Positions 1-50,672 of a stretch of 50,672 bases of DNA are shown here, piece by piece; position 1 is the stretch's first letter; each line of letters begins with the position of its first letter. A model generated the notes under the pieces. The model worked only from the letters and a program-made list of their open reading frames with translations, made no database searches and had not been told where the DNA came from. The DNA comes from Candidatus Micrarchaeia archaeon (GTDB lineage Archaea > Micrarchaeota > Micrarchaeia > Micrarchaeales > Micrarchaeaceae), in NCBI GenBank assembly GCA_049964795.1, contig JBMFWY010000004.1, positions 1-50,672 of the forward strand. The letters run 5' to 3'. The translations under genes were made by a program, and so were the position numbers.

Positions 1-280
1 TTTTATTCTTTAAGGTCACCATATTCATGTTATCATCTCTTCCCTACTTTCTGCAGGGGCTTACTGTCGAAAGAGGGAAAGTAACCCCTGCTGTAGGGAT
101 TGTATTTAACGACGAAGAAAAGATTTATAATTTGTCAGGTTCCTAATGCAGATGACACTAAAAGTGAAGCGTTTTGCAAGAATTAATGGTTTTTTACATT
201 TTTAGCACTTATTTTACAGAAGTTATAAAATATTTCGCTGCTTATGATTGGATATTAGCTAGATTTCTAAAGGTGTAAAA

Positions 281-1546
281 ATGGCAGAAGAGCTAAATCC
301 ATTCAAGATAGCACAGCAGCAGCTTGATGAAGCTGCAGAAGTCATGAACCTAGACAAGCAAGCGCACGCAATACTAAGAAAGCCTATGCGCACGCTAGTT
401 GTCAATATACCTGTCAAAATGGACAGCGGAGAGACAAAGGTATTTACAGGATTCAGGGTACAGTACAACGATGCGCGCGGGCCGGTAAAAGGAGGTATAA
501 GATTCCACCCGCAAGAAAGCATCGATACGGTAAAGGCTTTAGCCGCATGGATGACTTGGAAGACAAGCCTTGCCAATATACCATATGGAGGCGCAAAGGG
601 GGGAGTAATCTGCGACACCAAAAGCATGAGCGCAGGAGAGATAGAGAGGCTTTCACGCGGATATATAAGGGCTATAGGAACTTTCATAGGGCCTAATGTA
701 GATATACCTGCGCCAGATGTATATACTACGCCGCAGATTATGGCGTGGATGATGGATGAATATAGCAATATAGTGAGATACAATGCATTTGGCACAATAA
801 CTGGAAAGCCTTTAGAGGTATGGGGCTCTGAAGGAAGGGGAGATTCTACAGCGATGGGAGGGCTATTTGTAATGAGGGAAGCGGCAAAGGTGCTTGGCAT
901 AGACCTGAAGAAAGCCAAGATTGCTGTGCAGGGCTTTGGAAACGCAGGCAAATTTGCCTATACTCTATCTAAGCAGCTTTTCGGTTCAAAGGTAGTAGCG
1001 ATAAGCGATTCCAAAGGAGGAACATATGATGAGAAAGGTCTTGACCTTGCAAAACTTGAAAAAGCCAAGAACGAAACTGGCAGTGTGGAAAACTATGAAG
1101 GAGGAGAAAAAATTACAAACGAACAGCTGCTTGAAAGCGATGTAGATATACTCATACCTGCAGCAATAGAAAACCAGATAACAGGTTCTAATGCAGACAA
1201 GATAAAAGCAAAGCTTGTGCTGGAGCTTGCCAACGGACCAGTAACGCCCGAAGCGGACAAGATACTCCATGAAAAAGGCATATTGGACTTGCCTGATTTC
1301 CTTGTAAACAGCGGAGGGGTTATAGGCTCGTATTTCGAATGGGTCCAGAACATAGGAGGTTATTACTGGAGTGCAGAAGAAGTATACCAGAAGCTCGACA
1401 AGATAATAACAAAATCTTTTGCGGATACTATGAGGACAAAGAGCGAATACGAAAGCAAGGGCAAAAAGGTAACTCCAAGAACTGCAGCATACATAATAGC
1501 AGTAGACAGGATCGCAAAAGCAATGAAGGCAAGAGGCTGGTACTGA
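281..1546 (+). CDS. gdhA: Glu/Leu/Phe/Val-family glutamate dehydrogenase
   Basis: [27 protein letters not shown] Rossmann motif, ELANGP; AAGGTG SD before the ATG. Confidence 0.96.
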
Positions 1547-1554
1547 AAAACATT

Positions 1555-1590
1555 CCTTTTCTTTTTTTATCTTTCTTCCTTCTCCCTATT
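1555..1590 (+). terminator. Oligo-T/pyrimidine tract after gdhA (archaeal-type terminator)
   Basis: ccttttctttttttatctttcttccttct directly after the stop codon. Confidence 0.5.
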
Positions 1591-1663
1591 TCTTTACTAC
1601 TAATGCTTATGCTTATATTTAGGTTTGGCTTTCGCTAATTTTGCTGTTTTAGATTTGAATATG

Positions 1664-2203
1664 CTATTCGCTAAGCTTTATGCCAGCCTTCCTGGCCTCG
1701 TCTATTACCCTTTTGTAGAATGCAAGGAAAAATGCGGTGAACTGCTTGTTGTTTTTCACTATCTGCTCGTTTATTTCCTTTATGCTCATCCATTTCCAGT
1801 CGTTTGCCTCTTCTTTGTTTATCTTCGGCCTGCCGTTGTAAACACCAACGAAATAATGGTCGTACTCGTGCTCCGTTAGGCCGTTCTCCATCTCCGCTTT
1901 GTATATGAAGCTGCAGAGTTCCTTGAGATCGCAGTCAAACCCCATTTCCTCCTTCAGACGCCTGTGTGCGGCATCTATCGGCTTTTCACCAGGGAAGGGA
2001 TGGCTGCATGTTGTACTTGACCACAGCCCTGCTCCATGATACTTGGTAAGCGCGCGCTGCTGCATCATCAGCTTCCCTTTGTCGTTGAATATGAAAACGG
2101 ATATTGCCCTGTGGAGTTTGCCTCCGTTCTGATGAGCCTTGAGCTTGTCTTCAAGGCCTATCTCTCTGTCGTTTTCATCAACAAGAACAACTTTCTGGTC
2201 CAT
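1664..2203 (-). CDS. idi: Isopentenyl-diphosphate delta-isomerase, type 1 (Nudix fold)
   Basis: VVLVDEND, KLKAH, LHRAISVFIF, QQRA..KY, CSHP, RRLKEEMG, EHEYDH; start reset to the ATG at 2203 (MDQK) behind a CAGGTG SD. Confidence 0.93.
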   Translation of the reverse strand: MDQKVVLVDENDREIGLEDKLKAHQNGGKLHRAISVFIFNDKGKLMMQQRALTKYHGAGLWSSTTCSHPFPGEKPIDAAHRRLKEEMGFDCDLKELCSFIYKAEMENGLTEHEYDHYFVGVYNGRPKINKEEANDWKWMSIKEINEQIVKNNKQFTAFFLAFYKRVIDEARKAGIKLSE

Positions 2204-2439
2204 ATACGCACCTGATTTTGATTCCTCCTGCTGCACACGCTTTTGGCACATTAATTCGATACTCCTTGTTACGTTATTAGGTAAAGAATTTTTGAGGCTT
2301 TGCATGTTTTGCAGAAGCATTTCAAAGAAGCTTTCCGAAGTAGTATTTTTAAATGTTGCCAACAAATTATTTCCAGCTTTTGGCGGCTTTGTGCTATTCT
2401 TTTGCACAGCAAACGCCAAGCCCAAGTGGAAGTGGTAAA

Positions 2440-4446
2440 ATGGATTTGATAATCTTACCTTTGGTTGGCTCGATACTTGCTTTGCTGTACGCAGCTCTTG
2501 CGGCGCTTTTTGTACTTAGGCAAGAAAGGGGCAACAAGAAGATGGAAGAGATAGCAAAAGGAATAAGGCAGGGTGCAAGCGCATTCATAAAGAGAGAATA
2601 CAAAACAATATTCATTTTCTGGCTCGTACTTACTATAATATTCTCCATTGCAGCCTATTTCAAGATACTGCCTGCGCCTACACCCATAGCATTTACGGTT
2701 GGCGCGGCGGGCTCTGCATTGGCAGGATACATTGGAATGGAAATATCAGTAAGGGCAAATGTCAAGACTGCAAAAGCAGCAGAGAAAGGGCTTAGAAAGG
2801 GGCTTAGGCTTGCTTTTATTGGAGGAAGCGTAACAGGCATGAGTGTAGTAGGGCTTGCATTGCTGGGCTTTACTGTAATGTTTATGCTTTACGGCAATCC
2901 TGTAGTGTTGATAGGCTTTGGATTTGGAGCGAGCCTGGTAAGTCTGTTCGCAAGGGTAGGCGGAGGAATATATACCAAAGGGGCTGACGTGGGCGCAGAC
3001 CTTGTAGGCAAGACCGAGATAGGCCTGCCTGAAGATGACCCGAGAAATCCTGCGGTGATAGCTGACAACGTAGGAGACAATGTAGGCGACTGCGCAGGCA
3101 TGGCCGCAGACCTTTACGAATCATATGTAATAACAGTGCTTGCTTCTATGCTTATAGCGCAGCTATTCAAGCTTCCTTATTATGCACTTGTTCTTCCGCT
3201 TGCTGTAGGAGGGATAGCAATAATAGCTTCGATAATAGGAACTTTCCTCGTAGGCACTGATGAGCCGAAAAAGATATGGAGCACTCTTTACAAATCCATA
3301 CTTATCTCTGGAGCAATTGCAGTATTAGGCTTCTTTGCATTTACCTTAAGCATAAACGCTCTGCCATATTTTGTGGCGATGCTTGCTGGCATAGTTGTTG
3401 CAATTCTAATAGCGCAGATAACAGGCCATTATACTAACAAGGATACGAAGGCGGTGCTAGAGATCGCCGAGGCTTCCAGGTCAGGTGCAGGCACAAATAT
3501 AATAACAGGAGTTGCAAACGGCATGCGCGCGACAATGTATCCTGTCCTTACGATAGTAGGAGGCATACTGGTGTCATATGTAGTGGCGGGAGTATATGGC
3601 ATTTCTATAGCAGCCATGGCCATGCTTTCGCTGACAGGCATAGTGGTGTCTGTAGACAGTTTTGGTCCTATAACGGATAATGCAGGAGGCATTGCGGAGA
3701 TGAGCGGTATGCCGGAAAGCGTAAGAAAGATAACAGACCCGCTTGACGCTGTAGGCAATACAACAAAAGCAGTTACGAAAGGATTTGCAATTGGCGCGGC
3801 GGCGCTTGCGGCGCTATCGCTTTTCGTTGCTTTCGCAAGCGTCTCAAACATACAGGCGCTTGACATACTGAACCCGATGGTAATGATAGGGCTCTTCATA
3901 GGCGCAATGATACCCTTCGTTTTCTCTGGCATAACAATGCGTGCTGTTGGCAAGGCCGCCTCAAGCATAGTAGAGGAGGTAAGGCACCAGGTGAAAACAA
4001 GGAAGGGCATGATGCAGGGCAAAGTGCTTCCAGACTATGCAAAAGCTGTAGATATAACAACAAAAGAGGCAATAAGATCGTTGACTGCTCCTGCGCTTCT
4101 TGGCATACTTTCACCAATAGTAGTTGGGCTTGTATTTGGCAAGTTTGCGCTTGGAGGCTTGCTTGCAGGGGTCATAGTATCAGGGCTAGTGCTTGCGATA
4201 ATGATGACCACTGGAGGCGCAGCATGGGATAACGCCAAGAAGTTTGTCGAAGAAGGGCACTTTGGAGGTAAAGGCTCTGAAACGCACAAGGCTGCAGTAG
4301 TGGGAGACACAGTAGGGGATCCATTCAAGGATACGGCAGGCCCGGGAATAAATCCGCTGATAAAGGTAATAAACACGGTGTCGCTCCTGATCTTCCCAAT
4401 ATTCGCGTATTCTCTACCCGTGCTGCTCCACGCCTCAGGAATGTAA
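2440..4446 (+). CDS. hppA: Membrane-bound proton-translocating pyrophosphatase, K+-independent type
   Basis: GGIYTKGADVGADLVGK, EDDPRNP, DNVGDNVGD, GDTVGDPFKDT; GNTTKA carries Lys at the K+-dependence determinant; start reset to ATG 2440. Confidence 0.95.
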   Translation: MDLIILPLVGSILALLYAALAALFVLRQERGNKKMEEIAKGIRQGASAFIKREYKTIFIFWLVLTIIFSIAAYFKILPAPTPIAFTVGAAGSALAGYIGMEISVRANVKTAKAAEKGLRKGLRLAFIGGSVTGMSVVGLALLGFTVMFMLYGNPVVLIGFGFGASLVSLFARVGGGIYTKGADVGADLVGKTEIGLPEDDPRNPAVIADNVGDNVGDCAGMAADLYESYVITVLASMLIAQLFKLPYYALVLPLAVGGIAIIASIIGTFLVGTDEPKKIWSTLYKSILISGAIAVLGFFAFTLSINALPYFVAMLAGIVVAILIAQITGHYTNKDTKAVLEIAEASRSGAGTNIITGVANGMRATMYPVLTIVGGILVSYVVAGVYGISIAAMAMLSLTGIVVSVDSFGPITDNAGGIAEMSGMPESVRKITDPLDAVGNTTKAVTKGFAIGAAALAALSLFVAFASVSNIQALDILNPMVMIGLFIGAMIPFVFSGITMRAVGKAASSIVEEVRHQVKTRKGMMQGKVLPDYAKAVDITTKEAIRSLTAPALLGILSPIVVGLVFGKFALGGLLAGVIVSGLVLAIMMTTGGAAWDNAKKFVEEGHFGGKGSETHKAAVVGDTVGDPFKDTAGPGINPLIKVINTVSLLIFPIFAYSLPVLLHASGM

Positions 4447-4537
4447 ATGCAATGTTTTCTTTTCCTTTTTGCTTTCTTCTTTGTTGGATAAGCTAAGTAG
4501 AAACGCAATTATTTATAATTCAATTGCAATAGAATAA

Positions 4538-4594
4538 TGTATGATGACCAAGCGCACTGAGCTATGCTGTGATGTGGATCTTGAGTGCTGACAT
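4538..4594 (+). ncRNA. Box C/D guide sRNA, predicted to guide Cm34 of tRNA-Leu(CAA)
   Basis: C box ATGATGA 4541-4547, D' CTGA 4557-4560, C' GTGATGT 4569-4575, D CTGA 4588-4591, terminal ATG/CAT stem, TATA (TTTATAA) 4512-4518; D guide GGATCTTGAGT is complementary to ACUCAAGAUCC. Confidence 0.8.
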
Positions 4595-4613
4595 ATTTAG
4601 ATGCGGTGAAATT

Positions 4614-4820
4614 TTGAGAATTTCCAAAAGCGCTATAAAAAAGATAGTAAAAGAGAGCACAAACGCGAAGATAAGCGACAGCGCTGCGGAGCTGCTTGCA
4701 AAAATATTGGAAAAGAAGGCGGAGAAGATAGCAAAGCATGCTGTGCAGCATGCAAAAAAGAAGGATAGGAAAGTTTTGATGCTTGAGGACATAGAAGACT
4801 TCAAGCTGAGAGGCGAGTAG
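4614..4820 (+). CDS. Archaeal histone (HMf-like fold)
   Basis: Short basic protein with AIKKIVK..AKISDSA..IAKHAVQHAK..RKVL..EDI; probable TTG start after GCGGTGA SD. Confidence 0.85.
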   Translation: MRISKSAIKKIVKESTNAKISDSAAELLAKILEKKAEKIAKHAVQHAKKKDRKVLMLEDIEDFKLRGE

Positions 4821-4821
4821 T

Positions 4822-5355
4822 GTGGAGAGCGCAAGGCTATCGAGAGGTCCAAATGGAGAAGCAAGATTTGACTACTTTCAAGAAGGCGAGGAAAGCACAC
4901 TTCTTATCGAAAAGGCAGGAGAAGGCATACTTGAGAGCCTGTTCGACAGAAATGGAGCCGTGCTTAAGCAAGTAATGCTGAAAGGGGACCAAAAAGAGAT
5001 AGAACGGGAAGTTGAAGAGCTGTCAAAACGTGTAGGCCAGTTAGAAAGCTCAGAATACAGAGAAGTGACGCTTCAAAAAAGCTGCCCCCATTGCGGTAGC
5101 AATTCGCTAAAAAGAAGCATCGATTTTGAAAAAGGGGACGTGCCTGTAGTTCCTACATATGTGTGCGGCAAATGCGGAGGAAGAAGCTATTACCTTACTG
5201 AGCAGTATTTGAGAGGCATCGTATCTTCAAGAAAAGACCTGTTTTCGGAGAGCGAGAAAAAGGAGCTAGAAGTGAATGAGGAAGCATTCCTAAAAGAGCT
5301 CAAAGAGTATATAATAAGAATATTTGCATCAAAAAGGATTATTGCGATCAGATAA
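4822..5355 (+). CDS. Hypothetical zinc-ribbon protein
   Basis: CPHC...CGKC Cys pairs; starts 1 nt after the histone stop. Confidence 0.7.
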   Translation: MESARLSRGPNGEARFDYFQEGEESTLLIEKAGEGILESLFDRNGAVLKQVMLKGDQKEIEREVEELSKRVGQLESSEYREVTLQKSCPHCGSNSLKRSIDFEKGDVPVVPTYVCGKCGGRSYYLTEQYLRGIVSSRKDLFSESEKKELEVNEEAFLKELKEYIIRIFASKRIIAIR

Positions 5356-5365
5356 AGGTGTCAAT

Positions 5366-5608
5366 ATGGGAATACTGCTTTCGGAACTTTATGGCAAAGG
5401 GATACTTACCAACACGGGCAACAAGGTAGGCTTTGTAGAGGATATAATACTTGATTTTGAGGAAGGCAAAGTTTCCAGGCTCCTCCTCACGAAGATAGAC
5501 GACTTGCTTACCGTGAAGAATACAGCCGAGGTACTATCAAAGAATAGCGTAAATTTTGAAAGGGTAAAGAGCATTTCTGAAACAATAATAGTAGGAAGCG
5601 GGAAGTAG
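5366..5608 (+). CDS. PRC-barrel domain protein (possibly CdpB-like cell-division protein)
   Basis: LSELYGK.I....G..VG.VEDIILD...GKV..L and V.SISETIIV PRC signature; AAGGTG SD before ATG 5366. Confidence 0.8.
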   Translation: MGILLSELYGKGILTNTGNKVGFVEDIILDFEEGKVSRLLLTKIDDLLTVKNTAEVLSKNSVNFERVKSISETIIVGSGK

Positions 5609-5733
5609 CTCACTTTTTATGCGCTGTTCTTCTGTTTTTGCCATGGGGCGCTTTCAGAGCCAGAAGAAGCAAGGTAGCAAATCCCATGCTGGGCATTACC
5701 TTGTCTTCAGCAAGCAAGAACAAGATAAAAAGC

Positions 5734-5865
5734 TCAATCAGTAGATACTTCTCTTGCGAGGCTAGACCTTTCCTTGAGTATTATCCTGCCACCACAATAA
5801 AGGCACATCATACCTTCGGAAAGAGATTTTATCTGCTTTCCGCATTTCGCACATACGTAAGCCAT
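5734..5865 (-). CDS. rpoP: DNA-directed RNA polymerase subunit P (Rpo12), 43 aa, not in the ORF track
   Basis: MAYVCAKCGKQIKSLSEGMMCLYCGGRIILKERSSLAREVSTD: CxxC..CxxCGxRI..KxR; usual position downstream of rpl37ae; AAGGTG SD. Confidence 0.92.
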   Translation of the reverse strand: MAYVCAKCGKQIKSLSEGMMCLYCGGRIILKERSSLAREVSTD

Positions 5866-5926
5866 AAATTGCACCTTTTCAAATCAGAATTATATAAGCA
5901 AATTATAATTGCAAATAAACATATAT

Positions 5927-6319
5927 TTATTTCTGCTTATCTTTGCTGCTTGGCGTGCCTTTGCTTGACTTGAGCCATTTTATAAAGTCGCGGTGAAGCT
6001 CCGACTTGCTCATGTCTATTACCCTTATTTTAAGATAGCCACCCTGGTAGTTTTCGTCTTTGACCTCCATTATAGGCTTGTATTCGTCTACATTGTCGGC
6101 ATAATGAACCTCTGCCCAGTGCAGCACACCGTCTAGGTATTGCTTTGAAAGCTCGCGATTCATAGGTATGGAATTGAATCTGTAGAGTATGCCGTCGCAC
6201 CAGTACAAAGGAAGATTCCCCATAGAGGTTACGTTTCCGCGCATAAGATCCTCGTAGCTCATCTTGAAAAGGTCATGCACTACGAGCTCTTTTATAGGCG
6301 AAAAGCTTATTTTTACCAT
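5927..6319 (-). CDS. Hypothetical protein inserted between rpl37ae and rpoP
   Basis: Co-oriented ORF in the operon with normal globular composition (LYWCDG); ATG at 6319. Confidence 0.7.
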   Translation of the reverse strand: MVKISFSPIKELVVHDLFKMSYEDLMRGNVTSMGNLPLYWCDGILYRFNSIPMNRELSKQYLDGVLHWAEVHYADNVDEYKPIMEVKDENYQGGYLKIRVIDMSKSELHRDFIKWLKSSKGTPSSKDKQK

Positions 6320-6341
6320 TTTTACCACTTTGACGCGACTT

Positions 6342-6593
6342 TTAGGAAGTTTGCTGCTCTTTTGCTATATTTGCTATTATGCGCCTTGCGCTTTCTCCTG
6401 CTGGAGTAGTGAAGGAATATGCTCCTCCTGCATATACCGTGCCGCAGTGCCTGCATTTCCATATGCTGGTGCTTATTCTTTTTACTTCATACTCGCCGCA
6501 TACTTCGCATTTGTACTTCGCGATTTTCTGCTTTTTAATAGCTTCGTTGAGCTTTCTTATGCTTGCACCGTATTTTATGCTAGGGTTTGCCAA
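6342..6593 (-). CDS. rpl37ae: 50S ribosomal protein L37Ae (eL43)
   Basis: KYGASIRK, CEVC..VKRISTSIWKCRHCG..AGGAY; TTG start. Confidence 0.95.
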   Translation of the reverse strand: MANPSIKYGASIRKLNEAIKKQKIAKYKCEVCGEYEVKRISTSIWKCRHCGTVYAGGAYSFTTPAGESARRIIANIAKEQQTS

Positions 6594-6635
6594 ATGACCA
6601 CCATTCTTCGAATATTATGCTCTTTTATTTAATCC

Positions 6636-7415
6636 TCAACCTTTATCAATATGCGCTTTTAGCTCGCTGTGCTTGCCGAATGCAATATCTATCATCTCGC
6701 TTATTTCCTGCCTGTTGAAGCTTCCGCTCAGGCCTTTCTGCATTGCGCGTATTACCTTACCGTCGGTTTCTATGGTCATCCTTGCGTCTGCTGCGCGCTC
6801 CTCGTTGCCTGTAGGATCAAGCACTATAGTATCGCCGATCTTTGCAAAAGTGCATGAGCTTACAGTATTGTTGATCTTTAGGGGCGCAACCCTTTCACTC
6901 ATTACAGGCTTGCCATTGCTGTATTTGGGTACTTTCGCACTTTTTAGGGCGGACATTGCGGCAAGCATGCCTGCATCGAAAAGATTGCCGTCGTAGTTCA
7001 ATATGTACAAATCAAGGTAAACGCTCCATGCTTTGCCCTCTTCTATGAGCAGACTTCCAAGGTCTATGCATTCAGCTGCGCGCACGCCCCTGTCTACCAC
7101 CCGCGAAAGCTCTATTGATTCAGGGCTTGGAGGGCCACTTTCAAAATCTGGGGATGCAAGAGGCAGCAGCTCTGCGGAAACCACAAGGTTCCCAACGTCG
7201 GGCGTGTCTTCCATTGGAGACTCCACAACCATTTTTACACCTGCCATTACCCTCGTTGCACCAAGATCCACTTGCGCGGAGCCTTCCGCATTGTTGATAA
7301 TGCCTTTAGCTATGCTTATTTCCCTGTAGGAAAACGGCTCCCTGTTGTCCTCCCTCATTTTCTTGGAGGCAAGCTCTCTTACGTATTTGCTGTTTACATA
7401 GTCTATCGCGTCCAT
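6636..7415 (-). CDS. rrp42: Exosome complex component Rrp42
   Basis: RNase PH fold: AEGSA.V.LG.T, ELSRVVDRGVR, DGNLFDA; follows rrp41. Confidence 0.93.
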   Translation of the reverse strand: MDAIDYVNSKYVRELASKKMREDNREPFSYREISIAKGIINNAEGSAQVDLGATRVMAGVKMVVESPMEDTPDVGNLVVSAELLPLASPDFESGPPSPESIELSRVVDRGVRAAECIDLGSLLIEEGKAWSVYLDLYILNYDGNLFDAGMLAAMSALKSAKVPKYSNGKPVMSERVAPLKINNTVSSCTFAKIGDTIVLDPTGNEERAADARMTIETDGKVIRAMQKGLSGSFNRQEISEMIDIAFGKHSELKAHIDKG

Positions 7416-7423
7416 TTATATCA

Positions 7424-8173
7424 TCATTCTTTGTTTTCATACTTTCTTTCGGCTCTCGCATATACTTCGCGCAAAGCCGCTTTTTGTGCCGCGCTTATGG
7501 TCTTGCCGGCTTCTACCACCAGATCTACAGCTTTCTCGAACTGCTGCTTTGTTAAGCTCCCATCCATCTGAAGCAAAAGCACATCCTTATTCCTTGGGGC
7601 AATTGCTATTGGCATATCAGCATCGGAGTAATTGTCCTCTATCATGTTGAAGTCAAGCACAACCTCTTCGCCTATCTTGCCTGCCGATACGGCGTAGATA
7701 AGGTCTTTCATGGGTATGCCAGCGCTTGCAAGAGCTACAGAAGCTGCTGTAAGTCCTGCTGCACGCGTGCCGCCGTCGCCCTGGAGAACCTCTATGAATA
7801 TGTCTATCTCATTGTTTGGAAATTCCTCGAGCAGAACAACGTTCTCAAAAGCTTCCTTTATTACTTTTGATATTTCTATTGCTCGCCTGTTTGGCCCGCT
7901 TCTACCATGGCCTTCTAGCGAAGAGAAAGGTGCCATCGAATACTTGCACCTTATTATCGCCTTTGTTGGATCGGCATCGTGTTTTGGAAAAACCTCTTTT
8001 GGACCATATACAGCTGCCAATATCTTGTTGTTGCCCTGCTCTATGTATGCGGAACCATCCGCATTCTTCAGTATGCCAGCCTCTATTTTGAGAGGCCTGA
8101 GCTCGTCAAATGCACGGCCGTCGAGCCTTTTGCCGTTGACAATCAATTCCGGTCTGTTAGCTTTAGAAGCCAT
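7424..8173 (-). CDS. rrp41: Exosome complex exonuclease Rrp41
   Basis: RLDGR..DELRP, ADGSAY, YSMAPFS, DGGTR, D.DMP, LLQMDG. Confidence 0.95.
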   Translation of the reverse strand: MASKANRPELIVNGKRLDGRAFDELRPLKIEAGILKNADGSAYIEQGNNKILAAVYGPKEVFPKHDADPTKAIIRCKYSMAPFSSLEGHGRSGPNRRAIEISKVIKEAFENVVLLEEFPNNEIDIFIEVLQGDGGTRAAGLTAASVALASAGIPMKDLIYAVSAGKIGEEVVLDFNMIEDNYSDADMPIAIAPRNKDVLLLQMDGSLTKQQFEKAVDLVVEAGKTISAAQKAALREVYARAERKYENKE

Positions 8174-8174
8174 T

Positions 8175-8789
8175 TCATAACCTTTTTGTTGTATTGTTTA
8201 CAAGCATCTCCTTTATTTTCTCTGTCAAGCCTGAAACATGAGCATCGCTTTCTATGCGCAATATTGCCGCTATGGCGAGCGCCATGTTTTCACCCCTTAC
8301 CCAGACAATGCCGTTGGAGCCTACAACCATGTCACATTTTGTAAGCTCTGATATCTGCTTTGCCATGGTGTTCGCCTTGCCAAGCACGCGCGGTATCTTC
8401 GTGGGCTTGATTTTTATAATTGCGCCGCCCTTAAGAAGCCGCGGGTTTGAAAGCATGACTTCCTTTTTACCATTTACCCTATCTATGAGTGCTTCAACTA
8501 CATCGCCCACTTTGAATTCGGCCTTGCTGAATTTGCCCAGCAACAGCACGCCCTTCCTAAAAGAGCCCAAATTCAGGGTATAGGAATTGTTTCGACCTAC
8601 ATCTTCCACTATCCCTACAACAGTTTCGTCTATTTTTGGAGCCCAAGCGCCTTCAAGAGTTATAATGCGCTTGCCCTCTTCGTCATAAAGCCCTAGCACA
8701 GTGGCATACGCCTTTCCGTTTTCGATATAAATGTTGCCGGACTTAACTCCTCCTGGTATTTGCTCTCCAGGAACAACTACGCTTTTCAT
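8175..8789 (-). CDS. rrp4: Exosome RNA-binding cap protein Rrp4 (S1+KH)
   Basis: VVVPGE N-terminus, S1 domain, KIPRVLGK and G.NG.VW KH motifs; operon position. Confidence 0.88.
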   Translation of the reverse strand: MKSVVVPGEQIPGGVKSGNIYIENGKAYATVLGLYDEEGKRIITLEGAWAPKIDETVVGIVEDVGRNNSYTLNLGSFRKGVLLLGKFSKAEFKVGDVVEALIDRVNGKKEVMLSNPRLLKGGAIIKIKPTKIPRVLGKANTMAKQISELTKCDMVVGSNGIVWVRGENMALAIAAILRIESDAHVSGLTEKIKEMLVNNTTKRL

Positions 8790-8843
8790 AAAATCCCTCA
8801 AAACAAAAAGTTTACTAAAATTTCATTCTAATAGCATAAACAA

Positions 8844-9527
8844 TTATTGCAGCTGCTTTGTAGAGGCCTTGCCTTGCGTTGCATTTCCTATCTTTAGGTA
8901 GAAGTCTGTCTGCATGCCTGCAGGGAACTCTACCACAGCTATAAGGCTGCCGTTAGGCGCCCACTGTTCAGATTTCAAGCCGTATTGCTTAAGTATGCTG
9001 TAGCATCTGTTTGAATATTCAGGAGGTATTGTTACCTCGATCTTAGCGACAGCAAATTTTATGGGCAGAACAATGCTTAGCTTTTTTATGATATCCTCAA
9101 CTTGAGCGTTGGGGTTCTTGAAAGGGTCTATCGAAACCTTGGCTTCTTTCATAGCGTTTTCGACGCGCAATGGCGGCATCGGCGCGTTGGTCCTCGGGTC
9201 TATGGCGTTCCTCGCTATAATCTCTATTATTTGCTTCTTTTTCTCCTCTAGAAGCTTCGCTCTTTGCTCTGTAGTTATAGGCACGTCAGAATTTTTGAGT
9301 ATAAATTCGGAAACCTTTGCTATATCTGTTGTCCCGAAAGCCTTCTTTATCTTTTCCTCGCTCTGGCGCTCGCCCTTCCTTGCGTCCTTGAAAACCTCTT
9401 CTATCTCAAGCACGCTGAGGGGATCCTGCCTTTTGCCCGTAACGTATTCGTATGCCATTTCGGCATTTACGATAAGCTCGAAATTGTCACCGTTCTTTTT
9501 GTATTTTATTATGTTTGTCTTCTCCAT
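8844..9527 (-). CDS. Ribosome maturation factor SBDS/Sdo1
   Basis: [35 protein letters not shown]; superoperon position. Confidence 0.93.
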
Positions 9528-9563
9528 GTAAAAGCACTAGAGCTTTAAAAGGCCTTTCTAAAA

Positions 9564-10259
9564 TCAAAGAAGCTTTGCTATTTCTTCTGATGTGAACATC
9601 TTGAAGCCTTCGGGCTTTGTTATTGTTGAGATCTCAAAGTCGTCAGTGCTGAGCTTCTTCTCGCTTATTTTCTTTATTATTGATACCCCCAAATCTATCG
9701 CATCATTAGTCGAGATATCCTCCTTATATTCTTTTATTAGTATATCTTCTGCCTGCTTCTTGCCTGAGCCTATTGCGGCTGCCTTGTAGCCTAGAAATGC
9801 CGCATCGGGCTCTATCTCGAAGAGCCTCCTGTCAGTGTCTATGCCTCCTACCAGCATGGATATTCCATAAGGCCTTATACCACCATATTGCGTTGCCATC
9901 TGTAGCTCCTCCGCTATCTCGCGTGTTATGGTCTCTACAGACTCCGTTTCGTCGTATATCATCCTATGGGATTGGGCTTTGTTGCGCATCACGCTTATCA
10001 TGTGCAGGCCGTCAGACACTATGCCGCTGTATGTAACGGCAATATGAGAATCGGCCCGGAATATTTTCTGGAGTGTACTTGGCACAGCCAAAGGTATTGA
10101 AATATTCCTGTGAGCTACAAGCACGACTGAATCCTCTGCTATTATACCAAGAGAGGTTGCACCCTTTCTGACTGCTTCCTTGGCATATTCCACCTGAAAC
10201 AGCCTGCCTGTAGGGTCAAACATAACCCCCCTATCATATGCTTGTATGTTTGGGTACAT
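9564..10259 (-). CDS. psmA: Proteasome alpha subunit
   Basis: YDR..MFDPTGRLFQVEYAKEAV, TQYGGIRPYG, AIGSG. Confidence 0.95.
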   Translation of the reverse strand: MYPNIQAYDRGVMFDPTGRLFQVEYAKEAVRKGATSLGIIAEDSVVLVAHRNISIPLAVPSTLQKIFRADSHIAVTYSGIVSDGLHMISVMRNKAQSHRMIYDETESVETITREIAEELQMATQYGGIRPYGISMLVGGIDTDRRLFEIEPDAAFLGYKAAAIGSGKKQAEDILIKEYKEDISTNDAIDLGVSIIKKISEKKLSTDDFEISTITKPEGFKMFTSEEIAKLL

Positions 10260-10529
10260 TAATTCACCAACATTTTATTTTGATATTACTGCGATATGGG
10301 ATGAAACCCGAGCTTTTGCGGCCCTGCAAACCGTTTGTGCGATGCCATTGCGCGTCCATATAGAAAAACCTTTGTGCAGGTCAAACCCAACACGGCACTA
10401 GGGCACAAACACGATAGAGCCTTTTGCCTTTGATAAACGCAGGAACTGCCTAATATATGTAATAGGATTTGATTTAAAATAATTTAATAATCTTCCGCTG
10501 CGATTGCTTTACCTTGCAACAGCAAAGAA

Positions 10530-10895
10530 TCAAGCGGGATAGAAAAGCGAGGATGCCTTTTCCTTTATCAGGTTGTAGTACTTGCCAAGAGCAAGGAGAG
10601 TGCCAGAGCTTTTCAAAGTATAGAAAAATGCATTTTCTCCGTTAACCATCTTTATCATTCCGAGGGCTGCGAGCACGCTTTCGTTGCCTTCAAGCGTGCA
10701 TTTGAGCACGAAAAAACCCTTGTCGAGGAACTTCACTACCTTGGGATGCGCGGTGCTGTAGCCCATTTCTCCAAGCACGCCGAGCATTGAAGAATAGAAG
10801 CCTTTCTCAAATGAGTTGCGCTCCGCTTCATTTACCGCGCGCCATGCGGCAACCAATATATATCTGTGCTTCTCTTTCACGCTTTCACTTTTCAC
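10530..10895 (-). CDS. rnp2: RNase P protein Pop5/Rpp14
   Basis: KEKHRYI N-terminus, LGE.G, TLKSSGTL C-terminal motif; adjacent to rnp3. Confidence 0.82.
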   Translation of the reverse strand: MKSESVKEKHRYILVAAWRAVNEAERNSFEKGFYSSMLGVLGEMGYSTAHPKVVKFLDKGFFVLKCTLEGNESVLAALGMIKMVNGENAFFYTLKSSGTLLALGKYYNLIKEKASSLFYPA

Positions 10896-11413
10896 ATCTT
10901 TTGCCCTTTCAATAAAGCATTGCAGGATATCGCACTTCTGGCGCGCTCCTCGTTGCCTGCTATTAGCTTCGCTAGGGCGAGCAATTGCTCCCTAGAGTTC
11001 ATATATTGCTTTGATGGCGAGAAGCTTGCAATGGCTACACTTGCGCCGCTGCGGTAAGCATATGTATATAACTTTTGCAGCATGCGTATGCGGCGAGCCC
11101 TTACAAAGCCATATGAAGAGGTTATGCTGCTAATAGGAAGGCAAAGCACAGCTTCGGAATCTTTTACGCGCGAGATTAGGAATTTGTCAATTTCAAAGCT
11201 AAGAGGTATGATAAATCTCTTATACCTAGCGAACCTTGCAAGCTTTTTGAGGTTCTCCCCTGCCACGGCGTTCGAGTTGTCATTGACGCTTTTGGAATCG
11301 GAATAGGAAATTGAGAAATCTTCTCCTGCTATAAAGAAGGCTTTGAAACCCAAAATAGGGCCGTACGCCCGCGCATCGCCGCACCCGGCCTGCAGAATAT
11401 CATAAAAGTCCAA
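10892..11413 (-). CDS. rnp3: RNase P protein Rpp30 (divergent, short)
   Basis: FYD N-terminus, IAS..S..Y.NS.E.L.AL C-terminal motif, 4-nt overlap with rnp2 in the conserved gene order. Confidence 0.65.
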   Translation of the reverse strand: MDFYDILQAGCGDARAYGPILGFKAFFIAGEDFSISYSDSKSVNDNSNAVAGENLKKLARFARYKRFIIPLSFEIDKFLISRVKDSEAVLCLPISSITSSYGFVRARRIRMLQKLYTYAYRSGASVAIASFSPSKQYMNSREQLLALAKLIAGNEERARSAISCNALLKGQKM

Positions 11414-11421
11414 TATAGCAC

Positions 11422-12669
11422 CTAATTGGCGCCTTCGCCTGCTGCCTCTTGCCCCTTAACAGCGCTTTCCGAAGAGCGCTCTTCGCCAAAAAGCTCCTTT
11501 TCTAGAACAGCTTGTATTTTTTTAGGAGGATAAAGCAGCTTGATTAGCTTCGTATGACCCCTTATGCCTGTGCCTGATTCATACGAAACTATTAGACCTT
11601 GCATTTCTAGCTCCGAAAGGTATTTCCTGTACCAGCGCTCGCTCTTGCACTCTTTGTGCAGGCTGTCGGCAAGAGACTTGTACCTATTGTACACCTCGCC
11701 GCTAAACAGATATGTATCAGTTCCATCAACCAGCTTCTTGTATGTTCCTCCGCTGTTGCTAAGCAAAGAAAGGGAGTACAAAAGCAGCTTCTGATGCTCT
11801 GGAAGCGTGGCTATTAAATCGTATACGATTTCACTTTCTGCAATCTTGAGTGATTCTTGCACTTCTTCTATGCTTATCGTGTTTATGTCTTTCTCTTCAG
11901 AAAGCTCGCCCGCCTTAGACAAAACGGTCAAGGAGAACCTTGCATCGCCTCCTGCCTTAGCGGAGGAAGCTGCGATAAAGCGCAATACCTCGTCGCTTAT
12001 TGTATTGGGCTTGAAGCCTCGCGAAGCGCGATCCTTCAATATTGCATAAAGTTCGTTTGCGTTGTACGGCGAAAACACAAGCTCGTTTTCATAAAGGGCA
12101 GAAAGGCTGCGGGGGTCGAGATCGTCTTTGAAAGAAATTTTGTTTGATATTCCTATTATTGAAAGCCCTCCCGCCTTTATGTCGCTGTTTATTCTTGTAA
12201 GAGTGTATACTAGGTCGTCAAGATCCTTTACCATATCTATCTCGTCAAGCACCACTACCAAAATCTTGCTGTCTTCCTCTATCCAAGTTGTAAGCTTTTC
12301 GTAAAGATCGACTGCGCCATAGCCGCGCTTTGCATAGGTTGGTATATGGTCAGAGATTATCTTGTTCAATACCCTAAAGCGTGAATTGTAAATTCTGCAA
12401 TTTATGTATGATATTCTTGCATGGGTGTTCGGGATCTTGCTTACTTCTTCTATTACGTATCGGGTGCAAGAGGTCTTGCCCGTGCCCGTCTTGCCGTATA
12501 TAAATAGATTCCTGCCTTTCATCCCTTTCAGCGCTGGCGCTATGCTTCTCTCTATGTTGTTTATCTCCTTTTCCCTGAACTGCAATTTTTCAGGCACGTA
12601 ATGAGGAGAAAGCACTTCCCTGTCTGCGAAGATTTTTGATTCTGCAAGCAGCTCGCTGAGAGTGTGCAT
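11422..12669 (-). CDS. cdc6: Orc1/Cdc6 replication initiator
   Basis: L.P.YVPE.L.FRE, Walker A GKTGTGKT, YINC, Walker B VVLDEID, GDAR, C-terminal wHTH. Confidence 0.95.
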   Translation of the reverse strand: MHTLSELLAESKIFADREVLSPHYVPEKLQFREKEINNIERSIAPALKGMKGRNLFIYGKTGTGKTSCTRYVIEEVSKIPNTHARISYINCRIYNSRFRVLNKIISDHIPTYAKRGYGAVDLYEKLTTWIEEDSKILVVVLDEIDMVKDLDDLVYTLTRINSDIKAGGLSIIGISNKISFKDDLDPRSLSALYENELVFSPYNANELYAILKDRASRGFKPNTISDEVLRFIAASSAKAGGDARFSLTVLSKAGELSEEKDINTISIEEVQESLKIAESEIVYDLIATLPEHQKLLLYSLSLLSNSGGTYKKLVDGTDTYLFSGEVYNRYKSLADSLHKECKSERWYRKYLSELEMQGLIVSYESGTGIRGHTKLIKLLYPPKKIQAVLEKELFGEERSSESAVKGQEAAGEGAN

Positions 12670-12777
12670 ATTACCTCCACAATAGATTTGCTATATGTTA
12701 TTTAAATTGTTTTTTGTTTTTGCTGTGTATTTCTCTTTGGCTGCGGTAAAGCTATAAAAATTAGCGCAAAATATTTT

Positions 12778-13080
12778 TCATAATGCAAGGCTGCCAAGAT
12801 AACCCGATTTTTTGAGCCATTCTACGTCTAGCTTGCTGTACCTCCATACAATGTCTCCTCGCTCATTTGTCTGAACCACCCAGGGCTTCACCAAGACCAC
12901 ATCGCCCTGCTTTATCCAGAATTGCCTCCTGAGCCTTCCGGGTATGGTGCATATCCTGTCGTTGCCATCGCTGCATTTGACCATGAAGTTGGTGGCGCCT
13001 GCGGCCTTTTCTACAAAGCCGACCACTTCCCCTTCCATAGGCCTTTTTGTTTTGTATTCTATTGGCGCTCCTCTCCTCAT
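12778..13080 (-). CDS. eif1a: Translation initiation factor aIF-1A
   Basis: V.CSDG..R.C.IPGRLRR..WI..GDVVLV.PW, RGDIVWRY. Confidence 0.95.
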   Translation of the reverse strand: MRRGAPIEYKTKRPMEGEVVGFVEKAAGATNFMVKCSDGNDRICTIPGRLRRQFWIKQGDVVLVKPWVVQTNERGDIVWRYSKLDVEWLKKSGYLGSLAL

Positions 13081-13138
13081 ATCATGGAAGCGCGAATCTC
13101 TTTTTGCTATAGAAACACCTTTTGCATCAGTTCAAGCC

Positions 13139-13555
13139 TCAGTAGCTTTTTACAGCATATCTTGCACCGCAAGCTTCGCAGACGAAGTAAAGCATTCCGC
13201 GTCCAGCGCTTTCGAGATGGGAATCCGGCTTGTGGCACTCCTTGCAGATTACATAAGTTTCGAAATATTTCTTTATCTTTGCGCTGAGATCCTGATCGGA
13301 AAACCTGCCGTTTATTATTAGCCTTTGTTTTTCAAGAGATACAGGCACACTCAGCTCTTTGCTAAGATATCTTGCTATGTCTGCGGAGTCCCGCCTTGCC
13401 TTGTCGGCTATTACTGCAATGTTAGTCAATATGGTCTTGCTGCCTTCCATAAGCGTTTCCGCTTTAGGTATTACAAAGTCTACGTTTGCAGAGGACAAGC
13501 TGGATATCTTAGAGTAAACTCTATCAAGAAGCTTTTCGTACTCTTTATCCTCCAC
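13139..13555 (-). CDS. eif2b: Translation initiation factor aIF-2 beta
   Basis: YEKLLDR, YLSKEL, YVICKEC.KPD, CEACGA zinc ribbon. Confidence 0.93.
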   Translation of the reverse strand: MEDKEYEKLLDRVYSKISSLSSANVDFVIPKAETLMEGSKTILTNIAVIADKARRDSADIARYLSKELSVPVSLEKQRLIINGRFSDQDLSAKIKKYFETYVICKECHKPDSHLESAGRGMLYFVCEACGARYAVKSY

Positions 13556-13987
13556 TTTTCAACACCTTCATTTTCTTCATTTATTAAAGCTTAGACAACT
13601 TTGTACAGTTGACCTCTTTGGCATACCAGAAAACTGAACGCATACATAGAGGGTAGCACAAATATATATATTTTGGCTCCCTCGGCAGAAAAAGGATTTA
13701 CACAGGTCTGCCGCGAATGAGGGTTTAGCCAACTCCTAGTTTTGACATCTCAACTTATTGTCTGGTTGAACTTAGGCAAAGATCAAAGAGAAATTTTCTT
13801 TAGTGCATTATTAAGGAACTCGAGACTATTGGGACTTTATTATATTCTTTTTTATATTCTTTTAAGGCATATAGAACTTGTCATGCGCTATATGGTATCT
13901 TGTTAGCCTATCACCTTAATCAAAACAGGAGTGCATTTCTACCTTTGCGCTGCCTCTTTCATGAAAGATCCTCTGTAATGCCAATAT

Positions 13988-14587
13988 TCACAACCTTAAC
14001 ACTTTTTTAACAAATGGCACAATTTCAGAAGTTATATCTTCAATTCTTTTTGACGCATCTACTACTAAAAAATTAGGATACGACTTAACAGCGGCGAGGT
14101 ATTCTTTTCTTATGCGCTTTAAAGTGTCTATCTTCTCAAAATAGGTGCTTGTTTCCCTGGAGCCTGCTATTCTTTTAAGCGCTACTTCGGGTTCTATGTC
14201 AATTAAAATGCTGGCGGATACCAGATCTAAGAAGGGTTTGTTGGCGCTTTCAAGCCATTTCCTATCAACCCCGAATGCGGCACCATATGCAATTGTTGAA
14301 AAAGCAAATCTGTCGCTTATCACATAATCTCCGCGCCTTAGGGCAGGAAGAACCTCATTCTCCATATGATGAGATCTATCGGCAGTGAACAGCAGCTGCA
14401 TTGTACGCGGATCCACAACTTCTTTTGACTCCAACCCTTTTCTAAGAAAGCTGCCAATTACCCAGCTTGTAGGCTCTTTTGTAAGAAGTACATTTTTGCC
14501 TTTGAATATTTCGCTTTCGGAAAGAAGTTTTGCCTGTGTAGTCTTGCCTGAACCATCTATACCCTCTAAGACTATAAGCTTCCCCAT
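13988..14587 (-). CDS. tmk: Thymidylate kinase
   Basis: IVLEGIDGSGKTTQ, EP, LLF.ADR..H, DRF..S..AY; start reset to ATG 14587. Confidence 0.93.
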   Translation of the reverse strand: MGKLIVLEGIDGSGKTTQAKLLSESEIFKGKNVLLTKEPTSWVIGSFLRKGLESKEVVDPRTMQLLFTADRSHHMENEVLPALRRGDYVISDRFAFSTIAYGAAFGVDRKWLESANKPFLDLVSASILIDIEPEVALKRIAGSRETSTYFEKIDTLKRIRKEYLAAVKSYPNFLVVDASKRIEDITSEIVPFVKKVLRL

Positions 14588-14771
14588 AGATTTTTTATAC
14601 GAACCCACAAACCCACCGGATTGCATTTTTGAGCCTTAATATTTAACAGTTTTCAATGCTCTGATTTACCCTATTACTATTTTGTTGCATGGTGTAGATA
14701 TAGCACTTCTGCAGCATGAAAAACGCAGTCGTGAAACAATACTTATTTAATTGATTTGAACAAGATTATAT

Positions 14772-15032
14772 TGGCAAATAGGCCGGGAAGCTAAGGGTTT
14801 CCCATTCGCAAATCCCTTTATGGCGGGCCAATGCAGGATGCGTGCTGTATTGCTATGCAAAGCCCGCGCCAAGATGTTGACGTTCTGCCTTGGATGGCAG
14901 TGCCTGCATGTGAACCAGGCCAGGCCGGAAGGAGCAACCTTAAGCATGCAGGAATGCGCTTTCAAGATACAGGATTGAGTCGAAGCGCGGCAAACTTTGC
15001 ATGGCGGTGCAGTGCAAGTCCTGCTTTTGCCA
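14772..15032 (+). ncRNA. ffs: Archaeal signal recognition particle (7S) RNA
   Basis: Helix-8 motif CCAGGCCGGAAGGAGCA inside a CCTGCATG/CATGCAGG stem; Alu-like 5' domain; ends pair (TGGCAAA/TTTGCCA); boundaries approximate. Confidence 0.9.
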
Positions 15033-15110
15033 CTTTGACAATTGAGGATTGCTGTGTTTTCAGCAAATAATAAAAATTGCTAATGTGTATCATAAAAGCA
15101 TTTTTGCAAT

Positions 15111-15211
15111 GCCGGGATCGCCTAGTGGTACAGAAATGCACTAAAGGGCGGCAGCCTGCTAAGCTGTTTGGCTATAAAAGGCCTCCGCGGGTTCGATTCC
15201 CGCTCCCGGCG
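15111..15211 (+). tRNA. tRNA-Ser(GCT) with a 15-nt D-loop intron (15130-15144)
   Basis: Acceptor GCCGGGA/TCCCGGC, G discriminator, anticodon loop CT-GCT-AA, long variable arm, GTTCGATTC T-loop; strict BHB in the D arm. Confidence 0.92.
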
Positions 15212-15292
15212 TCCAATATTAATTTAGATAATACAAAGCTGTTCACACCTCGTTGCTTCGCGGCAAATCCCTAGCTGGAAAAGCAGAAGTGT

Positions 15293-15649
15293 TTAATCCG
15301 GCAACTGCTCGATTATTTCGCTCATCTCTTTGTAATGCTTCTTTATTATTTTGTCCGCCTTCTTGCCGAGCATCTTCTCCGTATTTATCTTGCACAAATT
15401 CATAGCTTTGAGCAATGATTGCTTTGATGGGTTCTTTATATCTACATTGCACTTTTTGAACGCGTCTCCTACAAAAAGCTTGACCCTTGCCTTAAGCTCC
15501 CTTTCTGGAACCTCTTGATGCAGAGCCTCGTTTATTTCCTTATTGGCCGTTTCAAAGCAGTTTATCAGACGTGTGACGGCTACTTTAGGTTTTATATCTT
15601 TGGAGCTAATAACTTGTTTATTGTTAGTCTTTGACTTTTCGTTTTGCAT
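15293..15649 (-). CDS. Hypothetical helical protein
   Basis: 118-aa ORF with ATG start, Lys/Glu-rich; no recognised motif. Confidence 0.65.
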   Translation of the reverse strand: MQNEKSKTNNKQVISSKDIKPKVAVTRLINCFETANKEINEALHQEVPERELKARVKLFVGDAFKKCNVDIKNPSKQSLLKAMNLCKINTEKMLGKKADKIIKKHYKEMSEIIEQLPD

Positions 15650-15716
15650 GATAAACCCAGTAGCGGAAAATTATTTATAGACAAACCGCTAAAAAATTGC
15701 AGAAAGATAAAAAAAG

Positions 15717-16934
15717 TTAAGGTACTCGTTTATCCAAATCACGTATTTCGACTCGGCCGTTTTCTACGACGCGTTCTTTATAGTTTCTGCGTGCAACTTC
15801 TTCTCTGAGAAGCTTAACATTTTCCTGCAGCTTCTTGCCTTTCGGATCCCCCTCTCGGCTGGGGTAATACTTAAATACCAAAGGAGGTATATCTTTGCCT
15901 TTGCCAGGTACTCTCATATAGTCCATAGCATTTTTGTAAATATCATCAAAGGTGGAGAACAGCCTTGCACCGTAGTAAAGCTTTTGATTGAAAAATGTGT
16001 AGACGTCCATTTCTGTGCGGCCATGCTTTTTAGTAACATATGAAAAGGTTGCTATATCGAAAACCTTTTGAAAATTGGATAGCTGGCGTATTTTCTCAGG
16101 AGAGAGTTCAGTTTTTTCATAGGATAATGGCTCAGAAAGCAGATGCTCTAGGTCAAACGTATGGTATTGCAAATAGATTACAGAATTTTCCCCTTGCACT
16201 ACCTTGTCCAATACGTATACCTCGCCTTTCTTGAAAACAGGTTCTTCAAAAGGAGCGTGCAAAGTTTTCATAAAAACGTTTATGTGTGTAGCATCAGCTA
16301 TTGCCGGTATAGGCTCGCTTGTTGAAATACTATATACTTGCCGGCTTTTGAAAAAATTGTAAAGCCTAAATACATAAGGCGCGGTATCTGTGCTCGAGAT
16401 GCTTGAAGGCTCTATGAAAGCGTTTAGCAACATTGTCCTAGGTCCATCCTTGCTTTCAAATGAAAGCTGGACTTTTACTGCGCTGTTCGTCACATTAATG
16501 TTTTTTATTTTGTATTCTACGCCTGGGAGCACAAATGCTTGCTCCTTGTCCAAGCGCAATAAGAGTATAGAAGAGTCTACAGTAGGAAAACGGTATTTGC
16601 GCTTGTCGATTGTCTCATAAAAATCATAAGCACTGCTGTTCAACCGCAGTATCCTGTCTCTATCATCCATAGAAAGAAATGCACGTATATAGTCATTGAC
16701 GTATGAATCGCTCTCTAGATAAGTAGTATAGATCTTTTGCTCTTTGCCTCCCTTCAATTTGCCCAATACGAGATAGAGATTGTTTTGGATTAACCTATAT
16801 CTTTGGCCTGCCGTATTGAAAACTTCCGGCCCTTGCTCGTAGTATTGATAATATGTCTCTAATTTATAATCGCCATCGCGCAACCCCATATAGGATATAG
16901 GTTTATGCGATTTTATAGTTGCATCCTTATTCAT
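15717..16934 (-). CDS. Hypothetical protein (orphan-like, 405 aa)
   Basis: Long uninterrupted ORF, GAGGCGG SD-like sequence; no recognised motif. Confidence 0.75.
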   Translation of the reverse strand: MNKDATIKSHKPISYMGLRDGDYKLETYYQYYEQGPEVFNTAGQRYRLIQNNLYLVLGKLKGGKEQKIYTTYLESDSYVNDYIRAFLSMDDRDRILRLNSSAYDFYETIDKRKYRFPTVDSSILLLRLDKEQAFVLPGVEYKIKNINVTNSAVKVQLSFESKDGPRTMLLNAFIEPSSISSTDTAPYVFRLYNFFKSRQVYSISTSEPIPAIADATHINVFMKTLHAPFEEPVFKKGEVYVLDKVVQGENSVIYLQYHTFDLEHLLSEPLSYEKTELSPEKIRQLSNFQKVFDIATFSYVTKKHGRTEMDVYTFFNQKLYYGARLFSTFDDIYKNAMDYMRVPGKGKDIPPLVFKYYPSREGDPKGKKLQENVKLLREEVARRNYKERVVENGRVEIRDLDKRVP

Positions 16935-17050
16935 CCGCCTCTACCGAATTTCTTTTCGCCCAAAATAATATTTATTTGTTTTGTATAGCAGGAATTTGTG
17001 GCATGCTTTAAAATGGAGGCAGTTTCTTTTAGTTTTATATGCCAAACCCA

Positions 17051-18091
17051 TCATTTGCTCCTAAGAACAGTATTACCTAGTGCGTCTTTCGCAAGTTCCT
17101 TTAGCCTCGAATCTTTGACAAAAGAGGTGCTTTTTTCAAATTTATCTATCGACTCTTTTATCAAGGAAAGCGCTGTTTTCTCAGCGTAATCTATTGACCC
17201 AAGCTCTTTGAAAGTACTTATTACCCAATTTATTTCCTCTTCTGTCTTTTCCTCCGGCTTCTTAAAATAGACCTCTTTGAGCTTCTCAAGAGTAGAAGAA
17301 GAAGCATTTTGGACTGCATGCCACAAGATAATGGTCTTTGTATTAGAACGTATGTCAGTCCCTATAGATTTTCCAAGCTGCTCGGGCGTAGAAATGCAAT
17401 CCAGAATATCATCTTTTATTTGGAAGGCGTTACCTGCTGGAGTCCCATATTCCTCTATAGATTTCAGCACTTCGTCAGGTTGGTTTGCAACTATGGCGCC
17501 GCACTGCAATGGGCCATAAACAGAGTAGTAAGCGGATTTCGCGTGTATAGAGGAGTAATATTCTTCAATGGTAAACTTTGTAATATCTTCCTTTTTACCC
17601 AGCTTCATATCTTGATATTGCCCTTGGTGTGTCATAAACAGGATATCGCTGAATTTCTCAAGATACCTTTTTCCTCTTTCAGGACCTAGCAGCTTAGAAG
17701 CTTTTGAAGCGACATACCAGCTTATCGCGTGAACTACGTCCCCTCCAACTATTGCATTCTCAATCCCGTATATAAGATGGGCGGCCTTGCCTCCGCGGCG
17801 CATTTCGTTTTTATCGATTATGTCGTCGTGCATTAGAAAATAGTCCTCGGTCAACTGCTGCACGGCTGCAGGAAGTATTGCTTCTTCATCGCTGCCGCCA
17901 TATAGCAGACTGCTAAGTATAACATACGAAGGCCTGCGATATTGGCCTTTTCTATCTATGTAAACACGCACCATATTAGAGTACTCCTCGGGCTCAAGCC
18001 TTGGGAGATTACTCACTATCGAGCTATAGACCTTGTCTTTGTACAACGCAATAAAATCCTTGAATGAACCTGGCGGATTTTGAATAGGCAT
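17051..18091 (-). CDS. Polyprenyl diphosphate synthase (short-chain/GGPP type likely)
   Basis: FARM YFLMHDDIID..RRG, GQ..D, KSA, SARM FQIKDDILD; Tyr five residues before the FARM. Confidence 0.9.
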   Translation of the reverse strand: MPIQNPPGSFKDFIALYKDKVYSSIVSNLPRLEPEEYSNMVRVYIDRKGQYRRPSYVILSSLLYGGSDEEAILPAAVQQLTEDYFLMHDDIIDKNEMRRGGKAAHLIYGIENAIVGGDVVHAISWYVASKASKLLGPERGKRYLEKFSDILFMTHQGQYQDMKLGKKEDITKFTIEEYYSSIHAKSAYYSVYGPLQCGAIVANQPDEVLKSIEEYGTPAGNAFQIKDDILDCISTPEQLGKSIGTDIRSNTKTIILWHAVQNASSSTLEKLKEVYFKKPEEKTEEEINWVISTFKELGSIDYAEKTALSLIKESIDKFEKSTSFVKDSRLKELAKDALGNTVLRSK

Positions 18092-18113
18092 TAAACCACT
18101 AGCTTATCAAAAA

Positions 18114-19202
18114 TCATATGTTTCTGTCACCGAATATACCGACTATCTCCTTTATGCGTTTCTTTGCGTCAGAATCTGGCAAAAATTGGGAAACTTCACC
18201 CCATGCTTTTGAAAGCAATTCTGCAGCTCTTTTATTGGCATAGTTTATAGAATCGTATTTCAACATTATACTTATTGCTTCGTCTATCAAAGTTTTGTCT
18301 TTAGTATGCATGCGGATTATTTCTATGAGGCGTTTCTTGTCCTTTTCGTCCCCTTTTTCAATAACATGAAGAACCAGCAGGGTAATCTTGCCTTCTGTTA
18401 TATCGTCCCCCACGCCCCCTTTATTGTCCGAAAGCTTGCTAGGTGTAACATTTAATATATCATCCGATATCTGGAAAGCTACCCCTATTGTTGAACCGAA
18501 TAGGCTTAATGCTTTTTGCACGCTGCTATCTACTTCGCAAAGTATGCCTGCAAGCTCTGCGGCAAAACCTATTAGTACTCCGGTTTTTGAATACGCCATT
18601 TGAAGGTACTTGCTTTCATCTATTCCATTCAAATCCACTTTTCCAGAATGCCATGCAAGATCAGTAGCTTGACCTATTGAAATCTTAAGCATGTTTCTTT
18701 GATAGGATTCCAGAACACGTATTTTAACCTCGCTGCTGAGCTTATTGCTGTCTAGAAGTGCAACTATTGGAAAATAAAACATAAAGTCCCCTAAATTCAG
18801 GGCTATATCGAGGCCGTATTTCTTGTGCACTGCTTCCATCCCCCTCCGCATGTCGCTGCCATCTTCTATGTCATCGTGTATCAAGGTACCGTTATGAATT
18901 ACTTCGGGTATTATTGAGAACTCCAGATAATAATCAGGGTCCTTGCCAAGTGCCTCGATAAGTTCAAGCATAAGCACAGGGCGCCACCTTTTTCCACCAG
19001 CTTTAAGCAGATAGTTTGCAGGATCAAATATTGCCTTGCTTATCGCTTCGGGATCAAATTCGTAGCCGCTCCTTTGCATTAATTTTGAAAGAAATCGAGG
19101 GTCCTTGACATTATTTAGATAGTTTTCTATCGTTTTGTTTATTTGGTTAATCTTGCTGACCATATATTCTTCTATACTATCTGTTTTGGCAGGTTCTGAC
19201 AT
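18114..19202 (-). CDS. Polyprenyl diphosphate synthase (longer-chain type likely)
   Basis: GGKRWRP, HNGTLIHDDIED..RRG, GQ..D, KTG, FQISDDIL, DITEGK; Gly five residues before the FARM. Confidence 0.92.
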   Translation of the reverse strand: MSEPAKTDSIEEYMVSKINQINKTIENYLNNVKDPRFLSKLMQRSGYEFDPEAISKAIFDPANYLLKAGGKRWRPVLMLELIEALGKDPDYYLEFSIIPEVIHNGTLIHDDIEDGSDMRRGMEAVHKKYGLDIALNLGDFMFYFPIVALLDSNKLSSEVKIRVLESYQRNMLKISIGQATDLAWHSGKVDLNGIDESKYLQMAYSKTGVLIGFAAELAGILCEVDSSVQKALSLFGSTIGVAFQISDDILNVTPSKLSDNKGGVGDDITEGKITLLVLHVIEKGDEKDKKRLIEIIRMHTKDKTLIDEAISIMLKYDSINYANKRAAELLSKAWGEVSQFLPDSDAKKRIKEIVGIFGDRNI

Positions 19203-19474
19203 ATATTTACCCTTTTAGTTTTCATAATTTGTAAGACTTAACTATTAAATTTGACTGAGGCTTTAGCTAATTTAGAGTAATCTGGATACTATTAGACAGA
19301 ATACACTTATATAGTTTTTGAATTAGCACGTAGAGGCATGCCTGAAGCAAAATTACATTGGTTTCCACAAATCCATAAAAAGTAATATAAAGTTTTATAG
19401 GAAAACTTTATTGCGATCAGGGCACAACCGTTTCCTAGCTTATATAGGTTTTGCTTTGTGGGCGTGTGATTAAA

Positions 19475-19795
19475 ATGACGATAGAAGAATTGACAGACAA
19501 GGAATTTGAAGAGAAAGTATTGAAATCAAAGAAGCCCGTGATTATTGATGTATGGGCTCCATGGTGCGGACCTTGCATTATGTACTCCCCGATAATAGAA
19601 GATATATCAAAAGAGTATGAGGGCAAGGCGGTGTTCTATAAAACGAATGCTGATGAAAACGAGAAGATAGTAGGCAAGTTCAATATAATGAGCATCCCTA
19701 CAACACTACTCATAGAAAATGGTGCACTTAAAGCGCTTAACGTTGGTGCGGTGCCAAAAGCATATCTTAAAAAGTGGATAGATAGCAACCTCTAA
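19475..19795 (+). CDS. trxA: Thioredoxin
   Basis: WAPWCGPC and SIPT; start ATG 19475. Confidence 0.93.
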   Translation: MTIEELTDKEFEEKVLKSKKPVIIDVWAPWCGPCIMYSPIIEDISKEYEGKAVFYKTNADENEKIVGKFNIMSIPTTLLIENGALKALNVGAVPKAYLKKWIDSNL

Positions 19796-19919
19796 GTTTA
19801 TTCTACTTCTTTTTGCTTCTTTTAGTGATTTTGGAATTTTGCAGGAAACTGCAAAAATTCACTTATTATATTAAACTTTTCTATCAAAATTTACATAGTA
19901 GAGCATAATAGTGTATTGC

Positions 19920-21194
19920 ATGCCAGAGATACCTTTCCCGAGAGGAGTAAGAGACCTTATGCCAAACGAGGCGCTTTTCAGGAATGAGTTAATTAAGAAA
20001 GTAGAGGAAATATATCAGAGGTTTGGATTCATTAACATAGACACGCCCTCATTCGAGCGTCTTGAAGTCCTTTCCGCTAAAGGGGGCATAGGAGATGAAG
20101 GGAATAAGCAGATATTCGAAATAAAAGATGAAAATGCTGCATTGCGTTATGACCATACTGTATCTCTTGCAAGATATCTCGCTGTGCACCAGTCGCTTCC
20201 AATGCCCTTCAAAAGGTATTACATAGGCAAGGCATGGAGGAAGGAGGAACCTCAAAAGAACAGATACAGGGAATTTACGCAGGCAGACGTGGATATTGTC
20301 GGAGGAGAAAAAGCAGTTTCCGATGCAGAAGCAATAGCTGCAATCGCTACAGCATTTGATGAAATAGGGGTAGAGTATGCAGTGCGTATAGGCAGCAGAG
20401 AGGTGCTCAACTCATTTTTGAATTCGATAGGCATAGATGCAAAAAGGCATGTGGATATAATGAGAGTGATGGATAAATATGACAAAATCGGAATCGATGG
20501 AGTAAACGTCGAACTTGAGAGATTAGGAGTAGAAAAAAGCAAAATAGATGAGATCTCATCTTTTATGTCAAAAGAGGGTACAAACGAGGAGAAAATAGAA
20601 TTTGCAAAAGACGTTACAAAGGACGAAAAATGTCTAGAAGAGATAAGTGATACCTTGCAGCTTCTTCCACTTTACAAGATAAGAGGCAAAGCTGTTGTGG
20701 ACTTTGGGGTTGTAAGGGGAATAGACTATTACACGGGCATAGTAATGGAATTTTCAACGCCTGACATGAAAGCTTCAATATGTGGAGGAGGCAGGTATGA
20801 CAACTTAATACAGCTTTACAAAGGCAAAAGCTATCCGGCGGTTGGGGTTAGCATGGGGATAGATAGGATAATGGACCTGCTTGACTTCAAATCTTCCGAA
20901 AGAATTACATATGCGAAAGTGTTTGTTGCATATGTAAAGGAGAATAACAAGCAACGGGCAATAGAAGTTGCACAAATACTAAGGGCAAACTCGATAAACA
21001 CGGATTTGAACCTTGCAAAGCGCAATCTTGCGAACCAGCTTGCCTATGCGGATGCCTTAAAGCTCAAATATGCAATAATAATAGGAGATGCGGAAGAAAA
21101 AGCAGGAAAAGTGAGGTTAAGAAACCTAATTAGCGGCGAGGAGGAGCTTCTCACAATAGATGAGGCGATAGAAGAGCTGAGAGAAAAGAATTGA
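19920..21194 (+). CDS. hisS: Histidine--tRNA ligase
   Basis: PRGVRD, LRYDHT, RYREFTQAD, RGIDYYTG, GGGRYD, anticodon-binding domain. Confidence 0.96.
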   Translation: MPEIPFPRGVRDLMPNEALFRNELIKKVEEIYQRFGFINIDTPSFERLEVLSAKGGIGDEGNKQIFEIKDENAALRYDHTVSLARYLAVHQSLPMPFKRYYIGKAWRKEEPQKNRYREFTQADVDIVGGEKAVSDAEAIAAIATAFDEIGVEYAVRIGSREVLNSFLNSIGIDAKRHVDIMRVMDKYDKIGIDGVNVELERLGVEKSKIDEISSFMSKEGTNEEKIEFAKDVTKDEKCLEEISDTLQLLPLYKIRGKAVVDFGVVRGIDYYTGIVMEFSTPDMKASICGGGRYDNLIQLYKGKSYPAVGVSMGIDRIMDLLDFKSSERITYAKVFVAYVKENNKQRAIEVAQILRANSINTDLNLAKRNLANQLAYADALKLKYAIIIGDAEEKAGKVRLRNLISGEEELLTIDEAIEELREKN

Positions 21195-21247
21195 CCCTTA
21201 AATGTTTATTTTGGTTTGATGAAATCCAAATATAAAAGGTAGTGTAG

Positions 21248-21772
21248 ATGGCAAAAGCAGAACTGGACAGGGTAACTGAAGAGAAAATACTAAAAGGAGG
21301 AGTGCTTGCAAAGCTTTATTTTGACATGCAGGATAAGGACAAGGATAAACTGCAGCCGCTAATGGTAAATCTTATAAATGAACACCTTATGAAGGAGAAG
21401 GGGGTAGTCTACTGCTACGGCTCGATAGATGAACCGATTTTGGTTAAGGATCTCTATACGACTAGTGCAGTTGTTACTGTGCTTGTCGACAGTTTCATAC
21501 CTTTGGTTAACATCGCATTTAATTATGCGCCGGCAGGTGTAGAGGTTCTCAAGCCGGAAAAAGGAATAGTTCTCAAGGCAAATGATATGCAAGCCGTGCT
21601 AATAGACATATCACAGATATCGGTGAATTATTCTAGGTATGTGCTTGAAAAGGTATTGGGCAAAGAGGATTTGGAGCTGATACAGAGAGACCTGGAGAAT
21701 AGGGCGAAAATAGGGAAGGATCTGCTTGAAAAGAAAGTTGGGGAAAATGCAGGCGGCGAAGCGGGCAAGTAG
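21248..21772 (+). CDS. Hypothetical protein
   Basis: 174-aa ORF downstream of hisS with an SD-like sequence and a Y.PAGVEVL.P motif; function unknown. Confidence 0.75.
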   Translation: MAKAELDRVTEEKILKGGVLAKLYFDMQDKDKDKLQPLMVNLINEHLMKEKGVVYCYGSIDEPILVKDLYTTSAVVTVLVDSFIPLVNIAFNYAPAGVEVLKPEKGIVLKANDMQAVLIDISQISVNYSRYVLEKVLGKEDLELIQRDLENRAKIGKDLLEKKVGENAGGEAGK

Positions 21773-21779
21773 TTTAGTT

Positions 21780-23225
21780 TCATTCCTTGTACCAGACAGT
21801 GCCAAATTCGGTATCTTCGAGCCTTATCCCTTTTCCTTTGAGCATTTCCCTTATCTTGTCAGCTTCTTCATAACGCTTTTGAGCGCGCAATTCCTCGCGC
21901 TTCTTTATAAGTGCTTGCTGCTCTTCGGGGAGAGGGGAGGAAAGCTTTTCCTTGCTTAGTATTCCAAAAATGGAAGCCATTGCCATCAGCCTGCTGAAGA
22001 ACTCCTCCTTCTTTGAATGAGTTATTGACTTATAAGAGTCTGCAAACTTCTTTAGTTCGCTTGCCGCGCTTGCAAGGCTTAGCAAGGCTAACGGAGTGTT
22101 AAAATCGGAATTCATGGCATTGGAGAAGTCCAGCTCCATTTTGGAGAGTGAATCGCTAAGCAGTGCTATGCTGGCTTGGTCGGAGTTCTCGTCTTCTGGC
22201 ATGCTGTAAAAAGAACCTGCAGCCTGGTACAGGTATCTGAGTTTGTTTTCCACGCTTTGAACCAGCTGGCTAGTATAATTCAGCTCCTTGCTGTAGTGCG
22301 TTGACAGAACGAGCAAGCGCAACACCTCAGGATCGTGGCTTTCTAGAAATTCGCGTATTGTGATGAAATTGTGCAGGCTTTTGCTCATTTTCTTGCCTTC
22401 TACATTGAGCACACCGGAGTGTATCCAGTACCTTACAAAAGGCTTTACTCCGAACGCTGCTTCAGCCTGCGCTATCTCATTGGTGTGATGGGGAAAAATA
22501 AGCTCGCTCGCTCCTCCGTGCAAATCATATTGAGAGCCAAAAATTGAATAGGTCATGGCTGTGTCTTCTATGTGCCAGCCCGGCCTGCCATGCAGTTTGA
22601 CCTCTTTTCCTTCGAATTTCAGCGATATGTCCCAGGAAGGATCCTCTCCGGTAGGGGAAGCTTTCCACAAGGCAAAATCGTATGTGCGATGCTTGCCTTC
22701 TTTGGGCTCTATCCTGTGGTTGGTAAGCTCCTCGAGCTTCATGCCTGAAAGTTTTGTATAATCCTTGAACTTGTCCACTTCATAATAAACATCACCATCT
22801 AGATAATAAGCATAGCCCTTGTCCACAAGAAGCTGTATCTGTTGCCTTATTGCCTCGATATAATCGTGGGAGCGAGGATATTCTGTGACATTTTGCTTTA
22901 CCCCTAGCCTTTCCATATCTTCAAAAAGCCTCTTTTCATAGTATCTCGCAAGCTCTATTGCGCCAATTCCCTTTTCTTTGGCCCTTTGAATTATCTTGTC
23001 ATCCACATCAGTAATATTTTGGACGTAATGAACTTCATATCCTATATATCTAAGCCAGCGCACTATGCAGTCGAAGTCTATATAGGTTTTTGCATGTCCG
23101 AGATGCGCATCGTCATAAACTGTGGAGCCGCACACGAACATCTTTATTTTTCCAGGAGAGATAGGTATAAACTCCTCTCTCTGACGTGTAAGAGTATTGT
23201 AGACGAATAGCTTCTCTTGGACCAT
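21780..23225 (-). CDS. cysS: Cysteine--tRNA ligase
   Basis: CGSTVYD..HLGH, NITDVDDKII, DFALWK, GRPGWHIE, FPHH.NE, KMSKS, AD.IR. Confidence 0.96.
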   Translation of the reverse strand: MVQEKLFVYNTLTRQREEFIPISPGKIKMFVCGSTVYDDAHLGHAKTYIDFDCIVRWLRYIGYEVHYVQNITDVDDKIIQRAKEKGIGAIELARYYEKRLFEDMERLGVKQNVTEYPRSHDYIEAIRQQIQLLVDKGYAYYLDGDVYYEVDKFKDYTKLSGMKLEELTNHRIEPKEGKHRTYDFALWKASPTGEDPSWDISLKFEGKEVKLHGRPGWHIEDTAMTYSIFGSQYDLHGGASELIFPHHTNEIAQAEAAFGVKPFVRYWIHSGVLNVEGKKMSKSLHNFITIREFLESHDPEVLRLLVLSTHYSKELNYTSQLVQSVENKLRYLYQAAGSFYSMPEDENSDQASIALLSDSLSKMELDFSNAMNSDFNTPLALLSLASAASELKKFADSYKSITHSKKEEFFSRLMAMASIFGILSKEKLSSPLPEEQQALIKKREELRAQKRYEEADKIREMLKGKGIRLEDTEFGTVWYKE

Positions 23226-23269
23226 GTAACCAGCATATCTCCGGATCTGCTAAACTATTTCAAAGAAAG

Positions 23270-24295
23270 TTATGAAAAAGTTATGTTCAAAGGCTGTATT
23301 GAATCAGGCAAAGGCGTTGAGGAAAGTACAAAATCACCCACAGCAATAAACCTCTGCATTTCGAGCGTGTTTGCAACAACACGGATTTGCACAGGCTTGC
23401 CAATTACTGTTGTAAGAGGTATTGTAGCGTTTGCAAATGTTGAGGAAGACTTTGCCCCTGCTGAAGAATTGAAAGTGTTGAAATGAGCGACTATCGCGGG
23501 AGAGCCCTTGTATAGTATCTCGACATAGAGTCCATTTTCGGCAGGGCTGATTATCTTGAAATTAAGGAATGGGGAATTTGCATAGAACAGCGATGATGTC
23601 AGGTTCCCGGGCGATACGGAAGTGCCACAATTAAAAGTGGTTGCAAAAAATGTGCCGTTGTAATTGCTCCATGGCTGGCCAAGATAGCACCTAGAGGCAT
23701 TTGAATTTGCATAGGTAATATTCAATGGCTTAGCCCCGAAGCCTTTGCCTGTCACATTCCATCCCGTATAATGCCCTGTGCCAAAGTTGCCATTGTATAT
23801 AAAATTGTAGATTTGAGAAGGTGGAACTATTGTGCTATTTAGTTTCAGTATTGCATATCCGCAATTTCCGTGCGAATTGCCGGTTGAAAGGATTACGTTG
23901 TATACTCCAGCAGGAGCGGAAAAATTGCCATAAAATGCTATGCAGCTCTGTTGAGAGCTTATGTTCATAATCACTTGGTTGCTTGCACTTTTTATTACGA
24001 CTCTTGCCTTCCCAGGATTGCCACCTGCAAGCCACAGACCTAAAGTGCCTCCTGTCCAGTAGCATTTGCCATCGACAGTGGAATTGATAGAAGAATTGAA
24101 CAAGCTGAAGTTATTGCAAGGATAGTAAACGAATGAAGAATTGGTTGTCGTTGTCGCCACTGTGCTTTTTACGGAATTTGAAGGTGCAACCGTAGAAGTG
24201 GTACTAGTTAAAGATGTCTTGAATCCTGTGCTTAGATACCAGATTATGACCATTATTATAATAATTGCAACATAGGCAATTAGTCCTTTTCGCAT
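23270..24295 (-). CDS. Membrane-anchored extracellular protein, Asn/Ser/Thr-rich
   Basis: N-terminal TM helix, Thr/Ser linker, many NxS/T sequons, several Cys. Confidence 0.8.
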   Translation of the reverse strand: MRKGLIAYVAIIIIMVIIWYLSTGFKTSLTSTTSTVAPSNSVKSTVATTTTNSSFVYYPCNNFSLFNSSINSTVDGKCYWTGGTLGLWLAGGNPGKARVVIKSASNQVIMNISSQQSCIAFYGNFSAPAGVYNVILSTGNSHGNCGYAILKLNSTIVPPSQIYNFIYNGNFGTGHYTGWNVTGKGFGAKPLNITYANSNASRCYLGQPWSNYNGTFFATTFNCGTSVSPGNLTSSLFYANSPFLNFKIISPAENGLYVEILYKGSPAIVAHFNTFNSSAGAKSSSTFANATIPLTTVIGKPVQIRVVANTLEMQRFIAVGDFVLSSTPLPDSIQPLNITFS

Positions 24296-24577
24296 TGTTA
24301 CACCGCTTGCTCTGCAAAGTGAAATGAATTTACATATATTGTAGCAGAGTTACAGCATAATTTAATACCAATAAAATAATAAAGAGTGTGCTTGCGTTAG
24401 ATTTTGGCAACTGTATAGAATGAATATTATAGCGCCAAATCTTGCCGGAGGGCAAACCAAACAAACATATATATAACTTTTTTTGCAATATTCACCAATC
24501 GTCCTGCTTAGTATAATAACTCGACAGCAATGAAGCTCTGTTTAAGTTGGAATTGCAGGATTAGAAAGGTGTTATAT

Positions 24578-24691
24578 TTGGGAAGCATACCTAGAAAATG
24601 GAAGAAAAAAGGAAGAATGCGCTGGAAGTGGCTCAAAAAGAGGAGGAAGAGGCTTAAGAGAGCGCAGAAGCGCAGAGTAGGAAAGCTCTGA
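24578..24691 (+). CDS. rpl41e: Ribosomal protein eS32/aL41 (L41e), 37 aa, not in the ORF track
   Basis: TTG start after AAGGTG SD; [37 protein letters not shown] has the archaeal [14 protein letters not shown] signature; T-tract follows. Confidence 0.9.
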
Positions 24692-24740
24692 CTTCTTTTT
24701 CTATTTCTTTTTTCTTTCTTCTTTTCCTTTTTATTTTGTT
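24692..24740 (+). terminator. T-rich terminator after eS32
   Basis: cttcttttttctatttctttttctttcttcttttccttt directly after the stop. Confidence 0.5.
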
Positions 24741-24792
24741 AAATATTTTGTTAATTGAACTTTGCTGGCATGTATGAAAGTGCTTTCTTCGC

Positions 24793-26250
24793 TCATCCTG
24801 TGATTTTGTTTAAGATTGGATAAGTCTCGTAAATGTTCTCCTGCTGCAGCTGCTGGTAAAGCATGTAAATTATTCCTACGGTTAGCAGTATGCCCATCCC
24901 GGTTCCTACAGCTCCTGTTAGCGTTGCCAAAGCAGCCAGAAGTCCTACAAATATGCTGCCTAACACAGTGACAGAAGGGATATACTTGTTGAGCACGCTT
25001 TCTACTATTCTAGGGTCTCTCCTGAAACCTGGTATCTGCCAACCTGTCTCGCCTATCTGCTTAGCAAGCTCTTTTGGATTCTGGCCGGTCATTTCTATCC
25101 AGAACTTTCCGAAGACTACGGAAAGCGCTACAAGAACCAGCGTATAAACGATTATGTGGATCCATTCAGGTACCATGACAACGCCGCCCCACGGCAGAAA
25201 CAGCTGGGTAGTGTGTGTTGCAAGATAAGTGAAGTATGCGCCGTAACCGCCTATGCCCCCATATGCCGCGGAATAGGGCAGCGGGAATGAGGGAGATATC
25301 AGGTATATCAGTCCGCCGCTAAGCTGCGGGGATCCTCCTGCCACAGGAGTATACAACGCAAAGAATTTTGCGAGGTTAGCCAGTGAGCCGTGCACACCTG
25401 CAAGGAATCTAAACCATACAGCAAGGCTTAGCTCCAGGGATGATGCAAGGATTACTGGAAGCACACTTACATACAGGAAGGGAATTGGAAGCCTACCCCC
25501 TATACCTCTTATATCTCCGAATGCGAGAGGCAATTCAACCTTCATCTCATATGCATAGATGCTTGCTACAAAAACTATCATTGCAAATATTAGAGGTCCA
25601 AAGGCCATTATCGCGTTTGATATTGCAGCTGCGCCGCCGGCCTGTATGGCACTTATTGCTTCTGGGAGCAGTATGCCCACAGTACCAGCAATTATTGCGT
25701 AGGAAACTCCGCTGGCGATGAAGAGGTTTATTCCTGAGGTTATGCCATATTTGGTCATCATTTCGTCCATGTAGATGATCATAAGGCTGCCGAGGAAAAG
25801 CTGGAATGCGACAATTGGGAAGTATGAAGGGGAGGCAAGAGGCACGTACCCTGTGCTTACGAATATTATTGACTCTATGAGACCAATAGCCATGGCTGAA
25901 ATTTTCTGCACGCCTTGGAACCTTGCCTTGTCCTCAAGATTGTTCATGTCTAGATTGAGAAGGCCCGAACCGTTGAGGAGCTGCAGCACTATGCTGGCAA
26001 GTACTATCGGCCCAATACCTATTGTTATTACGCTGCCGATTTTTGCAGCGAATACTATGCTAACAAGCTGAAGGAATGGTTGCGTCACGGCTGTTGGATT
26101 CACGCCTGTGGCATAAGTATTGTAAAGAAGGAAGTATATCGAAAGGATTACGCCCGTCCAAACCATTTTTTCCCTTAGCGATAAGGGCTTTTCAGGAGAC
26201 TTGATCGTAGGTATAAATGGGAGTATCTTGTCCATGAATTTTAATGCCAC
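24793..26250 (-). CDS. secY: Preprotein translocase subunit SecY
   Basis: REKM.WTG, IGIGPIV.ASIVLQLL, SGINLFIA, PVILAS, IPGFRRDPR, GTGMGILLTV. Confidence 0.96.
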   Translation of the reverse strand: MALKFMDKILPFIPTIKSPEKPLSLREKMVWTGVILSIYFLLYNTYATGVNPTAVTQPFLQLVSIVFAAKIGSVITIGIGPIVLASIVLQLLNGSGLLNLDMNNLEDKARFQGVQKISAMAIGLIESIIFVSTGYVPLASPSYFPIVAFQLFLGSLMIIYMDEMMTKYGITSGINLFIASGVSYAIIAGTVGILLPEAISAIQAGGAAAISNAIMAFGPLIFAMIVFVASIYAYEMKVELPLAFGDIRGIGGRLPIPFLYVSVLPVILASSLELSLAVWFRFLAGVHGSLANLAKFFALYTPVAGGSPQLSGGLIYLISPSFPLPYSAAYGGIGGYGAYFTYLATHTTQLFLPWGGVVMVPEWIHIIVYTLVLVALSVVFGKFWIEMTGQNPKELAKQIGETGWQIPGFRRDPRIVESVLNKYIPSVTVLGSIFVGLLAALATLTGAVGTGMGILLTVGIIYMLYQQLQQENIYETYPILNKITG

Positions 26251-26259
26251 TTTAGCACC

Positions 26260-27369
26260 TCACTTATTTTCTTTCATTTTCAGGATATAACCTTCGCCGT
26301 CGCCTTTCATCTCAAAGGATACTTTGGAGTTGGACGCCTTGCTAACTATTCCGTTTATGAATGCGAGAGACATCTCGACATATTCCTTTTTAGATATCTC
26401 GGGTTTAAATACAAATTCCATGTTCAGATTGTCATGCTTGCCCGTAGACTTTAATCTGGGAGCGCCAAAGTTTAATAACGTTGCGCTCTTTGAGAGGTAA
26501 TCGCGGATTTTGGAGATGTTAGGATGCTTATCGTCAAAGAGACTTTCCGCTACTTTAAGCCCCGCGTATCCAGATATTATATCCAGGGCTTCAACATATC
26601 TAGAATCCAGGAGAGGCTGCATTAGAAGGGCATGATAGACTAGAGGAACAAAATTGTTTTGAGCTTGCTGGCCCTTTATAGCAGGAGCTATGTGCTTTGC
26701 AAACTTGTAAACGGCGTCTTCCATCTCTATCTCCTTTTCCTGTTCGCTGCTGTAAGCTGAGGGTATGAATTCGCAGTAATCTGCACCGTTGCTCGTGCAT
26801 GCGATTTCGCGTATCTTCACGGGCTGCCGGCTAGCAGCGGTAACGAATCCAGAGATTATTCCTGCCTCAAAAGAATGTATGTTGGTGCCAAGGCCCAGCG
26901 CATTTCTTGAATGCAACCTTATCCTAAGCCCATTGTGCAGAAACTGGTAGCTTACAGGATATCCCGTCGCCTTTTCAAGAAACGAGACGAGCTCGGGTAT
27001 AGATTCTTCATACCAATAATAGTTTTTTCCTTCGGATACAATCTTGTAAAGTTCCTTGCCTGTTTCTTCGCCAAAGCTATAGCCAAGCATTTTCGTGCTT
27101 CTGGTCAGACTGAGCAGGACCCTGCTAAACGTAGCGGCATGCTCATAGGTCTTTGAAGCTTTGGAGTTTGCATTGAGTATGCTGTAAAGGATAGCCTCCT
27201 TGTAGGAATAAGCTTTAGTGTTTACATCAAATCCAGGTTTAGGCGTTGGATTCCGAGAGAGAATAGATCGGTGCATTGCGCGGCTTCTTTTGCCTGCTGC
27301 TATCCTATTCCTTGCATTGCCACGTGACTGGTGCAAACGCTGTTTTTTGGGGGGTGAAGCTTTTGACAT
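26260..27369 (-). CDS. V4R (4-vinyl reductase) domain protein
   Basis: FEAGIISG...E..C.SNGADYCEF V4R signature plus a second degenerate HNOX/V4R-like region. Confidence 0.75.
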   Translation of the reverse strand: MSKASPPKKQRLHQSRGNARNRIAAGKRSRAMHRSILSRNPTPKPGFDVNTKAYSYKEAILYSILNANSKASKTYEHAATFSRVLLSLTRSTKMLGYSFGEETGKELYKIVSEGKNYYWYEESIPELVSFLEKATGYPVSYQFLHNGLRIRLHSRNALGLGTNIHSFEAGIISGFVTAASRQPVKIREIACTSNGADYCEFIPSAYSSEQEKEIEMEDAVYKFAKHIAPAIKGQQAQNNFVPLVYHALLMQPLLDSRYVEALDIISGYAGLKVAESLFDDKHPNISKIRDYLSKSATLLNFGAPRLKSTGKHDNLNMEFVFKPEISKKEYVEMSLAFINGIVSKASNSKVSFEMKGDGEGYILKMKENK

Positions 27370-27373
27370 AGCA

Positions 27374-27868
27374 CTACCTGCGCTTTACCTTCACTTCGCA
27401 CGAAGGCTTTGAAAGCTTGTTCAAGTAGTATATTATCAAAAGCAGATTTAAAAAGATGAACGTAGAGACGATCCAAATCGAGTATTTGGAGAAGAAATTA
27501 TTAAGCGCTATTATACCTGCACTGCTTATGCCTATTGCACTCAGAGAAAAAAGTATAGGCACAGCACAGCCACAGGAGACGATAACGCTCCCAACCAATG
27601 CAGTAAAAGCGCTCACTCCTGTTGCGGTGACTTTCGCCATGTTCTTGCGGGTGTTCCCTATGGAGTATATTGCTATAGTAAGGGTTATTGAAGCAGACAG
27701 TATAAGTATGTACATTAGATACAGAAGCAAGGGGTCCACTACAAGAAATACCTTCTCCTGTGTGATTACAAGATAACGCGCAAGAAAGTAGTAGAGTATT
27801 AATGCCGCTATATTTACTGCTACATATTTAGGCGTGTAGATTTTTTTGATTGCTGTTACTGCGTTCAT
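27374..27868 (-). CDS. Small multi-pass membrane protein with a CGC motif
   Basis: About four hydrophobic helices; SCGCAVP; 4-nt overlap with the DUF929 gene. Confidence 0.75.
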   Translation of the reverse strand: MNAVTAIKKIYTPKYVAVNIAALILYYFLARYLVITQEKVFLVVDPLLLYLMYILILSASITLTIAIYSIGNTRKNMAKVTATGVSAFTALVGSVIVSCGCAVPILFSLSAIGISSAGIIALNNFFSKYSIWIVSTFIFLNLLLIIYYLNKLSKPSCEVKVKRR

Positions 27869-28893
27869 GCAAGTCCTTCGACCTTTTCAATCGCCTTTAT
27901 CGCAGGCAACGAACAGACTGGCGCAGAATTGTTTATTGTAGGGCAAACGTAGCTTATGTATATATCTGCACCGGCATATTCGCCCCAGGAAAATTGATCG
28001 TTAAAGTTTTTGAGCTGAGAAAGCACCTGCGAATGCGTCATGTATGTCAAAGGCAAAGTTGTTGAAGAAGGCGTTGAATTGCCAAAAACTACAGCGTCTG
28101 CACCGCCTACTATTATGTTGCCCCAGAAGGTAAAAGGCGTGCCTTGGAAAAGATTTGTCGAGTTCATAAATGAAATTGCCTTCGTATATGTCGCATTTGG
28201 CGACTTGCTGATAAAATAGGAAAGAGGTTGTATCTGAAATCCCTGCTTTATTGGCGATTCATAATCTGAGGATATGAAGTTTATATAATTGCTCGAATAG
28301 TAGTTGCCATAGCCTACTCCTGCAGGGGTTGTATAGTTGTCAGCAATCCAGTATATTGTAGGTATATCGCCATCCCCAAAGCTGCTGTAACCTTTATAGA
28401 GTTTTGAGAACGAGCCAAACCTTGAAAGGGCAAGCGCCATGGCCCATTTGTTCTCTCCGCAGAATATACATGAAATTGCACCGATATATATTACGCTGGG
28501 TTTGCCGTTTACATAAAACGCGTTGAACTTGGTGTTGTTTGGCACCCTTGAGAAAACGACTTGGTCATTAAGCGTTGAATTTAGGAGCATTTCGCCTGCT
28601 TTTTCGAAATAGCTGTCTGGTGCATTGTTTATTATTGAAAGCTCGGTGCTGTTGAAAGGAGTATCTATGCCTTTTAATGTGCTGCCAAAGCTTGAATTGC
28701 TGCTTGGCGGCGTGCTGTTTGCTCTGCTTGAGATAGTTGCATTTGACGGCGCTGAAAGCGACTGATACTTTCCAGAGAGTGAATAATACTCAAGTGAGAG
28801 GAGCAAAACAGAAACTGCAAGCACGACTACTGCTACCGAAAGCAGCAGATCAGTAATCCTTAAGGTTTTCTTCACTGCATTTTCGTTTGGCAT
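27865..28893 (-). CDS. DUF929-family membrane-anchored thioredoxin-like protein
   Basis: N-terminal TM; NGKP.V.YIGA..CIFC.E.KW...ALSRFG.F, (G)TPF cis-Pro-like loop, C-terminal C...NN.APVC. Confidence 0.8.
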   Translation of the reverse strand: MPNENAVKKTLRITDLLLSVAVVVLAVSVLLLSLEYYSLSGKYQSLSAPSNATISSRANSTPPSSNSSFGSTLKGIDTPFNSTELSIINNAPDSYFEKAGEMLLNSTLNDQVVFSRVPNNTKFNAFYVNGKPSVIYIGAISCIFCGENKWAMALALSRFGSFSKLYKGYSSFGDGDIPTIYWIADNYTTPAGVGYGNYYSSNYINFISSDYESPIKQGFQIQPLSYFISKSPNATYTKAISFMNSTNLFQGTPFTFWGNIIVGGADAVVFGNSTPSSTTLPLTYMTHSQVLSQLKNFNDQFSWGEYAGADIYISYVCPTINNSAPVCSLPAIKAIEKVEGLA

Positions 28894-29048
28894 AGCATTC
28901 AACTTTTAAGAGTTGCTTGATGCAATAGGCACCAAATACGTATTTATTACATTGATACTAATTTATAATATTTTGTTGCAAGCAAGGTATAGAAGACAAC
29001 TAGGGCTTAGCTATGTATGGATTTAAGACGGCAGTACAAGAGATAGGC

Positions 29049-29819
29049 ATGCTCGAAAAGTCAAAAACAGAGCTTGCGGATGCGCATTGCCATCTTGATA
29101 TGATTGATCAGGCAAAAATAAATGAATCTCTCGAGTATGGAGTCTCGATAATGATAGCGAACGGAGGCACCACAAAATCCAACCTTGAAGTGCTCAAGCT
29201 TGCAGACCAGAAGCATATATTCGCTGCAATAGGCATAAGCCCGGACGTTGCCGCCTCGCTGAGTGAAGAAGAGCTTTCGTTCAACATAAACCTTGCGAGG
29301 GCTAATGCCAAGAGCATAAAGGCAATAGGGGAAATAGGGCTGGATTTCAAAATTGCAAAGAACCAAAATGAAGTTAAAAAGCAAAAAAGCGTGTTCGAGA
29401 AGTTTGTTGAACTTGCAATCGAACTTGATGTGCCAGTATGCGTGCATTCGAGAAACGCGATAGAGGAAACGCTTAGGATACTCAAAGAGAGAAATGCCAA
29501 AAAAGTGCAGCTGCATTTCTTCGAAGGCGATGAGGAGCATGCAAAAATCGCCGCGGAAAATGGCTATTTTATCTCTGTGCCTCCTCAAGAATCTTCAAAA
29601 AGAAACAGGGCTATAAGAGAATTTCCAATCTCACAGATAATGACAGAAAGTGATGCGCCTGCTGCAGGATCCTCGCCAAAGGATGTGGAAAAGTCCGTAA
29701 TGATTATTGCAAAGGCAAAAGGAATTGATTACCAGAAAGCAGCAGAGCAGACCGTGTCCAACACAAAAAGGTTCTTTAAGATTGGTGGACATAAACTTAT
29801 TCGCATTGCGGGCTCGTAG
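29049..29819 (+). CDS. tatD: TatD-family nuclease
   Basis: DAHCHLD, GEIGLD, VHSR, LHFF, ESDAP; start could also be 29013. Confidence 0.9.
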   Translation: MLEKSKTELADAHCHLDMIDQAKINESLEYGVSIMIANGGTTKSNLEVLKLADQKHIFAAIGISPDVAASLSEEELSFNINLARANAKSIKAIGEIGLDFKIAKNQNEVKKQKSVFEKFVELAIELDVPVCVHSRNAIEETLRILKERNAKKVQLHFFEGDEEHAKIAAENGYFISVPPQESSKRNRAIREFPISQIMTESDAPAAGSSPKDVEKSVMIIAKAKGIDYQKAAEQTVSNTKRFFKIGGHKLIRIAGS

Positions 29820-29896
29820 CTCAGCTTGGATAGAGCAACAGCCTTCTAAAGCAGGAAGAAAGCTGAAGGTCGTGGGTTCAAATCCCACCGAGCCCG
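29810..29896 (+). tRNA. tRNA-Arg(TCT) with a 12-nt canonical 37/38 intron (29849-29860)
   Basis: Acceptor GGGCTCG/CGAGCCC, D stem GCTC/GAGC, anticodon TCT 29845-29847, T-loop GTTCAAATC; removing AAGCAGGAAGAA gives a 75-nt cloverleaf. Confidence 0.93.
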
Positions 29897-30170
29897 TATT
29901 ATTTTTAGTTTTTATCCGAATTCTGCTATGTCGGATATCTTTTCAGTTATGTTGCGCAGAATGTAAGTGTCAAGCTTGCAATCTTTCGGTGCTGTATCTT
30001 TTTCAGTATCAAAGTGCAAGATAGGGCAAAAATTAGAAACAGGAGCAGGCTGAAAAAAAGAAATTGATTGAATTGAAATTTTTCAAATGTTAAGAATTGC
30101 TAGTGGAAGAAACCGCATTTTACGCAATATTTATAGTTATTTTTGATTTAACAGTAGTCAGGGTGGGTGC

Positions 30171-30944
30171 ATAACACTTGTAGTTTATGTATCATGTGCT
30201 GATGGAGTAGTGCTAGCCGCAGATAGCGGTTTCGAAATGAACTATTCAAAAGAAGAAGGCATAATGATACGCGGGGAAAAGATAAGGGAAATAAATGATG
30301 GTTTCCTGTTTTCCGGTGTAGGGGACTACGCTCTTATAGAAGGAGTTTACAAGTTGCTAAAGAAGAAACTGACGAAATCTAAGGGCATCGAAGATATAAA
30401 GGAAGAGATATTAGACGAATTTTCTGAGACAAAATATAAGCACGTAGTCAGGATGAAGAGATCAAAGGGGCGCGATCCGGAAGAGGAAGACGAAAGCATA
30501 GAAAACTCTATTTTTGCTTCGGTGATTTTGGCAAGCTATGATGAGAAAAGAGGGGGAGAAGCGGTGGTGATCTCGGACGATTCTATTCTTGACACTTACA
30601 GTGATAGCACCAACAAGATAACCAGGCTTGCAATTGGAGCAGGGGACACTATAGCTAACGCGTATTTGAGCAGGCATCTAGAAATGCTTTCTCTTGAAGG
30701 AGGAGGCTTCTTGGCATACAAAACGATAAAGGACACCATGAACGTTTCAGCACAAAAGCTCATGGAACCAATAACAATATGGGTAATGGACAAGAGCGGC
30801 ATAAGGTCTTTTGATGAGGAGAAGATGGCAAAGCTTGAAAGTATCTATGTGCTTTCCCAAAGCGATGAGAAGGAGCTCTTTGGCAAGTATATTGGAATGC
30901 TTAATGGCAAGGAGCCCAAAGAGAAGTCAAAAAACAAGATTTGA
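30171..30944 (+). CDS. Proteasome beta-like Ntn hydrolase (Thr1), probable ATA start
   Basis: In-frame (I/M)TLVVYVSCADGVVLAADS upstream of the track start; EKI, SG and AIGAG motifs. Confidence 0.78.
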   Translation: MTLVVYVSCADGVVLAADSGFEMNYSKEEGIMIRGEKIREINDGFLFSGVGDYALIEGVYKLLKKKLTKSKGIEDIKEEILDEFSETKYKHVVRMKRSKGRDPEEEDESIENSIFASVILASYDEKRGGEAVVISDDSILDTYSDSTNKITRLAIGAGDTIANAYLSRHLEMLSLEGGGFLAYKTIKDTMNVSAQKLMEPITIWVMDKSGIRSFDEEKMAKLESIYVLSQSDEKELFGKYIGMLNGKEPKEKSKNKI

Positions 30945-30953
30945 AGTGTTTGC

Positions 30954-31700
30954 TTGTCTCTGGTAATAGGCATAAAATGCGATGATGGAAGTATTGTAGT
31001 TGCTTCAGACACTGCGATGAGTCTTAGGGGCGACAGTGCGGACTATGTTTCCGTTAAGCTGGAAAAAATATATTGCGAAGGAGACTATATACTTGCAATG
31101 GCAGGAGCAGTCTGGCTGAATCAAAAGGTAAGGAGGCTTGCAAAAGAGATATTCAAAGATCGGACAGATTTTACCCAAGACATGTTCAGGGATTTTTTGG
31201 ATGGAACTGGAGAGATAATTAAGGAGGACATACTCCTTAGATTGAGCAAAGGTCTTGAAAGCGAAGAAGAGATAAAAAACAGCATAGCCATAGATGTGCT
31301 AATTGCGTACAGGGATAGGGAAAAGGGGGAGAACAAAATTTGGGTAGAGGATAATACATTAAGAGGCAGATATGTTGAAGAAAAATTTGTTGTTTTTTCA
31401 GGCAATGATCTTGCGTACATGCCGCTGAAGGAATTCGAGGAAAGCGAGATTGGAGTTCAAGAGGGAAAGCTATTGGCATTCAAAGCAGTAAAGGACACCA
31501 TGAGACTTTCCTCTTCTTTTGTTGCAGAACCGATAGACATCGTGGTTCTTGACAATGAAGGCAAAATGAGCAGGCTCGAAAAGAATGAAATTCAGAACAT
31601 AGCCAAAGCGTATGACAAAATGAGAATAGAATTGTATGGCTTGCTAAGAACTGCTGCTAATGACATAGATAAGCAGCATAAGCTGAGGAGCAAGAATTGA
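30954..31700 (+). CDS. Proteasome beta-like Ntn hydrolase (Ser1), TTG start
   Basis: MSLVIGIKCDDGSIVVASD, EKI, AG, FSG and PIDIVVL motifs; paralog of the upstream gene. Confidence 0.8.
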   Translation: MSLVIGIKCDDGSIVVASDTAMSLRGDSADYVSVKLEKIYCEGDYILAMAGAVWLNQKVRRLAKEIFKDRTDFTQDMFRDFLDGTGEIIKEDILLRLSKGLESEEEIKNSIAIDVLIAYRDREKGENKIWVEDNTLRGRYVEEKFVVFSGNDLAYMPLKEFEESEIGVQEGKLLAFKAVKDTMRLSSSFVAEPIDIVVLDNEGKMSRLEKNEIQNIAKAYDKMRIELYGLLRTAANDIDKQHKLRSKN

Positions 31701-31732
31701 AAGGCTCAGCACCTTAGAAGCAAAGAAGCATT

Positions 31733-32263
31733 TCAGCCAGTATTTGCTGCTTGCGAATTATCGCTATTTTCAGGGCTTGGTCCAGCTTGGAAAGCGATAC
31801 TTTTTTCTTGTGCTTTCCTTCCACCCCTTTTCTGTTGCTTGTCGAACTTCGCATTTCCAAATACTATATTGAGGTCTTCCTCGGCGGGGCTGTCCATCCA
31901 TGCCTTTATATACGTGGCTATATTCCTCAAGGGCTTAGTAAATCTGTCGGTAAATTCATAATAATTGCTTTCGTGCTTGAGAAGGCCAAGCTGCACTGCA
32001 AAATCAAGATAACGTTTGGCTGTGGCTATCGGCACTGCTGCAGGAACGTCCTTTAGCCTGAGCTGTTTTCTCTTTTTTATCTCGGAAAGGAGCAGCGAAA
32101 ATCTATAAGCCTCGGTGTCATTATCGAAGAATATCTTGGCAACTTCTCTCACTGAAGGATTTTTGAGTTTCTCCTTCAATGGAGCGTCCTCAAATTCCCA
32201 ATATTTTATTGACATTTGCTGCACCGGATAATGTTCGTGCTTTGACATGTGATGCTCCAGCAC
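31733..32263 (-). CDS. Hypothetical protein, possible winged-helix DNA-binding domain
   Basis: VPIATAKRYLDFAVQLGLL..E..YYEF resembles a wHTH; basic C-terminal tail; start uncertain. Confidence 0.6.
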   Translation of the reverse strand: MLEHHMSKHEHYPVQQMSIKYWEFEDAPLKEKLKNPSVREVAKIFFDNDTEAYRFSLLLSEIKKRKQLRLKDVPAAVPIATAKRYLDFAVQLGLLKHESNYYEFTDRFTKPLRNIATYIKAWMDSPAEEDLNIVFGNAKFDKQQKRGGRKAQEKSIAFQAGPSPENSDNSQAANTG

Positions 32264-32313
32264 CCTTCAAGGATAGTTAAGCTGCACATCTATATATCTT
32301 TTATGCAAATGCC

Positions 32314-33417
32314 TTACTTTATGAAGGTTATAATATCTCCATCTTGGAGCAAATGATCTACTCCTACTCGCTGATTTGAAAATTTCACGCTATTGCCTGT
32401 AACGTAGGCACATTTGAGCTCGTTTGCCAGCTTTGTGTGCAAGATGCGTGCTACCTCCTTTACAGAGGAGTTTGAATGGACAGTGATAGGTGAGATGTTT
32501 ACATTCTTAAGTTCTGGCTTAAGATAAATTCTCATAAGCCCCAGATTCCTGTAAATTGCCTCTTTCAAGTCTTCTATGTTCCTGCTGCTTGTAACGCTTA
32601 TTGGCACAACCTCCATGCCAAATTTGGCGTGTATGCGCTCCGCTATCTTTGCATAGTTTTGATCCAAGTCTATTTTGTTGAGAGCGACTATTGCACGCGT
32701 ATATTTGGATCTTTTTGCCATGAAAGAGATTATTTCGTCTTCCGAAACCATGTCCCAGATACGCACTTTTGCATTATGTATTCCAAATCCTGAAAGGATT
32801 TCTACCATTGCGTTATTTGGTATGCCGCTCTTGTTTACCTCAATTTTTATCCCTATGCCCTCCTTAACCTGTGAAATTTGTATGTCGGGCTCTTTCTTGT
32901 TTATTTTTATGTCGAAAAAGGAAAGCTCAGAAATAAGGGTGTCGAGGTCTTCAGGCTTTTCGACCGTTATTACGAATACGATCAAATCGGCACTTTTTGC
33001 GGCTGAAATCACTTCGGAACCCCTTCCCCTTCCGGAATGGGCACCTTCTATTAAACCAGGAAGGTCAAAGAGCTGTATATGTGCGTCGCGATAAAGCATC
33101 ATGCCTGGCACCACAGATAGTGTAGTAAAAGCGTACTGCGCCGTTTTTGAGCGCGCATTTGATAAGGTGTTTAACAGCGAAGACTTTCCGGCATTAGGAA
33201 AACCAACAAATGCCACAGTTGCATCGCCGCTTTTCCTTACGAAAAAACCTTCTCCATGCATTCTTTTTGATGCTTCTTGTATCTCCCTCTTCACTTTTGC
33301 TATTTTGTAGCGCAATATGCCAAGGTGCTTGTCAGTAGCTTTGTTGTATTTTGTCTTCGAATATTCGGACTTCAGCTCTTCAAGCTTCCCTTCAAGCTTT
33401 TCTACCTTTTCTGACAT
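32314..33417 (-). CDS. DRG/OBG-family GTPase with TGS domain
   Basis: NKAT..H, GFPNAGKSS, YAFTT, DLPG, NKID, QRVG.DH.L.DGD; start reset to ATG 33417. Confidence 0.92.
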   Translation of the reverse strand: MSEKVEKLEGKLEELKSEYSKTKYNKATDKHLGILRYKIAKVKREIQEASKRMHGEGFFVRKSGDATVAFVGFPNAGKSSLLNTLSNARSKTAQYAFTTLSVVPGMMLYRDAHIQLFDLPGLIEGAHSGRGRGSEVISAAKSADLIVFVITVEKPEDLDTLISELSFFDIKINKKEPDIQISQVKEGIGIKIEVNKSGIPNNAMVEILSGFGIHNAKVRIWDMVSEDEIISFMAKRSKYTRAIVALNKIDLDQNYAKIAERIHAKFGMEVVPISVTSSRNIEDLKEAIYRNLGLMRIYLKPELKNVNISPITVHSNSSVKEVARILHTKLANELKCAYVTGNSVKFSNQRVGVDHLLQDGDIITFIK

Positions 33418-33845
33418 ATCCAATCCCCTGCATGGCTTCAACGCTTGGAAAATTGATTTGGTTAATACAAGGATTTATACAAGCAAAGCAATAAGCTATG
33501 CTGTTTGCTGCAGCGAAGGCGCTTAGACATTGCTTTTACTGCGATTACAGGATATTGCACTGAATAAAATCCAAATTTTGACATTGTGTTTTTCAATTGC
33601 TCGCCACCATTTAACTTAATTACTCCATGCCGGATAATTTGGTATAGAGTTATTTATGCTTTTTTTATCTTATGCGTTTGTTGTTAAAAGCCAAAATAGA
33701 GCATACGCGCAAATCAAATCAAGATGATGTCTAAAGTATATTTTTATGTATTTGAGTATACCTTGCACGATTTACGTACACGTTGCACATCGACGATTTT
33801 AAATATATTATCAAGCAATAAGTAAATTGCAAAACAGTGAGTGAA

Positions 33846-33899
33846 ATGGCAAAGAAAGCAAAGTCTGCAAAGAAATCAAAGGGCAAAAAGAAAAGGTAG
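33846..33899 (+). CDS. Putative Lys-rich microprotein MAKKAKSAKKSKGKKKR (17 aa)
   Basis: TATA TTTTAAAT 33797-33804, SD-like GTGAGTGA, ATG..TAG, then a hairpin and T-tract. Confidence 0.6.
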   Translation: MAKKAKSAKKSKGKKKR

Positions 33900-33903
33900 A
33901 TGG

Positions 33904-33950
33904 GATAGGGTTTTTGCCTATTCGTATTCTTTTTTATTTTTTTCTTTTTA
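33904..33950 (+). terminator. Hairpin plus oligo-T terminator
   Basis: GATAGG-loop-CCTATT followed by a long T tract. Confidence 0.55.
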
Positions 33951-34005
33951 GTTCTCTAATTCTTCCCTAATTCTTATGTATGTATTTCTTTTTTAGAGCT
34001 GCAGA

Positions 34006-35301
34006 CTACATAAATTTAGGAATTTTCCTTCTGAATGACCTATCGTTCTTGAAATTGTTGAAAAGTTTTTTCATCTTGTTGAACTCTGAAATCATTTCCC
34101 TTACGTCTTTTTCTGAAGTGCCGCTTCCTTTTGCTATGCGCTGTATCCTTCCTGGTTCATGAAGCAGCTTTTCATTTTTTCTCTCTTGCTTGGTCATTGA
34201 TGAGATTATTGCATGGTAAAGCTTTAGTTTATCCTCGCCTTTTTCTAGCATATCTTTTGGAATGTCTGGAGCACCTATCATACCAAAAATGCTTTTCAGC
34301 GAACCCATCTTCCCCATCGCCTTAAGCTGCGAGTAGAAAGTCTCAAAATTCAATTCCTCGCTTTCCAGCTCTTCAGGCTTTATCCCTGCTTCGGCTATTG
34401 CCTTCTCAACAGTGCTTGAGAGAGCTTCGATATCAGGCACGCCAAGAAGGTTTCCTATGAACTTTGCAGAATCATAAGGCTTCAAGTCGCCAAGCTTTTC
34501 GCCTGAGCCAAGAAACATGACGCTTGCCTTTGCGGCAGCGGCAGCGCTCAAAGCCCCACCACCCTTTGCGGAACCATCAGTCTTTGTGAGAATTATTCCT
34601 GTAATTCCTATTGCTTTGTCAAATTCGCGGGCCTGCTTGCCAGCTGTTTGCCCCATGTCTGCGCTTATGACAAGCACTTTCTCTTCTGGATTGAAAGCCT
34701 TGCTAACTCGAACCAGCTCGTTTACCAGATCGCTATCTAGCGCACTTCTGCCGCTGGTATCACACACTATTACCTTTTTGCCTGAAAGCGCTTTTAAGCC
34801 CTCTTTGGCTATTTTTGCGGCATCCTTTTCGCCGTGCATGCCGAAGAAGGCAACATTGGCCTGCTTCGCAAGTGTCTCAAGCTGCTCGTATGCTGCAGGG
34901 CGTACAACATCGCAACATATTACCCCGGCACTTAAGCCCCTGTCCTGATAGAACTTTGCAAGCTTTGCCGCTGTTGTCGTCTTTCCAGAGCCATATAACC
35001 CAGCAAGTATTATCCTTTTAGGCTTGAGTTCAGGAGCATACGATTTGCCCATCAACTTTACTAACTCTTCATAGACCATGTTCGTGATATAGTCGCGCTG
35101 AGAAAGGCCTTTTGGTGGCTTGCTTTTAAGCGCTTTTTCCTCTATTGCAGAAGTGAATGCGAAGACGAGCTGCACCTCCACGTCTGCGCTCAGCAAGGTC
35201 TTTTGAAGCTCCTTATTGAATTCTTTTATCGTCTTTGAATCTATTATTGTGGCGTTGGTCAACTTTGCTATGGCCTTCCTCAACCCTTCTCCCAAATCCA
35301 T
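34006..35301 (-). CDS. srp54: Signal recognition particle protein SRP54
   Basis: L.ADV, GLYGSGKTTT, RPAAYEQL, DTSGR, TK.DGSAKGGGALS, M domain IISSMT..ER..RIA.GSG. Confidence 0.95.
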   Translation of the reverse strand: MDLGEGLRKAIAKLTNATIIDSKTIKEFNKELQKTLLSADVEVQLVFAFTSAIEEKALKSKPPKGLSQRDYITNMVYEELVKLMGKSYAPELKPKRIILAGLYGSGKTTTAAKLAKFYQDRGLSAGVICCDVVRPAAYEQLETLAKQANVAFFGMHGEKDAAKIAKEGLKALSGKKVIVCDTSGRSALDSDLVNELVRVSKAFNPEEKVLVISADMGQTAGKQAREFDKAIGITGIILTKTDGSAKGGGALSAAAAAKASVMFLGSGEKLGDLKPYDSAKFIGNLLGVPDIEALSSTVEKAIAEAGIKPEELESEELNFETFYSQLKAMGKMGSLKSIFGMIGAPDIPKDMLEKGEDKLKLYHAIISSMTKQERKNEKLLHEPGRIQRIAKGSGTSEKDVREMISEFNKMKKLFNNFKNDRSFRRKIPKFM

Positions 35302-35424
35302 AGTATCGCTGCTATTGTTTTCCTTTCTTATATTTCAGGACGTAAAATCAATAAAATAGGCATGTCAGTATTTGCAGCACATATATTAATATTTAGTGCA
35401 TCTTTTATTATCGGTGCATATCCT

Positions 35425-36564
35425 ATGAAGCTTGTCATTACACAGGCTAACCTTACTCTTAAGGGAGGAGCCGAGAGAGTAGTCCTTAAGATCGCAAAAA
35501 GGTATGATGCAAAGATATACACCGCTGAATATGATCGGGAACAAACCTTCGAGGAATTCAAAGACCTTGACATTGAGGTTATAAGCAGCAAATCTTTGCT
35601 TTCTTTACTGCCTTACAATAGACTTTCGCAAGGCATGAATTATGGCATGGCATTTTACCTCAAAAAAATGAGCGAAAATTATGATGTCATAAATGCACAT
35701 GTTTCGCCTAGCCATTGGATAAGGAACAAGAATGAAAGAGTTTTATGGTATTGTCACACTCCGCTTAGAGAGGTGTATGACCTTTACAGATACAGGCTTA
35801 GTATAAAAAAGAGGGTTGAGAAGCCTGCTTATATAATAGGGTCGATTGCAGTAAGGAATATAGACAAAAAAGTAGTTAAAAAGATAGAAGGCATATTAGC
35901 AAACAGCAACAATACAAAGCTTAGGATAGAAAGATACCTAGGGAGGAATGACGCCAAGGTCGTAAACCCCGGAATAGATGTTGAAGGGTATGAAAACAAA
36001 GGTACGGAAAGGTTTTTCTTTTATCCGTCTAGATTTTCCCCAAACAAAAGGCAGGAATATGTAATAAAGGCTTTCGAAATCTTAAAGAAAAGGTATGGGA
36101 AGTTAGGGTATAAGCTTGTGCTTGCCGGAGCGGTTTCCAGAGACAAATTTTATTACAGCTATTATGAATACATAAAGAAGTTAGCCTCAGAAGTGCAGGA
36201 TATAGAAGTGCTTGAAAATGCAAAAGATGAGGAAGTGCGCTCTCTAATGTCTAGGGCTACAGCGATACTTTATGCCCCGATAGACGAGGATTTCGGGCTT
36301 GTGCCGCTTGAAGCTATGGCTTCAATGAAACCGATAATTGCAGTAGGTCAAGGAGGACCTAAAGAAACCGTAGTCAATGGCAAAACAGGGTACTTGGTAA
36401 GGAACGAGGAGGAGATGGCAGAGATGATGAACTTTGTTATAGAGCACCCGAAGATAGCAGAGCAGTTAGGAAAAGAGGGGAGAGAAAGGGTAGAGCTGAG
36501 GTACTCTTGGAAAGAGTTCTTTGAAAAGTTTGACAAGGAAGCGAGGAAAGTTGCAAAATTTTAG
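35425..36564 (+). CDS. Glycosyltransferase family 4 (GT-B)
   Basis: GGAERV, YCHTP.R, SR..PNKRQ, EDFGLVPLEAMA; start reset to ATG 35425. Confidence 0.92.
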   Translation: MKLVITQANLTLKGGAERVVLKIAKRYDAKIYTAEYDREQTFEEFKDLDIEVISSKSLLSLLPYNRLSQGMNYGMAFYLKKMSENYDVINAHVSPSHWIRNKNERVLWYCHTPLREVYDLYRYRLSIKKRVEKPAYIIGSIAVRNIDKKVVKKIEGILANSNNTKLRIERYLGRNDAKVVNPGIDVEGYENKGTERFFFYPSRFSPNKRQEYVIKAFEILKKRYGKLGYKLVLAGAVSRDKFYYSYYEYIKKLASEVQDIEVLENAKDEEVRSLMSRATAILYAPIDEDFGLVPLEAMASMKPIIAVGQGGPKETVVNGKTGYLVRNEEEMAEMMNFVIEHPKIAEQLGKEGRERVELRYSWKEFFEKFDKEARKVAKF

Positions 36565-36566
36565 GT

Positions 36567-36857
36567 TCAATCTTCTTTTGAAGAAGGGTTTAGGCTTATC
36601 ACATATTTGGAAAGTATCTTCGACGCATAGTCAAGGACTTTCTTAACGTTTTCTTCGGTGCTTGTGCCCGTGCAGATTATCTTGCCATTCTTGAACAGTA
36701 TCAGCACACCCTTAGGATTTGCTATCCTGAATATTGCACCTGGAAACTGCTCGGGCTCATAATCCACAGCCTTAACTTCCCTGGACAAAGCGTAAAGGTC
36801 TATCACTGCATGAAAATCTGCGCTGACAACAATGTTTTGAATTTTTATTGGTGGCAT
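36567..36857 (-). CDS. Single-repeat (half-size) TATA-box binding protein homolog
   Basis: IQNIVVSA, YEPEQFPG.I.R...PK...LF..GKI.CTG make up exactly one TBP repeat; 96 aa. Confidence 0.88.
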   Translation of the reverse strand: MPPIKIQNIVVSADFHAVIDLYALSREVKAVDYEPEQFPGAIFRIANPKGVLILFKNGKIICTGTSTEENVKKVLDYASKILSKYVISLNPSSKED

Positions 36858-36987
36858 CTTTATTTCCTCAGATTTCTTATTTGAATTAGATTTGGCGGAC
36901 GTTTAATCACAGTATAGAATTAGAAAGAAAGCTTTAAATAAGTAAATAAACGCTCTTGCAGAAGTGCAAGTAGGAAAAAGGGTAAGC

Positions 36988-38097
36988 ATGGTAAAAAAGC
37001 ATGTCTATATAATAGGCGCAGGAGTGACAGGCCTTTTCGCAGCCGCAGAATTAGCTGCGAGAGGTATAGACGTGACTGTTTATGATTCTAAGAAAGAAGT
37101 AGAGCAAGGGGCAGAAAAGGCTTCAGGAGTCCTTTCTAAAAGAGGGCTCAACGAAGCAGGCATACCATACAAAGGCTCAGAGATTAATGTCCTTAAAGGG
37201 GCGTGGTTATATGCAGGGAGTGAAGCGCTTAAAATAAAATCAGAAAAAGAGATGGCTTATGTAATAGACAGGAAGAAGCTTGTAAGGCTCTGTTATGAAA
37301 ATTCTGTTGAAAAAGGAGCAAAGATAGAACTGGGCAGGAAAATTGAGAGGGAAGAACTCCAGGAATTGTCAAAAAGTGGTAATATAATAGTTGGAGCCGA
37401 TGGCGCAGTGTCAACAGTCGCGAGCACCTTCGGATTCCCGAAAATAAATGAATACATACTTACTTACAAAGCAGAATATAGCAAGGCAAAAGTTGAAGAT
37501 AGTGAAATGGTTAGTCTTGTATTCAGCAACAGGATAAAAAGGTTCTTTGGTTGGAGTGTGCCATATTCAAAAAGTAAGATCGAGATCGGGGTAGGTATAA
37601 GCAATAGGGCAAAAACGAGCAGTACATATGCATTTGGGGAGCTTCTCAAAGAAAATCCTATAAAGGAGGCCATAGAAGGCGCAAAAGAAGAAGTAAGGCA
37701 TGCGAGCGTCATACCGCTCAGCGTCAGGGAAAAAACAGTAAAGAGAAATGTTTTGCTTGTTGGTGATGCGGCAGGCCAGGTAAAAGCAACAACAGGAGGA
37801 GGAATAATTTTCGGATCGCTTTGCGCGAAGGAAGCCGCAATGGCGATAGAAAAAAATATAAAAGAAGGCGCAAGCTTAGAAGCGTACGAAAAGATGTGGA
37901 GGGCTAAATATGGAATGGAGCTAAGGCTTCACAATATTGCTCATGAATATTATTCCTCACTTTCCACAAAAGGCTTTGAAAGGCTTTTCAAGATGGCGAG
38001 GATTTTTGGAATGGATGATTTCTTGAGCATTTATGGGGATATGGACAGCCCAAGCAGAATAATAAAGAGGTTTTTCTTGAGAGGATTGGCGGAGTAG
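36988..38097 (+). CDS. Geranylgeranyl reductase-family FAD oxidoreductase
   Basis: IIGAG..G, IVGADGA.S.VA, W..P, LVGDAAGQVK..TGGGI; start reset to ATG 36988. Confidence 0.88.
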   Translation: MVKKHVYIIGAGVTGLFAAAELAARGIDVTVYDSKKEVEQGAEKASGVLSKRGLNEAGIPYKGSEINVLKGAWLYAGSEALKIKSEKEMAYVIDRKKLVRLCYENSVEKGAKIELGRKIEREELQELSKSGNIIVGADGAVSTVASTFGFPKINEYILTYKAEYSKAKVEDSEMVSLVFSNRIKRFFGWSVPYSKSKIEIGVGISNRAKTSSTYAFGELLKENPIKEAIEGAKEEVRHASVIPLSVREKTVKRNVLLVGDAAGQVKATTGGGIIFGSLCAKEAAMAIEKNIKEGASLEAYEKMWRAKYGMELRLHNIAHEYYSSLSTKGFERLFKMARIFGMDDFLSIYGDMDSPSRIIKRFFLRGLAE

Positions 38098-38301
38098 AAG
38101 TAGAATTCAATACGAAGAAAGAAGCAGAGAAAGCTATTTATTGCTTTTTTAATAGGACTGCTATGTTTCGGATACGACAGATAATGGTGCCGGCATTTTG
38201 CAGGTTATACATATAATTGAGGAACTACACCAACAATAGGACTTGACGGCGTAAGTAATACTTGTAAGATAGATCTACTTTAAATACAATACTCTCTAGT
38301 G

Positions 38302-38567
38302 GAAATAGGGGCTGATTTGTTAGGTGATAGGAGGGCATGGTTTACCAGTTTAATAGCCAATGTTCAAATCTACGATATCCCTCTTTCAGCAGATGAGGTT
38401 CAGGCGCTCTACAAAGAGAAGATAGGCTGCGCGCCATAGATCTGCAAAACCTTATTGTTTAGCACCCGTTGAATGGCAACGCAAACGACTACTCTGGCAA
38501 CAACAATGATGGCACGCCGAGCAATGTCATATTTATGAGCAACTGTTACTCTGGCTACGCCCCATGA
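38302..38567 (+). pseudogene. Degraded LamG-like (ConA/laminin G) surface-protein C-terminus
   Basis: EIG..F...IANVQIYD.PLSADEVQALYKE.IG.AP, frameshift, IDLQNLIV*HPLNGNANDYSGNNNDG.P.NV.F; 5' part lost or unrecognisable. Confidence 0.75.
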
Positions 38568-38639
38568 TTTTGCATTTAATTTAAAGCGTTATGGATTAAA
38601 TATTGCAGGACCGCGAGGTATTAGAAGTTGCAAATTTAC

Positions 38640-40046
38640 TCATATAGAATACAGGGCCGAGCTCGCCAAGCTTGCTGCATTAATCAAAGGTTGCGGGTAG
38701 ATACCGAATACTATTACAACTGCAACACATGCATATGCAACCATTAGTGTTAAAGACGTGATGTGCACTTTTGCTTTTCCTTTCTTTATGAACATGGCGT
38801 TCATCAGCTTGCCATAGTAGTACATTGACATGAAGCTGTTGATTATACCTAAGACTGCCAGATAAAAAAGATTGGCCGAAAGCGCGCTGGAGAATAGAAG
38901 GAATTTTCCATAAAACCCAATCAAAGGAGGCACCCCCGCCATCGAAAGCATCAAGATTGTAAGCACTATTGCAGTTGAAGGCGAGGCGGATACTATGCCA
39001 GAATAGTCATCAATGCTCTTCAGGTTGAACCTTTCAAGATAAGAGACAATCGCAAATGCACCTATTATCATGAATAGGTGCGCAAATATCTGGAATATTG
39101 ATGCGCGAACGCCTATTGCACCGATTGAAACCGCAGCGGCAATCCCTATCATAATGTAGCCTGCTTGCGATATTGAAGAGTATGCAAAAAGCCTTTTGAC
39201 GTTGCTTTGCACCATTGCCAGGAGATTGCCGAAAAACATCGTGAATATTGCAAGCAGAGAAAGCAGGGGAGAAAGCGTGCCTTTTAGCACTATTAGCATT
39301 ACAAGAAGTATTTCCATCATCGCTACAAAGGCTACTTTTTTGTTAACTCCAGAAAGCATTGCAGCCATATGGCCAGGAGCGCCCTCGTAAACATCAGGCA
39401 CCCAGAGGTTAAATGGAAACTGCGCGCTTTCGACTCCGAGCGATACCGTGAACAGCACTGCTGCAAGTATTAGAAAGTATGAGATAGCACCATTGCTAAA
39501 AGAAATAGCAGATAGCAAAAGACCAGGATTGTATGGAAATACCAGCGAGATTGCAAATGCAAGCACAGTTACTGAAAGCACGGAAAGCACGAAAAGCTTC
39601 ATCGCGGCTTCTAGCCTCGATCTGCCTTCTGACAGGAGCATTGCGACTGTTGGCAATACAACCATTTCCAAGCCTAGAAGAATTTGCAGCAGGTTTGTAG
39701 CTGAAGCTACGAAGAACATACCAAGCATTGCCAAGGAAAGCAGGAATGAAAAAAGAGGATAGTCGCTAGCGCTGTCGAATGCAAGCATGCTTACAAGTAT
39801 CAATGCCGCGGCAAAAAGACCTATGAAAAAAGTAGAGAATGCGCTTATTCCCACTATTCCAAATAGAAGGGAGTTGGAAGATATTCCAAACATTGACACG
39901 AATGAGGAAATGGATACTATTGCCAGAAGCGCGATATTCCCCAGGAACGCCGCCTTTTTATTCCTGTGAAAAAGAGACAGAAGCGAAAGGAATAGCATCA
40001 GCAGTAGCGACGCGATTATAAGAAGTCCAAATCCAACCGCAGACAT
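38640..40046 (-). CDS. nuoN: Complex I-like subunit N
   Basis: EAAMK.F, PF..WVPDVYEGAP, KRLFAYSSISQAGY, SMAGVPP..GF.GK. Confidence 0.9.
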   Translation of the reverse strand: MSAVGFGLLIIASLLLMLFLSLLSLFHRNKKAAFLGNIALLAIVSISSFVSMFGISSNSLLFGIVGISAFSTFFIGLFAAALILVSMLAFDSASDYPLFSFLLSLAMLGMFFVASATNLLQILLGLEMVVLPTVAMLLSEGRSRLEAAMKLFVLSVLSVTVLAFAISLVFPYNPGLLLSAISFSNGAISYFLILAAVLFTVSLGVESAQFPFNLWVPDVYEGAPGHMAAMLSGVNKKVAFVAMMEILLVMLIVLKGTLSPLLSLLAIFTMFFGNLLAMVQSNVKRLFAYSSISQAGYIMIGIAAAVSIGAIGVRASIFQIFAHLFMIIGAFAIVSYLERFNLKSIDDYSGIVSASPSTAIVLTILMLSMAGVPPLIGFYGKFLLFSSALSANLFYLAVLGIINSFMSMYYYGKLMNAMFIKKGKAKVHITSLTLMVAYACVAVVIVFGIYPQPLINAASLASSALYSI

Positions 40047-40067
40047 TTTATTACCGTTATTACCGTT

Positions 40068-41468
40068 TCAACCAAATACGTTAAGCAATACGAAAGGCAG
40101 AATGCCAAACAGCAGCATGAAAAATATTAGTGTGCCCATTCCTGTAAATTGCATGTTGCTAATTGCGTAGAGTGCTTTTGAATGCTCCTTAGCACCATAA
40201 AACGATTTTTCTACAACAAAATAAAAGTATGCGCCCAGGAGGATCACTGCGCCGAGAGGCAGGAGCCCGTAAAAGCCAAATGATAAGAAAGCACCCATGA
40301 AAATAAGCAAGTCGCCAACAAATACAGAAGTAAGTGGAACTCCGACCATCGCGAATACTCCGAATATGAATATATACGCAAGGCCTTTTGCTTCAATAAG
40401 TGCACCTTTGAGCATGCGAATATCGCGAGCGCCGAAAGAGTAGAAGAGTGCGCCAACATCTAAGAACATCAAAGCCATTATTATTCCGTATGCAAACATT
40501 GCAAAAGCTGCCCCCTCTATTCCTATCTTGCTTAAGGAGCTTATGCCAAGAAGCACTATGCCCATCTCAAGCATGCTTGAATAGGCGAGGGCGCGCTTTA
40601 CGTCTTTCTGGCCCAGCATTGAAAAGGCCGCATAAAATACAGAAAGCGCTGCGAGAGCTGCTATGTACACAGCAAATGACTTCGAGGGCATAGCATAAGG
40701 CAGAATCAAAAGTGCGCCGTAGCCGCCAAACTTGGACAGTATGCCTGAAAGCAGCATTGTGCCACGCGTGGGGGCTTCTGTATATGCGTCGGGCATCCAT
40801 GAATGAAAAGGGAATATTGGCATGTTAATCAAAAATGCAAGAAGTGCAGCGATGAAAACCGCAAGCCGTGCAGGGCTTGCAAGCGAATATAGGCTTTGCA
40901 GTGCGGAAAAGCTAAGCGAGTGCAAAGAGGTATAAATCAGAATTATGGCAAGCAGAAGCATGCTGCTTGCAAATATCTCGTAAATAAGGAACTTCAGCGA
41001 TGCAGCCTTTCTGTTGCCAGACCCTAGAATATTTATGAAGAAAAAGGATGCGACAAGCGCTATGTCCCAGAATATGAAAAATACAAGTAAGTTGCCGGAA
41101 AGGAAAAGCCCCGACGCGGCGACCTGGAACAATAGAAGCAAGAAGGAAGATTTCTTTGCATTGTTTTCCCCGATATCTCCTGCAATTGCCGCGGCAAACA
41201 GAACTATGCTAGACATTGCAAGCAGAAGCAATGATATGGGAGTCAGCCTAAGCGAAAAGTTTATTGAAAGGGATGAGAGAAATGGGAATGTCTCTGCGAG
41301 CGATGCTGAACCGGAATAAAAAGAAGACGCAACTAGATACAAAGATATTGCAAGCGAAAGCGCAGTGGAGATGCTTGCAAGCAGCTTGCTGAACTTGCGG
41401 CCTAGCAGAGCTGAAGCTGCAAGGAATATTATCGGAATCGCAATCAATGAAAGCAGTATTGGAAACAT
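40068..41468 (-). CDS. nuoM: Complex I-like subunit M (divergent)
   Basis: P.FPFH.W.PDA..EAPT, LSGILSK.G.YG, D.KR.LAYSS, G.P.T..FVG; start reset to ATG 41468. Confidence 0.88.
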   Translation of the reverse strand: MFPILLSLIAIPIIFLAASALLGRKFSKLLASISTALSLAISLYLVASSFYSGSASLAETFPFLSSLSINFSLRLTPISLLLLAMSSIVLFAAAIAGDIGENNAKKSSFLLLLFQVAASGLFLSGNLLVFFIFWDIALVASFFFINILGSGNRKAASLKFLIYEIFASSMLLLAIILIYTSLHSLSFSALQSLYSLASPARLAVFIAALLAFLINMPIFPFHSWMPDAYTEAPTRGTMLLSGILSKFGGYGALLILPYAMPSKSFAVYIAALAALSVFYAAFSMLGQKDVKRALAYSSMLEMGIVLLGISSLSKIGIEGAAFAMFAYGIIMALMFLDVGALFYSFGARDIRMLKGALIEAKGLAYIFIFGVFAMVGVPLTSVFVGDLLIFMGAFLSFGFYGLLPLGAVILLGAYFYFVVEKSFYGAKEHSKALYAISNMQFTGMGTLIFFMLLFGILPFVLLNVFG

Positions 41469-41481
41469 TGCCGCACCGTAT

Positions 41482-43263
41482 TTACAAATTAATAGTATAA
41501 AACACAAGCATTATTGCAATCATACCTAGAGCGAATGCAAGCATATACATGCTTACATTGCCGTTTTCCAACTTTCTGAGCAGCTTTCCAAAAAGCAGAA
41601 AGCTTTCGCCCCCGTTGCGGAAGATACTATAAATGAAGCCTTCAGCGTAATAAAGCGCATCGCCTATTGCAAGAAACAGGCGTGCAATAGCGGAGTAAAA
41701 CCTATTGACATAAGTGCTAGTATAAATTGCATGCGAGGCGGAGGGATTGTAAAATATACTTGGAAGCTTCTCGGCATAGAAAGCGTAATATGATATTAAC
41801 AAACCTATTGCAATTATTAGGCTTTCTATTAGCGAATCAAGAAGGCTTATGCTTGCCGTTTTATAGCCAAAAAATGCTGGCAAGTAATAAAATGAGGCTC
41901 CCGCTGCTATTACAAATACGGCCATTATTACACCAGAAGCAAGCATGCTTTTTGGAAGGGTTCTGTAGCCTATATTGACTTCGGCGCCCAGGTCTTGGGC
42001 TGCTTTGTGCATGGGTACAAACATCCATCTGAATATGTACAGCACGCTTATGAACTCTATCACAACCAGGGCAATATAAGCATAAACGCTGCTGATTGAT
42101 TGCTCAACAAGAATCTTTCCGAAGAACCCGCTAAATGGAAATACCCCCGCTATTGAAGCAACTCCTATCACAGTTGCGGCAAACAGCACTTTGTTTTTCT
42201 GCAGATTATAGGATTCATGCAATTGCTCAGTCTTGTTTGCAGTCATTATAGAGCCCGCACTCATGAAAAGCAGGGCCTTGTAAAACGCTTGAACTACAAA
42301 AAGCACCATCGCTGCGAGCACAGAACCAAACCCTAGCGCCACAAACATGAGCCCCATGTCTTCCGTAGTTGAGTAGGCGAGTATTCTCTTTATGTGGTGT
42401 TCTGAAAGAGCATTGAGTGCTCCAAGCAACGCAGTGAACATGCCAAAAATTATGAACAGGTAAAGCAGGTGCGCTTCGATATAAAGAGGCAAAAGCACAG
42501 CTATAAGGAAAACTCCAGCCTTTACCATAGTTGAGGAATGCAGAAAAGCGGAAACAGGAGTAGGCCCTTCCATTGCATCCGCAAGCCATTCGTTAAATGG
42601 AAACTGCGCGGATTTCGTGAATGCGGCTAATGCTATTAGGGCAAGAGAAACGGAAAGAATAGGGCTAGGACCTTCAAGGAGTATTGAAGAAAAAAGCAGG
42701 CTTCCATATTTTATGAACAATATTATCAATGCGGAAAGCATCATTATGTCTCCTATTATTATTGTGGTTATTGCCTTTCTTGCAGCAGGGCCTGGCTTCT
42801 CCCTTTTATACCAAAAGCCTATGAGCAGATAGCTCGTTATGCCGAGCAATTCCCACGCTATGAACAAGGTAATAAAGCTGTAGGACATTGCAAAGAGCAG
42901 CATTGATGCTGCAAAAAGGCTCATCAGAAAATAGTATCTTCCTTGCTCGCTTGGAACTTGCATGAAGCCGTAGGAATAGAAGAATATCAAAGGAGTTATT
43001 ATACCTACAAGCGCAAGCAGCATCAGATTTAGCGGATAGGTAGCAAAAGCGAGCTGGAAGCTGAAGCCCGCAAGGCTGAACCAAGTAAAGGTGCTGTATG
43101 AATGAGGCCCCATCAGATCAACAAGTATGATTAGCAATGTTGCCAAGCTTGCCGCAAGGCTTATGTGTCGTATGTATGCACTCATCTTAGTGCTTTCTGA
43201 AAGCAGCAACGCCATAGCTGCAGACAAAAGCAGCGGTATTAATGCGTAGGTTATTGGCAGCAT
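41482..43263 (-). CDS. nuoL: Complex I-like subunit L
   Basis: WELLG..SYLLIGFW, KSAQFP...WL.DAMEGPTPVSA.LHS.TMV.AG, KALLF. Confidence 0.92.
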   Translation of the reverse strand: MLPITYALIPLLLSAAMALLLSESTKMSAYIRHISLAASLATLLIILVDLMGPHSYSTFTWFSLAGFSFQLAFATYPLNLMLLALVGIITPLIFFYSYGFMQVPSEQGRYYFLMSLFAASMLLFAMSYSFITLFIAWELLGITSYLLIGFWYKREKPGPAARKAITTIIIGDIMMLSALIILFIKYGSLLFSSILLEGPSPILSVSLALIALAAFTKSAQFPFNEWLADAMEGPTPVSAFLHSSTMVKAGVFLIAVLLPLYIEAHLLYLFIIFGMFTALLGALNALSEHHIKRILAYSTTEDMGLMFVALGFGSVLAAMVLFVVQAFYKALLFMSAGSIMTANKTEQLHESYNLQKNKVLFAATVIGVASIAGVFPFSGFFGKILVEQSISSVYAYIALVVIEFISVLYIFRWMFVPMHKAAQDLGAEVNIGYRTLPKSMLASGVIMAVFVIAAGASFYYLPAFFGYKTASISLLDSLIESLIIAIGLLISYYAFYAEKLPSIFYNPSASHAIYTSTYVNRFYSAIARLFLAIGDALYYAEGFIYSIFRNGGESFLLFGKLLRKLENGNVSMYMLAFALGMIAIMLVFYTINL

Positions 43264-43569
43264 TCAATCCCTATATTTCGAAAGCTTTGAGATATCAAGG
43301 CTCATTTCAGCCTTTGCAAGATACCTGTAAAATACAATGAGCATTATTGCTTCCACAGACATTATAGACCATATTGAAAAGAGAAGCCCCAAGGCGTTTC
43401 CCTGCGAGTAGTAGGCAAAAAATGAGAGCAAAAAGAGCATGCTTGCAACTAGCCCCACTTCGCTAGACAACACTATTATTACTGCGTGCTTGCTTGAGAT
43501 TATTCCTGCCAAGCCTATTGAAAACATTGCAAAACTTAAAAGCACAAAAGGCATAAGCAAGCTGGTCAT
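43264..43569 (-). CDS. nuoK: Complex I-like subunit K
   Basis: Three TM helices, F.IGL.G, two intramembrane Glu (SSEV, VEA); operon order. Confidence 0.85.
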   Translation of the reverse strand: MTSLLMPFVLLSFAMFSIGLAGIISSKHAVIIVLSSEVGLVASMLFLLSFFAYYSQGNALGLLFSIWSIMSVEAIMLIVFYRYLAKAEMSLDISKLSKYRD

Positions 43570-44072
43570 TTCTTTTCGCCTTTTTCACCTAGTTTCTTGT
43601 AAAGAAGTATTGCACCAATGGCAATGCCGAAAAGCAGCAACGCGGCTATGTAAAATATTGGCAGATCCGTTTGCAGGAATTCCGACTGATTTGCCATGGT
43701 AAAGGAAATTGTATTTGGATAGAGGGTTAAAAAGGAGTAAACGCCTGCCGAAGCCAAAAGAGGGTAAGCCATTACTGTAAATATTGCCAAAGCGAGAATC
43801 ACCATCAAGGCAATTCCAGTATGCTTAAAATGTGAAAAACTTTCCGAAGCTGTCCCTACAAGCAGATACGTAGATATTCCTCCAACAAGCACGAGAAGCT
43901 GCACTACGGCAAGGAGAGGCTGTGAGAGCAAGAGATAAAGCAAAGAGGTCGCTATGAACATGAGGGCTAGCAGGATTATCGCATGCAAAAGAGATCTTGA
44001 CAAGAATATGTAAAAGGAGAGCAGCAGCTCTATCGCTGCGAACACCGCGAAAATATATAGCGTTATATCCAT
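43566..44072 (-). CDS. nuoJ: Complex I-like subunit J
   Basis: Five TM helices, LAVVQLLV.VGGI; operon order. Confidence 0.82.
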   Translation of the reverse strand: MDITLYIFAVFAAIELLLSFYIFLSRSLLHAIILLALMFIATSLLYLLLSQPLLAVVQLLVLVGGISTYLLVGTASESFSHFKHTGIALMVILALAIFTVMAYPLLASAGVYSFLTLYPNTISFTMANQSEFLQTDLPIFYIAALLLFGIAIGAILLYKKLGEKGEKK

Positions 44073-44124
44073 CGCAACACTTTTTATTTGCAGTCCTAGC
44101 TTGGAGCTGCAGGCTCCAGTACAC

Positions 44125-44487
44125 TTACTTAAGGTCTTCTGGCCTTTTTATGAGGTCTCTCCTGTCAAACGCTTCAAAGCTCGTATCCTTTGTAAGCACA
44201 AGACAGTGCGTAGGGCATACTTCTTCGCAATCAGCGCAAAAAAGGCAACGCTCTAAATTTACTTGAGGCATTTTTTTAACGCCTTTGTCTGTAAAGGTGT
44301 CGACCATGTCTATGCACTGGTTTGGACATATCCTTGCACATGCACCGCAACTTATGCATGTCTGCATGTCAAGCTTGTGCGTGCCGCGGTAATTGTCCGC
44401 AAGATCTTCCTTTACTTCTGGAAATTCCAATGTAAACGGAGGCTTTAGTGCTTCTGCGGTAGTTTTCAAAAGCGATTTCAATATCAT
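44125..44487 (-). CDS. nuoI: Complex I-like subunit I (2x[4Fe-4S])
   Basis: T.EFP, YRG, CISCGACARICP and CLFCADCEEVCP. Confidence 0.92.
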   Translation of the reverse strand: MILKSLLKTTAEALKPPFTLEFPEVKEDLADNYRGTHKLDMQTCISCGACARICPNQCIDMVDTFTDKGVKKMPQVNLERCLFCADCEEVCPTHCLVLTKDTSFEAFDRRDLIKRPEDLK

Positions 44488-44532
44488 GCATTACCACGTG
44501 TTATAACCATTCAAATCCATGAAAGCTGCAAT

Positions 44533-45603
44533 CTATCTAACAAACAATGCAAATGTAATAAATATATTTAATACTGACAAAGGCATGAAGTAAAGCCACC
44601 CCATCCTAAGCAGCCTGCTTATTCTTACTCTGACTTCTGTTGCACGCACAAGCATTATTATGAAAGACAACACAAGCACCTTTATGATTATCCAGGCAAA
44701 TGAAGGGAGTAAAGGCCCGCTTCCACCTCCCAAAAAAAGCACTGCAATCAAAAGCGTGCCGACAAACATGCGCGTATAGTCTAGGAAAAGGGCAAGCGCA
44801 TAATATGGTGCGCCTACATCGGTAAGCCAGCCTGCTATAAGCTCGTTGTCGGCTTCCCTAAGGTCGAAAGGCGGCCTTTCAAGCTCCGCGAGCATTATGA
44901 TGAAGAACAATGCAAATCCTATCGGCATTAGGACTGCAAACCATATCCTGCTTTGCGCAGAAACTATCGAAACGAGGCTATAGCTGTGCGCAAGCATTGC
45001 TACGGAAGCAACTACAAGCACAAGAGGGATTTCATAGCTAAGCAGCATAAGCACTGACCTTTGCGCGCTTATCGCACCGAACTTGTTTCCGCTGGTCCAC
45101 CCTGCAAGGAAAAGTAGCAGTGGCATGAAAGAGATAAGCATGAAGATAAAGATAAGTGCAACTGAAGAATCTAATCCTATGAAATATTTCCCAAATGGAA
45201 TAAAAAATAATATCAAGAAAAACATCGCGTATACTATAGGGAGTATAAAAGGAAATAGAAAATCGGAGTTGTAAGGCACAATGTTTTCCTTTGAAAGGAG
45301 CTTTATCACATCTGCCATGTTCTGCAATATACCAAATTTGCCTAGGTAAGTAGGGCCGTGCCTTGATTGCATCCTTGCAACGGTTTTTCTTTCGATCCAT
45401 CCAAAAGAGTAGGCAAATACCATTGCGATTATCGTGAGCACTATTGCAAAAATTAAAAGCGCAAAGAAGGCAGAAACAGGCGAGATGAATACCCTCAGTC
45501 CGAGGCGAAGCAGAGTAGAATAAGAAGTATTGTAAAACGAAGCCAGCGCTCCATAGGCTGCGAAGAGGGCCAAGATATCACATTTCATATAGGGAGGGAA
45601 CAT
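44533..45603 (-). CDS. nuoH: Complex I-like subunit H
   Basis: ERK..ARMQ.R.GP, Q..AD.IKL..KE, SYEIP, R.PFDL.EA..EL; true start may be a few codons downstream. Confidence 0.92.
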   Translation of the reverse strand: MFPPYMKCDILALFAAYGALASFYNTSYSTLLRLGLRVFISPVSAFFALLIFAIVLTIIAMVFAYSFGWIERKTVARMQSRHGPTYLGKFGILQNMADVIKLLSKENIVPYNSDFLFPFILPIVYAMFFLILFFIPFGKYFIGLDSSVALIFIFMLISFMPLLLFLAGWTSGNKFGAISAQRSVLMLLSYEIPLVLVVASVAMLAHSYSLVSIVSAQSRIWFAVLMPIGFALFFIIMLAELERPPFDLREADNELIAGWLTDVGAPYYALALFLDYTRMFVGTLLIAVLFLGGGSGPLLPSFAWIIIKVLVLSFIIMLVRATEVRVRISRLLRMGWLYFMPLSVLNIFITFALFVR

Positions 45604-45688
45604 TTTTAGTTGTTTTTTGAGATTTGATTAAAAAATGTGTGATTATAGTATCATTGCGTTTTGAAAATAAGCAATTGAAGGTGTTATA

Positions 45689-45952
45689 ATGGTAAGCGAT
45701 TATGCAAAGAAAATACTACAAGAAGGTAGCGCAAGAATAAAGGTCAAAAGATTTGGCATGCTGCAGTTCCAGATCTTCAAGATAAAGAGAATAAGACTCG
45801 GGGATGAGGAATTTGCCGAACTTTCCCTGGATAGAGTAATAGACATGAGCGAGCTGCTTAGGATTGCGAATGAAACGGGCTTGCCAGTCGAAGCTGTTAA
45901 CGGCAGGGCTTTCCCAAATGGTACTTCGGCCAAGGATTTTGCCGGCCTGTAG
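45689..45952 (+). CDS. Hypothetical protein
   Basis: 87-aa ORF with AAGGTG SD, divergent from nuoH. Confidence 0.7.
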   Translation: MVSDYAKKILQEGSARIKVKRFGMLQFQIFKIKRIRLGDEEFAELSLDRVIDMSELLRIANETGLPVEAVNGRAFPNGTSAKDFAGL

Positions 45953-45956
45953 CTTA

Positions 45957-46124
45957 TTATTTCACTTTTCTCGCATGCTCTATCTCAGCACAGGACTTGC
46001 ACAAAGGTATGGTATTGTTGGGTGAGAAAAGTATGTATATGCCTGAGGCAGGCTTGCCGCACAACATGCACTTTTCCTCTCTTGCCTCGACCGGGCTGCT
46101 TTTGCTTTTCTTTTTGGAAACCAT
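45957..46124 (-). CDS. Small zinc-finger protein (CxxC...CxxC)
   Basis: MVSKKK...CMLCGKPA...LCKSCA; ATG at 46124. Confidence 0.6.
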   Translation of the reverse strand: MVSKKKSKSSPVEAREEKCMLCGKPASGIYILFSPNNTIPLCKSCAEIEHARKVK

Positions 46125-46367
46125 ATTCCCACACTCTCGCAACTTCACCTACTTTGATTACAGGCGCTTCATATGTTGCTTTGCAAGCGCTAAGCACAAC
46201 AAATGGCAACCAAATGTGCCAAATGACAATAAGCGGTTGTTGCACACTTATTTATAACTTTGCGACACTTTTATACAGTATAAGAATTTGCGTTTTATTC
46301 TTCACTTTGGCCTAGTCGGCAGCTGTTTTGTTCGATTTAATATATCCAGTATGTAAGAGGTGAAAAC

Positions 46368-47381
46368 ATGCACGAATCTATAGTAAAACCACCAGCTTTA
46401 AAACAGGGAGACACTATAAAAATAATAGCGCCGTCTTCGGTTACGGCTGCGCTTTCCAACTTGCCAAAAGCAGTAAATTTCTTGACTAAAAACGGCTTCA
46501 AGGTCAGCCTCTCGAGCAGCATGCACAAAATGTCTGCGACAAGATACTTCAGCGCCGGAGACCATGTAAGGCTTATGGAGATAGAGGAGGCGTTCAAAGA
46601 CGACAAAGTAGACGCGATACTTGCGCTTAGGGGAGGAGCAGGAGCGGTAGACCTCCTTAACAAAATAGATTATGAAGTAATAAAGGACCACCCTAAGGTA
46701 TTCATAGGCTATAGCGATCTGACCTTCCTTCAAATGGCATTTATGAGGAAAGCTAATTTGCTGACTTTCCAAGGTCCAATGCTTGTAGACTTAGCTGAAG
46801 AAGACCAGGAGGTGCTCAAATATAACTGGAGCACGATGATAGACATAGTGCAGAAAAAAGAGGCAGTAGTGCTTAAGAATCCGATGGACAGCAAATGGAG
46901 CAAGACAATAACCGAAGGCAAGGCAAAAGGCAGGCTTGTTGGAGGTAACCTTTCCATACTTGCGCTGCTTGCAAATACGGCGTATATGCCGAACACTGAA
47001 GGTAGCATACTGTTCATGGAAGATGTAGATATAGAGCCATGGCAGATCGACAACATGCTTACAAGCTTAGTTATAAAAGGTATCTTCAGAAAGGCAAATG
47101 GGCTCTTGTTTGGGGAATTTCCACATTACGGGGTTGAAGAGTTTATGGGGGATTCGGCCGCAAGCTACCTAATCAATGACCTCCTCATAGAAGGCTATGT
47201 TGAGAGCATAATCGCGGACATAATCTATGACATAGTTACAAAAAGGATCAGGGAAATGCCTTCATTTATGGACTTTGTCTGCTGCCACGGAAAATATATA
47301 ACAACCTTGCCCATAGGCGCAAAGGTCGAGATAGATGCAAACAACAGGGAACTTACAATGCTAGAAAGCGCGGTAGAATAA
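46368..47381 (+). CDS. S66-family serine peptidase (LD-carboxypeptidase/MccF-like)
   Basis: P..LK.GD.I.IIAPSS, RGG.G, IGYSD.T, GGNL, LF.ED, HG...LPIG (Ser-Glu-His triad). Confidence 0.92.
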   Translation: MHESIVKPPALKQGDTIKIIAPSSVTAALSNLPKAVNFLTKNGFKVSLSSSMHKMSATRYFSAGDHVRLMEIEEAFKDDKVDAILALRGGAGAVDLLNKIDYEVIKDHPKVFIGYSDLTFLQMAFMRKANLLTFQGPMLVDLAEEDQEVLKYNWSTMIDIVQKKEAVVLKNPMDSKWSKTITEGKAKGRLVGGNLSILALLANTAYMPNTEGSILFMEDVDIEPWQIDNMLTSLVIKGIFRKANGLLFGEFPHYGVEEFMGDSAASYLINDLLIEGYVESIIADIIYDIVTKRIREMPSFMDFVCCHGKYITTLPIGAKVEIDANNRELTMLESAVE

Positions 47382-47424
47382 CCGCGGCTATTTTCCGAAT
47401 TTAAATTAGAAATTGGAATAAAAG

Positions 47425-49134
47425 TTATACGAAATTTGTAACATTGAGAGCACCTACCCCTATATGGCTCTTATTCTGAATTGTGTAGTTTACCACTAAT
47501 ATATAGCTTGTCATCGCACTGGCAAGTGGGACAGAAAGGGTATGGCAAGGCAGTTCAAAAGAAACCGAATTTGTGGGCAATAGTGTTGCATTTACTGTTT
47601 CATTCGTTTCAAGTCCTGGCATATAGCAAGAAGCAGAATTTATATGGAGAGGGAAAGCAAACCCGTTTTCGATTGATACATTGGCAGTGTTATCTGCATA
47701 ATCAAAACTATGCACGCTGCACTTTATTGAAGCGTTGTTAAGGCTGCATACATTCTGTAGGGCAGAAGACCATTTTTCAGCGCTGGAATTTATTCCGAGC
47801 GCGTATATGAGGTGCGCAGAGTTGTAATGCGCGCTTACGAGCTCCGAGGAGTTTACTAAAGAGTACATTAGTACGGTATAATTCCTAAGGATTTCCGAGC
47901 TGTTTATTAGATAGAATGTATTGTTTGATTTGTAAGGAATTACCAAAGAGGAACAGATGCTGCTTGTTCCGTTTGCGTATATTAGACCTCTGCATGTCAG
48001 ATTTGATGATATGTTCATCGGCACCGGATTCTTTATTATCGAAGATATGAAGAGACCATAAGGCGCTTCTTCGAACATGTTTGCAAATCCTATGCCTGTG
48101 CTATTTCCGAAACTGAATAGAGAAGTTCCCAAATATGTGGAATTCTTGTATACAAAACCGGATTGGTAGTGCCTAATCTCTGTATTGTTCTTTAGCAAGC
48201 TTATTAGTGCCGAACTTTCGGTAGGGGTATAGTTAGTTAGTAGCAAAGATAGGCAAGTTGCATTGTAAGAATTGTTGTAATAAGAGATCATCTTTGTCCA
48301 GCCTCCCGAGTATAGGGTGCAAACTGATGTTGCATTGTTTACTTTGTAAAAGGTGATTGTCGAATTTCTTAGCGTAGAGTTATGCGATTCCAGCCTGAAG
48401 GTGCTTAGTATAGTATCAACAGTTTGCTTGTTCAGGTACCCTTGAAGCCACAAGGAGTACGCTTTAGTGCCGTTGTGATAAATTGAAAATGCCCCGTTTG
48501 CATTTTCCACAAGGCTGCTAAGATCCGCAAAAAGTGGCTCGGTTATGCTTGATGGAATGCCGATCATGCCGCTTACTAAGCTGATATTGTAATATTTGTA
48601 GATGAACGAACCGAACGCCATCCCGCTGGAAGAGAGTGTAAAAGTCTGTGTGTAATTGATTCCGTTGTTTGGTATTGAAGTATAGACATTGGGTAGAGAC
48701 GCGGGATATACCACCACATTTAGAGAAGCATGCGAAGCTGGCCTATTTTCAAGGTTTAACAGGTGCGCAGGATCAGCCACAGCGCTAAAAACATAATTTC
48801 CGGGAAGGGAATAAGTATAATTTGCCTTTATTGAGACATTTTTGTGAGGTGGCAGGGAGACCTTATAAGAGTTTACCACAGAGCCGTTGGAATAGAAATT
48901 GACTACCATCCCGCTAACGCCATTCGACCCTTTATTGTAGATGGTGATGTTGAATAGGGAAGTTTGATAAGGGTAGTAAATGGAAGAGGAGTTTAGCTCG
49001 GATAGGCTTACAGCAACATTGTAGACTTGGTTGTTGCTCATGTAAAAGTAGGCAGAAAATGCGGCCACGACTATGATTGCCAATGCACCGTAAAACAGTA
49101 TATTTTTGCTTTTTGCATCCATATAAATCATCAT
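47425..49134 (-). CDS. Membrane-anchored surface protein with a CARDB/Ig-like domain
   Basis: N-terminal TM, I.N.G...V.FY.NG...PGNY...AVADP CARDB-like segment, many sequons and Cys. Confidence 0.78.
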   Translation of the reverse strand: MMIYMDAKSKNILFYGALAIIVVAAFSAYFYMSNNQVYNVAVSLSELNSSSIYYPYQTSLFNITIYNKGSNGVSGMVVNFYSNGSVVNSYKVSLPPHKNVSIKANYTYSLPGNYVFSAVADPAHLLNLENRPASHASLNVVVYPASLPNVYTSIPNNGINYTQTFTLSSSGMAFGSFIYKYYNISLVSGMIGIPSSITEPLFADLSSLVENANGAFSIYHNGTKAYSLWLQGYLNKQTVDTILSTFRLESHNSTLRNSTITFYKVNNATSVCTLYSGGWTKMISYYNNSYNATCLSLLLTNYTPTESSALISLLKNNTEIRHYQSGFVYKNSTYLGTSLFSFGNSTGIGFANMFEEAPYGLFISSIIKNPVPMNISSNLTCRGLIYANGTSSICSSLVIPYKSNNTFYLINSSEILRNYTVLMYSLVNSSELVSAHYNSAHLIYALGINSSAEKWSSALQNVCSLNNASIKCSVHSFDYADNTANVSIENGFAFPLHINSASCYMPGLETNETVNATLLPTNSVSFELPCHTLSVPLASAMTSYILVVNYTIQNKSHIGVGALNVTNFV

Positions 49135-49208
49135 TTGCTTTTTTTGTTTATGTTGCTATGTTACTTCCCAAATCGGCATGTAGATATTAAACAATATGGC
49201 TAAGCGGA

Positions 49209-49691
49209 TTATTTACTTACAAGCGCTTTTATCGCTTCCAGAACTTTGCCTTTTATCTCTCCTATTTCAGCATCAAAATAATAGGATGCCCATGCCTGTT
49301 CGTTGTATTTTTCGCTGTTGTCAGGCATTACAAGGAAATACTTCCCTTTCGCGTTGTCAACAAGGCTCATATTCTTCAACTGAAGCAAATGGTAACGCAG
49401 GGTCTTTTCGTTAATTTCACCCCAGGTTTCCCTTATATAATCCAAAAGTTCTGGAACTGTCGGGTCTCTTTTCTTTACAAACTGAAAGTTAAGTATTGCA
49501 TCCAATACTGGCACGGCACCTAACCTGCTCTCGCCAGGATTTATTACACCTATTGCCAAGGCAAGCCACCTTACAAGCGAACGCTTGGTTTCAAAAACTT
49601 CTTTTGGAAGTTTGAGGTTTCTGAACGTGTGCTCACGCTCGATAAGTCGCGATTCTATGATTTTCAAATCGTTATCGGTCATTTTTAGCAC
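49209..49691 (-). CDS. Winged-helix protein
   Basis: INEKTLRYHL..LK...LV....GKY wHTH motif; G.I.PGESR motif. Confidence 0.7.
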   Translation of the reverse strand: MLKMTDNDLKIIESRLIEREHTFRNLKLPKEVFETKRSLVRWLALAIGVINPGESRLGAVPVLDAILNFQFVKKRDPTVPELLDYIRETWGEINEKTLRYHLLQLKNMSLVDNAKGKYFLVMPDNSEKYNEQAWASYYFDAEIGEIKGKVLEAIKALVSK

Positions 49692-50085
49692 TTCGCAATA
49701 TATCCCTGCCTATATCAGTAGATTGTATGTTGAATTTTTTAATACTTTAGGATGTCTATAGGACATCGAAACTGCGCCATAACAAAGCATATTCATAGAG
49801 TAGTGGAGCAGGCTGCGGATCCTTGAAATTGCAAATGTTGTAATTTAAGAAACCCAAAAGGTATGAAAATTGCAGAAATTAAAATCTTTGCTTACTCTGC
49901 TTGGTGGTATTGAAAGGCACAAAGGAAACAGAATGTCAATGAAAAGTAATTTCTTGTATTGTATACTCTAATGCTTTAGAGGGCATGGAATTTTATTTGC
50001 TGCTATATAACGCAGTATATTTATTTGTGGCGTGCGAAAAAGAGATGGCTTCCAAAAACGGACAACTTTGATACAGGTGAGACAC

Positions 50086-50475
50086 ATGAGTGAAATAGAG
50101 GTAGATTTTGAATTCAAACCTGCTACTCTGAAGGCTTATGCTAAAAATGAAGCGGAAATGGGGATAAAGATAAGCAACAAAGGGGAGGAGCTGTTATGGT
50201 GCGAGGCTGAAGTAGGTGTAGTTTCACCGCTCTCTCTCGCACATGATAGGGAACTTGAACTAGCGCGCACTCGCATAGGCATAATAAAACAGGGTGGAAG
50301 CGCGGAGAAAAGAGTGAAGCTGTACACCAGGCCCAACAACTTCCCTGACGACTATAAAATCAAAGTTACGATTTTTGCATATGGTGAAGACGGCGCGATA
50401 TCCCAGAGAATAGATAAGGAAAGCATTATCGCTTGCGTGGAGCAGCAAGAAAAAAATGACCAGATGCAGGCCTAG
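50086..50475 (+). CDS. Hypothetical beta-sandwich-like protein
   Basis: CAGGTGA SD before ATG 50086 (MSEIEV); alternating beta-strand pattern. Confidence 0.65.
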   Translation: MSEIEVDFEFKPATLKAYAKNEAEMGIKISNKGEELLWCEAEVGVVSPLSLAHDRELELARTRIGIIKQGGSAEKRVKLYTRPNNFPDDYKIKVTIFAYGEDGAISQRIDKESIIACVEQQEKNDQMQA

Positions 50476-50672
50476 CGGGACTAATTAAGCATCTTGTATG
50501 TGAAATTCAATAGAATCTTGTGCCATCCTTTTCTATTACAAATTCTTTATATGCTCCTATTTTAGCTTGAAGCTGCTTTTCTTGTGACATCCTCCCACCC
50601 ATAAATGGTGTGGGCTTCCTTTGCATTCATCAGCTCGCCTCCTGCAAAGGATGTGTTTTATCGGTTCTCAGT

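What the first reader, a model, noticed from the sequence alone, without database searches (positions are those of the whole stretch)
36567..36960. Stand-alone single-repeat TBP: a candidate homodimeric, symmetric TATA-binding factor
Seen: 96 aa with exactly one TBP repeat. It keeps both DNA-intercalating Phe positions (QFPG, ILFKNGK), the QN and R contacts and the acidic YEPEQ stirrup that binds TFB. There is no room for a second repeat: an in-frame TAA lies 16 codons upstream, a divergent gene starts 130 nt away, and a convergent gene ends 2 nt from the stop. A TATA-like element (TTTAAA ~36933-36938) is upstream and the frame is intact. Established: canonical TBP is a ~180-aa two-repeat saddle thought to descend from a homodimer. 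Inference: it homodimerises into a symmetric saddle, pairs with another half encoded elsewhere (split TBP), or acts as a TFB-sequestering regulator.
Basis: partly seen in the sequence, partly recalled or inferred. Interest (0 to 1): 0.82.

Follow-up and report, generated by a model that had tools for sequence, protein, structure and literature searches.

The report
Second half-size TBP gene of Micrarchaeota
This tiny archaeon has no normal two-lobed TATA-binding protein but two separate, strongly conserved one-lobe genes, and the gene in this window is the younger, more derived of the two, so it probably supplies one half of a two-chain version of this core transcription factor.

Summary
Window 36567-36857 (-) is an intact 96-aa ORF with one Pfam TBP repeat (E 1.7e-24) and no room for a second.

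The genome is a Micrarchaeota (DPANN) assembly, 91.6% complete. It has no two-repeat TBP, but a second one-repeat gene ("A") lies on another contig, in the L21e-flanked slot where relatives keep their TBP.

The window gene ("B") belongs to a separate, well-supported clade with its own conserved locus (glycosyltransferase - B - FAD oxidoreductase). B-type genes were found in 54 of 57 genomes of its family, 13 of 35 of the sister family and 0 of 109 elsewhere in the phylum. B is under purifying selection (median dN/dS about 0.11).

Tree and synteny favour origin by duplication of a one-repeat gene, not fission of a two-repeat gene, but an AU test does not exclude fission (p 0.22).

A model pairs A and B through the central strands, saddle-like (ipSAE 0.70; best control 0.00). 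This cannot separate A:B from B:B.

Best reading: B is a subunit of a dimeric TBP, most likely with A.

Most B genes of the family start at a conserved ACG; here that ACG is still in frame, 15 codons upstream of the ATG.

This scan noted such genes before on other genomes. My eight literature searches, seven on TBP, found no paper on them.

The parts
36567..36857 (-). Half-TBP gene 'B': 96 codons from the ATG plus the stop. It holds one TBP repeat at residues 4-85.
   Evidence: ORF. PF00352 E 1.7e-24. Solved TBPs up to E 2.8e-36. Member of clade B with support 100/99. Median dN/dS 0.112 in the clade.
36858..36902 (-). Fifteen in-frame codons upstream of the ATG. They begin with ACG (36900-36902), the position of the likely start codon in most relatives. 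This is either a Lys/Ser-rich N-terminal tail or a 5' leader.
   Evidence: the open frame starts with ACG directly after the stop. In 16 of 21 family-f1 B genes an in-frame ACG sits 5-7 nt behind a GGTG/AGGT/GAGG motif, and 7 of the 21 have no ATG/GTG/TTG at all before the domain. Here the motif is weakened to TGTG.
36903..36905 (-). In-frame TAA that closes the frame upstream, so no second repeat can be encoded.
   Evidence: The open frame is 111 codons.
36866..36869 (-). GAGG ribosome-binding-like motif, 8 nt before the ATG.
   Evidence: It is conserved in the same-genus genome G002.
36927..36938 (.). Palindromic TATA-like TTTAAA (36933-36938). On the + strand a purine-rich GAAAGC (36927-36932) stands directly 5' of it. 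It may serve the divergent + strand gene, the half-TBP gene, or both.
   Evidence: Sequence. A TATA-like hexamer followed by CTTTC (in the orientation of B) recurs upstream of B genes of several genera. Which gene it serves was not tested.
35362..36564 (+). Convergent neighbour: a GT4-type glycosyltransferase, the conserved flank of B genes.
   Evidence: Pfam Glycos_transf_1 E 1.8e-28. A homologue lies next to 26 of 28 B loci and next to 0 of 79 A, C, other-single and full-length loci.
36988..38097 (+). Divergent neighbour: an FAD-dependent oxidoreductase (geranylgeranyl-reductase-like), the conserved flank of B genes.
   Evidence: Pfam FAD_binding_3 E 8.2e-13. A homologue lies next to 22 of 28 B loci and none of the other classes.

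Best explanation
The gene encodes a working one-lobe TATA-binding protein subunit, which I call paralogue B.

The organism is a Micrarchaeota (DPANN) archaeon. Its lineage uses one-repeat TBPs instead of the fused two-repeat protein. It has two such genes:
- A lies in the ancestral TBP slot next to the ribosomal protein L21e gene, on contig C9.
- B lies in this window, in a separate conserved locus.

B arose by duplication of a one-repeat TBP gene in the common ancestor of the window's family and its sister family. It then changed quickly, mainly at the dimer face, and has been held under purifying selection since.

A single lobe cannot form the DNA-binding saddle, so B must pair. The most likely partner is A. 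Pairing would run through antiparallel strand 1 and helix 2 and give a two-chain, asymmetric saddle that binds the TATA box and recruits the genome's single TFB, next to A:A homodimers.

Shown: gene integrity, one repeat only, no two-repeat TBP found in this assembly, two conserved paralogue clades with separate synteny, purifying selection, and conserved DNA-contact and stirrup motifs.

Inferred: dimerisation, choice of partner, and DNA and TFB binding.
For: Gene content.
- The own genome has two PF00352 matches at E<=1, each a single repeat in a 111-codon open frame on different contigs. There is no two-repeat frame.
- Among the 25 genomes of family f1 examined at locus level (24 relatives and the window's own), the 23 with any match all hold both an A-type and a B-type gene. 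Two of the B genes are cut by contig ends. These include G013, a single contig with A and B about 760 kb apart.

Distribution of B. B-type hits (best E<=1e-35, identity 60% or more) were found in 54 of 57 f1 genomes, 13 of 35 f3 genomes and 0 of 109 genomes of other families. Without the two unpublished genomes these are 53 of 56 and 12 of 34.

Tree. A+B+C form one clade (93/94), B 100/99 and A 100/98. In the larger tree B has a long stem of 0.44.

Synteny.
- An L21e neighbour is present at 21/23 A loci, 27/28 C loci, 20/20 full-length loci and 0/28 B loci.
- A glycosyltransferase neighbour is present at 26/28 B loci and 0 others.

Selection. Median dN/dS is 0.112 for B (34 usable pairs), 0.158 for A (48) and 0.070 for C (72).

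Conservation. The 25 invariant columns in 28 B proteins include Y33, E34, P35, Q37, F38, P39, G40, F55, K56, N57, G58 and K59; E36 and N8 are nearly invariant, at 90% or more.

TFB. There is one TFB gene in the own genome and in nearly all of the 41 genomes searched. Its copy number does not track B.

Complex model of A+B.
- ipSAE 0.70, 0.70 and 0.69; best of 3 controls 0.00.
- The mark was reached by 58 of 80 solved complexes and 2 of 110 mismatched pairs.
- The runs agree in at least 90% of contacts, and the partner pLDDT is 86-87.
- Strand 1 of A (residues 17-25) pairs antiparallel with strand 1 of B (residues 4-14).
- The pass may come from likeness to solved TBPs.

Dimer face and asymmetry.
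- 7 of 11 B-specific signature residues fall on that predicted face, which covers 31 of 88 positions (Fisher one-sided p 0.041).
- A and B are 48% identical here (median 49% in 21 genomes). That is as different as the two repeats of ordinary archaeal TBPs, whose median is 36% with a range of 31-55% in 7 proteins.
Against: - No tool here separates A:B from B:B or A:A. The single complex job tested A+B only, and any two TBP halves may score well from memory of solved TBPs.
- B's sister-family relatives coexist with a C-type copy that looks unchanged from sole-copy genomes. In addition, 21 of 35 f3 genomes have the C-type gene alone. B is therefore dispensable in that family, and the main copy can evidently work alone.
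- One f1 genome (G084, 92% complete) shows a B-type gene as its only match.
- Both A and B keep the full stirrup motif, so no division of labour is visible there.
- The signature-at-interface enrichment is weak (p 0.041) and rests on a predicted interface.
- The own genome is 91.6% complete, so a two-repeat gene in the missing part cannot be formally excluded.
- A same-genus genome (G004, 92% complete) shows no TBP match at all. This shows that assemblies of this group can miss the genes.
Confidence: 0.5

Rival explanations
1. B forms its own symmetric B:B homodimer. This would be an alternative TBP with different promoter or partner preference, working beside an A:A homodimer, like the extra TBP paralogues of other archaea.
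For: - The ancestor was most likely a homodimer. Sole one-repeat genes sit in the TBP slot in 21 of 35 f3 genomes and in many other families.
- B keeps every DNA-contact and stirrup motif.
- B's signature residues cluster on the dimer face (7 of 11). That is also what insulation of a new homodimer from the old one would give.
- Positions 7 and 11 both changed in B. They lie opposite each other across the predicted antiparallel strand pairing.
Against: - No extra TFB accompanies B.
- If ACG starts are weak, B would be scarce, and a scarce subunit pairs with the abundant one by mass action. This is inference only, and in this genus an ATG start exists.
- The A+B model passes. B:B was not run, so this is not discriminating.
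Confidence: 0.3
2. True split TBP. A and B are the N-terminal and C-terminal repeats of an ancestral two-repeat gene that broke in two, with B relocated. The pair is then an obligate heterodimer.
For: - Against solved archaeal TBPs, A scores higher on the first repeat in 4 of 4 alignments shown.
- B scores higher on the second repeat in 2 of 3 alignments.
- B starts P-x-I-K-I-Q-N like second repeats.
- The AU test does not reject B grouping with the second repeats of full-length Micrarchaeota TBPs (p 0.22, lnL difference 25.1).
Against: - The ML trees put A, B and the sole-copy C genes in one clade, apart from both repeats of full-length Micrarchaeota TBPs (93; 93/94).
- The sole-copy C-type protein is more like second repeats in 3 of 4 alignments, although it sits in A's slot. 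Repeat likeness therefore does not track orthology.
- 21 of 35 f3 genomes live with the slot copy alone.
- The alignment has only 88 columns and the repeats of full-length proteins evolve in concert, so the signal is weak either way.
Confidence: 0.12
3. B is a regulator, not a promoter-binding subunit. As a lone lobe or a poisoning partner it would sequester TFB or cap A, lowering transcription.
For: - The stirrup motif that binds TFB in canonical TBPs is invariant in B.
- B is dispensable in part of the sister family.
- An unusual ACG start in most relatives could mean low, tunable dosage.
Against: - The residues aligned with the DNA-kinking Phe pair and the Asn of strand 1 are conserved in B: F38 and F55 are invariant and N8 is nearly invariant, at 90% or more. 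A pure decoy would not need them.
- dN/dS is as low as for the main copy.
Confidence: 0.06
4. Artefact or decaying remnant: a truncated pseudogene, a contaminant or an assembly error.
For: None found. The only full-length TBPs in the family and its sister family were contaminant-like: G014's pairs with a Nitrososphaerota protein, and G029's lies on a 3.7-kb contig.
Against: - The frame is intact, with complete flanking genes.
- The same locus architecture is seen in 26 of 28 B loci.
- There are 465 similar short proteins in public data.
- dN/dS is about 0.11.
Confidence: 0.01

Closest known systems
Canonical archaeal TBP (solved examples hit here: 1MP9, 2Z8U, 1PCZ/1AIS/1D3U)
   Same: Same Pfam domain. 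E values reach 2.8e-36, and the Phe, Asn and stirrup motifs align. The predicted A:B pairing places the two strand-1 segments side by side. From recall, this is the arrangement of the two repeats in the canonical saddle.
   Different: One repeat per chain instead of two fused repeats. The saddle has to be made from two chains encoded by genes on different contigs. No two-repeat gene was found in the genome.
Monopartite TBP-domain proteins of Thermococcales and halobacterial TbpA (Brindefalk et al. 2013, PMC3597702; passages read)
   Same: Stand-alone proteins of about 90-100 aa with a single TBP domain in archaea. They have been discussed as models of a pre-duplication TBP.
   Different: Those proteins coexist with a normal full-length TBP in the same genome, and the Thermococcales group is only distantly similar to TBP (Table 3 of the paper). 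Here no full-length TBP was found, and the protein is closely similar to genuine TBP repeats. I did not compare the sequences directly.
Sole one-repeat TBPs of other Micrarchaeota
   Same: Same clade of repeats, same length class, same motifs. They are the likely ancestral state from which A and B derive.
   Different: Those genomes have one gene, in the L21e slot, and so presumably a symmetric homodimer. The window gene is an extra paralogue at a different locus, with 11 clade-specific residues.
Archaea with several TBP paralogues (Halobacterium, Methanosarcina; recalled, not checked here)
   Same: More than one TBP-type gene per genome, possibly giving alternative promoter-recognition complexes.
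   Different: Those paralogues are complete two-repeat proteins and often come with several TFBs. Here the paralogues are half proteins that could mix, and there is one TFB.

Membership tests
TBP domain family (Pfam PF00352) | Sequence match to the TBP repeat above the curated threshold | tested here: met
   85.9 bits against a cut-off of 22.9; profile positions 2-85 of 85.
TBP domain family (Pfam PF00352) | DNA-contact residues of a repeat: the Phe pair that kinks DNA and the Asn of strand 1 | tested here: met
   F38, F55 and N8 align with the same residues in solved TBPs. F38 and F55 are invariant and N8 is nearly invariant (90% or more) in 28 B proteins. The functional roles are recalled from the TBP literature.
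Canonical TBP (the general transcription factor) | Two tandem repeats in one chain of about 180 aa | tested here: not met
   One repeat only, in a 111-codon open frame bounded by TAA and flanked by other genes.
Canonical TBP (the general transcription factor) | Acidic stirrup (Y-E-P-E-Q-F-P-G) of the TFB-binding lobe | tested here: met
   Present and conserved in B: Y33, E34, P35, Q37, F38, P39 and G40 are invariant and E36 is nearly invariant, at 90% or more. It is also present in A.
Canonical TBP (the general transcription factor) | Binds TATA DNA and recruits TFB and RNA polymerase | not testable with these tools
   Needs EMSA, footprinting or in vitro transcription.
Monopartite TBP-domain proteins (Brindefalk et al. 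2013) | Single TBP domain beside a full-length TBP in the same genome | tested here: not met
   No two-repeat TBP in the own genome at E<=1 or in the 23 f1 genomes with matches. The exception is a contaminant-like copy in G014.
Split gene (one protein encoded by two genes after fission) | The two genes correspond to the N and C parts of the ancestral single gene | tested here: inconclusive
   The trees favour duplication of a half. The AU test gives p 0.22. Repeat-likeness hints point the other way for A and B but not for the sole copy.
Split gene (one protein encoded by two genes after fission) | Both genes co-occur across genomes | tested here: met
   All 23 f1 genomes with matches, of the 25 examined at locus level, have both. 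In the wider sample, 51 of 57 f1 genomes have exactly two matches. In the sister family B is absent from 21 of 35 genomes.
Heterodimeric two-chain TBP (proposed here) | A and B bind each other | tested here: inconclusive
   The model supports binding: ipSAE 0.70, best control 0.00, a mark reached by 58 of 80 solved complexes and 2 of 110 mismatched pairs. The pass may reflect likeness to solved TBPs. B:B and A:A were not run.

The most novel reading that the evidence does not exclude
Micrarchaeota replay the birth of TBP in living cells. A lineage whose only TBP is a one-lobe homodimer duplicated that gene. In the window's family it now builds the promoter-recognition saddle from two different chains, A and B, that are as dissimilar as the two lobes of a normal TBP. 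Asymmetry would then have been re-invented in trans. With two genes the cell could make three saddles (A:A, A:B, B:B) and tune them through an unusual ACG start codon on B.
Probability: 0.4. Interest if true: 0.88.

Novelty: new variant of a known kind. Interest (0 to 1): 0.76.

Why it matters
TBP is the textbook case of a protein thought to descend from a homodimer by duplication and fusion. The unfused stages have only been inferred.

Here they seem to be alive. Related genomes carry one half gene, two diverged half genes, or a fused gene whose lobes are unusually alike. That makes several old questions directly testable with natural proteins:
- Can a symmetric saddle work?
- What does asymmetry add, given that in archaea the BRE-TFB contact sets direction (stated in PMC7289017, passage read)?
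- How do paralogous subunits sort after duplication?

There is also a practical side. Annotation pipelines call these genes hypothetical or truncated (names).

Tried and rejected
- RNA evidence. No RNA holder was listed for window 35300-38100, so read laying was not used and expression and the 5' end remain untested.
- Promoter consensus. I tried to derive one from 609 crude gene starts of the genome. Only a ribosome-binding motif (A)AGGTG at about -16 came out. No TATA peak appeared, so I could not decide which gene the TTTAAA serves.
- ACG as a general start codon in this genome. It is not enriched: 2 of 167 GGTG-spaced frame starts, against 57 ATG, 22 TTG and 11 GTG.
- AU test of 'B plus all second repeats as one clade'. 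Not rejected, p 0.22, so the fission origin stays open.
- Position 7 of A as a partner-specific change. It is V in 14, E in 8 and Q in 1 of 23 A proteins, which is too variable to use.
- TFB copy number as a marker of a second TBP/TFB pair. It shows no relation to B.
- Full-length TBPs in G014 and G029. Rejected as native genes. The G014 copy pairs with a Nitrososphaerota protein repeat by repeat (support 99). The G029 copy lies on a 3.7-kb contig among outgroups.
- Literature. Searches gave one relevant paper (PMC3597702). PMC8407392 only says that TBP and TFB are conserved in about 88.8% of DPANN genomes (passage). PMC12917281 uses 'monopartite' for a hypothetical prototype (passage).

Full report
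**1. What is in the window**

The ORF 36567..36857 (-) encodes 96 aa. It has one complete Pfam TBP repeat, residues 4-85, E 1.7e-24. Its best matches among solved structures are archaeal TBPs, with 1mp9 at E 2.8e-36. In each of them it aligns to both repeats. The QN of strand 1, the Phe of QFPG and of LFKNGK, and the YEPEQ turn are all matched.

The frame is closed by a TAA 16 codons above the ATG. A GT4 glycosyltransferase gene ends 2 nt from the stop. An FAD-oxidoreductase gene starts 130 nt upstream on the other strand. The gene lies well inside the contig.

**2. The rest of the genome**

The window is contig C4 of a 724,721-base assembly of 34 contigs, 91.6% complete. Near-identical proteins in public data are labelled Candidatus Micrarchaeaceae or Micrarchaeota, so this is a DPANN archaeon.

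A six-frame scan with PF00352 at E<=1 finds two places. One is the window gene. The other lies on contig C9, again a single repeat in a 111-codon open frame. No two-repeat frame exists in the assembly.

The C9 gene ('A', 105 aa from its ATG) is a TBP repeat at E 7.2e-26. There is one TFB gene, on C6, with two cyclin repeats in one 389-codon frame.

**3. Relatives**

Among 40 relatives, 22 of 24 genomes of the same family (f1) have matches. At locus level every one of them, and the window's own genome (23 in all), has one A-type and one B-type gene at separate places. Two B genes are cut by contig ends. The two without matches are 60% and 92% complete.

In a sample of 201 genomes of the phylum:
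- 51 of 57 f1 genomes have exactly two matches (50 of 56 without unpublished G054).
- 21 of 35 genomes of the sister family f3 have exactly one match.
- 35 genomes of other families also have one.
- Families f4, f5, f6, f8, f9, f13 and f19 have two adjacent matches inside one 190-220-codon frame, which is a normal fused TBP.

Searching the same 201 genomes with the window protein gives a clean gap. B-type hits have E<=1e-35 and 60% identity or more. They occur in 54 of 57 f1 genomes, 13 of 35 f3 genomes and 0 of 109 others. Without G054 and G204 these are 53 of 56 and 12 of 34. G084 (f1) shows a B-type gene only.

The closest proteins longer than 168 aa are 56% identical or less. The exception is one 174-aa entry at 81%, whose extra length I did not examine. 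No close fused form was seen.

**4. Origin**

I built a repeat-level tree of 145 rows and 88 columns. It puts all Micrarchaeota repeats, single or from fused genes, in one clade (97), apart from the repeats of other archaeal TBPs.

The fused genes found in G014 and G029 fall with outgroups. G014 pairs repeat by repeat with a Nitrososphaerota protein (99). I take both as contaminants.

Inside the order, three groups appear:
- A: 23 rows, all f1.
- C: 28 rows, the f3 main copy.
- B: 21 f1 rows plus 7 f3 rows, support 100, stem length 0.44.

A careful tree on 98 rows gives A+B+C 93/94, B 100/99 and A 100/98.

Synteny agrees:

| Neighbour | A | C | full-length | other single | B |
|---|---|---|---|---|---|
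| L21e gene | 21/23 | 27/28 | 20/20 | 6/8 | 0/28 |
| Glycosyltransferase | 0 | 0 | 0 | 0 | 26/28 |
| FAD oxidoreductase | 0 | 0 | 0 | 0 | 22/28 |

Most of these loci had flanks of only 1.5 kb.

So A and C hold the ancestral TBP slot, and B is a relocated duplicate of a half gene.

Evidence against this reading must be stated.
- An AU test does not reject B grouping with the second repeats of the fused genes (p 0.22).
- A scores higher on first repeats of solved TBPs in 4 of 4 alignments.
- B scores higher on second repeats in 2 of 3 alignments.
- The sole-copy C protein, however, is second-repeat-like in 3 of 4 alignments. This weakens that kind of argument.

**5. Constraint and change**

Most sequence pairs are saturated at synonymous sites and were dropped. 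Among pairs with 0.05<dS<1.5, the results are:

| Clade | Median dN/dS | Usable pairs | Possible pairs |
|---|---|---|---|
| B | 0.112 | 34 | 378 |
| A | 0.158 | 48 | 253 |
| C | 0.070 | 72 | 378 |

Against the same-genus genome G002, B has dN 0.020 with dS beyond the method's range.

Twenty-five columns are invariant in 28 B proteins. They include seven of the eight stirrup residues and the FKNGK strand; the eighth stirrup residue, E36, is nearly invariant.

B has 11 clade-specific residues: I4, Q7, V11, H16, A17, I19, S25, I53, V74, S83 and V86. A and C have 2 each.

A and B of one genome are 43-55% identical (median 49%, n 21; 48% here). The two lobes of fused Micrarchaeota TBPs are 45-74% identical (median 66.5%, n 20). 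Those of other archaeal TBPs are 31-55% identical (median 36%, n 7).

**6. Pairing**

I ran one complex job, A with B, each with its clade alignment.
- It gave ipSAE 0.70, 0.70 and 0.69. The best of 3 controls was 0.00.
- This mark was reached by 58 of 80 solved complexes and 2 of 110 mismatched pairs.
- The runs agree in at least 90% of contacts, and the partner pLDDT is 86-87.
- The counts hold only roughly, because my own alignments were used.

The interface is strand 1 against strand 1, antiparallel, plus helix 2. From recall, this is how the two repeats meet in a normal TBP. The pass may therefore come from memory of solved TBPs.

It shows that B can be modelled as one half of a saddle. 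It does not show that A is preferred over B.

Seven of the 11 B-specific residues lie on this predicted face, which covers 31 of 88 positions (p 0.041). This fits either a tuned A:B face or a B:B face insulated from A.

**7. Start codon and promoter**

In 16 of 21 f1 B genes an in-frame ACG lies 5-7 nt behind GGTG, AGGT or GAGG. That is the genome-wide ribosome-binding motif and spacing. Seven of the 21 have no ATG, GTG or TTG between the upstream stop and the domain. All 7 f3 B genes have ATG at or near that place.

In the window the ACG (36900-36902) directly follows the TAA and is in frame, but its motif is weakened to TGTG. A new ATG with GAGG 8 nt upstream begins the domain. The same holds in G002.

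The product may therefore be 96 or 111 aa. The 15 extra codons differ at 7 codons, 6 of them non-synonymous, between G000 and G002 (sequences, counted by eye), which settles nothing.

ACG is not a common start in this genome: 2 of 167.

The TTTAAA is a palindrome. It has a purine-rich stretch on the side of the divergent gene, so it may serve that gene, B, or both. This is inference only.

**8. Mechanism**

A single lobe cannot make the saddle, so some dimer is needed.

In archaea the direction of the initiation complex is set by the contact of TFB with the BRE (PMC7289017, passage read). A symmetric or two-chain TBP is therefore workable in principle.

I rank the readings as follows:
- A:B heterodimer beside A:A: 0.5.
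- B:B alternative TBP: 0.3.
- Obligate split pair from fission: 0.12.
- Decoy or regulator: 0.06.
- Artefact: 0.01.

**9. What is known**

Eight literature searches, seven of them on TBP, found one relevant paper, Brindefalk et al. 2013 (abstract and passages read). It describes lone TBP domains that sit beside a full-length TBP. I found no paper on genomes whose only TBPs are half proteins.

This scan's own notes describe the same two-gene and one-gene states, and an ACG-started half TBP, on other genomes. I re-derived these points from my own calls.

**10. Limits**

- The assemblies are incomplete.
- The alignment has 88 columns.
- The groups are kin, not independent.
- The interface is predicted.
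- There are no expression data.
- Supplementary files of papers were closed.

Noticed in passing
window 36900-36902; loci L028, L030, L040, L050, L056, L062, L067 and 9 more: Most B genes of the family appear to start at an in-frame ACG placed 5-7 nt behind the ribosome-binding motif. Seven have no canonical start codon at all. Sister-family B genes have ATG there. In this genus a new ATG arose at the domain edge. ACG is not a common start in this genome (2 of 167).
   Followed up: partly
L092-L111 (full-length TBP genes of families f4, f5, f6, f8, f9, f13, f19): The two lobes of fused Micrarchaeota TBPs are unusually alike: median 66.5% identity against 36% in 7 other archaeal TBPs. In G041 a run of about 40 residues is identical in both lobes. 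All Micrarchaeota repeats form one clade. This points to concerted evolution between lobes or to recent re-fusion of a half gene.
   Followed up: partly
L003 (G014 contig 43) and L071 (G029 contig 77, 3.7 kb): These are the only two-repeat TBP genes in the window's family and sister family. They group with other phyla; G014's pairs with a Nitrososphaerota protein. They look like bin contamination.
   Followed up: yes
window 36921-36940: The TATA-like TTTAAA is a perfect palindrome between two divergent genes. A TATA-like hexamer followed by CTTTC recurs at B loci of several genera. It could be a shared bidirectional promoter, which would suit a symmetric TBP.
   Followed up: partly
G000 genome-wide, upstream of 609 crude gene starts: There is a strong (A)AGGTG motif about 5-6 nt before start codons, so most genes here seem to have leaders with a ribosome-binding site. 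TTG (22) is a more frequent start than GTG (11) behind this motif.
   Followed up: no
G004 (same genus, 92% complete) and G084 (same family, 92% complete): G004 has no TBP-domain match at all, and G084 has only the B-type gene. Either these small genes are often left unassembled, or some members really differ.
   Followed up: no
G026 contig 3, about 462.8-463.4 kb: One sister-family genome with a sole half TBP has a second TFB-like gene in a 480-codon frame. All other genomes searched have one.
   Followed up: no
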